A stretch of DNA of 64,000 nt from an uncultured bacterium (GTDB lineage: Bacteria; Zixibacteria; MSB-5A5; UBA10806), in the NCBI GenBank assembly GCA_965541585.1, contig CBEUCH010000006.1:128001-192000 (forward strand). The letters are read 5' to 3'. Numbering within the stretch: the first letter of the stretch is position 1; each line of letters begins with the position of its first letter. The notes under the pieces were generated by a model. The model was not told the DNA's origin and did not search any database. It saw only the letters and a program-made list of their open reading frames with translations. A program made the position numbers and the translations under genes. Of the stretch, positions 1 through 64,000 are shown in pieces.

Positions 1-110
1 ATCCATATATTAATTCGCTTGACACCATACCGGGAATAAATATATTGAATTTGTACTTTTATTCAGAGTTGAGTAAGATTTAACGGCTGTTGTCAGGTAC
101 GGGTAATATA

Positions 111-1421
111 ATGCCAGTTGAAAGTAAATCGAAAAGGGTGAGAAAAAAGCTCCCGATCGTGGTAATAGGCGGCGGACCGGCAGGGATGACTGCCGCACAG
201 ATTGCGGCAAGAAAATACAAGAACGTAGTCTTATATGATAAGAATCCTGTCCCGGGCAAAAAACTAAGCTCGATCGAATCCGATTCGATCCTGATTGGCG
301 AAAAGCAGTCGCCTGAGACGACGGCTGAAGCTTTCGGCGCCAAGGGTAAGTTTGTTATACCTGCGCTGAGGGCCTTCGGGTGGAAGGAGATTGCCGAACA
401 TCTGGGGGAGATCAAACTCCCGGTAGAATTGAACGGCGAAAATCAGCTTAAGGTCTCGCCGGAAAGTGCCTCTCTGGTTTCCACCCGCCTCAGGGAAGGG
501 GCTGAGGCCGCCGGGGTCGTGGTTAAAAAATCATCGCGGGTGACGGACATAAAGATCTCCGGCGACGTTGTAAAGGGAGTCGTGATCAATGGCGTGACTC
601 ATCCCGCACTGGCCGTCATTGTGGCCTGCGGCTCGTATTCATCGCCCAATCGGGGATCAACGCAAGATGGCTATGGGATAGCGAGAAAGGCCGGGCATAA
701 GATCGTCACCATCAGGCCTGCCATGGTGGGTTTTGAGACAGTGGAGAGATATGGGAAGATTCTGGCGGATGTTAATATCAGAGATTGCCGTATTGATGTC
801 AGTCTCGATGAAAAGCCGCAGTTCACAGACCGGGGAACCTTGACCTTTGCAAGCTATGGCCTGGAGGGCGATCTGATATTGAACCATTCTGCCCGAATAA
901 TCGATTTGCTCGAAAAAGGCCAGGTAACGGTGAATATCGATCTGATGCCGGATATGTCGAAGGCCAGGATCGAGAAAATTCTGGGGCAGGAGTCCGCAAG
1001 CAGCAGCCGGACAACTGTCTGGGAGATTCTCACGAGATACATTCCGGATAGGCTGCTCGACGGGATGCATAAGATGATCCGAATTCATTGCCGCAGACCG
1101 GCAGTGCGTCTCTCAAACCTCGAGAGGAAAAGCCTGGCCATCTGGCTTAAGGAGTTCGCTTTCACGATCAAGAGATGCCGTCCGTTTAACGAGACCAGGG
1201 GGGTATTGGGCGGGGTGTCGCTGGATGATATCGATCCCGAGACCATGCGCTCGAATAAGGTAAAGAATCTTTATTTCGCCGGCGATGTTCTGGATCTTCT
1301 GGGCCCCTGGGGTGGGTATAACATCGAAATAGCGTTTGCTACAGGCCACCTTGCCGGTCTCTCGGCGGCGAATACCAATAGCGTCAAGAAGAAAACGACG
1401 AAATCATCGAGAACGCGCTGA
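111..1421 (+). CDS. HI0933/YhiN (BaiN)-family FAD-dependent oxidoreductase
   Basis: VVIGGGPAGMTAA Rossmann motif; GxSxPxxGSTQDGY; C-terminal NLYFAGDVLDLLGPWGGYN. ATG at 111 preferred to TTG at 90. Confidence 0.85.
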   Translation: MPVESKSKRVRKKLPIVVIGGGPAGMTAAQIAARKYKNVVLYDKNPVPGKKLSSIESDSILIGEKQSPETTAEAFGAKGKFVIPALRAFGWKEIAEHLGEIKLPVELNGENQLKVSPESASLVSTRLREGAEAAGVVVKKSSRVTDIKISGDVVKGVVINGVTHPALAVIVACGSYSSPNRGSTQDGYGIARKAGHKIVTIRPAMVGFETVERYGKILADVNIRDCRIDVSLDEKPQFTDRGTLTFASYGLEGDLILNHSARIIDLLEKGQVTVNIDLMPDMSKARIEKILGQESASSSRTTVWEILTRYIPDRLLDGMHKMIRIHCRRPAVRLSNLERKSLAIWLKEFAFTIKRCRPFNETRGVLGGVSLDDIDPETMRSNKVKNLYFAGDVLDLLGPWGGYNIEIAFATGHLAGLSAANTNSVKKKTTKSSRTR

Positions 1422-1514
1422 GGCGTTTCATCCCTGATTAGCTAGGTTATGATCCTTCAGGCCATTTCCTTATCGTTTAAAATTCTTTTCGGTAATTAGC
1501 TAGATTAGACTAAT

Positions 1515-1555
1515 AAAAAAAGCCTCCGGACACTTTATGGTGGCTCCGGAGGCTT
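1515..1555 (-). terminator. Rho-independent terminator of the 95-aa gene
   Basis: 11-bp stem AAGCCTCCGGA/TCCGGAGGCTT followed by a T7 run on the minus strand. Confidence 0.85.
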
Positions 1556-1589
1556 GATAAGATAAATTTCTAAAGAATCTTGTCGATCT

Positions 1590-1877
1590 TTAGAAATTCA
1601 CGTTCAGCGAATAATTCGCTGCTATAATCCGGCACTCGTCAAGTGCGAGATTGGGATCATCGGCAATCCTGGTGACAAACCAGGGCTCGTTGCTGGTGAA
1701 GCCCAGGAATACTGTTCCTCCAATGTTCAGCATTTCTGGAGTTACACGATAGAGAAAACCGTGCCTGTTATCGACATAGCAGCCCGGTTGATTGATTTTC
1801 TGGATCGGCAATTGCTCGGAAATGCGATTCCAGTTTTTTGAAGTCATGCTCGACTCAGCTACCTGAGTTTTCGGCAT
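1590..1877 (-). CDS. Small hypothetical protein (95 aa)
   Basis: Strong SD AGGAGG before ATG, own promoter and terminator; no motif I can assign. Confidence 0.8.
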   Translation of the reverse strand: MPKTQVAESSMTSKNWNRISEQLPIQKINQPGCYVDNRHGFLYRVTPEMLNIGGTVFLGFTSNEPWFVTRIADDPNLALDECRIIAANYSLNVNF

Positions 1878-2010
1878 CTTTCCTCCTAATGATTTAGAGT
1901 TAATGGATTAAAAGCGGATGTTTCCACCGAAACACCTGTATAGTCAACTGCCCGTAGACCGATTCTGGCGCGGTCTTCAGGCAGGTATGGTCGTTGCCAA
2001 TATTCGTTCT

Positions 2011-2070
2011 GATTGTCATAATCATTCTCATTACAAACGCTAAAATATGTATTCATTTTCCCGTGTCAAG
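2011..2070 (-). promoter_or_regulatory. Sigma70-type promoter (TTGACA-N16-TATTTT) with a Fur-box-like site just downstream
   Basis: GATTGTCATAATCATTCTC at 2011-2029 matches GATAATGATAATCATTATC at 15/19, with an overlapping second copy shifted by 6 nt. Confidence 0.55.
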
Positions 2071-2218
2071 AAGAAAATGATAGTGGAGTAATCTTATTTT
2101 CAGTAAAGCGGGTTAAAAGAGTCTTTGTATTATTTTTCAATCATGATATTGATAGAATATATTATTTTTGGGGGATCGGAGGGGCGGATTGCAATTCGCC
2201 CCGGAGCTATGATCGATA

Positions 2219-3550
2219 TCACAAAACCGGCAGGTAATTATTAATTTCGAAATCGGTCACGGCCACTCTGAAACGATCCCACTCCAGCGTTTTGTTACCT
2301 ATGAGCGCATTGAAAACATGATCGCCGAGGACTTCTTTCATCAGCTTCGATTTTTTGAATTCCGAAAGCGCCTGCATTAGGGATGCCGGCAAGGTATCGA
2401 TTCTTTTTCTTTTGAGCTTCCTGGCGTCCATCTCGTATATATTTTCTTCCACAGGCTCCGGCAGAGGATAACCTTTTTTGATTCCTTCATAACCGGCGGC
2501 CAGCATGACCGCGAATGCCAGGTAGGGGTTGCAGGCCGGGTCGGGGCTGCGAAGCTCGACTCTGGTTGCCTTTTCCCTGCCGAGCTTATACATGGGAACC
2601 CGCACCAGCGACGAGCGGTTGCGCTGGCCCCAGGATATATAGCAGGGAGCTTCGTAATCGGGGACCAGCCTCTTGTATGAGTTCACCCATTGATTGGTGA
2701 TCAGACACAGCTCTTTTACATGCACGAGGAGCCCGGCGATATATTTCTTAGCTATATCCGAAAGATGATAGGGATCGGAAGGGTCGAAGAATGTATTCTT
2801 GCCTTCTTTGAATAGGGATTGATGCGTGTGCATCCCCGAACCATTGACGCCGAAGATGGGCTTGGGCATGAATGTGGCGTAATGACCTCTCGATAAGGCC
2901 TTTTCCTTAACAACCAACCTGTACAACATGGCGAAATCGGCCATCTTGAGAGCTTCCTGGTATTTTAAATCGATTTCGTGCTGGCTGGGGGCAACTTCGT
3001 GATGAGAACATTCGACTGGAATTCCGATATCCTCCAGGGCGCCGACAGCGGATTTTCTCAAATGAGTGGTTTCCTCGACTGTGGAAAACTCGAAATATCC
3101 GCCACGATCCATTATCTCCGGAGCGGAGGAGCTCTTGAAATAGAAAAACTCCATCTCCGGTCCCATATATGCGGTGAATCCTTCCGCAGCCAGCCGCTCC
3201 ACTACCCGTCTCAATATATATCGAGGATCTCCCTCATACGATTCGCCGTGGGGTGTCTTGATATCGCAAAATACGGAGGCTATTTTCTCAGAATTAACCG
3301 CCCAGGGAAAGATGGTAAATGTCGAGAGATCAGGATGCGCCATGAGATCCGATTCCTCGATCCTGACGAATCCCTCTATAGAGGACCCGTCGAATCCCTG
3401 GCCGTTGGCAAATACTTCCTCGATCTCGGAACGGGTTATTGTCATACCGCGCAACACCCCTAGAACATCGGTAAACCACAGGCGAACATATTTGATGCCT
3501 TTTTCATCGATGAGTTTTAATGCGCTATCCTGATCAGCGACGCCTATCAT
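2219..3550 (-). CDS. glnA: Glutamine synthetase type I (alpha)
   Basis: FDGSSIEGFVRIEESD, HHEVAPSQHEI, TFMPKPIFGVNGSGMHTHQSL, ELRSPDPACNPYL. ATG at 3550 with GGAG SD gives 443 aa. Confidence 0.95.
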   Translation of the reverse strand: MIGVADQDSALKLIDEKGIKYVRLWFTDVLGVLRGMTITRSEIEEVFANGQGFDGSSIEGFVRIEESDLMAHPDLSTFTIFPWAVNSEKIASVFCDIKTPHGESYEGDPRYILRRVVERLAAEGFTAYMGPEMEFFYFKSSSAPEIMDRGGYFEFSTVEETTHLRKSAVGALEDIGIPVECSHHEVAPSQHEIDLKYQEALKMADFAMLYRLVVKEKALSRGHYATFMPKPIFGVNGSGMHTHQSLFKEGKNTFFDPSDPYHLSDIAKKYIAGLLVHVKELCLITNQWVNSYKRLVPDYEAPCYISWGQRNRSSLVRVPMYKLGREKATRVELRSPDPACNPYLAFAVMLAAGYEGIKKGYPLPEPVEENIYEMDARKLKRKRIDTLPASLMQALSEFKKSKLMKEVLGDHVFNALIGNKTLEWDRFRVAVTDFEINNYLPVL

Positions 3551-3769
3551 ATTTATCTCCCTGGAATCTCGTTTCTCGCCCAACTTTAAGAAAGTCCTAT
3601 ATAAGACCTTTGAACATGTCACGTCAACATTTATCAGGTAAAAGAGCACATTTTTCTGTGTTTGATGAAAATTCTGCAGGGAGATTATGGATAAGGTAAT
3701 CTCGCTTAAGAAGAAGAGGTCTCCCGGCGAGGGGCCCGAGAGGTTATGAATGATATTGACTTACACAGA

Positions 3770-4741
3770 TCATTTCCGTTGTTGTTTATGCCATTCTATG
3801 GTTTTTGCAAGGCCGTCCGAGAGCTTTGTTTTCCACTGAAAGGTAAGGATTTTTTTTGCTTTTGAGAGATCCGGGATCCGGCGCCTGACATCCTCATACT
3901 TGCCTCCGAAACTCTCATAAGGAACAAATGTGATCTTCGGGGATTGCCCCGGGCGTATGAGATCGTTGATAGTCTGCGCCAGCCGAAGGATGCTTATCTC
4001 CTCATCCGAACCGAGATTGATTATCTCTCCGATCGCTTTTTCCGATTCTGCCGCCGCCATGATACCGGAAATGAGATCATCTATGTACGTAAAAGAGCGT
4101 GTCTGGGAGCCATCGCCGTGGATCGTGATCTCTTTGTCTTCCAGAACCTGATCGATAAATACCGATTGCGGTCCTCCCCACCAGGAGCGGTGGTGCCTGG
4201 GGCCGTATGAACCGAAGAATCTTAAGATAACCACCGGCAGGTTCTTCTCGGCTTGATAAGCCAGGCCGAGATGCTCATCGAAGATTTTGCTGACAGCATA
4301 ACTCCAGCGCCTGCTGTCCGAAGGTCCGATGAGCAAATCATCGGTTTCTTTGAAAGGCGGTTTGCCTTTTCCGTAAACATCCGATGTGGACGCCAGGATC
4401 ACCTTGCAGCCGTTCTTTTCGGCCGCCTCGAATATGTTTCTGGTGCCGTCGTTGTTTATTCTCAAGGTCGAGAGAGCATCACCATAACGAGGGATTTTTC
4501 TGGCTGCCAGATGGAAGATCACCGACACGTCGCTCATAGCCTTATGGAGAGAGGCGGCATCGCAAACGTCTCTGTGATGAAATGAAAAATCGTTTCGCCG
4601 GGCGATAAGTTTTATGTTGTCTTTCGAGCCGTATGAAAGATCGTCATAGCAGCGAACAATATATCCTTTGTCGAGTAGGGCTTGGCAGAGATGCGAGCCT
4701 ATAAAGCCCGCACCGCCCGTGACCAGTGCAGCCGGTTTAAT
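3770..4741 (-). CDS. NAD-dependent epimerase/dehydratase (extended SDR, nucleotide-sugar)
   Basis: The frame is open upstream of the track's ATG and contains ALVTGGAGFIGSHL; also ASTSDVYG and catalytic YAVSK. No ATG/GTG/TTG precedes the Rossmann motif, so the start is ATT 4741 or CTG 4753. Confidence 0.9.
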   Translation of the reverse strand: MKPAALVTGGAGFIGSHLCQALLDKGYIVRCYDDLSYGSKDNIKLIARRNDFSFHHRDVCDAASLHKAMSDVSVIFHLAARKIPRYGDALSTLRINNDGTRNIFEAAEKNGCKVILASTSDVYGKGKPPFKETDDLLIGPSDSRRWSYAVSKIFDEHLGLAYQAEKNLPVVILRFFGSYGPRHHRSWWGGPQSVFIDQVLEDKEITIHGDGSQTRSFTYIDDLISGIMAAAESEKAIGEIINLGSDEEISILRLAQTINDLIRPGQSPKITFVPYESFGGKYEDVRRRIPDLSKAKKILTFQWKTKLSDGLAKTIEWHKQQRK

Positions 4742-4742
4742 G

Positions 4743-5939
4743 CTATCCTCCAGCGACTATCGCCTCCCTGACTTTCTTGATCTTATCGGTGCCTTCCTTG
4801 ATGGAATCCGGCTCAAACAGGCTCTTGCGAACGTTCATGAACACATCCACGATTCTCTCGGCTACCCGGCCGTCCCAGTACTTGGGGAATTTGCCGGTTT
4901 TGACATTACCGTTTAAGATATTCTCCGCTGCGGCGACAATCTTTTCCGGATATGCCCCGACTAAGATGTTGGTCCCCTCGGTCAGCGTTACCGGACGCTC
5001 GGTGTTTTTCCTTAGCGTCAGGCAGGGAACGTTCAACACCGTTGTCTCCTCCTGGATACCGCCGGAATCGGTCAGCACCATGGCGGCCTCGGACTCCAGT
5101 TTCAGAAAATCGAGATAACCGACCGGATCGATAAGCCGGATTCCCGTCTCGCCAAAATATGAGGATAGCTTGTATTTATCAATACTTAATCTGGTTCGGG
5201 GATGGCATGGAAATATCACAGGAACTCTTTCAGTCAGGCTATTTACGGCTGAGAGGATATTTTTCAACGTCCTGGGATCATCCACATTCTCCGGTCTGTG
5301 AAGAGTCAGAAGGGCATAATTCTTCTGCTGGAGGCCGAGCTGGTTTGCTATCCCCCGGTTCCGGGCGATCTTGATATGGTTTAAAAGCGATTCTATCATG
5401 ACGTTACCCACGAAGAATATTGCGTTTTCGTCGGCTCCTTCGCTGATCAGATTCTGGCAGGCGGAACTTTCGGTTGTGAAATGGAAATCGGTTATTCTAT
5501 CGGTCATTATCCGGTTAATCTCTTCCGGCATGCTCATATCGAACGAGCGCAGCCCGGCCTCGATATGTGCAATCAGGATTTTGCATTTGGCGGCGACCAG
5601 GGCGCAGGCCAGCGTGGAGTTGACATCGCCGACGACTACGATCAGATGGGGAGTATTCTCCAGAACCACCCTCTCGAATTCCATCATGATTTTGGCAGTC
5701 TGCTCCGCGTGAGTGCCGGAGCCGACTCCCAGATGAAGCTCCGGTTTGGGCATTTTGAGTTCGTCGAAGAAAAGCTGAGAAAGCCGGCGGTCGTAATGCT
5801 GGCCGGTATGCACCAGTATCGGATCGAGAAAGTCTGAGAATCTTTTCATCCGCTCGATTATCGGTGCGGCCTTCATGAAATTGGGCCGTGCACCCACTAC
5901 AACCATGACTTTCATTCGCGGCGGACGATATTGAGTCAA
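4743..5939 (-). CDS. wecB: UDP-N-acetylglucosamine 2-epimerase (non-hydrolysing)
   Basis: VVGARPNFMK, HTGQHYD, GDVNST, HIEAGLRSFD, PEEINR, TDSGGIQEE, TERP. Confidence 0.95.
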   Translation of the reverse strand: MTQYRPPRMKVMVVVGARPNFMKAAPIIERMKRFSDFLDPILVHTGQHYDRRLSQLFFDELKMPKPELHLGVGSGTHAEQTAKIMMEFERVVLENTPHLIVVVGDVNSTLACALVAAKCKILIAHIEAGLRSFDMSMPEEINRIMTDRITDFHFTTESSACQNLISEGADENAIFFVGNVMIESLLNHIKIARNRGIANQLGLQQKNYALLTLHRPENVDDPRTLKNILSAVNSLTERVPVIFPCHPRTRLSIDKYKLSSYFGETGIRLIDPVGYLDFLKLESEAAMVLTDSGGIQEETTVLNVPCLTLRKNTERPVTLTEGTNILVGAYPEKIVAAAENILNGNVKTGKFPKYWDGRVAERIVDVFMNVRKSLFEPDSIKEGTDKIKKVREAIVAGG

Positions 5940-6150
5940 AACTCACCCCCGGGATAAATTCTAGACTATAAACCGTTCTATTATGTTTATTCGGAAGGTT
6001 GGAGCTTAAAATAAACACAACCTACCATTTTTTAGAGAGGCTTTATGACCGCATGGTAAAGGCGGCGGCCTTCTATGCGTATTTCCGGTGGATAGTGACG
6101 GGGGGATGAGATATCATTGTCGAAACCATGAAGCTTTCCGGCTACCCACT

Positions 6151-6723
6151 CTACAAATCCTTCGATACGATAAGAACGGGCAGGCCAATACGCGAGAGAA
6201 AGGCAGCAAACCGTTGTGATAAGTCCTCCCGGTAAAGCTCTGATACGGTGCATACGAAATTCGTTTTCTTAAGTTCCGTAAGAGATAATATCGGTACCGA
6301 AAAGTAGTGCTTGAAATCGACTATGGAGGGAACCATAGGAATATTACTTGGGAATTCTAAGTAATGATAACGTGGCTTCTCGTTATTCACTAATAACCGG
6401 CCGTCTGTTCTCTTTCTGTTTATTTGCTCAGATTTTATGCCTATTTCCTCAAGATGATCACCACTGAAGACATGCTCCGCATTATAGAGAGGAGCCACTA
6501 GCACCGAAATAAGCCACTTATCTTGTGTTTGTTTGCGCTCTATCCTGAATGTGTGATCTTGTTCAAGATCACAATCCTGGGTTAAAACAACTACAAAAGG
6601 AAATCTGATTCTTGATATTTCCAGAATGCCCTCATCTTCAAGCACACGCTCGAGGCAGTCGATGTCGCGCAGGACATCTCCCTGACACACTCGATTATCT
6701 AGATCGGTTCGTGTTCTAATCAT
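6151..6723 (-). CDS. Hypothetical protein of the QGD...TQDCDL type (possibly PemK/MazF-like fold)
   Basis: CQGDVL, VVVLTQDCDL, VLVAPLY, IVDFK, LSQRFAAFLSRIGLP; overlaps the upstream small ORF by 8 nt. Confidence 0.75.
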   Translation of the reverse strand: MIRTRTDLDNRVCQGDVLRDIDCLERVLEDEGILEISRIRFPFVVVLTQDCDLEQDHTFRIERKQTQDKWLISVLVAPLYNAEHVFSGDHLEEIGIKSEQINRKRTDGRLLVNNEKPRYHYLEFPSNIPMVPSIVDFKHYFSVPILSLTELKKTNFVCTVSELYREDLSQRFAAFLSRIGLPVLIVSKDL

Positions 6724-6892
6724 GGATGATTCGTGCTCTAATGACTATTCTAGTGGGCTTTCCGACAATGTATGGATGCTTTTCCTCCTGCAATTCGCTA
6801 TCCTCTGCGTCTTGTGTTATATCTTCGGAGTCTGATGCAGTAGCAGATCCTACATCAAAGTCTATGATGGGTTCGTCTTCACGCCGTTTCAT
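6716..6892 (-). CDS. Unannotated 58-aa acidic peptide
   Basis: MKRREDEPIIDFDVGSATASDSEDITQDAEDSELQEEKHPYIVGKPTRIVIRARIIHD; fills the gap exactly and overlaps both neighbours (14 and 8 nt). Confidence 0.65.
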   Translation of the reverse strand: MKRREDEPIIDFDVGSATASDSEDITQDAEDSELQEEKHPYIVGKPTRIVIRARIIHD

Positions 6893-7658
6893 TCATAATC
6901 TCTCTGAGTTTGTCTGTGATGCTTCGCTCGAATAATCTCTGTATGGCTTCATGATATTTGTTTAAGCAGTCACGGATTTCATTAGGTTCAAGTGGTCCTT
7001 TAAAATAGGCGTCGTAATCAAGGACGAATGCTCTACGCCGCATCGGGGCAGGATAGTCTGGATTATGCACGCCAAATTGAAATCGGAGGTTAAAATCACT
7101 AAATACAACCTCGAAGTTGCTAAAGACTCGAGACAGCTGTGCTTCCTCGATAGCGTACGAAAACAATCCCAGAAGTTCATCGTTCACATAGGCTTGCCAA
7201 TCGAGTGGACCCGATCCTGGCACATCCAATTGGTTGATGTACCGAAGCCCCAACCGACTCGGTTGCGCATCTGCCTCAAAAGAGGTAAAAAAACTATCAA
7301 CAATCGTCAAGAACTCTTGCCGAAGAGTTTCATACCTGTCGTAATTGTTGTAAACGACGAAAAATGCCTCGGGTACAATCCTAAGACGTTTTTCACGGTT
7401 GCGCCCATAGAAGTTCCACTGCGTATACTCCTCTTTGTGTGCTGTAAGATCCTTGGCCGTAACAACAACCTCTTGTGAAAAAGCTGGTTTTGGCTCAGCA
7501 ATGGGAAAGCTCTGCAGCGCTGCTTTGCTGATGTTCTTTGGCAATTCATTCTGCAAACCTGCCAAGGGACTCGCCAAATCGACTCGAGCAAGAACCTTCG
7601 TAAGGAAATTACGCGGGTAGGATATTGAATCCAAATCTGTTGCTCTTGACATTTTCAT
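6879..7658 (-). CDS. TIGR04255-family protein
   Basis: YPRNFLTKVLARVD, Y..YE.L...F, RLGLRYINQL, FVLDYDAY, FERSITD: the characteristic family pattern. Confidence 0.8.
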   Translation of the reverse strand: MKMSRATDLDSISYPRNFLTKVLARVDLASPLAGLQNELPKNISKAALQSFPIAEPKPAFSQEVVVTAKDLTAHKEEYTQWNFYGRNREKRLRIVPEAFFVVYNNYDRYETLRQEFLTIVDSFFTSFEADAQPSRLGLRYINQLDVPGSGPLDWQAYVNDELLGLFSYAIEEAQLSRVFSNFEVVFSDFNLRFQFGVHNPDYPAPMRRRAFVLDYDAYFKGPLEPNEIRDCLNKYHEAIQRLFERSITDKLREIMNETA

Positions 7659-7918
7659 CCCTCATTCCTGTCGTGGCTTACGTCCGCCGTTTCTCAACGT
7701 AACCAGCGAAATCTTCCGCTCTGCGATCTCGTTCACCTCTTTCCCGCTAATTATTTCCTCCATTTAATACCCGTAACACAGCCATCAAGCCACGCATTAC
7801 AATCTTTCATCGTCCAGGCGGGCCGCAATCGCCGTCCGCCGTGGCCCGGGGGGGTGGTCAAAAAAAGGGAATACGGGCATGGGTGTCAAGGATTTTATTC
7901 GGCGGGCGTAGGGGCGGA

Positions 7919-8806
7919 TCAGCCGTTTTCGTCTACGTGGGAGCGCGGTCCGTCAGTGTCATCCTCTGTAATCTTCAAAACCTCGGCGCAGGTGGTGAAC
8001 TCGAAGATGTCTAAAAGCCGCATCAACTTCTCCTCGGCCAGGTTGAGATTTCCATAGCGGGAGTAGTTGACATAATCTGCGCTGGGCGGCCGCCTCTGGT
8101 GATGGTCCAGTTCCCAGAGCTTCATATTGATCATTGCCGAATATCCCCTGCGATTCAGGCTGTGGATGGCCCTTTTTACGAACCATCCCGGGAAAAGCCG
8201 CAACCGCTCGCTGAACCGTAATGATACCCCCAGCTTCTTCGCCGTGGATTGAGGCACGGCGATTATAGATCCGCCCTCTTCGAATCTGACTGTTATAGGC
8301 TGGTTCTGTTTGCCCGGAAGACCGTGAGACAGGGGACTGCAATCATAACGATAACCGGCCTCCGCTACCTGACGGTAGAGTGATAAATGTTCTGTCCCTA
8401 AAAATTGGCCGGCCGCCTTGAAGCCAAACACCGGCTTTTGCAGGATATCATCCAGTATTGTCCTGGAGCGCTCCAACTCGCCTGTCAGTTTTTCGGATGA
8501 CATTTTCCTGATATCGCCGTGAGACCAGCCGTGACTGGCCACCTCATGCCCGCGAGCATCTATCAGTGCTACGACCTCCGGAAATTTCCGGGCCACCGGC
8601 CCCAGGACGAAGAACGTAGCGGTCGCCTTCTGCTCGTCCAGGTTATCGAGCAGGTGAATAAGATTCGGAATGATGCGAGATTTCGTCTCTATTGATTCGA
8701 CATCGTGGCTTTCCGCATGGAATATGTCTTCCACCTCGAAGGAGAGGATGTTTTTAATCCCGGCGTTTCCGGTAGCTGGATTTTCGCTGTAGGAATCGGA
8801 AGTCAT
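7919..8806 (-). CDS. Polysaccharide deacetylase (NodB/CE4, DUF3473 type)
   Basis: LSFEVEDIFH, ATFFVLG, GHEVASHGWSH, GYRYDCS, WELD. Confidence 0.85.
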   Translation of the reverse strand: MTSDSYSENPATGNAGIKNILSFEVEDIFHAESHDVESIETKSRIIPNLIHLLDNLDEQKATATFFVLGPVARKFPEVVALIDARGHEVASHGWSHGDIRKMSSEKLTGELERSRTILDDILQKPVFGFKAAGQFLGTEHLSLYRQVAEAGYRYDCSPLSHGLPGKQNQPITVRFEEGGSIIAVPQSTAKKLGVSLRFSERLRLFPGWFVKRAIHSLNRRGYSAMINMKLWELDHHQRRPPSADYVNYSRYGNLNLAEEKLMRLLDIFEFTTCAEVLKITEDDTDGPRSHVDENG

Positions 8807-8936
8807 CTCATATTAGTTCGGCATAAATTACTAATCTATAAATCTTGCAACGATGGTAAGTTGGTACATCAGTGCTGTCAAGCGATTTTGAGTGATTCGG
8901 ATATTGGATGCCGATCCGTTCCGATTCGGTACCCGG

Positions 8937-11771
8937 CTAACGATAACCGAATATCTCCGAGTATATTATCAGCAATATCAGGATTACCCCGATCGTAAAG
9001 GCGGTAGCTCCGAAAATCTTAAGGCCTCGCACGGCCACCTCGGGCAACGGGCTGACCAGCCGCTTCTGCAGCTCCCCTGATTTTACCAGCTCCTCGTATT
9101 CACGTGGACGATCGATCTTCAGTTCCTCGACTGAAACCCGGCCGGTGAAAATCACCGTATCCATGGGAAATTTATCCGGCCTGAAATGAGTGTTGAAGAA
9201 ATGCACCGTGAATATGAAACCGACCGCCAGAAGCGCTTCGTCCGAATGTATGATGGTTGCAACGTTGATAAACCACCCCGGCAGGACATAGGTAAAGAGC
9301 TCGGGGAACCATAATATCAAACCGGTGGACCCGATAATCGCCACGCCCCAGAAGACGGCGAAGTAGTCGAATTTTTCCCAGTAGGTCCAGTGGCCATAAG
9401 CGGGGCGTGGCCCGAGGCCGATGAACCATTTAAACGTTCCCGCAGCATCTTTTAAGTCGTTCTTGTTCGGGATCATTGAGTTCGGACCCAGCAGATATTC
9501 CCTCCAGGAGACGTTTTGATCTTTTCTCTTCTTAAACAGCGAAACAGCGTGCGATATAAAGTAGAAAAATGTTATAACGGCCCCGATACGATGGATATAT
9601 CCTGCCGATTCGAAACCGCCCAGAAGACGTGACGCGGTCTGGGCCCAGCCCATATAGGAGAATTTCAGGATCATCCCGGTCAGGGCCAGGGCCAGGAAGC
9701 TGATGATTACCAGGATATGCAATCTCCGGTCGAGCCTTCCGAACCTGAGAAACTGTTTGGCCTTTGGGTCGTGACTAATTTGCTTATATTTCTTTCTCTC
9801 CTGAAGAGAGCGAGGCAGCCATAGTATCGTATGCGCTCCGAAAATTGTGAAGGTTCCGACCAACAGCAGAGTCATAAACCAGAAGGTATAAAAAAGTATC
9901 GGATATTTATCGCGATCATGATGAGTGGCATGGGTCAGGTAGCCGGCAAATCGTCGATGGGATCCCTCGTGACAGTGGGAACAGGTTTCAACTATATTTT
10001 GCCGTGATAAACGTGATCCGGGTTCCCAGATTGGGAGAATATCGTGGGCCCCATGGCAGTCGTTGCATTTAGCCGCTGCAGTGTAACCGAGCTTCGAAAC
10101 TTTGCCGTGGAACGTCTCGAAATATGTGTCAGTGACCTCCATATGACATCGCCCGCATTGGTTGATGATATTGAGCTTGAATCCTTCCTTGTCGGTTCTG
10201 CTGATGGTGTGAGAGGAATGGCAGTCGTCGCACATGGGCAGTGGCTCCCCAGGCTTCTCCTCGCTTGTAAAGTGAATGCTCTGAATGAACTGCTCATAGA
10301 TACCGTTATGGCAGTTCGCACAGGTCTGTGCAATATTGTTGGTATGAACGGTTGATGCCGGATCGCTTTTAGGGAGTTCGTGATGCGGTGTATGGCAATC
10401 GGTGCACATGGCTGTAACCACCAGCCCGCTTTGCAAAAGCCCTTTACCATGAATGCTCATGACATAGTTTTTCAAAATCTCATGCTGCTCCCCGGTATAA
10501 CGCACCGCCGCCCTACTGCCCTCCTTATGGCACCGTCCGCAGAGTTCGGGAACATTAGTAGGATATGTCGGCGATTTCGGACTACGGTGCTCCCTGGTGT
10601 TGTGAACGCCATGACAATCCTGGCAGGTCGGCGCATTGGGATCGCCGCGATCGGAGAGGGTGCCGTGCGTGCTGGTTTCGTAGGTTGCTACTACTTCGGC
10701 ATGACATATGGAACAGTCGACCCTTGTAGTGATGGTTGCGCAGGAACGCCGTCCCGCCGGGCTGGCCCCGGTATGGCATTTGGCGCAGGCGGTCTGCCTG
10801 TGGTCCGAGCTTTTCACCTCAAGGGAATCGACATACAGCGATAGGGTATCGCCATCGCGCACGGTAACCAGATCCGGATTGGAATGGCATTCCATGCAAT
10901 CGCGATCGGACATCCCGAGTTCGTAGAATATCTTTCTGGCCGTATGAGGAGAGTGGCAATCGATACAGATCGGGACTTTATGAGGCTCCTTTTCCCAGAG
11001 TTCGCCCCGTATTACCTGCCGGTGCACCATTTCGATCTGGCCATGACATTGCTGGCAGGTTTTGGGAACGTTATCTTTATAAATGGAAGAGTTCGGATCG
11101 GTATGCGGTAAAACGTTATGGGCTGAATGGCAATCGGAGCAAACCGCGGTAACGGTTAAACCTTGCTTGAACAATCCCTCGCCATGAATACTCTGGGAAT
11201 AATGTGTCAGGATGCTGTCCTGCGGTATATCAAAGGTCCTGTCGACCTCGGTCCCTTCCTTGTGGCACCTTCCGCACATATAAGGGATATTAAATTTCGT
11301 TACTCTGGAGTCGGGAAAGGTCGGTGGCTTTATATCGTGCGATCCATGGCAATCCCAGCAGCGCGGCGCTAATTTGGTGCCCGCCTTCACTGCCTGACCG
11401 TGCAGGCTGTTATTGTAAGTCTCGGAGATAACATCATGGCACATCCCGCACTCAACCGGCTCGAGTTCCTCGTCGTGAGGAAAGTCGGAATCAGCGAGGG
11501 CGGTATGGCAATCGATGCATTCGAAATCAGCGTGGACGGAGCCTGAGAATTTCAAGAGATCGACATATACGGAGAACTCGCGTCCCTTCCGTTCTCCGGT
11601 GAGATCGCTGTCCTCATGACACATCATGCAGTCATCCGCGGATTGCGCTGAGGAATCGGCGTTCCATGAAATGGCAGTAATTAGCGATATGAAAACCAGG
11701 CGCAGAAATATCAGGGCGCCTTTTCCAGATGTTTTTTCGCTGCAGTGCCAGCTACCGAATGCGTCGTTCAT
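8937..11771 (-). CDS. 19-heme cytochrome c fused to a C-terminal cytochrome b (CbcL/FdnI-like) domain
   Basis: 19 CxxCH counted; N-terminal signal; membrane domain with RRLH, IHR, YWEKFDYFAVFWG, IHSDEA, VHFF. Confidence 0.9.
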   Translation of the reverse strand: MNDAFGSWHCSEKTSGKGALIFLRLVFISLITAISWNADSSAQSADDCMMCHEDSDLTGERKGREFSVYVDLLKFSGSVHADFECIDCHTALADSDFPHDEELEPVECGMCHDVISETYNNSLHGQAVKAGTKLAPRCWDCHGSHDIKPPTFPDSRVTKFNIPYMCGRCHKEGTEVDRTFDIPQDSILTHYSQSIHGEGLFKQGLTVTAVCSDCHSAHNVLPHTDPNSSIYKDNVPKTCQQCHGQIEMVHRQVIRGELWEKEPHKVPICIDCHSPHTARKIFYELGMSDRDCMECHSNPDLVTVRDGDTLSLYVDSLEVKSSDHRQTACAKCHTGASPAGRRSCATITTRVDCSICHAEVVATYETSTHGTLSDRGDPNAPTCQDCHGVHNTREHRSPKSPTYPTNVPELCGRCHKEGSRAAVRYTGEQHEILKNYVMSIHGKGLLQSGLVVTAMCTDCHTPHHELPKSDPASTVHTNNIAQTCANCHNGIYEQFIQSIHFTSEEKPGEPLPMCDDCHSSHTISRTDKEGFKLNIINQCGRCHMEVTDTYFETFHGKVSKLGYTAAAKCNDCHGAHDILPIWEPGSRLSRQNIVETCSHCHEGSHRRFAGYLTHATHHDRDKYPILFYTFWFMTLLLVGTFTIFGAHTILWLPRSLQERKKYKQISHDPKAKQFLRFGRLDRRLHILVIISFLALALTGMILKFSYMGWAQTASRLLGGFESAGYIHRIGAVITFFYFISHAVSLFKKRKDQNVSWREYLLGPNSMIPNKNDLKDAAGTFKWFIGLGPRPAYGHWTYWEKFDYFAVFWGVAIIGSTGLILWFPELFTYVLPGWFINVATIIHSDEALLAVGFIFTVHFFNTHFRPDKFPMDTVIFTGRVSVEELKIDRPREYEELVKSGELQKRLVSPLPEVAVRGLKIFGATAFTIGVILILLIIYSEIFGYR

Positions 11772-13786
11772 TGTGTTGTTATTGAACTATGGCTGTCCTT
11801 CTCGACGGATTTCAATTCTTCTGCTAAATCTTTTAAGTCCGGATCTTCCGGATGCTCGTGCTGGTATTGTTCGAGCGGCATCTTGCCGGTGTACCAGGCC
11901 GGATTCATCGGGTAAACACCTGGGCTGAACACCGTGGAATACATGTGCCAGATCAATATCGCCAGTGTCGCAAGCCAGGCCTCGTAATAATGTATCACCA
12001 GCATAACGTCGAGAAAGCCCTTGGGGAACCATCTGACGGCGAGGTTATCGAACCAGAGAACGAACCCGGTAAGAATCATTATGGCGGCTCCCCAGACCAG
12101 CGCCCAGTATTCGGCCTTCTCCACATAACCGAATCGTCCGAAACGAGGCCTCTGTTTGCGTGCGCCCAGATTATAAGCGATCATCTGCCACAACTGCCTG
12201 AGATCCACGAAGGCCGGGATCATATCTTTGAAAAATCGCTTTCCGCGGCCGGTGAAAAGATAAAACAAGTGCCAGATCGTCGTCAGCATAAATAGCACGG
12301 CGGCCACCCGGTGGATTATACCCCTGAGAGGGAATCCTCCCTCCCAGCCGAAAAGCGCTTTCACCCACCAGGCCTCGGAGAATCGAAGCGAAAAGCCCGT
12401 TACAACGAGGACAATAAAGGTCAGCATCAGAAAGGCGTGCTGCCAGACTTCATTGTAGTTCATGCGGCGAACCTGTTTTTTCTGGTTCACCAGTTTGATC
12501 TGCTTGCGAAAATCGATCAGCCAATGAAGCGCCATTCCTCCGATTACTATAATAATAAGCGATATATAGATCTTTTGAATCAGCGCTGCCAGCGGCGTAG
12601 AACTGACCCCGGGCACACCGTGTATCGGTATGCTGGCGACCGCCTGGGAGATCCCCGGATGGCAGTGGCCGCATGTTGCCTGTATGTTTGCGGGATTGAT
12701 AGACGATGTAGAATCGCTGCTGGGAAGGATCCTGTGTGCCCCATGGCAGGACGCACAATTGGCGACGGTAAGATCACCGGCCTTGCTCTTCAAGCCATGA
12801 TAACTATCTACCCACTTCTGCAACCGGCCGGGGCTGATCTCATACCTTTCGTTGAGCTGGGCGGATTCGTGGCAGGGAGTGCAGGTCGCCTCGGCCACCC
12901 TGGCCGGGCTTACGGCCGCTCGCGGATCATCGGGAGAGAGAATACCATGTTCTCCATGGCAATGAGTACAGACCGGAGAATCTGTAATCCCTCTTAAGGT
13001 CAGTTTACCATGGATTCCCTCCCAGTAATCATTTTCTATACTGCGGTGACACTTGCCGCAGGTTTTGGGGATATTAAAGTGATTAACCGTCGATTCCGAT
13101 AAGCCGGCGGCCAGGATCTTATGGGCCGTTCCGTCGGTGGAATGGCAATCGTGGCAGGTGGCGGCTAAGTAGATTCCCCCAAGCGACGCCCGGCCGTGGA
13201 TGCTGTTCTTAAAAAGCTCCACCGGATGCCGCATCATTATCTCGTGCTTCTCGATAAGGTCAAGGTCCTCATGACACCGACCGCAGGTTTGGGGAAGGTT
13301 TAGCGGATTTACGCGAGATTGTTTCTCAGTCGAGACCTCGATATCGTGCTTGCCATGGCAATCCGCACAGGTCGGCATATCGGCGCTCTGCCCAACTTTG
13401 AGATAGCCGTGCCATTGGTAGATCTCCGCCTCGTCCTCGTGACAGTCGCGGCAATTCACCGGAGGGAGTCGCTCGGCATGAGGAGTCTCGACTACACCCG
13501 CGTGGCATGAAACGCATTCGAATTCCGCATGAACCGACGATTCATACCTCGCCTCATCGACATAGAGGGAATACTCCCCGCCCATCTGATCGACACCTGT
13601 CAACTCCTCGTCGCCATGGCATTCCAGGCAATCATCCTGCGCCAGGGCAATAAGGGGATATGCAACGATTAAAACAGATAGGAATGCCCATGTAATCGTC
13701 TTTCTCCAGGTTATCCCGGAGTGATCTGTCTCTTCACCAAACATCCTCGTCAACCCCATCGATAGACAATTCAACGAACGGTCCAA
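11768..13786 (-). CDS. 11-heme cytochrome c fused to a cytochrome b domain
   Basis: 11 CxxCH; WQH, IIHR, YVEKAEYWALVWG, IHYYEA, WHMY; ATGA overlap with the downstream gene; exact start uncertain. Confidence 0.9.
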   Translation of the reverse strand: MDRSLNCLSMGLTRMFGEETDHSGITWRKTITWAFLSVLIVAYPLIALAQDDCLECHGDEELTGVDQMGGEYSLYVDEARYESSVHAEFECVSCHAGVVETPHAERLPPVNCRDCHEDEAEIYQWHGYLKVGQSADMPTCADCHGKHDIEVSTEKQSRVNPLNLPQTCGRCHEDLDLIEKHEIMMRHPVELFKNSIHGRASLGGIYLAATCHDCHSTDGTAHKILAAGLSESTVNHFNIPKTCGKCHRSIENDYWEGIHGKLTLRGITDSPVCTHCHGEHGILSPDDPRAAVSPARVAEATCTPCHESAQLNERYEISPGRLQKWVDSYHGLKSKAGDLTVANCASCHGAHRILPSSDSTSSINPANIQATCGHCHPGISQAVASIPIHGVPGVSSTPLAALIQKIYISLIIIVIGGMALHWLIDFRKQIKLVNQKKQVRRMNYNEVWQHAFLMLTFIVLVVTGFSLRFSEAWWVKALFGWEGGFPLRGIIHRVAAVLFMLTTIWHLFYLFTGRGKRFFKDMIPAFVDLRQLWQMIAYNLGARKQRPRFGRFGYVEKAEYWALVWGAAIMILTGFVLWFDNLAVRWFPKGFLDVMLVIHYYEAWLATLAILIWHMYSTVFSPGVYPMNPAWYTGKMPLEQYQHEHPEDPDLKDLAEELKSVEKDSHSSITTQ

Positions 13787-13812
13787 TTCGCGACCTTAAA
13801 TCTCCATCATCC

Positions 13813-13864
13813 AAAGTAAATTATCGGCATCCCCGTGTCAAGATTAATGTGAAATAATTCTCAA
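13813..13864 (-). promoter_or_regulatory. Sigma70-type promoter plus Rex/CRP-like operator for the cytochrome operon
   Basis: TTGACA-N17-TACTTT on the minus strand; ATGTGAA-ATAA-TTCTCAA at 13847-13864. Confidence 0.5.
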
Positions 13865-14030
13865 GGTTATTTTAACCCCCAATCATAACGTGTTAACAGT
13901 TAAAAAGATCCGCCTATAGTCAGGATGTGGTTTCGTTAAGTTCGTAATGATTATTAATTAGATAAGACTACATTATCTATTTTAGATAACAGGTTTTAAG
14001 TTGTCTTGGGTCGCCGATTGAGATGCAGGC

Positions 14031-14987
14031 CTATTTGATTAGCTCCTGGAATTCATGGAATGACCTCAGGCCATCCAGATCCGAATCGTGCGCCGCCATG
14101 CTTTTGAATCGCGGCGCTATAAGGATTGCCGTTTCGATACTTGCCAGGGCCTCGTCGAATTCCCCGGCCAGGGTCAGGTAACATGCCAGGTCATAGTAGG
14201 TTTCGGGAAGTTGGGGGCCCAGCTCTACCGACTTGCGGGCTTCTTTCACGGCCATCAGCAATTCGCCATTCTGATAGAAATGGGCGGCTGTGTCAAGATG
14301 CGACAGCGCTTTGGATATCTCGTAGAGGCGGGCTATCTCCGCAAACGGTTCGGGGCTATCATCGACCCGGATATCAATCTTGCGATCGTATTGAAGCCCT
14401 TCGGTCTTCTGAACCACGTACAAAGCCGTGGACTGTTTCCCTCTGGCATCTCCCCCTGAGGAATCCCCTGCCAGCAACGCAGCCAGCAGCCTGTCGGCGA
14501 GGTCACCCCCGGTATATTCAAATACCGATACCATATTTATCACGACGCTGTCGGAGACGAGAATATTGCCCTGAGCGGCGCAGTTTACTCCAATAATACC
14601 ACCAGCCCAGTCGATGCATTCGGAGCCGGTAAAGGTGGCGGCGATTCCGTTGAAATCGATTACTCCCAATTGCCGTCTTTCAGAATTCGGGTCGGCGGAG
14701 GTCAGGGAATCTATTACCGCCTGCGGTGACAAACCGCCTTCCAGCAATTCTAACCCGGTAATTCCATAGTCGTAGTTTACCCAGGCCTGGGTGGCGATTG
14801 CACCGACCCCCGCCTTAGCCCAGGGCACGACAGATCCAACCGAGAAATATTTGCTGGCCACCGCCACCCCCAGCTCTCCTGTCAGGGGATCGCAACCGGC
14901 TATCGAGAATGTCGCATAAGGCTCTGAGGCGTTCAGCACCATAATCGGGAGAAGCAGGATGGCAATAAAAAGAAGCAATTGTCTCAT
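14031..14987 (-). CDS. Secreted DUF1028 (Ntn-hydrolase-like) protein with C-terminal TPR
   Basis: Signal peptide then TFSIAG, GAIATQA, RRQLGVID, AAQGNIL, GGDARGKQS, IRVDD; TPR YYDLACY. Confidence 0.85.
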   Translation of the reverse strand: MRQLLLFIAILLLPIMVLNASEPYATFSIAGCDPLTGELGVAVASKYFSVGSVVPWAKAGVGAIATQAWVNYDYGITGLELLEGGLSPQAVIDSLTSADPNSERRQLGVIDFNGIAATFTGSECIDWAGGIIGVNCAAQGNILVSDSVVINMVSVFEYTGGDLADRLLAALLAGDSSGGDARGKQSTALYVVQKTEGLQYDRKIDIRVDDSPEPFAEIARLYEISKALSHLDTAAHFYQNGELLMAVKEARKSVELGPQLPETYYDLACYLTLAGEFDEALASIETAILIAPRFKSMAAHDSDLDGLRSFHEFQELIK

Positions 14988-15129
14988 TAGTTGACCTCCA
15001 TTCCGATAGAGTTACCTTATATTATTTTCCCACCCTCCGGTCAATATGTCAAGGAATTGAGAGATATGACCTGCGAGGAATGCAATGTTTGGCCTTGACT
15101 GGGGTATGGCGTTTTCGTAGCCTTGACCG

Positions 15130-16044
15130 ATGCCCGGCAGGCTTTTAAGATTTGAAGAGTTATCTACCACGGCTCTTGCCGGTCTGGATAAGGAAAAAAC
15201 GGCGATCTTTATACCGATTTCTCCGATGGAGGGTCATGGATCCCATTTGCCGCTGGGCGTGGATTTTTTCAATGCAGAATTCTTCGCGGAAAAGGCGGCC
15301 CGGATCTCTCTTCAAAAGAGGCCGGACTTTGACGCCGTCATCTGTAAAGGAATTCCCCTTGGCACTCAACTCTATAAACAACCGGGCTCATTGAGGATCG
15401 ATGGCGCCACGGTGTATAAGATCATGACCGGCGTGGGCGCTTCCCTGGCGATCTGGGGATACAGGTATTTATTTGTTTTGTCCGGTCACGGATCGCCGAA
15501 GGACATAGTCGCCCTCGAAGCGGCATGCAGAAAGGTTTCGAGAAGGTTCGGAATTCGGATGCACAATCTATCGGGGGCCATGGCTATTCGTTTTTTATCC
15601 GGTGAGTTTACCGATAGGATTTCCGCAGATCTCTCGCGGCCGCTAACCGACGAGGAGAAGACGTTATTGAAAAAGGATACCCATGGAGGCTGGTGGGAGA
15701 CGTCCATGATGCTCTATTTGAAGCCCGGGTTGGTGGACGAGCGATACAGAACGTTGCCTGATACGGAGAAAGGGAATAAAAACCAGGAACCAGGCTATTA
15801 TGGTTCACCATCCAGGGCAAGCGTAGAGTTTGCCGAGGTGTCTGTCCGGGTGATGGTTGAAGAGACGAGCCGGGTGATCGCCAGGTGCCTCGGTGGTGAG
15901 GATATTACAGCGGAGACGACCTCGCCTTTATACAGAATTATCTTCCTGCGGCCGGGATTTAAGAAATATCTCATTCTCTCAGTTATATCCGGCGTACTTG
16001 CTGTGGCGGCGATAGTGGTTATCTATACCGCCATCTTTCGCTAA
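15130..16044 (+). CDS. Creatininase-family amidohydrolase with a C-terminal TM anchor
   Basis: EGHGSHLPLGVD, SGHG, DTHGGWWETS; hydrophobic C-terminus. Confidence 0.85.
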   Translation: MPGRLLRFEELSTTALAGLDKEKTAIFIPISPMEGHGSHLPLGVDFFNAEFFAEKAARISLQKRPDFDAVICKGIPLGTQLYKQPGSLRIDGATVYKIMTGVGASLAIWGYRYLFVLSGHGSPKDIVALEAACRKVSRRFGIRMHNLSGAMAIRFLSGEFTDRISADLSRPLTDEEKTLLKKDTHGGWWETSMMLYLKPGLVDERYRTLPDTEKGNKNQEPGYYGSPSRASVEFAEVSVRVMVEETSRVIARCLGGEDITAETTSPLYRIIFLRPGFKKYLILSVISGVLAVAAIVVIYTAIFR

Positions 16045-16187
16045 TATTCTGATCTCTGCGGTTATTGAAATTGTATCCCGCGCCAGCGTTTATAGTCTTA
16101 TAATTCTCGGCTAATATATGAAGGCTTTTCGACCGATAATAAAACAGGTCGAATGGCTGGAAAATCTTATCAGGGAGGAAATCTTAG

Positions 16188-16760
16188 ATGGCAGGCATTC
16201 CCGCCGGGCGAACATCATCCGTTGAGGCGCTGGAGAAAAATTTTATCTTGCAGACCGAGTTTCGGGCCTCCCCGAAACCGGTAATCGTAACGTCGGTATC
16301 TCTCGACGGCCGGACGGTGCATAAGGTTGAAAGATCATATTCAGAGCCGTATGATACCGAGGCGGGATTGAACGCCGCGGAAGCTACAGTTAGGGCTCAG
16401 CATGAGGGGCTTGCAAAAAAGATTATGGCTAACGGCGCCGATTTTATCAGGCAGACAGGATCTATTAAAATTTCAAAGGCGGACTGGCTTGGCGTAATAC
16501 CCGGCGTTTCGTATGTGGCCAATATTGACGAAAAGCTGGCTACTGAAAACCCGCCGGCTGTTTACATTCAATCCATGTTGATTCTCGCTATTGCCGATGC
16601 CATCAGTCAATCCTCACGCTCTGGTGATTTCAAAGCCAGCGCTATTATCAGCGACCAGGGAAAGTATATAGTTGACAGGGAAGAAAGCACCGGTTTTCTG
16701 ATAAGCCTGAAACCGGATGCCGATATCGGTAAGGTCCTAAAAGAGGTTATAGGGGGATGA
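16188..16760 (+). CDS. Hypothetical protein (possible C-terminal roadblock-like domain)
   Basis: SD GGGAGG; ATGA overlap with the next gene. Confidence 0.7.
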   Translation: MAGIPAGRTSSVEALEKNFILQTEFRASPKPVIVTSVSLDGRTVHKVERSYSEPYDTEAGLNAAEATVRAQHEGLAKKIMANGADFIRQTGSIKISKADWLGVIPGVSYVANIDEKLATENPPAVYIQSMLILAIADAISQSSRSGDFKASAIISDQGKYIVDREESTGFLISLKPDADIGKVLKEVIGG

Positions 16761-17503
16761 ACAAGATCCTTTCCAATATCAGGTCTGTTCCTGGCGTCTG
16801 GGGCACTATCGCCATCGATAAAAAGAGGGCCCTGACCTACCAGATGCTTCCGGCAACCTATAGCACCGAGGCGGTCAAGCAGATAGCCATCCCGACCTTG
16901 AACCTGGCGCGCTCCGCCGAGAAAAACATGGTGATAGACCTATTTTTTGAAAACGGTAAGGCCAGAATCTACAATCATGGCGATGCGGTGGTCCTGATTC
17001 TGGGTCGCCAGGACCTCAATTTCGATATGCTGGCCTCAATCTGCAAAGGGGCCGTGACGGCTATCAACCGACGGTTTGCCCGCGGAGATCTGACTGATCA
17101 GGTCGCTCCCGGCGGTGGGAGTGGAGGATCCAGCGAAGTTAGTTTCGAACTCTTGTTAAAAGCGATAAATATCTTAGCATCCAACGCCCAGCAGAAGATC
17201 GGCGCTTACCTTGTTATGAAGCACCTGCGTAACGCCAAAGACGCTCTGATTGAAAAGTATCAATTTCTGACAACTGTCACGGTCGATAATAACGGCGTCG
17301 CGAACCTTATAAAAGGCTACATTCCTCATAAAGAGGACGATCTTTTGCAGGGATTCGCCCATTGGGCAAATCTCTTTATCTCCAACTGCGCCTCGTCCTC
17401 CGATAAGCTCAATCCAGCCGATATACTCGAGCTGACCATGGAAATTAAAGACAAATTGGAGCTTTCCGGTTTCTACCAGCTTTATGCCGATATAGGGATA
17501 TAA
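16757..17503 (+). CDS. Roadblock/LC7-like N-terminal domain protein
   Basis: ILSNIRSVPGVWGTIAID resembles the roadblock start; Gly/Ser linker to a helical C-domain. Confidence 0.6.
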   Translation: MNKILSNIRSVPGVWGTIAIDKKRALTYQMLPATYSTEAVKQIAIPTLNLARSAEKNMVIDLFFENGKARIYNHGDAVVLILGRQDLNFDMLASICKGAVTAINRRFARGDLTDQVAPGGGSGGSSEVSFELLLKAINILASNAQQKIGAYLVMKHLRNAKDALIEKYQFLTTVTVDNNGVANLIKGYIPHKEDDLLQGFAHWANLFISNCASSSDKLNPADILELTMEIKDKLELSGFYQLYADIGI

Positions 17504-17583
17504 TACTACTTAATCTTCGCTTGACATCAATATACATTTTTGATATAAGTAATAACGGTTCTGTCTCGGCGAACGGAAGTCTT

Positions 17584-18594
17584 ATGACCTGCTTGTTAAG
17601 GATTATTTTCATATCAACAATAGTATGCGTATTAATGTTTTCGCCGGGAATCGTTTCCGCCGGATACACCGTCACGGAAATCCTCGTCATCCCCTGGGGC
17701 GAGGGGCCGAATGAACTTGCTATTACTGAGGAGCATCGCGAGTACTATGAATGCGGCCCGATCGATACAGTAGGATATCTTGTTGGCGGCGACGGGCCGG
17801 AAGAGATGTTTGTTGACCTGGAGGAGAACATTTATTTCACATCGAATAGCCTGGCTTACTTAAAGGGGTTTGATAATCATGGCAATGTTATAGTTGATTA
17901 TTCCACAGACAAAACCAAATTCAACTACGATTTTTTCTGTGGCTGGTTTTATGATGTATATGTTGATTCTCTTGGCCGCATCTATTGCAACGGCAACGAA
18001 TTGGCTTGCATGTCAGTTGCGGTGGTTGATCGGAATAACAACCTTTTAGAGAGACTCAATCCCCTTGGATATGATACAGATCTTCCGGCATCGGTTGAAT
18101 ACCGGGGCTCCGACGATGTTATTCTCTTTAAATCCTGGGTATATGGATTTTCTACCTACATGAACGGACAATTCTATCCCGGCGGTTCTTATGGCTGGAG
18201 AGCAAGTGACGGATATTACTATCATGTCCAGGTGAGAGATTCATCATCGTTTCGGTTCATCCGGTTGGCGAATCCCGACACCAGCGGGCATCCGGAAACC
18301 GCGGACACCACGATCGTCCCTTACCCGCCCGGCGGTTTGAAGTTGGCTTTCTCGATGGGTGTCGATGATGATTTGAGACTCTATGTACAATTTTTGGATA
18401 CCTCCCGCGATACGTGGAAAGTTCGTGTATATGATAAAAATTACGATTTTCTCGATGAGATTTTGCCTTTACCCACAGAGGAAAACCGCTATAAGTTATA
18501 CACGCCGGATCTGTTTTTCCGGCAAGACGGCAACGTTTACGAATTCCACTGTCGGGATGACGGCATGCATGTTTTCAGATGGAGCGAACAGTGA
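17584..18594 (+). CDS. Secreted hypothetical protein (beta-rich)
   Basis: Signal peptide ending VSA; the track's TTG at 17521 is the -35 of TTGACA-N17-TATAAG. Confidence 0.7.
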   Translation: MTCLLRIIFISTIVCVLMFSPGIVSAGYTVTEILVIPWGEGPNELAITEEHREYYECGPIDTVGYLVGGDGPEEMFVDLEENIYFTSNSLAYLKGFDNHGNVIVDYSTDKTKFNYDFFCGWFYDVYVDSLGRIYCNGNELACMSVAVVDRNNNLLERLNPLGYDTDLPASVEYRGSDDVILFKSWVYGFSTYMNGQFYPGGSYGWRASDGYYYHVQVRDSSSFRFIRLANPDTSGHPETADTTIVPYPPGGLKLAFSMGVDDDLRLYVQFLDTSRDTWKVRVYDKNYDFLDEILPLPTEENRYKLYTPDLFFRQDGNVYEFHCRDDGMHVFRWSEQ

Positions 18595-18740
18595 AAATAA
18601 TCGCTCAATAATAGCTCTGCCCGGCTTTCTCGATAGATTCTAGGAAATCATACCCCCACATTCGCCCTTGACTTTGCATACCTTCATATCTATCTATGGC
18701 ATCTGTATGGATTATTCTTGATCTGATAAATGGAGGCTCT

Positions 18741-20033
18741 ATGAAGAAATTCTGTGTTTTGATGCTGCTTTTTCTGCTTCTAACATCGCCGGTTCTGGCC
18801 GGCAAAACCACCTTCCACACGCTGGACAACGGTATGGAGGTGATACTCAAGGAGAACCATGCCGTATCGCTGATATCCTCTGTGGTGGTGGTCAAAGCCG
18901 GCAGCAAATACGAAAACGACCAGAACAACGGGTTTACGCATCTATTGGAGCATATGCTTTTTAACGGCACCGAGACCAAGACCCGCGAGGATATCACCGA
19001 GGGGATCAAAAACTACGGCGGCTATATCAACGCATTCACGCGCCAGGAGATGACCGGCTACCTGGTGGTCATGCCGACGGAGTTTATCGAACAGGGACTC
19101 GATATACAGTCGGACCAGCTGTTCAACTCCATATTGCCTGCAGACGAATTCCCCAAGGAGCGGGATATAGTTGCGGAGGAGATCAAGAAAGACAACGACA
19201 TGGAAAGCTCCGTGGCGTACGACTATTTCAACTCGGTGATCTTCCAGGGTACGCCCTACGCCTTGCCGGTGATCGGATATGACGAAACCATCAAATCCGT
19301 CTCACGCGACGAGGTGATGAGCTATTACAAAGAGTATTACGTACCGAATAATATGATCGCATTCTTCAGTGGAGATTTTGAAACGGGGAAGATGCTCAAA
19401 CTGGTGGAGAGATATTTCGGGAAATATCCTCGCGGCGAGACGCCTGCGCTTGAGGAGTTCAGTATATCACCGCCCTACAGGACGAAGGTTCATACCAAAA
19501 GCTTTCCCTCCAGAGTAACCTATATCAACATCTCCCTCCCGGGCCCGTTGTATAGCGATCCCGACTATTTCGCTTTCGATGTCCTCTCGCAGATACTCGA
19601 TTCCGACTCTTCCCCGTTGAGCAAAGCTCTCACCGGCGCCGGCGATCCGTTGGCTACCGATGTTTCGGTGAGCCTGGCCATGCAAAAAGAGTTTACCATG
19701 ATGGATATCTCGATCAAGACCAACGATAAGAAAAATATAAAGCCTATTGTAGCCAAGACGATCGAAACGCTGACAGCCTTACCTGAGACGGAGTTTAACG
19801 AAGATGATATCCGCAGGGTGGTCGTACCCAACAAGGTTTACGAGATAAAACTCGAGGAGAAGCTTCATTATTACGGTATCATGAAGGCGCCGTATCTGGC
19901 CACAGCCGGATTTGAATTTCTCGAAAGCTATATAGACAATCTCTCGGATGTGACGCCTGCTGATGTAAATGGAATCGTGCAAGAATACTTTTCCAAACCT
20001 GAATACGTGGCCTGCGCCCTGGCGTCCAAATAG
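18741..20033 (+). CDS. M16 (insulinase/pitrilysin) zinc peptidase, catalytic subunit
   Basis: Signal peptide, LDNGM, HLLEH (HxxEH), NAFT, ERDIVAEE; SD GGAGG. Confidence 0.92.
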   Translation: MKKFCVLMLLFLLLTSPVLAGKTTFHTLDNGMEVILKENHAVSLISSVVVVKAGSKYENDQNNGFTHLLEHMLFNGTETKTREDITEGIKNYGGYINAFTRQEMTGYLVVMPTEFIEQGLDIQSDQLFNSILPADEFPKERDIVAEEIKKDNDMESSVAYDYFNSVIFQGTPYALPVIGYDETIKSVSRDEVMSYYKEYYVPNNMIAFFSGDFETGKMLKLVERYFGKYPRGETPALEEFSISPPYRTKVHTKSFPSRVTYINISLPGPLYSDPDYFAFDVLSQILDSDSSPLSKALTGAGDPLATDVSVSLAMQKEFTMMDISIKTNDKKNIKPIVAKTIETLTALPETEFNEDDIRRVVVPNKVYEIKLEEKLHYYGIMKAPYLATAGFEFLESYIDNLSDVTPADVNGIVQEYFSKPEYVACALASK

Positions 20034-20042
20034 GAGGTGGAG

Positions 20043-21404
20043 ATGAGACGGATAATAGAAATGAAATTTCAGATAGCAACAGCGTTAGCGGCCATGCTTT
20101 TTCTATCGCTTTGTATCAATTCCTGCGGCACTAAGACCAATTATAACAAATTCGTGCGAGAGGTGCTTCCGAACGGGCTGACTCTCATCATAAAATACAA
20201 TCCCGACAGCCGTGTATTCGCCATAAATATCCTGGGGAGAAACCGCAGCGCCACCGAAGCCGATGGCAAGGACGGTATCACCGATTTCGTCAACCGGATG
20301 CTGGTGAACGGAGCCGACGGCATGAACGCCGAAGAAGTGCAAAACAGGATGGACGATCTCGGAATTGATATCACCGCCAACGACATTCCGTATATTCCTT
20401 ATGACGACCGTTACACCACGCGCAGCTACTCATTCATTAAATTCGAGACTATCGACGAATACTCTGAAGCCGGTACGCGGCTATTGTATCAGATAGTGGC
20501 CAAACCGGACTTCCCCGAAGACGAGATAGAGAAAACCAAAAAGAAGGTTATGGGACTTCTGGGGATGAGATCAGGCTCCACTTATCAGAACGCCCGGAAT
20601 GAATTCTACGGGAAGTTGTTCGAGGGACATCCCTTCGCAAAGACCGTCATGGGAACGCACGGAACTGTTATGAGATTCACTCGCGACGATCTGGTTACTC
20701 ATCATCGGAGTTTCTACGCTCCCGGGAATATGATCATGGCGGTGGCGACAAATATCGATCCGGATACTGTGAAAAGCTGGATCTATTCTACATTCGGCCA
20801 GATGCCGGTGGTAGAGCAAGAATATCAGAAGCCGGCAATACCCGAAAAACCGTCGGGACTGGTGGAGGTCCATCATGAAATGGATAAAGAACAGATTTAT
20901 ATTTACCTTGGGGGGCTGACGCCCGGTCTTGAGTCTCCCGATGCCGCGGCCATGCATATGGCTTCTTCAATATTATCGACTCGCATGAAGCTTAACCTGC
21001 GCGAGGAGCAGGGGCTGGCTTATTCTGTCGGCATGGGAATACAGTTTATGCCGGAATTCGGATGGACTATTGTTTCCATGGGGACGAGCTATGAGAATTA
21101 CAATATCGCCCGGGACGGTCTGATGGCGGAGATTGATAAGCTGAAATCTGAATTGCCCACTGATGATGAATTGAAAAAGGCTCAGAACTCAACCTGGGGT
21201 TCGATGCTGCTGGCGAGGGCATCGAGGATAAACCAGGCGTACTACATGTGCAAAAACGAGTTTCTGGGTGTCGGCTATGATTACCAGGACGATTACCTGG
21301 CGAAGATTCGGCGAGTAACTGTTGAGGATATCCAAAGGGTGGTCAAAGATTATTTCGATACCGAGAACATGGTGATCGCCACCGCCGGCAAGATAGTCGG
21401 TTAG
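20043..21404 (+). CDS. M16 peptidase, non-catalytic partner subunit (lipoprotein-like)
   Basis: LPNGL, no HxxEH, has LREEQGLAYS (Arg/Tyr pair); lipobox-like INSC. Confidence 0.88.
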   Translation: MRRIIEMKFQIATALAAMLFLSLCINSCGTKTNYNKFVREVLPNGLTLIIKYNPDSRVFAINILGRNRSATEADGKDGITDFVNRMLVNGADGMNAEEVQNRMDDLGIDITANDIPYIPYDDRYTTRSYSFIKFETIDEYSEAGTRLLYQIVAKPDFPEDEIEKTKKKVMGLLGMRSGSTYQNARNEFYGKLFEGHPFAKTVMGTHGTVMRFTRDDLVTHHRSFYAPGNMIMAVATNIDPDTVKSWIYSTFGQMPVVEQEYQKPAIPEKPSGLVEVHHEMDKEQIYIYLGGLTPGLESPDAAAMHMASSILSTRMKLNLREEQGLAYSVGMGIQFMPEFGWTIVSMGTSYENYNIARDGLMAEIDKLKSELPTDDELKKAQNSTWGSMLLARASRINQAYYMCKNEFLGVGYDYQDDYLAKIRRVTVEDIQRVVKDYFDTENMVIATAGKIVG

Positions 21405-21431
21405 AGTAAGGGCGAATTTGATTAAATCAAT

Positions 21432-22304
21432 TTAGATCCGGTCAAGTTCTGTATCAATTGAAATACCCCGCCCTCCGAGTCCAATCAATTTTTGATTGCC
21501 GGCAGGCGGGGTTTTGAATTCTCCGGGATCGACAACGTAAAGAGTAACTCCCATTTCAAGGGCTGCTTTACCAGCATGCATAGTTCCGCCATCGATACCA
21601 GCCTCCACCACGATTATACCCTTCGATAAAGCGCAGACAAGCTTGTTCCTCACCATCGCATAAGCAGAACTCCAGGGGCTGTTAGGATGAAACTGTGATA
21701 TCACCAGCGCCTCATCTCTTGGGAATTCGGACAATCCGCTTGCCAAAAATTGTTTTATTCCTGAAGATAAAACTATAATGGTTTTAAGGTCGTTCTCTAT
21801 GGCTGAAACATGTGCTGCCTTATCGATGCCCGCGGCACCCCCTGAGATTATAGGGACATCATAACCGGCCAATCCTTTGATTATTCTTTCCACCAGATTG
21901 AAGCCCTCATTTGAGGCTTTTCTTGAACCGACGATGGCTAAACCCTGCTGTGAAAGCAGTTCTCTATTCCCATAAACGAACAGTAAAGGTGGCGCATCGA
22001 TATTGAGTCTTTTAGTGAGAGCCTCAGGATAATCTTGAGAGTCTATAGAGATAATCTCAACATCGGCTTCAATAAGGGAATCGAACTCGACCAACGCTCT
22101 GTCACCATCGACATCTTTTAATGCCTGGCAATCTCTTTCTGTCAAATCAGGGAAAAGGGATCGCATCTGTGATACATCCGATTCTAGAAAACGATCAAAC
22201 CCATCATCTACAATATTTTGAGCGCGTAGAATTCTGCTAATTTTTCGTGGCCCTATTCCATTAGCACAAAAGAGCCTATAGATATCGCGTTCGGAGATTG
22301 CCAT
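21432..22304 (-). CDS. dprA: DprA/Smf DNA-protecting protein
   Basis: YPEAL, APPLLFVYGN, AIVGSR, ISGGAAGID, RNKLVCALS, VVEAG..GGT; short, with no C-terminal extension. Confidence 0.88.
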   Translation of the reverse strand: MAISERDIYRLFCANGIGPRKISRILRAQNIVDDGFDRFLESDVSQMRSLFPDLTERDCQALKDVDGDRALVEFDSLIEADVEIISIDSQDYPEALTKRLNIDAPPLLFVYGNRELLSQQGLAIVGSRKASNEGFNLVERIIKGLAGYDVPIISGGAAGIDKAAHVSAIENDLKTIIVLSSGIKQFLASGLSEFPRDEALVISQFHPNSPWSSAYAMVRNKLVCALSKGIIVVEAGIDGGTMHAGKAALEMGVTLYVVDPGEFKTPPAGNQKLIGLGGRGISIDTELDRI

Positions 22305-22891
22305 TATCTTCTGGTCCTTGTTTTTGTAATAGTCAAAACATATATTGATTTGACTCCGGCTTCCCTTCGTAGCACTCTGGCGCCTTCATTGAGAGTCAGG
22401 CCTGAACGGTAGAGATCATCGAACAGGAGGACTGCTTTATGCTCAAGCTTTCTGGATCTCACGGCGAACATATCTTTCACCAATTCTGCCCTTTGTCGAA
22501 AATCCTCTATTTCCTTCATGGGCGGAAGTCGTCTCGCCATTCTTATAATTCTTGTTTCTACCGGCAAGCCAGTCAGTTTGCCCAACCTCTTACCAATTGA
22601 GCGAACCGGCTGAAAGAATAGACGAAATCTGGATGGCGGAATCGTCACGATATTATCGATTTCTTGAAGAATTCCTTTTTCTTTTAGAAACTCAATGGCC
22701 ACGGCGGCAAGTTTTCTGGCCAGCCACCATTCACGTCTGTACTTCAATCTGTAAAGGATCTCGCCTATGGGGGTTCTTAGGGTGTGATAACTGTTCTTCG
22801 ATTCATTGTAGCGACTTGAAATCGTATGAAAATCCATCGCCCATCCGGCTATCCAATTCCCTTTCAATTCTTGAATGTTGGTGGCTATCAT
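22304..22891 (-). CDS. ComF-like phosphoribosyltransferase-fold protein
   Basis: LYRLKY, IPPS, VLLFDDLYRSGLTL PRPP loop; no N-terminal zinc ribbon; TAATG overlap with dprA. Confidence 0.82.
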   Translation of the reverse strand: MIATNIQELKGNWIAGWAMDFHTISSRYNESKNSYHTLRTPIGEILYRLKYRREWWLARKLAAVAIEFLKEKGILQEIDNIVTIPPSRFRLFFQPVRSIGKRLGKLTGLPVETRIIRMARRLPPMKEIEDFRQRAELVKDMFAVRSRKLEHKAVLLFDDLYRSGLTLNEGARVLRREAGVKSIYVLTITKTRTRR

Positions 22892-23026
22892 TTTGACATC
22901 TATGATATTTGAGACATCATCTTAAGTCAATAGTATAAGTAAATAATGTCGGAACAGTCAGCGTCAATAAATACAAAACGAGGAGACTCCGGCTCTCAGT
23001 TCAACTTAAGCCCTGATCTCTTTATG

Positions 23027-24040
23027 TCAGATGATCCGCTCTATCTTGCGGTCAGCAAAGGAGAAATATCGCTCGACCTCGAAATGCTCTCTGCCATCGA
23101 CCAAGACAACCGGGTATATCAGATAATTAAGAGGATCTGAAAGCCCCTCCACTTCGAGTGTTATATCGCGGCCGATGGTGAATGCCACCCTGTTCTCATC
23201 GAGGCTGCCGAAGAAGAATTCGGTTTTCTCCGGATTCTTGCTGGCTTCGGAGGCGTCCACCGGAACCCAGCCGAGCTCATCGGTGTAAAATTCGGCCCAG
23301 CAGTGGTATCCCGCTATCTCGCCCTCTTCTCTGTCCTCCGGCAGCGGGAATCCCATCACGAACCTGGCCGGTATGCCGCTGGCGCGGGCCATACCGATGA
23401 AAAGCGAATGAAAATCAGTGCAGTTACCGGCTCTGGTGTCGCAGGCGTAGATGGCATCCCCGCGACCCCAGCCGACACCGCTCTTGTCGTATGTCATTGT
23501 GGCGACGATATTATCATATATAGCGCGGGCCTTTTCCAGATCGGTCATGCCCTCGCTGACAACCTTTTCCTTCTCCTCCAGGACGGCGCCGTCCAGCGGG
23601 ATGAGTTTATCCGGTGAGAGGAAGCGGGTAAGCATGAGTTCCGACGGTCTGTCTATCTCTTTTAATGAGCCATCGAGGGCAGAATAGTTTTTCCGGTTCG
23701 CCAGAAAGGTCATTTTTGCCTGAAAGCTCTCGCCCACGCTCTCACCACCCAGGTCAATTCTTAAAATCTTATTGCCGTATTCGTTGTCGGTTAAGTAGAC
23801 ATAGGGAGACGCGCTATCAATCTTGATATTCGAAATAATCTGGTGATAGTCCGACTGCGGAACGGGAATCAATACGCTGACGTTCTCGGCGTCCGGAGGT
23901 ATGTTGTTCACCTCCACCATATAAGCAAACTCAATAGTTCTGCCGGAATCGTCGGTGGAGAATGGTTTCGTTAGAATACCGTATGCTATTACGCCCGCAA
24001 CCAGGATAGATATAATTATCACGGTTCCCTTCACCTTCAT
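23027..24040 (-). CDS. Transglutaminase-like domain protein
   Basis: GNCTDFHSLFIGMARASGIPARF, YHCWAEFY, WVPVD (Cys-His-Asp); N-terminal TM/signal. Confidence 0.9.
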   Translation of the reverse strand: MKVKGTVIIISILVAGVIAYGILTKPFSTDDSGRTIEFAYMVEVNNIPPDAENVSVLIPVPQSDYHQIISNIKIDSASPYVYLTDNEYGNKILRIDLGGESVGESFQAKMTFLANRKNYSALDGSLKEIDRPSELMLTRFLSPDKLIPLDGAVLEEKEKVVSEGMTDLEKARAIYDNIVATMTYDKSGVGWGRGDAIYACDTRAGNCTDFHSLFIGMARASGIPARFVMGFPLPEDREEGEIAGYHCWAEFYTDELGWVPVDASEASKNPEKTEFFFGSLDENRVAFTIGRDITLEVEGLSDPLNYLIYPVVLVDGREHFEVERYFSFADRKIERII

Positions 24041-24476
24041 CGCTCGCACCTCTCCGTTAAAGGCCTTCATTCCCAATCTCGATTCTTGAACAAGCCCGGC
24101 ATCTCAAAAGTTCCAATCATAGGATATCAATAAGCGGGAAGACCTAACCTGATTGTAAGAGCATTTTTCTGGACGATCATCTTGCCTTCCTGGACCCGCG
24201 ATTTCTACGCCGTGATTAGAATGAAGCAATCTGGCGAAGTCGCAGGTGCGAGGAGCATTGGATTAGACTTTATTTTTAGAAGAGAAGCAAGAGAAAATTA
24301 AACCAGATGAGGAAACACCGGTAATAGTAGCTTCAAATGTCATCCCCCGCCATACTCCATCAAATGGATTTCACCGTTCCCTCGGAGTCGGTGGTGCCGC
24401 CAAAATCATGATCGCTGCGGAACAAGCGGTATGCCAGCGTGGTTAATCTTAAGAACGGAAACCCGGGGTTTAACCT

Positions 24477-25520
24477 ATGGCCAGGATAATTTCTACAGCG
24501 ATCGCACCTCCCTCTTACAGGGTTTCGCAGGATCAGGCGAAAGAGTTTGCCCGCCATCATTTTTCATCCGGGCTCGAAAATATAGATGCCCTGCTGCCCA
24601 TCTTTGAACATGCTGGAATCGAGAGCCGCTATTTCTGCGTGCCCCCGGAATGGTTTCTAACCTCGAAGGATTTCCGGAAGAAAAATGAGATCTATATCGA
24701 ATGGGCCACGAAGCTGGCTGAGGAGGCGTCCCGGAAGTGCCTGGAAAGTGTGAATGTAACGTCCGATGAGATCGATTATATCATTTTCGTTTCGACGACC
24801 GGACTTGCCACACCGTCGATCGATGCCCGGCTGATCAACATTATGAAGATGCGCTCGGATATCGGCCGTGCGCCGGTGTGGGGTTTTGGTTGCCTGGGCG
24901 GAGCCGCCGGTCTGTCGATGGCCTTCAATTATATAAAGGCCTACCCGGATTCAAAGGTATTGGTCGTGGCAGTGGAGCTATGCGGCCTGACATTTCAGTA
25001 TGGCGATTTTAGCAAAAGCAACTTTGTGGCGACCGCCCTCTTTGCCGACGGCGCAGCAGCGGCTCTTATTGCAGGTGAAGGTGACGGCCCTGAGATTATC
25101 GCCACCGAAAGCAGGATCTGGCCGGATTCTCTCGATGTCATGGGCTGGAATTTCTTGAATGATGGCATGCAGGTGGTGTTCTCAAAAGCCATTCCCGCTA
25201 TTGTGAGCAGATATGCACACGAAAATATATCCGGCTTTCTTGTAAATAACGGATTATCACTCGCTGATCTGGAGTACTACCTGATCCATCCCGGCGGCGT
25301 GAAGGTGATAGAGGCATATGAGCGATCGCTTGGTATTAATTCCCGGAAGCTTCGGCTATCCCGGGAAATCCTTAAGAATTACGGAAACATGTCGTCGGCT
25401 ACGATCCTCTATATTCTCGATAGTTTTCTACAATCTGATGGGATGGAGCAGGGGAACTTTGGTCTGATAACATCACTCGGCCCCGGTTTTTCTTCAGAAT
25501 GTCTGCTGTTTAAGGTATAG
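24477..25520 (+). CDS. Type III polyketide synthase (BpsA/chalcone synthase-like)
   Basis: GFGCLGG, VELC, LFADGAAA, IHPGG, YGNMSS, GPGF. Confidence 0.92.
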   Translation: MARIISTAIAPPSYRVSQDQAKEFARHHFSSGLENIDALLPIFEHAGIESRYFCVPPEWFLTSKDFRKKNEIYIEWATKLAEEASRKCLESVNVTSDEIDYIIFVSTTGLATPSIDARLINIMKMRSDIGRAPVWGFGCLGGAAGLSMAFNYIKAYPDSKVLVVAVELCGLTFQYGDFSKSNFVATALFADGAAAALIAGEGDGPEIIATESRIWPDSLDVMGWNFLNDGMQVVFSKAIPAIVSRYAHENISGFLVNNGLSLADLEYYLIHPGGVKVIEAYERSLGINSRKLRLSREILKNYGNMSSATILYILDSFLQSDGMEQGNFGLITSLGPGFSSECLLFKV

Positions 25521-25559
25521 CTCCGGGAAATATGAAGTGAAACCTGTCGGCTGCTCTGG

Positions 25560-27518
25560 TCAGTCTTCCTCGTATTTTGCTTTCAAGGAGTCTATCACGG
25601 TGGGATCGGCCAGTGTAGCTATATTTCCCAATGCGGAACCGTCGGCGATGTCGCGCAAGAGCCTTCGCATTATTTTTCCGGAGCGAGTTTTGGGAAGATC
25701 GGCGGTGAAGATAATTTTCTCGGGCACTGCAAATTTGCCTATCTTCGTTTTGATCCATTCCGCAAGCTCATTTTCCAGTTCATCGTGCATCTCTACCCCG
25801 TCACACAGCGTAACGAATGCCGCCAGCGCCTGGCCCTTGATTTCATGTTTTATCCCGATTACCGCTGATTCCGAAACCGCCTTATGTTCAACGAAAGCGC
25901 TCTCAAGCTCAGCAGTACCGATTCTGTGCCCGGATACGTTAACAACATCATCGACACGTCCGAGTATCCAGAAATAGCCATCCTTATCTTTCTTGGCGCC
26001 GTCGCCGGGAAAATAAATGCCGTCCCATTTGGACCAGTAAGTTTGCCTGTATCGGTCGGGATCACCATAGATCCCCCGAAGCATTCCGGGCCAGGGTTTC
26101 ATGATGGCCAGTAAGCCGGCGTCTGCCGGTTGGCCGTCCTCGGTTAATACATCAGCCTCAATTCCGAAGAAAGGCAGAGTTGCGCTGCCCGGCTTGGTCG
26201 TGATACAGCCCGGCAGTGGCGTAATCATGATACCACCGGTTTCAGTTTGCCACCAGGTATCAACGATTGGGCATTTTTCACCACCTATATTCTCGTGATA
26301 CCATATCCAGGCCTCCGGATTTATGGGTTCTCCCACGGTTCCCAGAAGCCGAAGCGAACCGAGGTCGAATTTTTGCGGCCACTTACTGCCCCACTTCATA
26401 AAAGTCCGGATTGCAGTAGGGGCTGTATAAAAAACATTGACTCCATATTTCTCGATCAAATTCCAGAACCGCCCTCGATCCGGCCAGTCCGGAGTGCCTT
26501 CATACATTACGCAGGTTGCGCCGTTGGCAAGCGGCCCATAGACCAGATAGCTGTGCCCGGTAACCCAGCCGATATCGGCAGTGCACCAGAAAACGTCCTC
26601 AGGCTTAATATCAAAAACAAATTTCATAGTTAGATAAGTGTAGACCATATAGCCGCCCGTAGTATGGATGATTCCCTTGGGTTTGCCGGTGGTCCCGCTG
26701 GTATAAAGCAAGAACAGCATATCCTCGCTGTCCATTTCTTCAGCCGGACAGGTCATCGAGACGCCATCGACGATACTATGATACCAGTGGTCGCGTCCCT
26801 CTTTTATATGACATGGAAAGGTGCTGTGATCCGATCTGCGAACAACCACGACATCGCTGACGCAGTCGCAATCGGCTATGGCCTCGTCGACAATATTTTT
26901 CAATGGCAAGACCTTTCCCCGTCGCCAGCCTCCATCCGACGTGATGATGATTTTTGCCTGGGAATCCAAGACCCGGTCACGAATAGACTCGGCGGAAAAA
27001 CCGGCGAAAATTACCGAATGTACGAGCCCCAGTCGAGCGCAGGCCAGCATACTGATAACGAGCTCGGGTATCATGGGCAGATATATTGCAACCCTGTCCC
27101 CTCTCTTGACTCCAAGGCCCTTCAAGGCGTTTGCAAAGCGATTTACTTCGCGGGCCAGATCCCAATAGGTCAGCACTCGCTGATCGCCGGGCTCGCCCTC
27201 CCAGATTAAGGCGGCTTTATTGCGAATGGATGATTGTAGATGCCTGTCAAGGCAATTATATGCGATATTGGTCTTACCATTTTCGAACCATTTGTAAAAA
27301 ACTCCATCGTCAACATTCAGAACTTTATCCCATCTGGAAAACCAGTGAAGCTCCTCGGCTATCTCTCCCCAGAATTTCTCGGGATTTTCGATGCTGTGGC
27401 GATAGAGTTTCATATATTCATCGAAAGTTTTCATATGACTTTTCCGTCTGAATTCATCCGACGGCTCAAACCGTCTGGTTTCATCAGATACGGTTACGAG
27501 ATTGCCGGTGTCTGCCAT
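25560..27518 (-). CDS. acs: Acetyl-CoA synthetase (AMP-forming)
   Basis: LYTSGTTGKPKG, TADIGWVTGHSY, VDTWWQTETGG, PKTRSGKIMRR. Confidence 0.96.
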   Translation of the reverse strand: MADTGNLVTVSDETRRFEPSDEFRRKSHMKTFDEYMKLYRHSIENPEKFWGEIAEELHWFSRWDKVLNVDDGVFYKWFENGKTNIAYNCLDRHLQSSIRNKAALIWEGEPGDQRVLTYWDLAREVNRFANALKGLGVKRGDRVAIYLPMIPELVISMLACARLGLVHSVIFAGFSAESIRDRVLDSQAKIIITSDGGWRRGKVLPLKNIVDEAIADCDCVSDVVVVRRSDHSTFPCHIKEGRDHWYHSIVDGVSMTCPAEEMDSEDMLFLLYTSGTTGKPKGIIHTTGGYMVYTYLTMKFVFDIKPEDVFWCTADIGWVTGHSYLVYGPLANGATCVMYEGTPDWPDRGRFWNLIEKYGVNVFYTAPTAIRTFMKWGSKWPQKFDLGSLRLLGTVGEPINPEAWIWYHENIGGEKCPIVDTWWQTETGGIMITPLPGCITTKPGSATLPFFGIEADVLTEDGQPADAGLLAIMKPWPGMLRGIYGDPDRYRQTYWSKWDGIYFPGDGAKKDKDGYFWILGRVDDVVNVSGHRIGTAELESAFVEHKAVSESAVIGIKHEIKGQALAAFVTLCDGVEMHDELENELAEWIKTKIGKFAVPEKIIFTADLPKTRSGKIMRRLLRDIADGSALGNIATLADPTVIDSLKAKYEED

Positions 27519-27719
27519 GGCCTTCCTCTCCTCTCGTAGAGCAGCCATAATATTTATAGCGAAAATAAGTTACACTCAACTGCTCATATCGACAATTTAA
27601 AAATATTACTTATACTTAGCAACAGATTTTATTGCCGGACAAAAGACCGGGACGCGTCGATGTAATTTTGCCGGCAGAGTGCTGTCTGTTTATAATTCCG
27701 GGAACAGCGCTGAATGCCT

Positions 27720-29714
27720 TTACCTCTTTCCCTTTAAATGCCTGTCAAACCATTTCAGAATCCATTCCAAGCGCACCATTCGTCTATCGGGACGGCCGCA
27801 ACGTGAGAGGCCATGCGGCTCGCCGGGAAAACGGATCATCTCGACTTTCCGTTTCAGCTTTTTGAGCGATACGAATAGCTGCTCGGCCTGCTCGATGGGG
27901 CATCGCAGATCCTGTTCGGAGTGAATAATAAGAAGAGGGGTCTTGATTTTGGCTACATGTTTTATGGGAGACATCTCCCACCAGCTATCGAGATTTTTCC
28001 AGGGAGAACCTTTTATCTCGCGGTCTATATCGAAACCGAAATCGGATGATCCGTAAAACGAGACGAAGTTGGTAACCGATCGCTGGGTCACCGCTGCCTT
28101 GAATAGATCGGTATGCGTGATGATCCAGTTGGTCATATAGCCGCCGTAACTGCCTCCTGTCACACCCATCCTTTTTTTGTCTATGTATTTTTGCGATGCC
28201 ATGTGGTGTGCCAGCGACATGCAATCTTCATAGTCAAATTGTCCCCAGGCGTTGATTATTACCTCGGCGTGCTTTTTTCCGTAGCCCTGTCCTCCGCGAG
28301 GATTACCGTAATAAACCACGTATCCCCTGGCGGCCAGATACTGCATCTCGTGGAAAAATGTATAGCCGTACTGCACCGTGGGACCGCCGTGTATCTGCAG
28401 GATGGACGGATACTTCTTTTTCGTAGAGAAATTCGGCGGTTTGATAATCCAGGCGTGAATCGGATAGTTGTCGTGGCCGCGGACGATCATCTCCTCGGGC
28501 TTTTGAACATTCAGATCTTTAAAGAGCTTATCATTAAGGCGGGTCAATCGTTTCGGTTTTGAGTTTCCGGATGTATCGGATATGAATATCTCGGCCGGGG
28601 TTGTCCATCCGGAGATGGTCGAGACGATGTATTTTTTTCGCCCGGCAAGAGAAAACGCGGTCACGTGCAGTTTTCCGCCGATAACTCTCGATAAACGCCT
28701 CCCCGATGATCTCACCTTATAAAGTCGGGTGGCGCCATTCTCGGAGACCTGGAAATAAATCTCTTTCCCATTGGCAGACCAAATCGGTGCTTGAGCCCAA
28801 TGAACTTCCGCGGTATCGGAGATAGTAAGATCCATCGCCATTCTGTCCAATTTTGAGATCAGATCTACCGCTTTGCCGCCCTTGACCGATATTTTCCAGA
28901 TATGTTCGTTCTCTATACCCCAGGCGCCCTGCGGCTTATCGTTGCCGATGAACGCGATTTCCTTACCGTCGGGGGAGGCCGACATCGCCTCCACCGGACC
29001 TTCGGGTTTTTTGAGTTTTCGAGGTGTTCCTCCATTCGCAGAAACCACGAAAATATCGTCTTTCATGGTTTCTACATCGGGATGACGCTGAACATTGGTG
29101 ATATAGGCGATTTTCTTGCCGTCGCCGAGCCAGACCGGTCCCCGTTCCCCATTCTTGCCACCGCTAATCCGGGTTCCTTTGCCGTTCTCCATATCATAAA
29201 CATAGACATGCCCGCGATCCTGCGGAAAGAAACCGGCATTATCGAGCTTATAGAATAACCTTGTGATGTGACGGAACACCGGTTCCTCTTTTTTCCCGTG
29301 CCTGTCCTTGGGAACCTCGTCGTTCTTCGCAAAAACACAGAGAATTTTCTTGCTATCGGGCGATACTGAGATATCGGAATACGACCCGTCATTGCCGACC
29401 AATAGCTTCGCTTCACCTCCGGATGTCGGCATCTTGTAGATGCCCTTTTTTTCTCCCCGTTTGGATATGAACACGATCCAGTTACCGTCGGGGGAGAAAA
29501 CAGGGTTTGAGTCTTTGACATCGCCGAACGTGTACTGCCTGAGATCCGTGCCATCGGCATTCACCATAAATATATGCGAGTAGTAATCTTTTTTGTCCTT
29601 CGCTACAACTTCCATGGTGAACATGATTTTGGATTCGTCCGGTGAGATCACTACGGTCCGCACGAACTTCATTCTTAACAGGTCTTCGGCTGTGATTTTC
29701 TTATTTTTCATCAC
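27720..29714 (-). CDS. S9 family (prolyl oligopeptidase/acylaminoacyl) peptidase
   Basis: Beta-propeller repeats, IHGGP, GGSYGG, DLRC, EPH; SD AAGGAG before GTG/ATG. Confidence 0.93.
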   Translation of the reverse strand: MMKNKKITAEDLLRMKFVRTVVISPDESKIMFTMEVVAKDKKDYYSHIFMVNADGTDLRQYTFGDVKDSNPVFSPDGNWIVFISKRGEKKGIYKMPTSGGEAKLLVGNDGSYSDISVSPDSKKILCVFAKNDEVPKDRHGKKEEPVFRHITRLFYKLDNAGFFPQDRGHVYVYDMENGKGTRISGGKNGERGPVWLGDGKKIAYITNVQRHPDVETMKDDIFVVSANGGTPRKLKKPEGPVEAMSASPDGKEIAFIGNDKPQGAWGIENEHIWKISVKGGKAVDLISKLDRMAMDLTISDTAEVHWAQAPIWSANGKEIYFQVSENGATRLYKVRSSGRRLSRVIGGKLHVTAFSLAGRKKYIVSTISGWTTPAEIFISDTSGNSKPKRLTRLNDKLFKDLNVQKPEEMIVRGHDNYPIHAWIIKPPNFSTKKKYPSILQIHGGPTVQYGYTFFHEMQYLAARGYVVYYGNPRGGQGYGKKHAEVIINAWGQFDYEDCMSLAHHMASQKYIDKKRMGVTGGSYGGYMTNWIITHTDLFKAAVTQRSVTNFVSFYGSSDFGFDIDREIKGSPWKNLDSWWEMSPIKHVAKIKTPLLIIHSEQDLRCPIEQAEQLFVSLKKLKRKVEMIRFPGEPHGLSRCGRPDRRMVRLEWILKWFDRHLKGKR

Positions 29715-29990
29715 TGCTCCTTGAAAGGCTCGAAACAACGAATTCTTTTTACTCAACTTCTCTATCCTATAGCCGTGGCTTGAAAAAAGCAAGCAAAGAG
29801 TCGCCGTACCAATTAGCGTCCTGCCTGAACATCGTTATAGTCATCGCTTTTTGCGGACAAAATTACGGCTTGAAACGGCCATCAGCATTAGTTAGATTCT
29901 GCGGACTATTTTGTGAGATTGACTCTCAAGTTTCCCGGCGGGGTTCGGAATGCGAGTAAGTCTAAAATCGACAGGTAAAGGATTCTAATA

Positions 29991-30887
29991 ATGAGCACAC
30001 AAATTCCCTACCTTGGCCAGGCCTTCGCTCTCCTTGCAGCCGTGGTCTGGGCATTCGCAGTCATCCTGTTCAAGAAAAGCGGCGAGACGGTTCATCCCAT
30101 CGCTCTGAACTTTTTCAAAAGCATTCTGGCCCTGGTTCTGCTGATTCCCACCATATTTCTCTTTGGAGAACCGGTCAGGGGATTATTCTCTACAAATGAG
30201 TATCTGCTTTTGCTTGCCAGCGGCGCCCTGGGTATAGGGCTTGCCGACACCTTCTTTTTTAAAAGCCTCAACCTTTTGGGAGCAGGGCTGTCGGCAATAG
30301 TCGATTGCCTCTACAGCCCCTTTATTATCGGGCTTTCGGTACTATGGCTGGCGGAGACTCTGAATCTGCTTCAGGTCGCCGGAGTGATAATGATTATCTC
30401 TGCAGTCCTGACCATACGCAAGGCGAATGATAAAGGGAGGATCAGCCGTCATGACCTGCTGTGGGGAATTTTCTGGGGCGTCATGGCCATGGCCACCATG
30501 GCGGTCGGGATCGTAATGATAAAACCACTCCTGAACCGATCCCCTCTACTCTGGTTGACGGAAGTCAGAGTCATGGGGGGAGTGGCCACATTAGCTCTCG
30601 TGTTGCTGTTTCACCCGGGGAGACGCGAAATTGCCACGCCGCATTTAACCTCGCGTGGCTGGATGTATTTGATCTCCAGTTCATTCCTGGGAGCCTATCT
30701 GGCTATGATCGTCTGGCTGGCGGGGATGAAATTCACCATGGCGTCGATCGCCGCGGCGTTGAACCAGACCAGCAATATTTTTATCTTCATCTTCGCCGCT
30801 ATTTTCTTAAAAGAACCGATCACGCCCAAGCGTACAGCGGGGATCATTCTGGGGGTCGCCGGCGCCTTTTTGGTTACGTTCGGTTAG
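29991..30887 (+). CDS. DMT/EamA-family transporter
   Basis: About 10 TM helices in two EamA repeats (FLKEP). Confidence 0.88.
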   Translation: MSTQIPYLGQAFALLAAVVWAFAVILFKKSGETVHPIALNFFKSILALVLLIPTIFLFGEPVRGLFSTNEYLLLLASGALGIGLADTFFFKSLNLLGAGLSAIVDCLYSPFIIGLSVLWLAETLNLLQVAGVIMIISAVLTIRKANDKGRISRHDLLWGIFWGVMAMATMAVGIVMIKPLLNRSPLLWLTEVRVMGGVATLALVLLFHPGRREIATPHLTSRGWMYLISSSFLGAYLAMIVWLAGMKFTMASIAAALNQTSNIFIFIFAAIFLKEPITPKRTAGIILGVAGAFLVTFG

Positions 30888-30985
30888 TGTAGCGTTGAAT
30901 AAGGAGAGAGAAAATTCTATTGATTTACCCGGGTCGATGTCTGTAATTTATATCAAATGCCGCATCTTGGGAATGTTAAGCCTGA

Positions 30986-32146
30986 GTGTGCAATCGATCC
31001 AATGTATTGAGAATTCAGATGATCTCTATTAAAATACTTGCAAGGACAATTCCCGTAAATTGTATAATGCCGATTTTCATCTGCATAAGTTTAACGGGTG
31101 CGTCAAAATCCTTATCTGCATCTGAGGACACGATCTCCGTTGACACCCCGGCATTTGAAAAGAGAAGTTTATCGATATTGCCGATAATATTCTATTCACC
31201 TCAAACGAAACTCGCAGCCGGCGTTTTGCCTACATATATATATCGTAGCTCTGCGGAGAGCAGGCCATCCAGCGTAACATTTCCCGCATACTATACACTT
31301 AATAAGCAGATATCAATCTCGATAGAACCTCAAGTTTATTACAGGAACGGCCAGTATCGGTTGTCCGGCCTGTTGTATTATCAGAAATGGCCGGACCTGT
31401 TCTATGGCCTGGGGAATGCAACGTCGGTTGACGATGAAGAGGAATACACCACCAGGTCAGCCGGAGGGTCGATGCATTTACAGAGGCGTTTCGGATCGAG
31501 TTTATATTTCGGTGTTATAGGCGAATTGTCACATAGTGAACTTATTGAGATCGAGGACGAAGGGATTCTGGCCGGCGGTGCTGTAACGGGCGCGGAGACC
31601 GGCACGGTCAGCGGCGCTGGAGTCTCGATAAGCTGGGATAGCAGGGATAATATTTTCTTTCCAGGGAACGGAAGCTACCATGTTGTCTCCGCCGCCTCTT
31701 ACGGCAGCGTTCTGGGCGGCGATTATTTTTATAACGGATTTACTGTCGATCTGCGACAATATGCGGCACTCGATTCCAATAAGATCATCGCGGTCCAGGC
31801 ATACGGAAGCTTTACCGACGGTGATCCGCCTTTTGGATGGTTGCCCCGGCTCGGCGGAATAATTCGAGGATACTATCCCTTGAGATACATTGATAGAAGT
31901 CTGCTGGCCTTCCAGGTGGAATACCGGATGCACCCGGTGTGGAGGAGATTTGGTATAATAGGTTTTGCCGGGATAGGAGCGGTAGCCGATGGATTGTCGG
32001 ATTTCAGATCGGACTATTTCAAATTCGCCGCCGGAGTCGGCATACGCTATCTGTTCATACAAGCCGAGGGGTTGAATATTCGGTTCGATATCGGATTCGG
32101 CGAGGAGTCATCGGAAATCTACTTTAATATCGGCGAGGCCTTCTGA
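30986..32146 (+). CDS. Omp85/BamA-TamA-family outer-membrane beta-barrel (no POTRA)
   Basis: WDSRDNIFFPGNG, IRGY, GVGIRY, C-terminal GEAF; start uncertain. Confidence 0.82.
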   Translation: MCNRSNVLRIQMISIKILARTIPVNCIMPIFICISLTGASKSLSASEDTISVDTPAFEKRSLSILPIIFYSPQTKLAAGVLPTYIYRSSAESRPSSVTFPAYYTLNKQISISIEPQVYYRNGQYRLSGLLYYQKWPDLFYGLGNATSVDDEEEYTTRSAGGSMHLQRRFGSSLYFGVIGELSHSELIEIEDEGILAGGAVTGAETGTVSGAGVSISWDSRDNIFFPGNGSYHVVSAASYGSVLGGDYFYNGFTVDLRQYAALDSNKIIAVQAYGSFTDGDPPFGWLPRLGGIIRGYYPLRYIDRSLLAFQVEYRMHPVWRRFGIIGFAGIGAVADGLSDFRSDYFKFAAGVGIRYLFIQAEGLNIRFDIGFGEESSEIYFNIGEAF

Positions 32147-32296
32147 GATAAATGACCGGCCGCAAAAAATATCCTCGAAAATACCTATAAACATTCTGAC
32201 CGATTTTTCGTAGGTGAGATGGGTATGTCAATCTGTGAATTTCCACGTGTCTGAAATTGAAAATTTAAGCGATTTTCCCAATTAAGGAGGAAGGCG

Positions 32297-33490
32297 ATGA
32301 GAAAGTTTTTGTTGGCAACGATCATGGTCATGGCCCTGGCCAATTTGTGTTTTGGCCAGACAATTAAGAAAGAATTCGATATCGGAATGGGCAATGAGCT
32401 GGTACTGGATCTTGGGACCGGCGGCGGAATATATATCTCAGGCTGGGATGAGGAGAAAGTAGCGGTCAAGGTTCATATATCCGGCGTGGATGAGGATGAT
32501 TATGATCTGGATTTCGACGCAGGATCTTCGAGTATCAAGATTAGCAGTGATTATAGCAGTAGATGGGGACGGCACGACGGTGATTTCGAATTCGATATCA
32601 AGGTCCCGGAGAGATTTGATATAGAAATTGAATCTTCAGGCGGTAGCGTTCACATCACCGGTGTCGAGGGGGAGATCAGCGGCAGTACGGCGGGCGGCGG
32701 TCTCGTCTTCTCAAAGGTCAGCGGCGATATAGACTTCCGGACGATGGGAGGGGAGATCACGGCATCCGAGGTAAAGGGACAGCTCAGGCTCGAAACTATG
32801 GGCGGCGGTATCACAATCACCGATTCCGAGGCTGACGGCAGGGTCTCGACTATGGGCGGCAATATCCTGATGGAGCATGTTAAAGGCAACCTCAAGGGTT
32901 CCACCATGGGGGGCAATGTAACTTATAGAGATGTCAGCGGCAGATCTAATAGATCGTCGAAAAGGTCCAATGGGGACGAAGTGCATGTTTCCACCATGGG
33001 AGGCGATATCCACCTGGATGACGCTCCCCAGGGAGCAAATCTCAACACCAAGGGAGGCGATATAACGGTCCGTTCGGCAGGTAAGTTCGTGAAGGCCAAA
33101 ACCTTCGGGGGAAACATAGAGATCGACGAGATAGACGGCTGGGTAAATGCCTCGACATTGGGGGGCGACGTCACAGTCATTATGACAGGCGATCCCGATG
33201 AGGGTCGTCGTGATATCGAAATCTCCTCGCTGGGCGGCGAAATCACGCTGACCGTGCCCCCCGATCTATCCATGGAATTCGATATCGAGCTGGCTATAAC
33301 CAAAAACTCTCACAGGGATTACGAGATAATCAGCGATTTCGATATGAAGCAGGAAAAAACCAGAAAGTGGGATCGCAGCCACGGCAGCAAACGGAAATAT
33401 ATTTATGGCACCGGCACAGTTGCAGGCGGCAAGAACAAAATCGAAATCAGCACCATCAACGGGAATATCTATATAAAGAAGGGAACGTAG
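32297..33490 (+). CDS. Secreted DUF4097 beta-strand-repeat protein
   Basis: Signal peptide; many (S/T)xGGxI repeats; STINGNI end. Confidence 0.85.
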   Translation: MRKFLLATIMVMALANLCFGQTIKKEFDIGMGNELVLDLGTGGGIYISGWDEEKVAVKVHISGVDEDDYDLDFDAGSSSIKISSDYSSRWGRHDGDFEFDIKVPERFDIEIESSGGSVHITGVEGEISGSTAGGGLVFSKVSGDIDFRTMGGEITASEVKGQLRLETMGGGITITDSEADGRVSTMGGNILMEHVKGNLKGSTMGGNVTYRDVSGRSNRSSKRSNGDEVHVSTMGGDIHLDDAPQGANLNTKGGDITVRSAGKFVKAKTFGGNIEIDEIDGWVNASTLGGDVTVIMTGDPDEGRRDIEISSLGGEITLTVPPDLSMEFDIELAITKNSHRDYEIISDFDMKQEKTRKWDRSHGSKRKYIYGTGTVAGGKNKIEISTINGNIYIKKGT

Positions 33491-33513
33491 GTTCAATTTA
33501 CATATAGACTCAG

Positions 33514-34911
33514 TTAAGATTTCGTGGCATAAAAAGGTTTCCACTTCTCCGCCGCCGGCTTCGACGTTACTAAGCTTACCACTATCAAGCCGAGCAACGA
33601 TATTAAAAGCGCCGGATAAACTGTCGGTATCCCCCACGGCCTGCCGGAGACCTCCCAGATCAGCGTCATGGCCATTCCCCCTGCCATCGATGAGACGCCG
33701 CCATAAGCGTTGGCCCGTTTCCAGAGGAACGCCGCCAGCACCGCCGGTGTTATACCCACTCCATACATGGTGTAGGCATATAATGCCATCTCCAGAATCC
33801 GGGTGAAAAATTTAACCTGCATAAATGCGAAAAGGCCGAGCAGAACAACCACTATCCTCGAATAGAGTATAATCCGCTTCTGCGATGCCTTCGGATTGAT
33901 GAATCTTTGATATATATCGCGGATTATGTTGGTCGATGGCACCAGGAGAAAAGAATCGGCCGTGGAAACGATGACCGCCACAATGGCTGCCAGTAGAAGG
34001 CAGCCGATCACCACCGGCAACCCGAATTTGACCGTATGCAGAATCACCATTTCGGATTCGATATCCATGAAAAGTGAACTGCCTATAATTGCTATGATGA
34101 CTATCAAAATCTCTATGACAATCGTTCCGACTATCCATCCGATCACCGATCTTTTAGCCGTTTTTTCATCCCTGGCCGAGAAAAACCGCTGGTACATGCC
34201 GGATTCGCCCAGAAGCAGGAGCATCGTCGGCAGGGAATAGCCCATCGCTTCCATCAATGACATATTTCCCAGCAGCTGGAAATGAGATTCGGGAAGCCTG
34301 GCGGCTATTTCTTCCCAGCCCCCGGCCCCGTTTAAAAGAAAGGGCAATGCTATAAACAGACCGATTATCATGATGGCGCCGTTAACTACATCGGTATAGG
34401 CAACCGAGATCAGACCCGCCAGCACGGTATAGGCGATGACGAATACGGCGGTGATGATTATCCCCGTATCAACCGGGATACCTGTTACCAGGTTCAACAC
34501 CATCCCGCCGGCCCTGAACTGGTAGCTGACTATGGCAGTATAGGCGATCACCGTGACCAGCGTGCCCAGCATACGGGCGTATTTGTTATATCGTGCTTCG
34601 AGTATATCAGGGACAGTATACTGAGCGAAGGCGCGCACGCGCCCCGCAATGAGATAGAGTATTATTATGGCAATCCAGACTCCGGCATCGAACCAGAGCG
34701 CCGGGAATCCTTTATCGTATGCCAGGCCGGCGCCTGCTATTATGGAACCCGACCCGATCCAGGTTGCCAGCAGCGTACCGACCAGTACTTTCGATGAGAG
34801 CCGTCTGCCGGCAACCATGAAGTCATCCTGTGTCTTTACCTGCCTGCTTCGATAAGCGCCGACAGCGATCAATATGAGCAGATATGAAATGATGACCCAG
34901 AAATAGATCAT
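33514..34911 (-). CDS. Sodium:solute symporter
   Basis: DFMVAGR, ATWIG, GLISVAYTD, YQRFFSA, STADS. Confidence 0.92.
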   Translation of the reverse strand: MIYFWVIISYLLILIAVGAYRSRQVKTQDDFMVAGRRLSSKVLVGTLLATWIGSGSIIAGAGLAYDKGFPALWFDAGVWIAIIILYLIAGRVRAFAQYTVPDILEARYNKYARMLGTLVTVIAYTAIVSYQFRAGGMVLNLVTGIPVDTGIIITAVFVIAYTVLAGLISVAYTDVVNGAIMIIGLFIALPFLLNGAGGWEEIAARLPESHFQLLGNMSLMEAMGYSLPTMLLLLGESGMYQRFFSARDEKTAKRSVIGWIVGTIVIEILIVIIAIIGSSLFMDIESEMVILHTVKFGLPVVIGCLLLAAIVAVIVSTADSFLLVPSTNIIRDIYQRFINPKASQKRIILYSRIVVVLLGLFAFMQVKFFTRILEMALYAYTMYGVGITPAVLAAFLWKRANAYGGVSSMAGGMAMTLIWEVSGRPWGIPTVYPALLISLLGLIVVSLVTSKPAAEKWKPFYATKS

Positions 34912-35104
34912 GTGGGGTTAATAGGGCTGATCCATCCCGATGTCAAACGATTAAGATCGAAGCTGTGGTTTCCAGTAAGCCGGGTGCCTTTTTGTTTAAA
35001 CACATCTTGACCGCTATCGAAGTAATTTCCTACTTTAGGTCGGCATAGTGCGGGGACCGATAGGAGTCGTCCAATATCGACAGTGAACCTGAGAATTCGG
35101 GAGA

Positions 35105-35677
35105 ATGACGATGAAAACAAGATGCGACTGGGCCAATTCGAATGATCTTATGATTCGATATCACGATACCGAATGGGGTGTGCCCCTGCATGACGATCGG
35201 AAGCTGTTCGAGTATCTAATTCTGGACGGTTTCCAGGCGGGATTGAGCTGGTCGACAATCATCAATAAAAGAGATAATCTCAAGGCGGCGTTCGATGATT
35301 TCGATCCAGCCAGGATCTCAGGTTATGGCCGAAGGAAGATCGAAACCTTATTGAAGGATACCGGTATTATACGAAACAGACTGAAGATCGAGGCCTCGAT
35401 CACAAACGCCAGGGTGTTTATGGATATCCAGGCGCAGTTCGGTAGTTTCGATAAATATATCTGGCAGCTTGTCGGCCATAAACCGATTGTTAATAAATGG
35501 AGAAAGATGAAGGATATTCCGGCCAGTACAACCGAATCCGATGCCATGAGTAAGGATCTAAAAAAGCGAGGCTTTAAATTCGTCGGCACAACAATTTGTT
35601 ATGCCTTCATGCAGGCGGCCGGGATGGTCAACGATCATATAATATCCTGTTACAGGTATCGCGAGGTAATGGAATGA
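35105..35677 (+). CDS. tag: DNA-3-methyladenine glycosylase I
   Basis: RCDW, YHDTEWG, QAGLSW, IIRNRLKI, GMVNDH...C. Confidence 0.95.
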   Translation: MTMKTRCDWANSNDLMIRYHDTEWGVPLHDDRKLFEYLILDGFQAGLSWSTIINKRDNLKAAFDDFDPARISGYGRRKIETLLKDTGIIRNRLKIEASITNARVFMDIQAQFGSFDKYIWQLVGHKPIVNKWRKMKDIPASTTESDAMSKDLKKRGFKFVGTTICYAFMQAAGMVNDHIISCYRYREVME

Positions 35678-36147
35678 ACGATCAAAATAAGACGGCCGTT
35701 TCGGCCGGTTCAAAGGTGAGCCTAAGAGAAATCACTAAAGATACTGTCAGAACAATTTGCGATCTTAAGGTGGCCGATTCGCAGCAGAAGTTCGTCGCCC
35801 CCAACGCGGTCTCCATCGCGCAGGCCTATTTTTCCGATAAAGCGTGGTTCCGTGCCATCTATGCAGATGATTCGCCGGTTGGCTTTCTCATGCTCGAAAA
35901 AGATACCGAGAAGCCGGAATATTTTCTCTGGAGGATGATGGTTGACGATAAGTATCAACGAATGGGTTTTGGATATAAAGCAATGATCCTGCTGATAGAT
36001 TATGTGAAGACACTTCCCGATACCACTGAATTTATCACATGCTGTGTACCGGGCGAGGGCAGCCCTGAGGGATTTTATCGAAAACTCGGTTTCGAAAGAA
36101 CAGGCGAAATGGATGGTATCGAAGTCGTAATGCGTCTGGCGCTTTAG
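35674..36147 (+). CDS. GNAT N-acetyltransferase (BltD/spermidine acetyltransferase-like)
   Basis: FVAPNAVSIAQA, YQRMGFG, FYRKLGF; ATGA overlap with tag. Confidence 0.85.
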   Translation: MNDQNKTAVSAGSKVSLREITKDTVRTICDLKVADSQQKFVAPNAVSIAQAYFSDKAWFRAIYADDSPVGFLMLEKDTEKPEYFLWRMMVDDKYQRMGFGYKAMILLIDYVKTLPDTTEFITCCVPGEGSPEGFYRKLGFERTGEMDGIEVVMRLAL

Positions 36148-36155
36148 ATCTACAG

Positions 36156-36953
36156 TTATTTCATAAATATCAACAGCCGCAAAACATCAAGATAATCGGT
36201 ACAGTCATATCTTACCGTATGAGTCCCGTCAAGCCGTGCACCCGGATAAAACGATGTTTTATACGCCAGCCTGTTGTCCTTGTATAAGACCTCCACTTCG
36301 AATTTGTCGGGTAAAGGAATCTCACATTTTGACTTATCACCGCTTAGGGCCTTCTTTGCAGCCTCTTTAATCCTCTTTGCGGCTAGATTGGGATGAATGC
36401 TGATATTTGATGTACCAAGGCCCTCGCTAACGGCGAGGGTATGAATATGGGGATTAACGTTTTTCGCCTCGTCGCATATACCCTTATCTCCGGTAATCAT
36501 GACAACCGGCACTCCGACTGATGCGGCGGCATAGGCGTTGATTAGAAATTCCGAGGCAAACCGATCGTTGATCTTAATATGCATCGAGGAACCTGTAAGA
36601 GTGTGCGCCAGCGGATTTGTATCAGAACCGGCGCGCGAGTGATATCCTGTAAATACCGCTGCGTCATAAGATTCATCGATCCCTTGAACCATTGAGAATG
36701 GATGCCCGCTCCATTCACGCAGGATTTTCACCTCCTCGGGCAGTCTTGACGCTATAATATTCCTGCCGGTATCGTGAGCGTCGCGGACGAGTATCTCGGT
36801 CGCTCCCGCCTCGATCGCGCCCTCGCAGGCGGCTACAACCTCGGCCGTCATCTGTTTTTGAAAATCAGCATAGTCCGATTTGCTCTTTAAGGTCTCATCC
36901 CAGTGGGTGATGCCGGTGGTGCCCTCGATATCCGCGCTAATGTATATTTTCAA
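36156..36953 (-). CDS. M55 D-aminopeptidase (DppA-type)
   Basis: KIYISADIEG, DAH, GYHSRAG, AHT, ITGD. Confidence 0.92.
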   Translation of the reverse strand: MKIYISADIEGTTGITHWDETLKSKSDYADFQKQMTAEVVAACEGAIEAGATEILVRDAHDTGRNIIASRLPEEVKILREWSGHPFSMVQGIDESYDAAVFTGYHSRAGSDTNPLAHTLTGSSMHIKINDRFASEFLINAYAAASVGVPVVMITGDKGICDEAKNVNPHIHTLAVSEGLGTSNISIHPNLAAKRIKEAAKKALSGDKSKCEIPLPDKFEVEVLYKDNRLAYKTSFYPGARLDGTHTVRYDCTDYLDVLRLLIFMK

Positions 36954-37001
36954 ATCGCTCTCCTTCCATCTTCAAACCACGATAGCGCATTATAACCTTT
37001 A

Positions 37002-37781
37002 TTATCTCGATGTGAAAATCGATTCTTCGTATTCATGGATCTTTTCGAAGCCCAATTTGCGGTAACATTTAATCGCCGGATGGTTGGCTGCGCCGACGTT
37101 TAAAGTTACCAGTCTTCCCTCGGAGACAAGTTCGTCAACCAGACGGGATGTGACAGCCGTGGCCAGCCCCCGGTTGCGATAGTCCGGGTCGGTGACGATA
37201 TTGCCGAGCACCGAAATATTGTATTCATCGGAGTACACATGTATACCACTGACGGCTACTATCCGGCCGCCATCGAAATATCCAAAATATTTCCCCGTCT
37301 GCAGCAGGCGAACATCAAAGTAATTCCCCGGATATGAGCGATCGTATAGATCTTTCAGATCCTCACTATTCGATAGATCCAACCTGGCTATTCGATCGTC
37401 TGAGACATTCGGTCGATTGCCGGCAGGCGGTTCCAGCTTCATCTTATGATGGGTTCCCAGCGACTCCTCGGTGAAACGCCTTAGAAGAATGGGACGATAA
37501 TCTCTTTGAAAATGGCAGTAGAACCGGCCGGGCAACACCGGTAGAAGTTCGTCCAGAAGGTCATCCAGACCATGCCCGATTCCGAATGCCTGGACCGTGG
37601 GAACGGCCAGACCGTCATAAATCAAGATCGATTCACTGATCTCTCCCCTGCCATCGAGGTTCGATGCCCACAGACAATCGTCGAAGTAGAAATCATCCAG
37701 ATCGCCTATATGATACCCGAATAGAACAGGATCCTTCTCAAAGTGGCGATAAAGGAGATTTTTGTCCGTCGGGTATTCCAT
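37002..37781 (-). CDS. GNAT acetyltransferase (FR47-like)
   Basis: GNIVTDPDYRNRGLA, NHPAIKCYRKLGF. Confidence 0.85.
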   Translation of the reverse strand: MEYPTDKNLLYRHFEKDPVLFGYHIGDLDDFYFDDCLWASNLDGRGEISESILIYDGLAVPTVQAFGIGHGLDDLLDELLPVLPGRFYCHFQRDYRPILLRRFTEESLGTHHKMKLEPPAGNRPNVSDDRIARLDLSNSEDLKDLYDRSYPGNYFDVRLLQTGKYFGYFDGGRIVAVSGIHVYSDEYNISVLGNIVTDPDYRNRGLATAVTSRLVDELVSEGRLVTLNVGAANHPAIKCYRKLGFEKIHEYEESIFTSR

Positions 37782-38020
37782 AATTACCTTAGCAATATGC
37801 TGCCCGGGCGCTCCAAATGTCAACAGAGTAGCTATCCCCTTTGCCCTGTCTAAATGATACGCAATTCGATGGAGTTATCCATAAATATAGGGTAAATCCC
37901 ATAGTTTGGACAATCAGTCGTGGGGCAAGCCCTTGAACCCGAAAAAAACTTTCCATTGTAATTCACTGCGGGTCAATTAGTTATATGAGCCCATCAGACG
38001 TCTTAGCTTGTGATTCCAAC

Positions 38021-38036
38021 AGGTATGACTCTTGCT
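38021..38036 (+). promoter_or_regulatory. Sigma54 -24/-12 promoter
   Basis: AGGTATGACTCTTGCT = GG-N10-GC, 40 nt before the pilV-like start. Confidence 0.55.
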
Positions 38037-38076
38037 TCCTACCTCTATCCGGATGGTAAAAAGCGAGGTGGAAACG

Positions 38077-38433
38077 ATGATGAAAATATCAAAAAAGCAG
38101 GATGGCTTTACTCTGATAGAGGTTATGGTCGGCATGATTATTCTGTCTTTAGGCCTGCTACTTCTGATGCCGATGATGGTAACCTCCATGCAGGCCAACG
38201 ATTTTGCCCGGGGCGCTACGGAGGCCTCAATGCTGATCAAAGACAAGATGGAGGAGTTGAAGAACATGGATCCTCCGACGTCCGGAGTTGATACATTGGG
38301 CACCGCGGAGCGAACCTGGGCTGTCTCCAATGCGGGCTCGAATCTCTGGCGTCTCGATGTTACCATTTCCTGGACCGACCGCCATGATCTGGGCCATTCG
38401 AACACCGTTTCATCATACATGTCAACAAGGTAG
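38077..38433 (+). CDS. Type IV minor pilin, PilV-like
   Basis: KKQDG|FTLIEVMV prepilin cleavage motif; SD GAGGTG. Confidence 0.88.
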   Translation: MMKISKKQDGFTLIEVMVGMIILSLGLLLLMPMMVTSMQANDFARGATEASMLIKDKMEELKNMDPPTSGVDTLGTAERTWAVSNAGSNLWRLDVTISWTDRHDLGHSNTVSSYMSTR

Positions 38434-38441
38434 GTGATACA

Positions 38442-39266
38442 ATGTTACGCATTAATTTAGATCTAAGCTCAATCAAGGGATTCACCATAATTGAATTGCT
38501 GATCGCCCTGTTTCTGGCAGGCATTGTAACGTCGGCTGCCATGGGTATCTATATCACCCAGCACAAGCAATTGATCGTTCAGGATGAAATCTCCGATATG
38601 CAGGCCAGCATAAGAGCGGCGGCGGTCGAGCTAAGCACACAGATCCGCATGGCAGGATATAATGTCCCCGAGAGTATCCCCAAGCTGGAGGCTTACAACA
38701 CCAACCCGGATACCATAGTGATCACCTATGACGCCGGTAACCTGGAGGGTGTGCAAATCGAGCACGACATGCCGCAACCTTCCGCAGAGCTTCGATGCGA
38801 CGGCCATGATTTATCAGGGATAAATGATGGTGATTGGGTTTATATATATGATCCCACCACAAACTACGGGGAATTTTTCGAGATCACCGAGGTTCAATAC
38901 GGTTCCAGCCATATCCAACATCGCACCATGCGTCTTGACAGGCGCTATCCCGCCGGTAGCTGGGTTATCAAACTGAATCATTTTAAATTCTATATTGATA
39001 ATTCGGACACGGAGCATCCCAACCTCATGGTGTGGGCGCCGGGGATGGGAGCGCAGATATATGCCGAGAACATAACCGGCTTCAATATTCAGTATGTATT
39101 ATCCACGGGAGCCGTGGTGGATATTCCTCCAATCCCGGATATGGTCCGCGAGGTAATCATCGATCTCGACGCCCGTACGGATAAGGCGGACGATGAATTT
39201 GAGACTCCCTACAGAACCAGAAGCCTGACAACCAGGGTTATGGTGAGAAATCTTGGAGTCGGTTGA
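38442..39266 (+). CDS. Type IV minor pilin, PilW-like (copy 1)
   Basis: KG|FTIIELL, IRMAGY, terminal VRNLGVG. Confidence 0.88.
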   Translation: MLRINLDLSSIKGFTIIELLIALFLAGIVTSAAMGIYITQHKQLIVQDEISDMQASIRAAAVELSTQIRMAGYNVPESIPKLEAYNTNPDTIVITYDAGNLEGVQIEHDMPQPSAELRCDGHDLSGINDGDWVYIYDPTTNYGEFFEITEVQYGSSHIQHRTMRLDRRYPAGSWVIKLNHFKFYIDNSDTEHPNLMVWAPGMGAQIYAENITGFNIQYVLSTGAVVDIPPIPDMVREVIIDLDARTDKADDEFETPYRTRSLTTRVMVRNLGVG

Positions 39267-39362
39267 GGAATTAGAATGTCGTCAATTCAAGTGATAGAAA
39301 AGTATATGAGCATTTTTCGATTCGTTGGCTTACCGTCTTTCCTAAAAGGGGGGGAATAAATT

Positions 39363-40574
39363 ATGAAAATATCCAGAAGATTAACAGGTAATTCGGAATC
39401 GGGCATCGTCCTGATTGTCTGTCTGGCGTTGCTTCTGATGCTGTCATTGATAGGGGTGGCATCGATAATGACCTCCAGTACCGAAATGGATATCTCGGGC
39501 AATGCACAGCAACAGACCGCCGCCTTCTATCTGGCCGATGCGGGCGCAGAGAGGGCTGTGGCAATTCTCCAGGACAGCAGTGACTGGCGCTACGGATTCT
39601 ATAACCAGCCTCTGGGAAATGGCGTGTATAACGTCATGGTTTTCGATAGCCTGTCGCTTCCCTACCTGGGCAGAAACCTGCTGGTGAGATCAACGGGTAC
39701 GGTGGAAGGCGCCGAGAGCACCATAGAGGTACTAATCGGGCCGGATTATAAATCGAAGTTTAACTATGGCGCCTATGGAAGAGATGATTTTAAGATGATG
39801 GGCGGCGGCTTGATCGATTCCTGGGACAGTGGTCTCGGCACCTACGCTTCCCAGGCGATAAATGGACCCGATGGTGGCGGAAATATGTATGCTAATGGAA
39901 ACGCCCGAATCGGCTGCAACGGAATTATAAAATTCGCCGGCAGTGCCCAGGTGCACGGCGATGCCGAGGTCGGGCCCACCGGCATATTTGATCTTGGCGG
40001 GGGTTTATACGGTGATACCACAAGACTGGCTACGCCCATTGTCTTAGACAGCATTCCGGCAAGCGAAATGGCGGATGCGCAGGCAGCTAATGATGCCTCC
40101 ACGAACATGAGGACAACCGGCGGCGCCGTCTACGACCCGGTCACGCACGCGCTGACGTCGTCCAACGCGGACGACAGCATGATCTTCAGTTCGGGAACCT
40201 ACTACTTCTCCTCCGTCGATCTCAAGGGAACAATGGTGATTGAGCCGGGAGCCCAGGTGTTCATCTATACGGACGGTATATGGGATGGAAGCAGCGGTTC
40301 TATGGTAAATCTCGACGGAGTTCCTTCCAATCTGCATATCTACTCCACGGCGAGTGTTTTCAATATCACCGGTGGCAGCGCCGTATGCGCCGCAGTGTAT
40401 GCTCCTGAGGCACTCATCACAATCACCGGCGGCAGTGAGTTTTACGGTTCCCTGCTGGGCAGGGAATACGATAACGGCGGCGGCACCAATCTCCATTTCG
40501 ATGAGGCCTTACTGCGCCTTGTCGATGAAGACTTTATCGTGGGGTTTAAAATAATCGGCTGGAATGAGTTGTAG
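39363..40574 (+). CDS. PilX-like pilus assembly protein (copy 1)
   Basis: ESG|IVLIVCL (no Glu5), AFYLADAG; C-domain with VYAP and LHFDEAL. Confidence 0.85.
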   Translation: MKISRRLTGNSESGIVLIVCLALLLMLSLIGVASIMTSSTEMDISGNAQQQTAAFYLADAGAERAVAILQDSSDWRYGFYNQPLGNGVYNVMVFDSLSLPYLGRNLLVRSTGTVEGAESTIEVLIGPDYKSKFNYGAYGRDDFKMMGGGLIDSWDSGLGTYASQAINGPDGGGNMYANGNARIGCNGIIKFAGSAQVHGDAEVGPTGIFDLGGGLYGDTTRLATPIVLDSIPASEMADAQAANDASTNMRTTGGAVYDPVTHALTSSNADDSMIFSSGTYYFSSVDLKGTMVIEPGAQVFIYTDGIWDGSSGSMVNLDGVPSNLHIYSTASVFNITGGSAVCAAVYAPEALITITGGSEFYGSLLGREYDNGGGTNLHFDEALLRLVDEDFIVGFKIIGWNEL

Positions 40575-40634
40575 TCGGTCATCCAGCGTTTGAAACGGAT
40601 GATGTGAAAAAGATTTAGCGTATTGCATTAGCGA

Positions 40635-40678
40635 CCCGGGGAAGCCGGCCTGATGAGGCGATTTCCCCGGGCTTTTTT
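40635..40678 (+). terminator. Rho-independent terminator
   Basis: CCCGGGGAA...TTCCCCGGG stem followed by T6. Confidence 0.8.
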
Positions 40679-40904
40679 ATTAACCACCAGACATCGTAAT
40701 TGTCCATAATTCGAAAGGTTGATTCCGGCTGCTGGGGTAGTTTCATAATGTAACATTGATTATATGGCAATGATATTTAATCTTACCGCCATGATCGTTT
40801 TTTGGCGAAGCTTCCGACTATGTTTAATGAAGCGATATTTATAGAGCGATGACAGCCAGGATTCTCCGGCGACTGGCGCCATCCATAAGCTGAGGAGACG
40901 AAAG

Positions 40905-41723
40905 ATGATTTATGCAAATAATCAGCGCGGCTTCACTCTGGTAGAGCTGTTGGTCGGGCTTCTTGCAGCGGCCGCCATTACTTATGCGGCGATGTCTTTA
41001 TACATCACCGAACATAATCAGCTCCTGGCCCAGGAGGAGATATCCGATATGCAGGCCAATATCCGCTCGGCGACGGAGATGCTGGCCTCGGCCATACGCA
41101 AGGGAGGATTCAATCTTCCGGAGACTCTTACCCCCATTGAAACAGACGACACCGGTCCGGATACGATAACCGTTACTTTCGATTCGGGGGCGCTGGTCGC
41201 CATTAAGTCAAGATATGATATGGTCTCCCTGACTGATGAGCTTCGATGCAATAACGGCGACGATATCAGCAAATTGTATGAAGGCGACTGGGCATATATC
41301 TACGATGCCGACGCTAACGTCGGCGAGTTCTTCGAGGTCACCCGCGTTCTGGCAGGGCCGCCCCGCATTCAGCATATCACCATGGCATTATCGCGAAACT
41401 ATCTCGCGGGCAGCGATCTTCTGAAAATCAGCCGGATCAAGTTCTTTATCAGCCCGAATGATGATTCAACCAGTTCGAATCTGATGATCCAGACATACGG
41501 CTCGCAGCCCGAGATTTTCGCGGAAAACATAATCGATCTTAACTTCAGATATTTCCTGGAAAGTGGCGCCATCGTCACTCAGACAAATACGCCGAGTCTA
41601 ATCAGGATGGTGGAGATAGATGTCGTCGGAAGGACCGCGTCTGCGGATACTGAATTCTTCCAGGAACATCGCACCAGGAATTTCACTCTACGGGTTAAGG
41701 TGAGAAATCTGGGAGTCGGTTGA
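40905..41723 (+). CDS. Type IV minor pilin, PilW-like (copy 2)
   Basis: QRG|FTLVELL; paralogous to copy 1 (EISDMQA, ELRC, YIYD, GEFFE, AENI, VRNLGVG). Confidence 0.88.
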   Translation: MIYANNQRGFTLVELLVGLLAAAAITYAAMSLYITEHNQLLAQEEISDMQANIRSATEMLASAIRKGGFNLPETLTPIETDDTGPDTITVTFDSGALVAIKSRYDMVSLTDELRCNNGDDISKLYEGDWAYIYDADANVGEFFEVTRVLAGPPRIQHITMALSRNYLAGSDLLKISRIKFFISPNDDSTSSNLMIQTYGSQPEIFAENIIDLNFRYFLESGAIVTQTNTPSLIRMVEIDVVGRTASADTEFFQEHRTRNFTLRVKVRNLGVG

Positions 41724-41934
41724 TCGCAACCAGGGTCCTTTCAAAGATAAGCTGATCCCCTATAATTGAAAACAATACCAATAGCATAGATCGATTTTCG
41801 GCCTCTTTTGATCGGTATGGGATTATTCCCACACTACAGTGTTTGCAGACTATATTTCTCAACATCATGCGGGCGACAGCCTTTGACCACAGTCGTAACT
41901 CATTGTTGCCGACCATGTTATTGTTTCAGGGAAG

Positions 41935-41952
41935 TTGGCATCCCCTTTGCAA
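41935..41952 (+). promoter_or_regulatory. Sigma54 -24/-12 promoter
   Basis: TTGGCATCCCCTTTGCA, close to the TGGCAC-N5-TTGCA consensus, 48 nt before ATG 42000. Confidence 0.7.
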
Positions 41953-41999
41953 GTATTTGTTGTTGAATAGAAAGCTATTTCAAGAAAGCGGGGTTTGAA

Positions 42000-43685
42000 A
42001 TGAAAAGCAGTATTACTTGCATGACCGGCTCCAAAGGCCAGAGGGGAATGGTTCTCATCGTCTGCCTGATAGTCTTGCTCATGCTTTCGCTAATCGGGAT
42101 CGCGTCGATTACCACCTCCAATACCGATATGACCATAGCCGGCAATGAGATGAATCAAACGGGCTCGTTCTATGCCGCAGAATCCGGCCTTGAACTGGCT
42201 GCCTCTGCTATCATAACCAGCTACCTGACCACGGGAAATCCGCCGAGCCCGCTTCCGAGCGGAGAAGAGACGGTGGGATCGTTCCAGTATAGCTACAATG
42301 TTACCGACCAAGGCCCGCCTGTCAACGCCACCCTGAACGATGGTGCCTATAAGAACCTTTACGGGCTTGTAAAAACATTCGATATTGGGTCTGCCGGCTT
42401 CGATAACGGGCAGGAATCCGCAATAATGCTAAATATGTCTCTGCAGGACGCCCTCATACCGATTTATCAGTTTGCAGTCTTTTATGAGAACGATCTCGAG
42501 ATGGGTCCCGGACCTGATATGATACTGGACGGACGAATACATTCTAACGGCGACATATATCTGCAATCTGGTAATAATCTCCATATCGGTTCGTATCTGA
42601 CAACGACGGGAAATGTCATTCACGGTAGCAAACCGGGTAGCGGGCAGGGTACATCCTCGGGGAACGTTTTCATCAGGGATAACGACGGCGATTACCAGAA
42701 TATGAGGAATTCCGACGGCACGTTTCTGGATTCAAGCGATCCCGATTGGGTCAATAGCTCCCTTTCGCGCTGGGGTGGAAGTGTGGAGGATAGAAACCAT
42801 GGCATTACCGATTTATCAATGCCCGTAGTCAGCGACGGTCCGACCACCGATCTGATCGACAGGGGCGCCGGCAATTCCGACAGCTATGAACACCAGGCCG
42901 GGTTGAAGATTGTCGATGGTCGCGCGCTGTATCGTCAGGGGGATGGAACGTGGCTGGATGTGACATCGGGTTTCATATCATCGGGAGTCATTTCCGACGG
43001 CGATTTCCACGATGGTCGCGAGGGCATGGACGTTCACTCCCTCGATATCGATATCGGCGCCCTGGCCGGTTCCGGATATTACCCCACCAACGGGATTATA
43101 TATACATCACAGCTGCGCGGCTACGGTTACGTGACGGCGGTGAGGTTGACAAACGGTTCGGCTTTGCCCTCGGGTTTAACTGTGGCTACCGATAATCCGA
43201 TGTATACCCTCGGAGATTTCAATACGGTCAGCAAGAAGCCGGCTTCCCTAATGGCTGATGCTATTACTATCCTGTCAAATAACTGGGATGATGGCAGTAG
43301 CGGGCAGGGTCTGGGAAACAGAACCGCAACGAATACGCAGGTTAACGCCTGCTATATGACCGGTAACACCGAGACAGGTTCGGAGGGAAACGGTTATAAT
43401 GGCGGTCTCGAGAACCTGCCGAGATTTCTTGAGAACTGGAGCGACGCAACATTCAAATGGAGGGGATCGGCTGCCAGCCTATGGTATTCGAGGCAGGCCA
43501 CCGGTGCCTGGTCCCAGGGATCCTACTACAGGGCCCCGTATCTCGACTGGGCATTCGATCCTGATTTGCTCGATCCCTCGAAGCTGCCACCGGGTGCCCC
43601 AATGGTTAACATCGTGCTGAGAACGAGCTGGAGGCAGACGGTCATTCATGATTATCAGGGTCAAGATCTATTGAGTGAATACTAG
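42000..43685 (+). CDS. PilX-like pilus assembly protein (copy 2)
   Basis: QRG|MVLIVCL, SFYAAESG; C-domain (IHSNG, GGLENLPRFLENW) unrelated to that of copy 1. Confidence 0.85.
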   Translation: MKSSITCMTGSKGQRGMVLIVCLIVLLMLSLIGIASITTSNTDMTIAGNEMNQTGSFYAAESGLELAASAIITSYLTTGNPPSPLPSGEETVGSFQYSYNVTDQGPPVNATLNDGAYKNLYGLVKTFDIGSAGFDNGQESAIMLNMSLQDALIPIYQFAVFYENDLEMGPGPDMILDGRIHSNGDIYLQSGNNLHIGSYLTTTGNVIHGSKPGSGQGTSSGNVFIRDNDGDYQNMRNSDGTFLDSSDPDWVNSSLSRWGGSVEDRNHGITDLSMPVVSDGPTTDLIDRGAGNSDSYEHQAGLKIVDGRALYRQGDGTWLDVTSGFISSGVISDGDFHDGREGMDVHSLDIDIGALAGSGYYPTNGIIYTSQLRGYGYVTAVRLTNGSALPSGLTVATDNPMYTLGDFNTVSKKPASLMADAITILSNNWDDGSSGQGLGNRTATNTQVNACYMTGNTETGSEGNGYNGGLENLPRFLENWSDATFKWRGSAASLWYSRQATGAWSQGSYYRAPYLDWAFDPDLLDPSKLPPGAPMVNIVLRTSWRQTVIHDYQGQDLLSEY

Positions 43686-43711
43686 GTTCAGCAGAAAATA
43701 AGAGATAGCCG

Positions 43712-43745
43712 GCGGGCGGCCGATTCGGGCCGCCCGTTTTTTTTT
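43712..43745 (+). terminator. Rho-independent terminator
   Basis: CGGGCGGCC/GGCCGCCCG stem followed by T9. Confidence 0.88.
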
Positions 43746-43823
43746 GAAACCGGCCTCACCGCGCAAAAGGGCTTCACTTTTATAAAGTTCGATACTACAT
43801 TTGATCCGGCGTAAGGAGAATAT

Positions 43824-43982
43824 ATGCTGGTCGGGATTTTTCTAATCTGCCTGGGGGCCTTATTTATACTGAGCAACCTCGGATTGCTTTATGGCGGCGT
43901 GGGCAGGTACATATTACCGATATTGCTGATCGCCATGGGTGCGTCCATTGTATTCAAGAAGATGCGTGGCACTAATTCGTAG
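43824..43982 (+). CDS. 52-aa two-TM membrane protein (LiaF-TM/DUF5668-like), below the ORF-track cutoff
   Basis: SD AAGGAG; MLVGIFLICLGALFILSNLGLLYGGVGRYILPILLIAMGASIVFKKMRGTNS. Confidence 0.8.
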   Translation: MLVGIFLICLGALFILSNLGLLYGGVGRYILPILLIAMGASIVFKKMRGTNS

Positions 43983-44162
43983 AATTGAAAATCCACGGGC
44001 ACCGTTGAAGTGATTTCCTCATTGAAAATCCGGTCGTTTCCGGGTTTTCCCGCAATTCCCGTTCTTCAGAAAATGAAACCGTCTGCGGGCCATCTTTTGT
44101 TTACCAATCGAGGATAGCTGATGATGTTGACTTCGAGGGGGGATGAGGTTACAATAGATAAG

Positions 44163-44942
44163 ATGAGCAGGATTATTATATCCAGCAGGAACCGGATAAT
44201 TCTTGCGGCATTGGCTTTGCCTTTACTGATCCTCTCCTGCGATACCAGAGGCTCGGTGGTTTCACGGTCCAGAGAGACGGCGTCCTTCTCCGTTGATATG
44301 ACTGTGGTAAAGGGTCATTCCGGAGGAACAAACATTGTAGAGATAAATTTTGATCGCGATGGGGTCCCCTTTTCGGATGCGTCAATAACTCTGGAAGGCC
44401 GGGCCATCCCCTCAATAGGTGGCGGCCTCTATTTTATCGATAGCCCGATTTTCCTTATCTCTTCTGGTTTGAACCAGATTACTTTTGCAAGCGCGGATGA
44501 TGATTACTCGAAGAGCGTACCTATTTTGATGCCCGACAGCTTTGCAGTGACGACCGTCAGTCCGAGGTACAACTCTAATGCGGACGCCGTTACCGTCAGG
44601 TGGTCGGCATCCGGGGGCGCTACGGGTTACATACTTGCGGTCGCTACAGATAATTATTTTGAGGACGACACAATCCCTCTGAGAAGAATTCTGCCGGGCA
44701 GCAATACGACTTTCGTGATCCCCGATACGACCTTCGAGGACTTCTATGGCGACATCATCTACGGCGTATATTACATCTATCTGATCGCATTCAATGAAGG
44801 TTTCGGCCCATACAGCGGTATCCGGTTCCCGGTGCCGGAGGGGCTACCCCGACGTGCAATCTCCGATCCGTCCGGTTTTCTGCAATATGGCACGGCGGCG
44901 CCTCTGGATTCAATCATGGTCCGTCAGTTTACGCTTCGTTGA
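44163..44942 (+). CDS. Hypothetical lipoprotein
   Basis: Lipobox LILSC; FN3-like VTVRWSASGGATGY segment. Confidence 0.75.
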   Translation: MSRIIISSRNRIILAALALPLLILSCDTRGSVVSRSRETASFSVDMTVVKGHSGGTNIVEINFDRDGVPFSDASITLEGRAIPSIGGGLYFIDSPIFLISSGLNQITFASADDDYSKSVPILMPDSFAVTTVSPRYNSNADAVTVRWSASGGATGYILAVATDNYFEDDTIPLRRILPGSNTTFVIPDTTFEDFYGDIIYGVYYIYLIAFNEGFGPYSGIRFPVPEGLPRRAISDPSGFLQYGTAAPLDSIMVRQFTLR

Positions 44943-45934
44943 AAAGGAAAAGGAAGCTGAAAAAGAATCTAGCGATTCGTAAAGAAAAGCAGCAATCGGC
45001 GCCCAGGGGCCGTGCTGTCTTCGACGAGTTGTCTGGTCTTGTAACGGAAGAAACCAATCCCGCTGCTGAAAATCTCCATCGCCTCTCAACCACCGGCCTG
45101 CTACGTTTGATAAACCGTGAGGACGCTATAGTAGCAGATGCGGTCGCCCGCGAAATACGGTATATCGCGAGCGCTGTTGAGATGGCCCTCAGAACCTTCA
45201 GGAGTAAGGGGCGCTTGTTTTATATGGGCGCCGGAACCTCCGGGCGTCTGGGAGTGCTGGATGCCGCCGAATGCCCGCCGACGTTCGGCACGGACCCCGA
45301 AATGATCCAGGGAATTATAGCCGGAGGTCATCGATCGTTGATTCGTTCCAGGGAGGGTGCAGAGGACAATATAGCAGCGGCGATGGCGGATATCAAAGAG
45401 CGTAAGGTGAGAACCGGAGATCTTGTTATAGGTATTACCGCTTCCAGCAGAACACCCTATGTCCTGGAGGGTTTAAGGGAGGCGAAAAGAAGGGGAGCCA
45501 GGACGATTTTTGTCTGCTGCAACCCCAGAAAGGATGTTCCCCGAGGATTTGATCTGGCGATATGCCCGGTCGTGGGGCCCGAGATCATTGCCGGATCATC
45601 GAGAATGAAGGCCGGAACCGCCCAGAAGATGGTGCTCAACATGATCACGACCGCTGCCATGATCAAGACGGGTCGTGTGTTCCGCAATCGAATGGTCGAT
45701 CTGCAGGCAGCTTCAGAGAAACTGAAAGAGCGCTCCAAAAGGGTAATCATGGAGGTTTGCGGCGTTGATTACGAAGGAGCGGAAAAGCTTATTGAGCGAT
45801 CTGGAGGATCGGTCAAAACCGCCATCGTCATGTTTGAAGCGGATCTGGGCAAAAAAGCGGCCGAGGTGCGACTTAGGGCTGCGGAAGGCTTTGTCCATAA
45901 GGCGATTAGACCAGCGGGACGATATCGAAAATAG
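44939..45934 (+). CDS. murQ: N-acetylmuramic acid 6-phosphate etherase
   Basis: GAGTSGRLGVLDAAECPPTFG, EGAED, GSSRMKAGTAQK. Confidence 0.96.
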   Translation: MKRKRKLKKNLAIRKEKQQSAPRGRAVFDELSGLVTEETNPAAENLHRLSTTGLLRLINREDAIVADAVAREIRYIASAVEMALRTFRSKGRLFYMGAGTSGRLGVLDAAECPPTFGTDPEMIQGIIAGGHRSLIRSREGAEDNIAAAMADIKERKVRTGDLVIGITASSRTPYVLEGLREAKRRGARTIFVCCNPRKDVPRGFDLAICPVVGPEIIAGSSRMKAGTAQKMVLNMITTAAMIKTGRVFRNRMVDLQAASEKLKERSKRVIMEVCGVDYEGAEKLIERSGGSVKTAIVMFEADLGKKAAEVRLRAAEGFVHKAIRPAGRYRK

Positions 45935-46074
45935 GCCTTGCTCAGGAACCATCCACGACTTTAGAGGAATACGCGGGATCGCCTCAGTTGCAATTTGAAA
46001 AGACAGCCTGTATTCTTTTCTAATCAACATTTTTTGGCAGCCGAAATCAACATTAGAGACCAGTATAACATAAA

Positions 46075-47892
46075 TTGCAGGAGGCCATCGACAGGCATTT
46101 GCTGTCGCCTATGGAAAAGTATATCGAAATAACGGATAACGATTTGGCAGAGATCTCCGAGCCCGCGATAAGGCGTGTGGCCGACGTTTTCAACATGTTT
46201 ATAAAAACCGTCAAGGCCAAGCTTGTTTATCCGGCATCATCCAAACTACCTCAACAGTTCAAAGACGAGTTTTTTGCCGCGCTCACCTTGTTGCTTGAGG
46301 AGTTCGAAGAGATCGCGTTCAAGATTGACGCCGACTCCATCCTCTATCATGGTCACGACGTATACAAAGCCAAAGGCAAGGCGGATAACTTCGCCCATCC
46401 TTTTTTTCGTGATGGAGTCGTTGAATTTAGATTTAAGAATGGTATTACACTTGAAGAGCTTGAAGAATTCGTGAATATAACCTCCCGAATTATGAGATCA
46501 GTTCTGGTGGATGATGATCTGGCAACCCTTCTCTGGGAGGCGGGATTCGAGCATATCTCCTATGAGCTGATGGACGATTTTTTGGATCTTGAGACATTCG
46601 AATACGGAACGGATGATATAAAGACCGGCAAATCGCCGTCCAGTGACGATATGAGAAAGCTCTACGAAAAAGAGATAGACATCAGCTTCACAAATGAAGA
46701 TTTCGATCTCGACTCGGAGAAGAACAGATCGAAAGAAACTGCCGGGGGCTATCGCAATGTAGAAAATCAGGTCGCTGAATTCATAAATAATATCGCCGAG
46801 TATGATGAAGCTGATAAGGCGGCCATCGCCGGAGTTTTGTCGGCCGAGGCATCTTTTGATTTCATTAAATACGCCGTAGACATATCCTTCGAGATCCTGG
46901 GTTTTGAGACGGACAATGCTGGCTATAATGAATCACTTGATCTGATTGCCAAGGTTGGCGGCGATTTTATCAGGGCCGGTGATTTCAGGTCGGCTATGAC
47001 GCTACTGGAGAGGACCCGGGAACTGGAGCAGGTTTTAAAGAATCTTGGTGATCCCAAGCAGGAAAAAATCCGCGAATTCATAGAACGCTTTGCGGCATCC
47101 GAGAGAATCAGGGATATAATGGAGATCTTGAATAAATCAAATGATATCGTATTTGCGGAAGTCACTAACTATCTAAAGATGCTTTCCTGGAAGGCCATCG
47201 ATCCCCTGGTCTGGGCGCTGGGCGAATTGAATCATTATCCTGCGAGGCGAGCCGTTTGCCAGGCGCTCGAGATACTGGCGGTGGATCATGTTGATTTTCT
47301 GGGCAAAGGAACCGAGAGTCCAAGATGGTATGTCGTTCGCAACATCGTTTCTATACTTGGGAAGACAGGTGACCCCAAGGTTCTGGACTATTTTAGAAGA
47401 ACAATCGGGCATCCCGATCTAAGGGTCCGTAAAGAAACAGTAATCTCAGTCGCCAAGATCAATGTACCGGAAGCAGCTGATTTCCTTATAACGGCTCTGA
47501 ATGACGAAGATGAGAAAATTCAAACACTGGCTCTCAAGGAGCTTGTAGGCAAGAGAATAGATAAAACCTTCGATACTATTCATAAAATCATCAGGCATAA
47601 AAGCTTCAAGAATCGTTCAGCTGAACAGATAAAGGAATTCCTCGAGGGATTTGCCGTTCTTGGTGGCCCTAACGCATTTGAGCCATTAAAGAGGATCATA
47701 AAGCGCAAGACATTTATAATCACTGAAAGGGATAAGCGCCTGAAAAACTATGCTGTTCGCGCCCTCGGTTTTGTCGGCAGTATGGAAGCGACGCGGCTGC
47801 TGGATAAAATCTCTCAATCCAGAAACCGGGCGCTGGCGGATACAGCCAGAAGGACCATCAACAGGCAGCCGAAGGGAGATAACCTTGTTTAA
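46075..47892 (+). CDS. HEAT-repeat protein
   Basis: RWYVVRNIVSILG, DLRVRKE and other HEAT/PBS-like repeats; N-terminal VYP...P domain. Confidence 0.85.
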   Translation: MQEAIDRHLLSPMEKYIEITDNDLAEISEPAIRRVADVFNMFIKTVKAKLVYPASSKLPQQFKDEFFAALTLLLEEFEEIAFKIDADSILYHGHDVYKAKGKADNFAHPFFRDGVVEFRFKNGITLEELEEFVNITSRIMRSVLVDDDLATLLWEAGFEHISYELMDDFLDLETFEYGTDDIKTGKSPSSDDMRKLYEKEIDISFTNEDFDLDSEKNRSKETAGGYRNVENQVAEFINNIAEYDEADKAAIAGVLSAEASFDFIKYAVDISFEILGFETDNAGYNESLDLIAKVGGDFIRAGDFRSAMTLLERTRELEQVLKNLGDPKQEKIREFIERFAASERIRDIMEILNKSNDIVFAEVTNYLKMLSWKAIDPLVWALGELNHYPARRAVCQALEILAVDHVDFLGKGTESPRWYVVRNIVSILGKTGDPKVLDYFRRTIGHPDLRVRKETVISVAKINVPEAADFLITALNDEDEKIQTLALKELVGKRIDKTFDTIHKIIRHKSFKNRSAEQIKEFLEGFAVLGGPNAFEPLKRIIKRKTFIITERDKRLKNYAVRALGFVGSMEATRLLDKISQSRNRALADTARRTINRQPKGDNLV

Positions 47893-49348
47893 CCGTTCGG
47901 TAGAGGATATTAAGAAAAGGCAGAGGAATCTCGAGGCATCTCTCGAGGATCTGGGTCACAAGCTGGTCAATGTCCTTTTCGCGACCTTTAAGATCGCGAC
48001 GATGTACGAACCGAATAACAATCGCTATATCGATCAGAGCGGTAAGCTCCGTGCGGTCCTCGATAAAATATTCGACGAGGAACCCGATTTTGCTCTCGTA
48101 GCCAGAGGAGGATACCTCTTCCTATCCGAAGTCAGGCTCAAAGCCGATCGTGACAGCGACGCCGCCACAACGTATTTTCTCGAGAACTGGCCTGCGTTGG
48201 GGCTTTCGGGATTTTCCTTTTTCCAGGGTCTGGATCCGAGAGAACTTGACAAGTTCGTATTCTTCATCAGCGGCTTTAAACCGGGTGAAGATAGAGATGA
48301 GAATTATCAGTCTATCAAGCAACGGCTGGACGATCTTCGGATAGAGAAAATCGCGTTGATAAAATATACACCGGAGGATGATAAGCCGGTCGATGAAGAG
48401 GAGAAGAACAAGATTCGGGCCAGAGCGCGTAAGACGTTCTTCTCGGCCCTGGCTGTAGTTCAAAGTAATGCAGGCCAGGCGCGCAATCAGGGTAGCATAA
48501 ATATCGCCAAAACCAAAAGGGTGGTTCAGGGTCTTATAGATATCATAATTGAAGATGAAGCCGCCCTCATGGAAATGACAACATTGAGGAATTTCGATGA
48601 CTACACATACATCCATTCTGTAAACGTCTGCGTTCTCTCCTTGGTACTCGGATATCATCTCGGGCTGGATCGCAGAAGAATGTCTCATCTGGGAGTTGGT
48701 GCCCTGGCCCATGATATAGGCAAGACCAGTCTTCCCATCGATCTGGTCAATAAACCAACGGAATATGATGAATACGACTGGCAGTTGATGCGAAAGCATC
48801 CTGTATTTGGCGTCAAGTTTCTCTATAAGACCAGGAAGGTGGAGGAGACCACGGTGCAGGCATCGACCGTTATCTTCGAACATCATATCGGATATGATGG
48901 TTCCGGTTACCCGGAACTTCTCAATAGAAGAAAACCGACCCTTTATGCTCGTATCGTGGCCATTGCTGATACATACAACGCCATGACCTCCGGAAGGGTT
49001 TATCATCGAGAAAAGTATCTTCCCGACCAGGCGATTGCCAACATGGTAAACCGCGTCGGCAAATCATACGATCCGATTCTGCTGAAGGTGTTTGTTAACT
49101 CTATCGGGATTTATCCGGTGGGAACGGTTGTGGCCTTGTCGTCCAGAGAAATAGGTATCGTGGCGAGGAACAAGCCGGAGGACCCCGAGCACCCCGAGGT
49201 TAAAGTTATAGGTGATGATACAGGGCTTTTCGATGTCGGCGAGGTTAAGGTAATCGATCTCTCCGACGAAAGCGGAATCTCCATAACCAGGATCATAGAT
49301 GGTGAGAAGTATAATATTGACAACGCAGAATACCTGCATTCTGGCTGA
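47885..49348 (+). CDS. HD-GYP cyclic dinucleotide phosphodiesterase
   Basis: YTYIHSVNV, HDIGK, EHHIGYDGSGYP, IADTYNAMTSGR; TTG start with GGGAG SD overlapping the HEAT gene. Confidence 0.9.
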   Translation: MFNRSVEDIKKRQRNLEASLEDLGHKLVNVLFATFKIATMYEPNNNRYIDQSGKLRAVLDKIFDEEPDFALVARGGYLFLSEVRLKADRDSDAATTYFLENWPALGLSGFSFFQGLDPRELDKFVFFISGFKPGEDRDENYQSIKQRLDDLRIEKIALIKYTPEDDKPVDEEEKNKIRARARKTFFSALAVVQSNAGQARNQGSINIAKTKRVVQGLIDIIIEDEAALMEMTTLRNFDDYTYIHSVNVCVLSLVLGYHLGLDRRRMSHLGVGALAHDIGKTSLPIDLVNKPTEYDEYDWQLMRKHPVFGVKFLYKTRKVEETTVQASTVIFEHHIGYDGSGYPELLNRRKPTLYARIVAIADTYNAMTSGRVYHREKYLPDQAIANMVNRVGKSYDPILLKVFVNSIGIYPVGTVVALSSREIGIVARNKPEDPEHPEVKVIGDDTGLFDVGEVKVIDLSDESGISITRIIDGEKYNIDNAEYLHSG

Positions 49349-49451
49349 TCTCGCCGCTGGGGTTCATAAATCTCCTTTGCTATCGTTCCAATACCCACAT
49401 TCTTAATAACAGGATTGACAAATCCTAATCTGACTCAAATATATTTTAGCC

Positions 49452-51233
49452 ATGATAACTATGAAACGTCTGGACGCCTCCTTTCGCAGGATCGGCGAGA
49501 AGGCGAGGTTTTCGGAAAACACGTATCTCATAATCATAGCACTTATCGTCGGGGTCTCGACCGGCCTGGGGGCGGTTATGTTCCGCTGGCTGATCTTGAC
49601 CTTCAGTAATTTCTTTTTTGGCCACGGAATCAACTGGCTGATACCTTTGATTCCCATGGCAGGAGGACTTCTGGTCGGCCCGATCGTCTATTTTTACGCA
49701 ACAGAGGCTAAGGGGCATGGAGTACCTGAAGTCATGGCGGCCGTGGCGCTGAAATCCGGTGTTATAAGACCCCGGGTGGCGGTAGCCAAGGCTGTGGCCT
49801 CGGCGATCTGTATCGGCTCAGGAGGTTCGGCCGGAAGGGAAGGCCCCATAGTGCAGATTGGAGCCGCTATCGGGTCAACCGTGGGAAAGCTCTTCAAATT
49901 ATCGGGCGATAGAGTCAAGATTCTGGTGGGATGTGGCGCGGCAGCCGGGATCTCGGCTGTGTTTAACGCTCCTATAGCCGGCGTTATCTTCGCGCTGGAG
50001 GTTATTCTGGGTGATTTCACAATCAGGACATTTTCCCCGGTGATTCTCTCATCGGTTCTATCATCAGTTGTTTCTCGCGCTTTGTTGCGTGATCAACCGG
50101 CCTTCATAGTCCCACCGTATCAACTGGTCTCGGCCTGGGAGATACCTCTCTACATTTTGTTAGGCGGCTTCGCTGGTATTGTGGCGGTGATATTTACCAG
50201 AACGCTTTATATGTCAGAGGATTTTTTCGACCATAAGGTGAAAATCCCCGCCTATCTGAAGCCGGCGCTCGGAGGGTTACTGCTCGGATTTGCGGGTCTC
50301 GTAGCGGTTAAGCTGAATTACGCAGGCTTCACTTCCCTTTCGGCCCCGGCCATCTTCTCCGACGGTTATGAAGCAATTGGCTCGGTGCTGGATGGAGGTG
50401 GAATCTGGTTTACGCTTCTGGCTTTAGTTGTATTAAAGATCCTGGCCACAAACCTCACCCTCGGCTCGGGAAATTCAGGAGGAATATTCGCGCCATCTCT
50501 ATTCATGGGCGCCATGGCCGGCGGCCTTTTCGGTATCGCGGTCCACTCTTTGTTTCCCGGCGTCACCGCGCATCCGGGCGCCTACGCCCTGGTGGGAATG
50601 GCGGCTGTAGTTGCCGGTACGACCCACGCCACCATTACGTCGATTCTTATCGTTTTCGAGATGACCAAAGATTATCGAATTATGCTGGCTTTGATGATCG
50701 CATGTGTCTTCTCGACTTTGGTGGCCAGGCGGTTGTTGCATCCCTCCATATACTCAATGAAGTTAATCCGGCGGGGGATCAGATTAAGAGGCGGCCGCGA
50801 TGTCAATTTGCTGGAGGTCATAAAAGTGGGCGACATTATGCAGCGCGATTTCAAAACCATTCCCATGCATACCAACCTGCATGCCCTGCTACGGTATCTC
50901 GAGGGATCGACCGAGACCACGCTGCCGGTTGTGACACCTGAAGGCAGATTGTACGGTATGATATCGTTTCAGGATCTGAGGACCGTTTTAACAAGGCATG
51001 AGGTCGACGCTCTTGTGATTGCCTCAGATATCGCCACCCGGGAGATCGTATCCATAACAGAGGATGAAAACCTCAACCAGGCGCTGGAGAAGTTTGGAAT
51101 GCGCGATTTCGATCTTCTGCCCGTAGTGGAGAAGAACGATCCCACGAGAATTAAGGGGGTAATACATAAATCTTATGTCATCAGCTACTATAACAAGCGT
51201 CTCATGGAGCGGATGGTGGCAGAGGAGGGGTGA
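49452..51233 (+). CDS. ClC chloride channel/antiporter with a CBS pair
   Basis: GHGVPE, GREGP, FNAP, GGIFAP; two CBS domains. Confidence 0.93.
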   Translation: MITMKRLDASFRRIGEKARFSENTYLIIIALIVGVSTGLGAVMFRWLILTFSNFFFGHGINWLIPLIPMAGGLLVGPIVYFYATEAKGHGVPEVMAAVALKSGVIRPRVAVAKAVASAICIGSGGSAGREGPIVQIGAAIGSTVGKLFKLSGDRVKILVGCGAAAGISAVFNAPIAGVIFALEVILGDFTIRTFSPVILSSVLSSVVSRALLRDQPAFIVPPYQLVSAWEIPLYILLGGFAGIVAVIFTRTLYMSEDFFDHKVKIPAYLKPALGGLLLGFAGLVAVKLNYAGFTSLSAPAIFSDGYEAIGSVLDGGGIWFTLLALVVLKILATNLTLGSGNSGGIFAPSLFMGAMAGGLFGIAVHSLFPGVTAHPGAYALVGMAAVVAGTTHATITSILIVFEMTKDYRIMLALMIACVFSTLVARRLLHPSIYSMKLIRRGIRLRGGRDVNLLEVIKVGDIMQRDFKTIPMHTNLHALLRYLEGSTETTLPVVTPEGRLYGMISFQDLRTVLTRHEVDALVIASDIATREIVSITEDENLNQALEKFGMRDFDLLPVVEKNDPTRIKGVIHKSYVISYYNKRLMERMVAEEG

Positions 51234-51292
51234 GATTTTAGATGTAGATACGGATTTTGATTATGACATTTTGACTTTTTGAAGAGGAAAGA

Positions 51293-52102
51293 TTATTTCA
51301 GGAAAACGCTGATAACCTTATTAAACTCCTCCGGCGCCTCCAGATTTACCATATGCGCGGCGCCGCTTATTATTACGAGTTCAGAATTAGTTATATCGCG
51401 ATTAAGATAATGGGCGGCGTCCAGTAATTGTGAATCCTGTGCCCCTGCGACAATAAGTGTCGGCTGTTTTATCTCATTCAATCTGGCTCGCCAATTTTCG
51501 GTGGATGGCGTCGCCTGGCGTGCAGTCATCATGCATAGAAGGTAATCGGGGTTGTGGCGTGCGATCATCCTCTCCCATACAGGACGGCTCTCCGGGTTAC
51601 GCTTAAATATGTTATCCACCAAGGGGCCGCTTAAAAGTCCGATCTCCTCGGCCCAGGCGTTCACGCCACGCAGGCGGAGAATATTTAGCTCCTGCTGCTG
51701 AAGCTCGGTCTCTTTTTGTGCTTTCGGACGGCCTGACGAGGGCAGAATCGATGATACCATGATCAGCCTTGTTACAATATCCGGCATCTCGTAGGCGATA
51801 CGGAATGCCACCGGCCCGCTCATGGAAAATCCCAGAATTGTTACTTCGCCCGGATCGAGCGATTCTATGATGCCGATAATATCTTCGGCCATTATCGAAC
51901 CCGACCAGCTCTTTCCGCAGGAGGACTGTCCGAATCCCCTCAGATCGACAGCGATAACCTTATGAGATTTTGCTAAAACGGACTTTTGGAATTCCCACAT
52001 GGTGCTGTTAAGCGCATAGCCATGGAGAAGAACCAGTGGCGGCCCATCGCCGGTGATCTCATAATAAATGACGGCGTCTTCGGCATCGTAAAATGGCATC
52101 AC
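51293..52102 (-). CDS. Alpha/beta hydrolase
   Basis: LLHG, DLRGFGQS, GFSMSG, Asp in GAQD, His in AAH. Confidence 0.88.
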   Translation of the reverse strand: MMPFYDAEDAVIYYEITGDGPPLVLLHGYALNSTMWEFQKSVLAKSHKVIAVDLRGFGQSSCGKSWSGSIMAEDIIGIIESLDPGEVTILGFSMSGPVAFRIAYEMPDIVTRLIMVSSILPSSGRPKAQKETELQQQELNILRLRGVNAWAEEIGLLSGPLVDNIFKRNPESRPVWERMIARHNPDYLLCMMTARQATPSTENWRARLNEIKQPTLIVAGAQDSQLLDAAHYLNRDITNSELVIISGAAHMVNLEAPEEFNKVISVFLK

Positions 52103-52749
52103 GAGTCCTCGGATTCATCAGCCAGAACGGTTTTGACGGCGCTGTTAATGGTATCCCATGAGAATCCCTTGCCTCTGAGGAAACTGATCAGGCGGTTTCT
52201 GGCTTTATCGGCGGGAAGATGCTTCAATGATCTGAGTTTTTTTTTGGCCAGTTCCATCACCGCATCTTGCTCATCAAAGCCTTCAAGCTCCATTTCGATA
52301 GCGAGCTCGGCCATCTCTTTGTCGATCCCTTTCTCCCATAGTTTCTGCTTCAGATACAATCGGGATTTAACTCCGCGAGCCATCTGGGATCTGATAAACG
52401 CCGCTGCGTATCTGGAATCGTCGAAAAAGCCATAGCGCTTCAATTGGGCCATGGCATCATCTCTTATGGCAGGCGATCGCCTCTCGGCGGATAGTTTTCG
52501 CGTCAAATCCCTCTCCGATATCATGCGGCGGGATAGAATCTGCATGCCCCTGTGCTTTAACCATGCCAGGTCTGCATGCTGATTGATCCGCTGAAAACGA
52601 GCATCGGAGATGATATCTCCAACTCTCAAACTGTTTTTATGGATGGTTTCTTCGTCGATAAGAAAAGGCGGTTTGCCCTTGATCTTCAGTTCAAACCACC
52701 CTTTTTTCCTCTTGACCGGTTCTATTCCGGCGATCAGTAATTCGGCCAA
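52099..52749 (-). CDS. recX: Regulatory protein RecX
   Basis: DDSRYA, L.EKGI, FLRGKGF; directly downstream of recA. Confidence 0.88.
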   Translation of the reverse strand: MAELLIAGIEPVKRKKGWFELKIKGKPPFLIDEETIHKNSLRVGDIISDARFQRINQHADLAWLKHRGMQILSRRMISERDLTRKLSAERRSPAIRDDAMAQLKRYGFFDDSRYAAAFIRSQMARGVKSRLYLKQKLWEKGIDKEMAELAIEMELEGFDEQDAVMELAKKKLRSLKHLPADKARNRLISFLRGKGFSWDTINSAVKTVLADESEDS

Positions 52750-52768
52750 TCAGGACGCCCCCAAATAA

Positions 52769-53830
52769 TTATTTTTTCGTTTTCTCTTTTTCCGGCTTTG
52801 ATGCCGCGGGCTCCTTTTGAATAGTCGGAGGAATCATCCCCAGGCACTCACGGATCCTGGCGTATACGTCCTTTGCCAGATCCCGGTTTTCCGTAAGGTA
52901 AGCTATGGAGTTATCCCGGCCCTGGCCGAGACGTTCCTCTCCACAGGAATACCAGGTTCCGGATCTCTCGATGATACCATGCTTTGAACCGAGGTCGATG
53001 AGCTCGCCCATCCTGGAGATCCCTTTGCCATAGATGATATCGAATTCGGCATCGCGGAACGGTGGAGCCACCTTGTTTTTGACCACCCGGACCCTGGTTC
53101 TCGAACCGGTGACCTCGCCTCCGTCCTTCAGCGTGGCTATCTTGCGGATATCCAGCCGGACCGACGAATAGAATTTTAGCGCGTTGCCGCCGGGAGTCGT
53201 CTCCGGATTGCCGAACATGATCCCGATCTTCATCCTGATCTGGTTGATGAAGATAACACAGGTCTTCGATTTGGAGATGGTGCCCGTCAGCTTTCTCATG
53301 GCCTGCGACATCAAGCGGGCCTGCAGACCCATATGCGAATCCCCCATCTCGCCCTCGATCTCCGCCTTGGGAACCAGGGCAGCCACGGAGTCGATGGCGA
53401 TGAGATCGATGGCGCTGGAGCGAACCAGCGTTTCGGTAATATCGAGCGCCTGTTCGCCGGTATCGGGCTGACTGATCAGCAGGTTTTCGATATCGACACC
53501 CAGAACCCTCGCATAAGCAGGATCCATGCAATGTTCGGCGTCGATAAAGGCAGCGATACCGCCCAGCCTCTGGGCCTCGGCCAGAATATGCAGCGCCAGC
53601 GTGGTCTTCCCGGATGCCTCCGGCCCGAATATCTCCACCACCCGTCCGCGGGGTACCCCCCCGATGCCCAGTGCGACGTCGAGCCCGATGGAACCGGTCG
53701 GTATGGATGGTATCTTCAGATCGCCGGGGTCATCACCCAATCGCATAATCGAGCCCTTGCCGAACTGTCGCTCGATGGATGTCACCGCCATCTCGAGGGC
53801 TTTCTTTTTCTTCTCGTCGTTATCGCTCAT
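52769..53830 (-). CDS. recA: Recombinase A
   Basis: [40 protein letters not shown]. Confidence 0.99.
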
Positions 53831-53870
53831 TTATGCCCCTTCGTTAAAATTTTTCAAATCAACCGTCATG

Positions 53871-53899
53871 ATTATAAAATATACTGTTCAGATGTGCAA
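53871..53899 (-). promoter_or_regulatory. recA promoter with a candidate SOS box
   Basis: TTGCAC-N17-TATAAT; TGTTC-N4-GTGCA at 53885-53898 overlaps the -35. Confidence 0.65.
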
Positions 53900-53991
53900 G
53901 TGTTTTTTCGCCGTCATCATAAGATTTTTATGACACGATCTGACAGTATGATATTGTTGACTTCTCCCCTTACTCTCTAATAATAAATAAG

Positions 53992-54552
53992 TTACAGCGA
54001 TATAGCCTCGAGTTTAGTGTATTTGGGGCCGGCTGGAGAGAGGTCCGATTTGAATATGCTGACCTCATTTACGCCGAATGGCTGCGATTCATACCGGGTC
54101 TTCTCTATTTGAGCTAGAAGCTGATCGAGGCCTTTTGGGAATTTCACTCTGCCGATGGTCAAATGCGATGAAAACGGTTTGTCCCCTTTCCCGAAACCGG
54201 ACTCGATAGTCGCCTGTTCCACCTGAGCGGCCAGGCTTTTGAGCCTGTCAATGCCTGAACCGGAGCCGATCCAGATCACCCGCGGCCTTCTCAGATTCGG
54301 GAAAGCCCCCAGACCTGATAATGACAGATCGAACCCGCCGAATCCCTCGGTGTTGCCTTTTATGCTGTCGGCGAGCGACGGCACCGATTCTTCCGGGATA
54401 TCGCCCAGAAACCGTAATGTCAGGTGCAGGTTGGCCGCCTTCACCCAGCGGATATTGGCGTTGAGCTGCCGGAAGCCCGCGATCATCTTATCGATTTCCA
54501 TCTTGATCTGTTGGGGAAGATCGACCGCTATGAATGTGCGTATGTCTGCCAT
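53992..54552 (-). CDS. thpR: RNA 2',3'-cyclic phosphodiesterase (2H family)
   Basis: RTFIA, two HLT motifs, FPNLRRPRVIW. Confidence 0.93.
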   Translation of the reverse strand: MADIRTFIAVDLPQQIKMEIDKMIAGFRQLNANIRWVKAANLHLTLRFLGDIPEESVPSLADSIKGNTEGFGGFDLSLSGLGAFPNLRRPRVIWIGSGSGIDRLKSLAAQVEQATIESGFGKGDKPFSSHLTIGRVKFPKGLDQLLAQIEKTRYESQPFGVNEVSIFKSDLSPAGPKYTKLEAISL

Positions 54553-54715
54553 TAGTTTAATATATACGAGGGCTTTTGAGATTCAAGGGGAAAAAGGAAT
54601 AATAAAAATCTCCCATGGTACTCCTAATGCAGAAATACAACACCATCCTATCTTTGTAGGAATAACAACTTTTTTCTAAATAGGAGAGTTATTTACCGCC
54701 TGGGATGAATCGGCT

Positions 54716-55267
54716 TTAGAAGGCAGTTTTTAGAACTTCCCCATTTATCAATTCAGTTAGCCTTTTGATCCGCTTATAACGCAGGACATTTCTGTTCCAA
54801 GGTCTATCATAAACTATGATCTCCATGTCGCTGGGAATTAGGTCGACGTAACCGAGATAATCTTCCACCAAACACCCTGGGGGAATATCAATATATTCTT
54901 TGCCATACTTGTTTACGAAATATAATTCATGATAATGAATTTTGTTCCGTGCAAGCCAATCTATCGTAACCTGTTTTAAATGAGGAGGTCTACTTGTTAA
55001 TACCGAAACGATATGATGGTGGTTTAGAAATTCAGTTACCCTCGAAGCGCCAATTTCTTTTTCGATATTGGTGAATAATTCATAATCGCTATATATCGAA
55101 TCCCATATTTCCCACATGTCTGATTGTGTAATTCCATATATTGTATTGAAATCGTAAACCACAAAGTCCCTGTATGTCTTCTTAATAGATAGACGTTTAT
55201 TAAAATAATCTATAAATACCTTATAGCTTTTTGACAAGCAATTATCAAGATCAATATAAATATTCAT
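54716..55267 (-). CDS. HAD-superfamily 5'(3')-nucleotidase, NT5C-like
   Basis: IYIDLDNCL (DxD), LTSRP, LVED, DRPWN; ATGA overlap at 55264-55267. Confidence 0.82.
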   Translation of the reverse strand: MNIYIDLDNCLSKSYKVFIDYFNKRLSIKKTYRDFVVYDFNTIYGITQSDMWEIWDSIYSDYELFTNIEKEIGASRVTEFLNHHHIVSVLTSRPPHLKQVTIDWLARNKIHYHELYFVNKYGKEYIDIPPGCLVEDYLGYVDLIPSDMEIIVYDRPWNRNVLRYKRIKRLTELINGEVLKTAF

Positions 55268-56091
55268 CGCGTCTCTCTCGCTATGATTTGCCCACAACCC
55301 ATTTCTTTTTGTACCCCGGCGCTTCGAAATACCTTACAGGGTACTTTTTCCATACAAAGTCGATTTTCCCATTTCTTAATATTCCGAGATACCAAAAACT
55401 CATCACTATTAGGATAAGAAAGCTTTATATAACCACATGCATTTATGATCTCTTTTCCTGTTAATAAAGCAGAAAGATCTTGGTCGCTGTCATTTAAACC
55501 ATCTATTAAACAAATATTAAAAGAAACCCGTCTAAATGGAATCTCCTCGTAGAAGATCTTGGCTACTCTTAAAAGTCTACCGTAATCACTCGGAATGCCA
55601 AGCATCTTTTCCCTTCTATCATTTACGGCGGTATGCAAGGATATCTGAAGTCTCACTTTCTCATTTCGTACAGCACTAATAACGTTGTGAATGTCTATTT
55701 TTGGAAGAATTGTAGAGATACCGATTGAGATATTGTCTAATTCAGCGAGGGAGTTAATGAGCTTAAGTGTATTGTCTATGTTGCACATTGGTTCGCCAAC
55801 ACCCATCAAATCTATCTCAATGCGGCTATCCGACCTACGGCCGCAATTTTTATCTAAGATTTCTATTTGAGCATTAATTTCATCGATAGATAAGTTACGC
55901 AGGAATCTTGTTTTGCTATTTGAGCAAAATACGCAATTAAAGGGGCATCCAATTTGTGATGAAACACAAAAGATATGCTGGTAGTCATCTCTATACGGTA
56001 GAAAGAGATAGGCACATTCTACTGTACCGTCGCCAAAATCCAAAGCGTATTTTCTATTAACGCCTAAACTAACCGTACTAACCACAATCAT
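55264..56091 (-). CDS. RlmN/Cfr-like radical SAM methyltransferase, N-terminally short
   Basis: CVSSQIGCPFNCVFC, RNLS..EI, MGVGEP, ISLH, GLNDS, GCGQI; 275 aa. Confidence 0.85.
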   Translation of the reverse strand: MIVVSTVSLGVNRKYALDFGDGTVECAYLFLPYRDDYQHIFCVSSQIGCPFNCVFCSNSKTRFLRNLSIDEINAQIEILDKNCGRRSDSRIEIDLMGVGEPMCNIDNTLKLINSLAELDNISIGISTILPKIDIHNVISAVRNEKVRLQISLHTAVNDRREKMLGIPSDYGRLLRVAKIFYEEIPFRRVSFNICLIDGLNDSDQDLSALLTGKEIINACGYIKLSYPNSDEFLVSRNIKKWENRLCMEKVPCKVFRSAGVQKEMGCGQIIARETR

Positions 56092-57215
56092 ATCTGAGCT
56101 ACGGGATAAATAAACTGTTGGTATTTTCTTAGAATATAGCGATCCGTCATGCCTGATATGAAATCAATTAATAAGACACGGTCAATGTCATTATGCATCT
56201 CTAACGATCCATTTCCTTCTTTAATATAGCGTTCAAACCCCCTTTCCTCGGCACCGGCTATTTTCCGCTGGGTATAATTTAAATAGAAATCGAATACTTT
56301 TCGTACAATACTCTTTGCCTCTTCATATCTGCTTTTAATTCGTGGATCATAGTGTATTTTCTGCTCAATTATTTTAGTCCATGTCAACGCCATCAGGGCG
56401 GCACAATGAGGTTCCATTACCAAATAGGGTTTCCCATGGTTGTCAGTAATCTGCCCGTAGTTCTCCAGGTTGTATTTGATAAATCTATTGATTATTGTTT
56501 TAAGTCGGATGTGTAATTCTGGGTCAAGGACTCCCAGAGCCTCCTTATCTAAGTCCGAAATCTTAATGTCCATATAAGACAACGTAAATTGGTTCTTATT
56601 TTTAATAGATTCCAACTCCCCTACTTTGTCTATAATATCTGACTTATCAGCGTCTTCTATATCGTGCGTAAGATATGCCATATCATCGGCGAACCTTATA
56701 ACTTGACCTTCTAATGTAAGCGGTAGGTTTTTGGAAAAATCGGAATAATCAAGACGGTGTTTTCGTATACCATCAAGCGTTTCGGGCAGAAAGGATCTTC
56801 CGTATTTTGATCTAATTCCCGTAGCTATCTTATAACTATTTTCCGGGTGACTCCATTCTTTCAATGAAATGCCATGCTCCTTGACGATACTATCAAGGGC
56901 TTCCTCACCTGCATGTCCAAAGGGCGCGTGACCTATGTCGTGGCCTAGCGCCATTGCCTCAGTCAAATCAACATTCAGTTCAAGGACCCTCGCAATATTC
57001 TTAGCAATTCTCACGACCTCGAAAGTATGGGCTAAACGTGTTCGGACATGGTCATCTTGCGGTGTGGTGAAGATCTGTGATTTGTGAGCGAGTCTTCTGA
57101 AAGCATTTGAATAGATTATTGCATCACCTTCCCTCACATATATGGATCTAACGTTATCAGCTTCGTAAAGCTCATCCCCTGTATTCGACCTGAATTCTGC
57201 GAGGTTCTTCAGCAT
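56088..57215 (-). CDS. dGTP triphosphohydrolase-like HD protein
   Basis: AFRRLAHKSQIF, RTRLAHTFEV, GHDIGHAPFGHAGE, TLEGQ, ADDMAY..HDIED, DFISGMTDRY; ATG 57215 with GGAGG SD. Confidence 0.9.
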   Translation of the reverse strand: MLKNLAEFRSNTGDELYEADNVRSIYVREGDAIIYSNAFRRLAHKSQIFTTPQDDHVRTRLAHTFEVVRIAKNIARVLELNVDLTEAMALGHDIGHAPFGHAGEEALDSIVKEHGISLKEWSHPENSYKIATGIRSKYGRSFLPETLDGIRKHRLDYSDFSKNLPLTLEGQVIRFADDMAYLTHDIEDADKSDIIDKVGELESIKNKNQFTLSYMDIKISDLDKEALGVLDPELHIRLKTIINRFIKYNLENYGQITDNHGKPYLVMEPHCAALMALTWTKIIEQKIHYDPRIKSRYEEAKSIVRKVFDFYLNYTQRKIAGAEERGFERYIKEGNGSLEMHNDIDRVLLIDFISGMTDRYILRKYQQFIYPVAQI

Positions 57216-57293
57216 ACAATCCTCCACCAGGCGTAAATAAGGAAATCTAAAGCCCGGGCATTTCGCAGGAATTACGATTGGTTCTTCCTTTAC

Positions 57294-57322
57294 AATATAA
57301 AGAGCTATCTCTGCTTTTTCAA
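57294..57322 (-). promoter_or_regulatory. Sigma70-type promoter of the HD/radical-SAM/HAD operon
   Basis: TTGAAA-N17-TATATT. Confidence 0.55.
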
Positions 57323-57398
57323 TAGCAATCTTTCATCTCGTTACCAAGCGGGGGCCTATACCCAGTATTGAAATCGCCGAACTATATAGAGTGGGTTC

Positions 57399-57438
57399 TC
57401 ATATCCTCGGTGGCTTTATCCCCAGTTTACGCAGGTAA
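57399..57438 (-). repeat. Displaced copy of the dinB-family 3' end (direct repeat of 59611-59650)
   Basis: 37/40 nt identical; encodes YLRKLGIKPPRI* versus YLRILGIKPPRI*. Confidence 0.9.
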
Positions 57439-57495
57439 GCGTGCATCAAACTACTCAACAGAAATTGACAGCCGTTCGAGATGCCGGTGCCTTGA

Positions 57496-58254
57496 TCAGA
57501 AATCAATGTCTGTAAAAGCAGTGTTATGTGTGAAGCTGACATCCAGGCCTTCCGCCATGCCGGTAGCCATCACCCGCCAGGCATGATCGATCGGCGGCGC
57601 GTCGTACCTCCCGTTACCGTTGAGATCGGCGTAGAAATCGATCTGATATTGAGCGCCGCTCTGGATGATATCCCTGATCTCGATATCGAAATCGTGGTTG
57701 GGGATGGTATCGAGGCGATACTGCCCCACGGTCCTTCCCGATTCGGTGTGGATAACCTTCATCTCGAAAAGCTGCCCCAAATGGGGATTAAACCCGAATA
57801 GATCCAGGCGGAATTCAGAACCAAGATCGGAGTACGAAGGTTCATCGATATCCGTGAAATCTGTATTATGCGAGAACGTTACCTCGACTTCGCCGGTCGC
57901 AGGAAGGTCTAATCTCCAGGCGTGGTCTTCCGGCGGAGGATCGTAGGAATCAGTCATGTTGAGGTCCGCGAAGAAATCAAGCCTGTGGGGCCCCTCGGGC
58001 ACCGATGATTTCATGACCATATCGATCTCTGCCGATGGAAGAGGATCGAGAATAACTTGAGCCTGCAGTTGGTTTCCGCTGGAAACTACTCTAAGTTCCA
58101 CCAACTGGCCCACATGCGGAGACATATCCTGTAGATGCAGGGTCATGTCCCGGTTATCAGACGAAGGGGGTGGGGGCTGGGTCGTATTATTATCGTCACA
58201 GGCAACGATTACGAGCAATAAAGACATTGAAAGACCAAACATCACGTTTTTCAT
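57496..58254 (-). CDS. Lipoprotein with a tandem duplicated domain
   Basis: Lipobox IVAC; two repeats of PHxGQL...DF(F/Y)ADLN...YDxPPxDHAWR...FxHNTxFTDI. Confidence 0.8.
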   Translation of the reverse strand: MKNVMFGLSMSLLLVIVACDDNNTTQPPPPSSDNRDMTLHLQDMSPHVGQLVELRVVSSGNQLQAQVILDPLPSAEIDMVMKSSVPEGPHRLDFFADLNMTDSYDPPPEDHAWRLDLPATGEVEVTFSHNTDFTDIDEPSYSDLGSEFRLDLFGFNPHLGQLFEMKVIHTESGRTVGQYRLDTIPNHDFDIEIRDIIQSGAQYQIDFYADLNGNGRYDAPPIDHAWRVMATGMAEGLDVSFTHNTAFTDIDF

Positions 58255-58433
58255 AAAACCTCTCTTGTTACAGTAAGCAAATCCTTCGTTTTCCACTTTT
58301 TTACAGCAGTAAAAGCCTGCCGGTTTCCCTAATCGAGAGTGATAACCATTTTCAATATATGAAAGTTCCCGGCCCGGTAAACGAAAAGGTTGATTCTCAA
58401 TATGAGATGCCGTCCGAAATTTCGTTTAGCGAC

Positions 58434-59453
58434 TTATTTTAAATCAGTATCAGTATCGCGGAAGACGTTGCTTACGCGTAAAAGGCTGTCAAGATAACCG
58501 GCGTTCTCCGAAACATGCCGCAGCTTGTCTTCGCCATACCCCCGTTCGACCGCGGCCGCCGCCACGCGTCCCTGATTATTGTAGAGGACATCGGGTATAT
58601 AGTTCGATAAAGAATCATCGTACGCCTCTAAAGGCGATATGATTTCCCAACCCTTCTTCCGCAGAAAATTAACCAGATCATCGATGTACAAAGCGGCCAG
58701 GTCATTTTCGTGCAGTAATAAAACATGATTCGGCGAATAGCCGAGCGCGTCACGGGCCATTTTATCGTAGAATTGGATAGCGCCCCATAACATATCGACA
58801 TAGATTTTCCCGAGAGCCACGGTATCGATCTCCATACCGTTCTCGGCCGCGTCCCGGCATTTCCGGTCGATGTACCAGTCCCAGGTGTCTATAGTAACGT
58901 AGCCATTGCGATATCCGAGCGAATCCAGAGCTTGACGTATACTGTCTCTCACCGGTACCGTCCTGCCCTCGTCAAGCATAGGATAACGGAACAGTGGCAC
59001 AAATGTCGAGAATTGCCGCAGGCTGTCATCGGCACCGCGAATATCCGAAATATACGATACACATCCTGAATCATCGGGTCGACGATGAGAATGACTGTGG
59101 TTGCCCAGAAGATGGCCGGCTTTTGCGTATCGCTCAAGACGATTATGGCCATCATTGTAGGGAAGATTTTCCGTAATACAATAAAAAATCACCGACGGTA
59201 CAGCAACATCATTTAGTTGTCTGATAAATCTATCAGTCCGCTTCGCCCCACCGAAAAAAGCGCCCTTGCCGCTGGGAGCGTCATCGAAGCTCAAACAAAG
59301 GCGGCCGATCGGAGGTTCTTCAGTAGAGCCTTTTCCGGGCTTTTTATCTTCTCCCAGGGCTGACTGAAATTCTCCCGCCGGGGAGGCAATTATTACCATT
59401 AAGCAAAACAGGATCAAACACATGTTTAGTCCCGTCAGTCTGGTATGTGTCAT
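58434..59453 (-). CDS. Secreted polysaccharide deacetylase (CE4)
   Basis: LSFDDAP, GNHSHSH, FRYP, LLLHEN. Confidence 0.88.
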   Translation of the reverse strand: MTHTRLTGLNMCLILFCLMVIIASPAGEFQSALGEDKKPGKGSTEEPPIGRLCLSFDDAPSGKGAFFGGAKRTDRFIRQLNDVAVPSVIFYCITENLPYNDGHNRLERYAKAGHLLGNHSHSHRRPDDSGCVSYISDIRGADDSLRQFSTFVPLFRYPMLDEGRTVPVRDSIRQALDSLGYRNGYVTIDTWDWYIDRKCRDAAENGMEIDTVALGKIYVDMLWGAIQFYDKMARDALGYSPNHVLLLHENDLAALYIDDLVNFLRKKGWEIISPLEAYDDSLSNYIPDVLYNNQGRVAAAAVERGYGEDKLRHVSENAGYLDSLLRVSNVFRDTDTDLK

Positions 59454-59536
59454 CTATCCCGGATTGTCACTATATTATCATCCTTGTGGGTACCGTCTGG
59501 TTTCTCTGAAGTAGTACTATCGTAACTGACGGATTC

Positions 59537-59562
59537 GGTGTCGAGTGCAGAGACTCGACACC
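59537..59562. repeat. Perfect 10-bp hairpin (REP-like or terminator-like)
   Basis: GGTGTCGAGT-N6-ACTCGACACC, with no T-tail. Confidence 0.5.
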
Positions 59563-59610
59563 ACCAAGATTGTCATCATGTTATCATCCTAGTGCACGCC
59601 ATTTTTCGTA

Positions 59611-60078
59611 TCATATCCTCGGTGGCTTAATCCCCAGTATGCGCAGGTAATGGTTTATCTGGCTGCGGTGGTGAATATCGTGTTCGAAGAGATGCAGGAA
59701 TATCCAGTAGCCGGTAACCACATTGTCACGACCGAATTTGCTCATATCGTATTTGCCCTTCAGCACCTTCGGCGCACGGGCGAAGAAATCGCCCAGCCGT
59801 TTCCAGTGCGAATCGAGAAGGCCGGCGATCTCCGGTTTCGGCAGGCTGGGGCAGGGCGTGTAATCAGTATATTCCTTACCATTGATAATTGCGCTGAGCC
59901 ACCAGTCGGAGCCCTCGGCGATATGCATGAAGATATTACCAAGCGAGATCATCTTCTCCGCCGGCGCCCAGTCGAGTTTGTCATCAGGTGTAATTTCAAG
60001 CGCTTTCATAAGTGGAGGTTTGATCTCGTCGAACCAGAATTTTGTCAGCGTATTGAGTTCGAATACGTTTTCAGGCAT
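59611..60078 (-). CDS. DinB/YfiT-family metal-binding protein
   Basis: LDWAP, FMHIA, EHDIHHRSQI..YLR.LG..PP. Confidence 0.9.
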   Translation of the reverse strand: MPENVFELNTLTKFWFDEIKPPLMKALEITPDDKLDWAPAEKMISLGNIFMHIAEGSDWWLSAIINGKEYTDYTPCPSLPKPEIAGLLDSHWKRLGDFFARAPKVLKGKYDMSKFGRDNVVTGYWIFLHLFEHDIHHRSQINHYLRILGIKPPRI

Positions 60079-60101
60079 TTTATTTCCCTTTTTGACGATC
60101 A

Positions 60102-60146
60102 GAGATCGCTTCGTCGTCTCACTTTGTTCGACTCCTCGCGATGACG
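60102..60146 (+). repeat. REP-like palindromic element (GAGATxGCTTCGTCG...CTCCTCGCxATGAC type)
   Basis: Its 3' end matches the reverse complement of 61856-61870 at 14/15. Confidence 0.65.
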
Positions 60147-60148
60147 TT

Positions 60149-61681
60149 TTAGTTCAGTCGTAACGGCATCCCTCCCATTTTCGATTCGACGGCATCCAGG
60201 ATGGCATTATCGCGCACCAGATCGGCGATCTTGTTTATATCCGGATATAACACGCGGTCGGTTTCGAGAAATGATACGTGGTCGCGGATCAGCTCATAGA
60301 CGATGCGGCTTCCCTTGCCCGGTTTTTTTGGTTTTCTGAAATCGAATGCCTGCGCCGCGCAATACATTTCGATAGCAAGCACGGCGCCGACATTTTTCAA
60401 AATCTCCGTGCATTTTCTGACCGCCACGGGTGCCATCGCTACGTGGTCTTCCTGGTCGGCGGAAACCGAGATCGAATCGACCGTGGCCGGATGAGACAAA
60501 ACCTTGTTTTCGGAGACCAGTGCGGCGGCGGTATACTGCGCCACCATCAAACCGGAATTCAGACCGTGTCCTTCAACCAGGAAATCCGGCATTCCGGAAA
60601 GTGCGGGATTTAAGAGGCGGTTGGTATGCCGTTCGGATAAGTTGGCCACCTCCGACATGGCGATACATAAGAAATCCATCACCATCCCGATCGGCTGGCC
60701 GTGGAAATTGCCCCCGGCGAGGTAGAGATTCTCATCCGGGAAAAACAACGGGTTATCGGCCGATGAGTTTATTTCGGTCTCCACCTGTTCTTTTGCATAA
60801 TGCCAGCAATCTACCGACGGCCCCAGGACCTGCGGCGTGCAGCGCATGGAGTAACCGTCCTGCACCTTGCCCGATTTATCGGCGATTATCTCGGAACCGG
60901 CCATGAGCTGCCTTAGATTGTGGGCCACGGCATTCTGTCCTTTGAATGGACGGGAGGCGTGCAGGACTTCGTGGTATGCTTTCGGCACCCCTTTCAATGC
61001 GTCAATGGTCATAGCCGCAGCGATGAAGGCATTTTTCAAAAGGCGGCGGGAATCCTGCAAGAGCAAAGCCGCACCGGCGGTAACCATCTGGGAACCGTTT
61101 ATAAGGCCGAGACCTTCTTTGTAGGAAAGGTCAACCGGCTCGATGCCCGCCTGCTTCATTGCCTGGCCGCCGTCGATCAGCTTGCCTTTATAGTAGGCTT
61201 GCCCCTCGCCGATACAGACCTCGGCAAGTTGCGACAATGGGGATAGGTCTCCCGATGTCCCCACAGATCCCTTTTCATAGACAAATGGGGTGACGCCCTT
61301 ATTGAGCATATGGATGAAGATCTCTGCCGTGGAATACCTTACGCCGGAATGCCCGCGTGCCAGCACGTTAGCCCGAAGCGCCATAGCCGCCCGCACGACA
61401 TCCTCGGGTTGCGGATCGCCGGTGCCGGCGGCGTGGCTGTAAATGATATTCTTCTGCAGTTGCGCACCCTGTTCAGGGCTGACCCTGATGCGGGAGAATT
61501 CGCCGATACCGGTGGTGACACCGTAGATCGCCTCCCCCGATTCGACCATCTTTTCAACCACGGCGCGGCATTTCTCGATTTTCGCCCGGGCATCATCGGA
61601 ATAGCCGACTTCCGCATTTTTGCGGGCAATATCCTCTGTCTTTTCTATGGTTAACGTTTGTCCGTCTATTAAAACAGTCAT
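60149..61681 (-). CDS. hutH: Histidine ammonia-lyase (MIO family)
   Basis: YGVTTG.G, YSHAAG, GTSGDL, KEGLGLING, QDGYSMRC, GGNFHG, QEDHV; SD AAGGAG. Confidence 0.85.
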   Translation of the reverse strand: MTVLIDGQTLTIEKTEDIARKNAEVGYSDDARAKIEKCRAVVEKMVESGEAIYGVTTGIGEFSRIRVSPEQGAQLQKNIIYSHAAGTGDPQPEDVVRAAMALRANVLARGHSGVRYSTAEIFIHMLNKGVTPFVYEKGSVGTSGDLSPLSQLAEVCIGEGQAYYKGKLIDGGQAMKQAGIEPVDLSYKEGLGLINGSQMVTAGAALLLQDSRRLLKNAFIAAAMTIDALKGVPKAYHEVLHASRPFKGQNAVAHNLRQLMAGSEIIADKSGKVQDGYSMRCTPQVLGPSVDCWHYAKEQVETEINSSADNPLFFPDENLYLAGGNFHGQPIGMVMDFLCIAMSEVANLSERHTNRLLNPALSGMPDFLVEGHGLNSGLMVAQYTAAALVSENKVLSHPATVDSISVSADQEDHVAMAPVAVRKCTEILKNVGAVLAIEMYCAAQAFDFRKPKKPGKGSRIVYELIRDHVSFLETDRVLYPDINKIADLVRDNAILDAVESKMGGMPLRLN

Positions 61682-61855
61682 ACTGTCTCCTTTTAAAGAT
61701 CGCGTCACACCCGAATTCAGCAATTCCGGCTGCGGGTGCGGATAATATGCATTTTTCGGGATGCAATAGCAAGGAGAGTCGGGGGCTACGCTTCCTGGAT
61801 CTTAATTACTCTGTTGTCAAATCCTATGGAGATTTTACTTATATCCTATTATGAG

Positions 61856-61888
61856 CGTCATTGCGAGGAGATGGCAACCAAGCAAGCT
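61856..61888 (+). repeat. Degenerate REP-like element, opposite orientation
   Basis: CGTCATTGCGAGGAG...AAGCAA. Confidence 0.55.
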
Positions 61889-63550
61889 TTATTTCAACAA
61901 CACCATCTTAATACTTTCCGAATACTCTCCCGATTCCAGCCGGGCAAAATATACGCCGGAAGGAAAACCGGCCGCATTCCAGGTGGTAGTATATCGGCCT
62001 GCTTGTTTTTCACCTTCGTATATCGTCGCTACCTGCTGGCCGAGGAGGTTATAGATGGAGAGGGTGACCTTACCCGTTTGCTTCAAGCTATAGCCAATTT
62101 GGGTAGCTTCGTTGAAGGGGTTGGGGTAGTTTTGAAAGAGGAAAAACTCTGATGGTTTTTCTCCTCCCTCTTCAATAGCCGTCATTACGCTGGTCATTGC
62201 GTTTATTCGTCCTGCGCCCAACAGGCCTTCATAGCCAGGATTAAGGTGGTCGATTGGATCGGCGGAAACTTCGATCAATTGTTCGATCTCATCATTTGAA
62301 AAGTCCGGGAAATGAGTTCGCAAGAGAGCGGCCAAACCTGCTGTCAAGGGGGAGGCATAAGAGGTGCCGGAGCCTAGTTCGTAATCGTCATCACCCCATG
62401 TTATCCAGATATCGACCGCGGGGGCACAAATATCTACCCATGTACCGTATGATGAAAAATTGGCCTTAACATCATCTTGATCCGTACCCGCGGCGGCCAT
62501 GACATGCTCGTAAGCGGCCGGGTATTTCTCCTGGTCGTGTCCGCTATTGCCTGCGCCGGCGACAATGAGAACGTCCTCCTCCCAAATGGCGTTTATTATA
62601 TTCTGCTGGTACTGGGCATAAATATCGGTCGCCCATGAGCAATTGATAATCTGAGCGCCGTTATCGGCGGCGTATATCATCCCCTGATAATAATATTCTA
62701 TCTCCATAGACCAGAGCCTGCCCTTAACGCACATTATGCGGGCTGAAAATCCCATTCCCGCCCCCAAAATCCCGTTATCGGTAACCTCCGAGGCGCATCC
62801 GGCGACACCTGTGCCGTGCAGCGATGTATCCGGCATGGGGTAATTATCATCCTGTCCGAAATCCCATCCGACAACATCGTCAATAAAACCGTTACCGTCG
62901 TCGTCTATGCCATTGAGATCCTCGTCATCGATTGTTCCATTGGAATTAAGGTCTTCCTGTTCGTTAACCCAGATATTGTCTGAAAGATCTATATGGTTCC
63001 AGTTAACGCCGTTATCGACAATAGCGATCACCGAATATCGGGTGGTATCGCCTCGAACCGTGTCCCAGGCTTCGAGAGCGTGAGTTCTGGTCAATTGCCA
63101 TTGTTGATCCAGAAAGGGATCGTTCGGCTCGTATAGAAGTTCGGATATAGTGTAAGGTTCAGCCATTTCGATATTGGGATCATTATTAAGCGTTTTTATA
63201 ATTGATAGAGGATTTATCGCGTCGGCGAAAGTGAATAAGTAAATTTTTGAAACTTCCCGAATCAAAGCCGTCTTTCGTAATGTGCCATTATAGAACGGCT
63301 CGACCTTTACAATTTCGAATTTCCTACAAAGCCAGTCAACAGAACTAACACCGGTTACCGCGTAACCGTCAGAACTTATTCCTGTTTGATACGGCGGCGC
63401 TTCGGGTCTGTTTGTAACTACGATTATATTGTCTACATACTTTGCGTCATTTGGTAGCTCCCCTTTTATAGATAAATCGGAACCCGCCTGGTTATAAGGA
63501 GAAGCCGATATTATTATACTAAGAATACCGGTAATTATCGTTCTGGTCAT
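61889..63550 (-). CDS. S8 subtilisin-like peptidase with a secretion-system (T9SS type A-like) C-terminal domain
   Basis: IVDNG, HGT, AGN, GTSYASP; FQNYPNPFN...SGVYFARL...KMVLLK. Confidence 0.92.
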   Translation of the reverse strand: MTRTIITGILSIIISASPYNQAGSDLSIKGELPNDAKYVDNIIVVTNRPEAPPYQTGISSDGYAVTGVSSVDWLCRKFEIVKVEPFYNGTLRKTALIREVSKIYLFTFADAINPLSIIKTLNNDPNIEMAEPYTISELLYEPNDPFLDQQWQLTRTHALEAWDTVRGDTTRYSVIAIVDNGVNWNHIDLSDNIWVNEQEDLNSNGTIDDEDLNGIDDDGNGFIDDVVGWDFGQDDNYPMPDTSLHGTGVAGCASEVTDNGILGAGMGFSARIMCVKGRLWSMEIEYYYQGMIYAADNGAQIINCSWATDIYAQYQQNIINAIWEEDVLIVAGAGNSGHDQEKYPAAYEHVMAAAGTDQDDVKANFSSYGTWVDICAPAVDIWITWGDDDYELGSGTSYASPLTAGLAALLRTHFPDFSNDEIEQLIEVSADPIDHLNPGYEGLLGAGRINAMTSVMTAIEEGGEKPSEFFLFQNYPNPFNEATQIGYSLKQTGKVTLSIYNLLGQQVATIYEGEKQAGRYTTTWNAAGFPSGVYFARLESGEYSESIKMVLLK

Positions 63551-63557
63551 CTTTTTC

Positions 63558-64000
63558 CTACTTCAAAAGCACCATCTTAATACTCTCTGAATACTCTCCG
63601 GCCTCCAGCCGCGCGAAATAGACGCCGGAGGGAAAAGTCGTCGCATCCCATGTGATTTTGTGTTGGCCCGCCTGCTGGTCGCCTTCAAACATTGACGCTA
63701 TCTGTTGGCCCAGTAAATTGTAGATGGTTATTGTAACCGATCCGGACCGGGGAAGCATATAGCTCAGGGTGGTTGCGGCATTGAATGGGTTGGGGTAATT
63801 TTGCAATAAGCCGCACGCCATAGGGATTATTGGGGGATGCTCTTCCCTGATATCGGTGGGGACAGCTTGGCCGCCGTAGGCGCCCATGTCGCTTCGCTCG
63901 TATCCTAGGCCCCAGTCGCAGTCGAGCAGATAATCGAAGATAGACGGATCGCCGGCATCTATGCAAGGGGAATCATACGGATCGCCGCAGGCGGTGGACA
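63558..64000 (-). CDS. 3' part of a secreted protein with a T9SS type A-like CTD (runs off the window)
   Basis: Frame open to the window edge: DSPCIDAGDP...RSDMGAYGG then LQNYPNPFN...KMVLLK. Confidence 0.85.
   Translation of the reverse strand, partial: STACGDPYDSPCIDAGDPSIFDYLLDCDWGLGYERSDMGAYGGQAVPTDIREEHPPIIPMACGLLQNYPNPFNAATTLSYMLPRSGSVTITIYNLLGQQIASMFEGDQQAGQHKITWDATTFPSGVYFARLEAGEYSESIKMVLLK

What the first reader, a model, noticed from the sequence alone, without database searches (positions are those of the whole stretch)
54716..57322. AT-rich three-gene nucleotide-modifying cassette: dGTPase-like HD + RlmN/Cfr-like radical SAM + NT5C HAD nucleotidase
Seen: three genes joined by two ATGA overlaps (56088-91, 55264-67) behind one promoter. 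They are far more AT-rich than the flanks (hand count 19/60 G+C at 55141-55200 versus 41/60 in recA at 53341-53400) and sit upstream of thpR-recA. Established: some dGTPases defend against phage by depleting dGTP; radical SAM viperins make antiviral nucleotides; RlmN and Cfr methylate adenine C2 and C8; NT5C enzymes dephosphorylate nucleotides. Inference: a horizontally acquired pathway that makes, removes or detoxifies a C-methylated purine nucleotide. Anti-phage defence is the most plausible role; nucleoside-metabolite synthesis (for example 2-methyladenine) is an alternative. I know of no described system with this trio.
Basis: partly seen in the sequence, partly recalled or inferred. Interest (0 to 1): 0.88.

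Follow-up and report, generated by a model that had tools for sequence, protein, structure and literature searches.

The report
Mini-RlmN methylase paired with dGTPase
This inserted three-gene unit pairs a cut-down relative of the RNA methylase RlmN, stripped of its RNA-gripping parts, with a dedicated dGTPase-like enzyme and a nucleotidase, which points to an undescribed pathway that methylates and then breaks down a free purine nucleotide, possibly against phages (untested).

Summary
The cassette is real: three intact, translationally coupled genes at 38% G+C in a 49% genome, inserted at a variable site before thpR-recA. The genome has its own full-length rlmN and dgt. The radical SAM protein keeps all RlmN/Cfr catalytic residues but lacks the N-terminal domain and has swapped R206, E278, N307 and R344 (E. 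coli numbering), so it is neither RlmN nor Cfr. The exact trio was found only here. The HD + mini-RlmN pair is conserved: adjacent in 9 of 61 related metagenome loci and in another genome of the phylum, fused in one 759-aa protein, absent from 80 control rlmN loci. All 11 linked HDs tested form one clade. The third slot varies among nucleotide hydrolases (NT5C, YfbR, an NDT-fold protein). A sister subclade carries a membrane GAF-like protein instead. Best reading: the enzyme C-methylates a free purine nucleotide that the hydrolases then process, most likely in phage defence. Against this, no canonical defence system lay in the flanks scanned, the closest relative with context lacks a coupled HD, and nothing is shown biochemically.

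The parts
57294..57322 (-). sigma-70-like promoter candidate (TTGAAA-17-TATATT), unproven
   Evidence: 10 of 12 matches, but 9 sites found against 10.5 expected by chance
57221..57225 (-). ribosome-binding site GGAGG, 5 nt before the ATG at 57215
   Evidence: read from the sequence
56088..57215 (-). dGTPase-like HD triphosphohydrolase (P0001, 375 aa) of a clade linked to the mini-RlmN; catalytic set intact (Q47, R60, H63, H92-D93, H101, E104, D177, D178, Y181)
   Evidence: residue roles by CloA numbering in passages of 10.1101/2025.07.09.663793
55264..56091 (-). mini-RlmN radical SAM C-methyl synthase (P0002, 275 aa): C42, C49/C53/C56, M96-G-V-G-E100-P, S126, S151, N228, C266 kept; RlmN N-terminal domain absent; R206, E278, N307, R344 positions replaced
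   Evidence: AlphaFold model pLDDT 89.6, best folds RlmN TM 0.77-0.82
54716..55267 (-). NT5C-family HAD nucleotidase (P0003, 183 aa): D6-x-D8, T91-S92, K120/K123, E135-D136
   Evidence: (PF06941 29.0 bits, cut-off 24.8); motif roles recalled
52099..54552 (-). flank, not part of the cassette: conserved thpR-recA-recX block; the site upstream of it varies between relatives

Best explanation
A make-and-clear nucleotide module used in phage defence. The mini-RlmN uses RlmN/Cfr chemistry (SAM methylates C266, the 5'-deoxyadenosyl radical activates that methyl, C42 releases the adduct) to put a methyl group on C2 or C8 of a free purine nucleotide, most likely an adenine (deoxy)nucleotide, not on rRNA or tRNA. 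The methylated nucleotide is the active agent: it poisons or starves phage DNA synthesis, and in the sister subclade it is read by a membrane GAF-like protein. The HD enzyme strips the triphosphate and NT5C the monophosphate, which makes the drain one-way and keeps the uninfected cell clean. Shown here: gene anatomy, intact catalytic residues, loss of RNA-contact features, conserved linkage, co-clustering of the HDs. Inferred: substrate, methylated position, trigger, defence role.
For: Catalytic residues kept while N-domain and RNA contacts are lost: in 25 HD- or TM-GAF-linked proteins N307 is K in 100%, R344 is F in 100%, E278 is N in 88%, against N, R, E in 100, 100, 96% of 81 long forms; core net charge -0.5 against +6.1. 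RlmN needs extended RNA contacts (R206 binds G29; a 17-mer stem-loop is not a substrate; passages of PMC5130265). HD directly upstream in 9 of 61 distinct loci, 9 of 14 within the non-TM part of the clade with at least 600 bp upstream, 0 of 80 control rlmN loci; also in G070 and fused in P0026. The 11 linked HDs tested form one clade apart from 18 other Dgt-like proteins (100/99; mixture model 100/97); 10 of the 11 have lost the base-contacting Tyr. Other neighbours act on free nucleotides: YfbR (L233), DUF7768 with an NDT/DNPH1-like fold in 5 loci (Z 13.1 to 1T1J, 9-11 to deoxyribosyltransferases), NUDIX + thymidylate kinase (L241, L272), a HAD (L224), dCTP-deaminase-like genes (L231, L260). 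TM-GAF-like gene in 14 of 16 loci of a sister subclade. Patchy and rare: 2 of 285 and 0 of 401 genomes. L260 joins the enzyme to CapP/Macro, Schlafen and DCD-TM genes.
Against: No canonical defence system among 115 flank and partner proteins; most hits were generic ATPases, with PDC-S07 twice in L196 and CapP/DarG/PDC-S50 hits in L260; most copies sit alone between housekeeping genes. L233, the closest relative with context, shows no HD in its 354 bp upstream. P0001 itself keeps the canonical Tyr and Asp and sits on a long branch (1.65-1.85), so it may be an ordinary dGTP hydrolase. It scores 148.5 against a cut-off of 400 for the anti-phage dGTPase model. Phage mini-RlmNs lie among tRNA genes in some genomes, which fits an RNA target. 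The GAF call is under the Atlas bar (TM 0.41-0.50). Radical SAM enzymes are oxygen-sensitive, and no trigger is evident (own knowledge). The scan pattern catches only about a third of short forms (20-25 of 66).
Confidence: 0.36

Rival explanations
1. Metabolic or natural-product role without defence: the module makes a methylated purine nucleoside or base (for example 2-methyladenine, a known cobamide lower base, or a nucleoside antimetabolite), with HD, NT5C and the NDT-fold protein releasing it.
For: All hydrolase partners converge on nucleoside or free base. No defence-island context. Some more distant mini-RlmNs sit in biosynthetic-looking clusters (L229, L270, L238) and P0149 is fused to a class I methyltransferase.
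Against: No cobamide, export or tailoring genes beside the HD-linked loci in the 139 operon and 85 flank proteins scanned. A non-enzymatic TM-GAF-like partner in 14 of 16 sister loci is hard to fit. Very patchy distribution and rapid divergence.
Confidence: 0.22
2. The mini-RlmN still modifies a nucleic acid (a tRNA anticodon loop, a short RNA or single-stranded DNA), and HD and NT5C salvage or sanitise the methylated nucleotides released by turnover.
For: Fold closest to RlmN and Cfr. R114 and R141 positions are kept. Phage relatives lie among tRNA genes. Loss of the N-domain has not been shown here to abolish RNA binding.
Against: Loss of R206, R344, N307, E278 and of positive charge; RlmN ignores a 17-mer stem-loop (PMC5130265 passages); housekeeping rlmN loci need no such hydrolases (0 of 80); kinases and an N-glycosidase fold as partners fit free nucleotides better.
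Confidence: 0.2
3. Clover-like wiring: P0001 is a canonical dGTPase effector that depletes dGTP; the methylated nucleotide is only its allosteric activator or inhibitor, and NT5C clears that signal.
For: P0001 keeps every CloA catalytic position including Y181 and D178; PADLOC dGTPase 189 bits. One enzyme clade with swappable effectors (HD or TM-GAF-like) is the pattern of signalling systems; Clover is the precedent (abstract and passages).
Against: 10 of 11 linked HDs have a remodelled base pocket, and two (L218, L239) lost a further conserved His, which suggests a changed substrate. Allosteric sites were not tested.
Confidence: 0.17
4. Chance assembly or a decaying insert without a joint function.
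For: The exact trio was seen once; the site upstream of thpR collects unrelated genes in relatives.
Against: Intact frames, two ATGA overlaps, uniform low G+C, conserved HD linkage, one HD clade, a fusion protein, and a Bathyarchaeota record with 54% and 58% identical radical SAM and NT5C under consecutive accessions.
Confidence: 0.05

Closest known systems
RlmN (23S rRNA A2503 / tRNA A37 C2 methyl synthase; TIGR00048; PDB 3RFA, 5HR6/7, 6FZ6)
   Same: Fold (TM 0.77-0.82), CxxxCxxC, both catalytic cysteines, MGxGEP, S211, S233, N312.
   Different: No N-terminal domain; R206, E278, N307, R344 replaced; 114.9 bits against cut-off 290; accessory copy beside a separate full rlmN; nucleotide hydrolases as partners.
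Cfr (23S rRNA A2503 C8 methyl synthase; NF000424; PDB 9P0P)
   Same: Same two-cysteine chemistry, mobile accessory gene.
   Different: 74.1 bits against cut-off 530; no N-domain; Cfr(C) keeps R206 and R344; no resistance context.
Clover (CloA dGTPase + CloB nucleotidyltransferase; bioRxiv 10.1101/2025.07.09.663793, abstract and passages seen)
   Same: An HD dNTPase coupled to a partner enzyme that could make a nucleotide ligand; same catalytic positions in the HD.
   Different: Partner is a radical SAM methyl synthase, not a Pol-beta NTase; P0001 is 375 aa with only N-terminal sequence matches to the 471-473 aa 9P8S-V chains; 'radical' and 'methyltransferase' occur 0 times in that text.
Stand-alone anti-phage dGTPase (NF041026, PADLOC PDLC02374; Shewanella enzyme, PDB 9P8W)
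   Same: HD triphosphohydrolase core; PADLOC hit 189 bits.
   Different: Below the NCBIfam cut-off (148.5 of 400); own clade; always coupled to the mini-RlmN in the loci seen.
Prokaryotic viperins and Kongming (nucleotide-modifying defence; viperin recalled, Kongming from the search listing of PMC13454610)
   Same: An enzyme alters a free nucleotide to give a poison (ddhNTP) or a signal (dITP); viperin is a radical SAM enzyme often found with kinases (recalled).
   Different: Viperin ranks far below RlmN in the fold search (TM 0.51-0.58); no deaminase, HAM1 or SIR2 gene in the cassette; predicted chemistry is C-methylation.

Membership tests
RlmN | CxxxCxxC cluster motif, methyl-carrier Cys355 and resolving Cys118 | tested here: met
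   C49/C53/C56, C266, C42 align with E. coli RlmN
RlmN | SAM-site residues M176-G-x-G-E180-P, S211, S233, N312 | tested here: met
   M96-P101, S126, S151, N228; roles recalled
RlmN | N-terminal helical domain (PF21016) | tested here: not met
   No hit; about 80 residues missing against E. coli RlmN; upstream DNA is the HD gene
RlmN | RNA-contact residues R206 (binds tRNA G29, PMC5130265) and R344/N307/E278 (role recalled) | tested here: not met
   R206 loop shortened, F255, K223, N192
RlmN | TIGR00048 score above cut-off; single vertical copy | tested here: not met
   114.9 of 290; separate 342-aa rlmN in the genome
RlmN | m2A formation on 23S rRNA or tRNA | not testable with these tools
   needs an assay
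Cfr | NF000424 / TIGR04432 score and N-terminal domain | tested here: not met
   74.1 of 530 and 68.6 of 550
dGTP triphosphohydrolase subfamily (TIGR01353) | Model score and HD + HE catalytic set | tested here: met
   166.4 against 152.35; H63, H92, D93, H101, E104, D177
Anti-phage dGTPase (NF041026) | Score above curated cut-off | tested here: not met
   148.5 of 400
Anti-phage dGTPase (NF041026) | dGTP depletion and phage restriction | not testable with these tools
   needs an assay
Clover | Adjacent CloB Pol-beta nucleotidyltransferase | tested here: not met
   Neighbours are radical SAM and NT5C
NT5C 5'(3')-nucleotidase | PF06941 above cut-off and HAD motifs I-IV | tested here: met
   29.0 against 24.8; D6-x-D8, T91, K120/K123, E135-D136; no solved relative by sequence
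Viperin | Viperin-type fold and family assignment | tested here: not met
   RlmN/Cfr take ranks 1-11; viperins rank 24 and lower; NCBIfam best hits are RlmN/Cfr
Defence-island system (general) | Known defence systems enriched in the flanks | tested here: inconclusive
   None canonical among 115 proteins from flanks of at most 6 kb and partner genes, many contigs short; one defence-like operon, L260

The most novel reading that the evidence does not exclude
Mini-RlmN enzymes are a family of immune nucleotide synthases: RlmN/Cfr chemistry moved from RNA to a free purine nucleotide to give a C-methylated (d)ATP-type signal or poison, wired to swappable outputs (a dedicated dNTPase clade, a membrane GAF-like effector, Schlafen/DCD-TM proteins) and clearing enzymes (NT5C, YfbR, NDT fold), with phage-borne copies as a counter-move.
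Probability: 0.3. Interest if true: 0.92.

Novelty: new variant of a known kind. Interest (0 to 1): 0.72.

Why it matters
RlmN/Cfr-type enzymes are known to me only as RNA methylases. An intact version acting on a free nucleotide would be new enzymology for C-methylating purines. If the role is defence, it adds a new chemical class to nucleotide-based immunity beside ddhNTPs, dITP and p3diT, and gives a testable function for the many unexplained mini-RlmN genes of large phages. The cassette is 2.5 kb with clear catalytic residues, so the test is direct.

Tried and rejected
Search for longer fusions found 1 protein, an ordinary RlmN, and missed the known fusion P0026, so it is weak. No HD or NT5C beside any of 62 viral loci; second pattern 0 hits in viral contigs; NT5C alignment 0 relatives in viral contigs; none of 25 viral Dgt-like loci had a mini-RlmN. 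Plasmids: the 40 and 25 rows listed were housekeeping RlmN, Cfr or Dgt. No flanking repeats that look like attachment sites; no terminator after NT5C; no match to four recalled LexA-box patterns. Sequencing runs: no RNA holder listed; the one DNA run did not cover the cassette. Complex prediction of HD with radical SAM gave no result. Gene order on the Bathyarchaeota contig could not be read. The first local HD profile held a wrongly translated third row; its hits were confirmed by Pfam and it still found housekeeping-type Dgt at 54-128 bits. Two unrelated radical SAM proteins of L063 entered the tree by mistake, and MSMGEP-type phage proteins (L069-L073) were left out of it. Paper searches that found no description of the module: (listings only). 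Nicastro et al. 2023, cited in the Clover preprint for dNTPase operons, is not held and may mention such loci; subscription papers and bioRxiv supplements were not seen.

Full report
Observation. The three genes are real and intact on the minus strand: HD 57215-56088, radical SAM 56091-55264, NT5C 55267-54716, joined by two ATGA overlaps. G+C is 0.383 against 0.489 for the genome, as low as 0.44% of 6,867 windows, with third-codon G+C of 0.34-0.40 against 0.60-0.71 in three neighbours. The promoter candidate at 57322-57294 is not above chance (9 sites found, 10.5 expected).

It is an insertion, not the housekeeping set. The genome encodes a separate 342-aa rlmN and a 383-aa dgt. thpR-recA-recX is conserved in the family, but what lies upstream changes; dinB abuts thpR in G011 and G005, and the same-genus G001 has 673 unrelated bases there. 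None of 36 loci from 24 relatives hit any of the three proteins (24 of these loci have only 1.5 kb flanks). A short-form pattern matched 2 of 285 genomes of the phylum and 0 of 401 sampled from another.

The radical SAM protein is a mini-RlmN. Its model (pLDDT 89.6) matches RlmN and Cfr first. It keeps E105, C118, C125/129/132, M176-P181, S211, S233, N312 and C355 (E. coli numbering) but lacks the N-terminal domain. In 25 HD- or TM-GAF-linked members N307 is always K, R344 always F and E278 mostly N, while 81 long forms keep N, R and E; R206 is lost and core net charge falls from +6.1 to -0.5. R206 binds tRNA G29 and a 17-mer stem-loop is not an RlmN substrate (PMC5130265, passages); the roles of the other residues are recalled. 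Scores are far below the RlmN and Cfr cut-offs. Of 163 rows in the first tree, 65 were short forms, so the family is broad; close relatives are few (54% Bathyarchaeota, 39% P0018).

Linkage. A metagenome scan gave 83 loci. I dropped 11 frameshifted long forms; the other 72 collapse to 61 at 85% identity. A dGTPase-like HD lies directly upstream in 9 of 61 (9 of 44 with at least 600 bp upstream; 9 of 14 in the non-TM part of P0002's clade), against 0 of 80 control rlmN loci. G070 has the same pair and P0026 fuses both domains, 32% and 31% identical to P0002 and P0001. All HD-linked and TM-GAF-linked rows fall with P0002 in one 68-row group (SH-aLRT 96, quick tree). The 11 linked HDs tested form one clade apart from 18 other Dgt-like proteins, including the host's (100/99; 100/97 with the mixture model); P0001 is a long branch and the outgroup is small. 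P0001 keeps every CloA catalytic position, whereas the other 10 lost the Tyr that contacts the base in CloA.

The third slot is exchangeable. P0002's next relative (L233) has a YfbR 5'-deoxynucleotidase downstream and no HD in 354 bp upstream. DUF7768 occurs in 5 loci and folds like nucleoside deoxyribosyltransferases and DNPH1. L224 reads HAD, HD, radical SAM, DUF7768 (the HAD is 435 bp away and may be unrelated). More distant members lie beside NUDIX + thymidylate kinase, nucleotidyltransferases, dCTP-deaminase-like or adenylosuccinate-synthetase-like genes. A sister subclade has a membrane protein with a GAF-like domain in 14 of 16 loci (GAF is a lead under the Atlas bar). Mini-RlmNs are also common in large phages, in separate clades, without HD or NT5C.

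Mechanism. Shown: intact chemistry, lost RNA-docking features, conserved coupling to enzymes of free-nucleotide turnover. Inferred: the enzyme methylates C2 or C8 of a free purine nucleotide, and HD and NT5C remove the tri- and monophosphate. I put a defence role first (0.36 for make-and-clear, 0.17 for Clover-like allosteric control) because of rarity, insertion, fast divergence, swappable partners and one defence-like operon (L260). The evidence against is real: no canonical defence system among 115 flank and partner proteins, most copies alone among housekeeping genes, and P0001 below the anti-phage dGTPase cut-off. A metabolic role (0.22) and a nucleic-acid target (0.20) remain open.

Comparison and novelty. 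It works like Clover, viperin or Kongming in outline but fails membership of each, and of RlmN and Cfr. Six paper searches (listings) found no such module. I read passages of PMC5130265, of the Clover preprint (with abstract) and of the review PMC13434031 ('radical' and 'methyl' 0 times). Nicastro et al. 2023 was not available and might list such loci. Earlier notes of this scan describe mini-RlmN genes elsewhere but not the dGTPase link; they are leads only. Verdict: a real, apparently undescribed mini-RlmN + dNTPase module, of which this trio is one variant; function untested. Interest 0.72.

Noticed in passing
L003:1760-5052 (G000:C6:61759-65051, outside the window): Second low-G+C island in the same genome: ThsB-like TIR, an HD protein with a weak dGTPase hit and a nucleotidyltransferase-like protein hitting PADLOC PDC-M70A; Clover-like in layout.
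   Followed up: partly
L196:6591-7616, L257:4749-5732 and 12 more loci: Unnamed membrane protein (glycine-rich hydrophobic N-terminus, GAF-like C-terminus) coupled behind a mini-RlmN subclade; no Pfam or PADLOC family; candidate sensor or effector.
   Followed up: partly
L260:4377-11352: Operon of M78 peptidase-Macro, kinase plus adenylosuccinate-synthetase-like (two frames), DUF7002, dCTP-deaminase-like with a hydrophobic tail, mini-RlmN and Schlafen; DUF7002 also precedes the enzyme in L220.
   Followed up: partly
L072:3189-6882 (Vibrio phage 496E54-1); L071 and L073: Phage mini-RlmN directly after a nicotinate phosphoribosyltransferase and near a PRPP synthetase; in two other phages it lies among tRNA genes.
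   Followed up: no
L365:7178-10107 and L206:3667-6654: A mini-RlmN subclade converges tail to tail on an AAA ATPase gene (706 aa in L206; 384 + 360 aa in G289).
   Followed up: no
P0149 (481 aa): Mini-RlmN fused to a class I SAM methyltransferase.
   Followed up: no
L241, L272; L217, L247: Mini-RlmN followed by NUDIX and thymidylate kinase, or by a nucleotidyltransferase-like gene, in one related subclade.
   Followed up: no
window 57496-59453: A lipoprotein with two similar halves and no Pfam hit, and a polysaccharide deacetylase, share the variable site between dinB and thpR; both have host-like G+C.
   Followed up: partly
L195, L202, L203, L209, L213, L222, L242, L243, L248, L250, L266: Eleven gut-assembly rlmN genes broken by frameshifts at varying places, probably assembly errors.
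   Followed up: no
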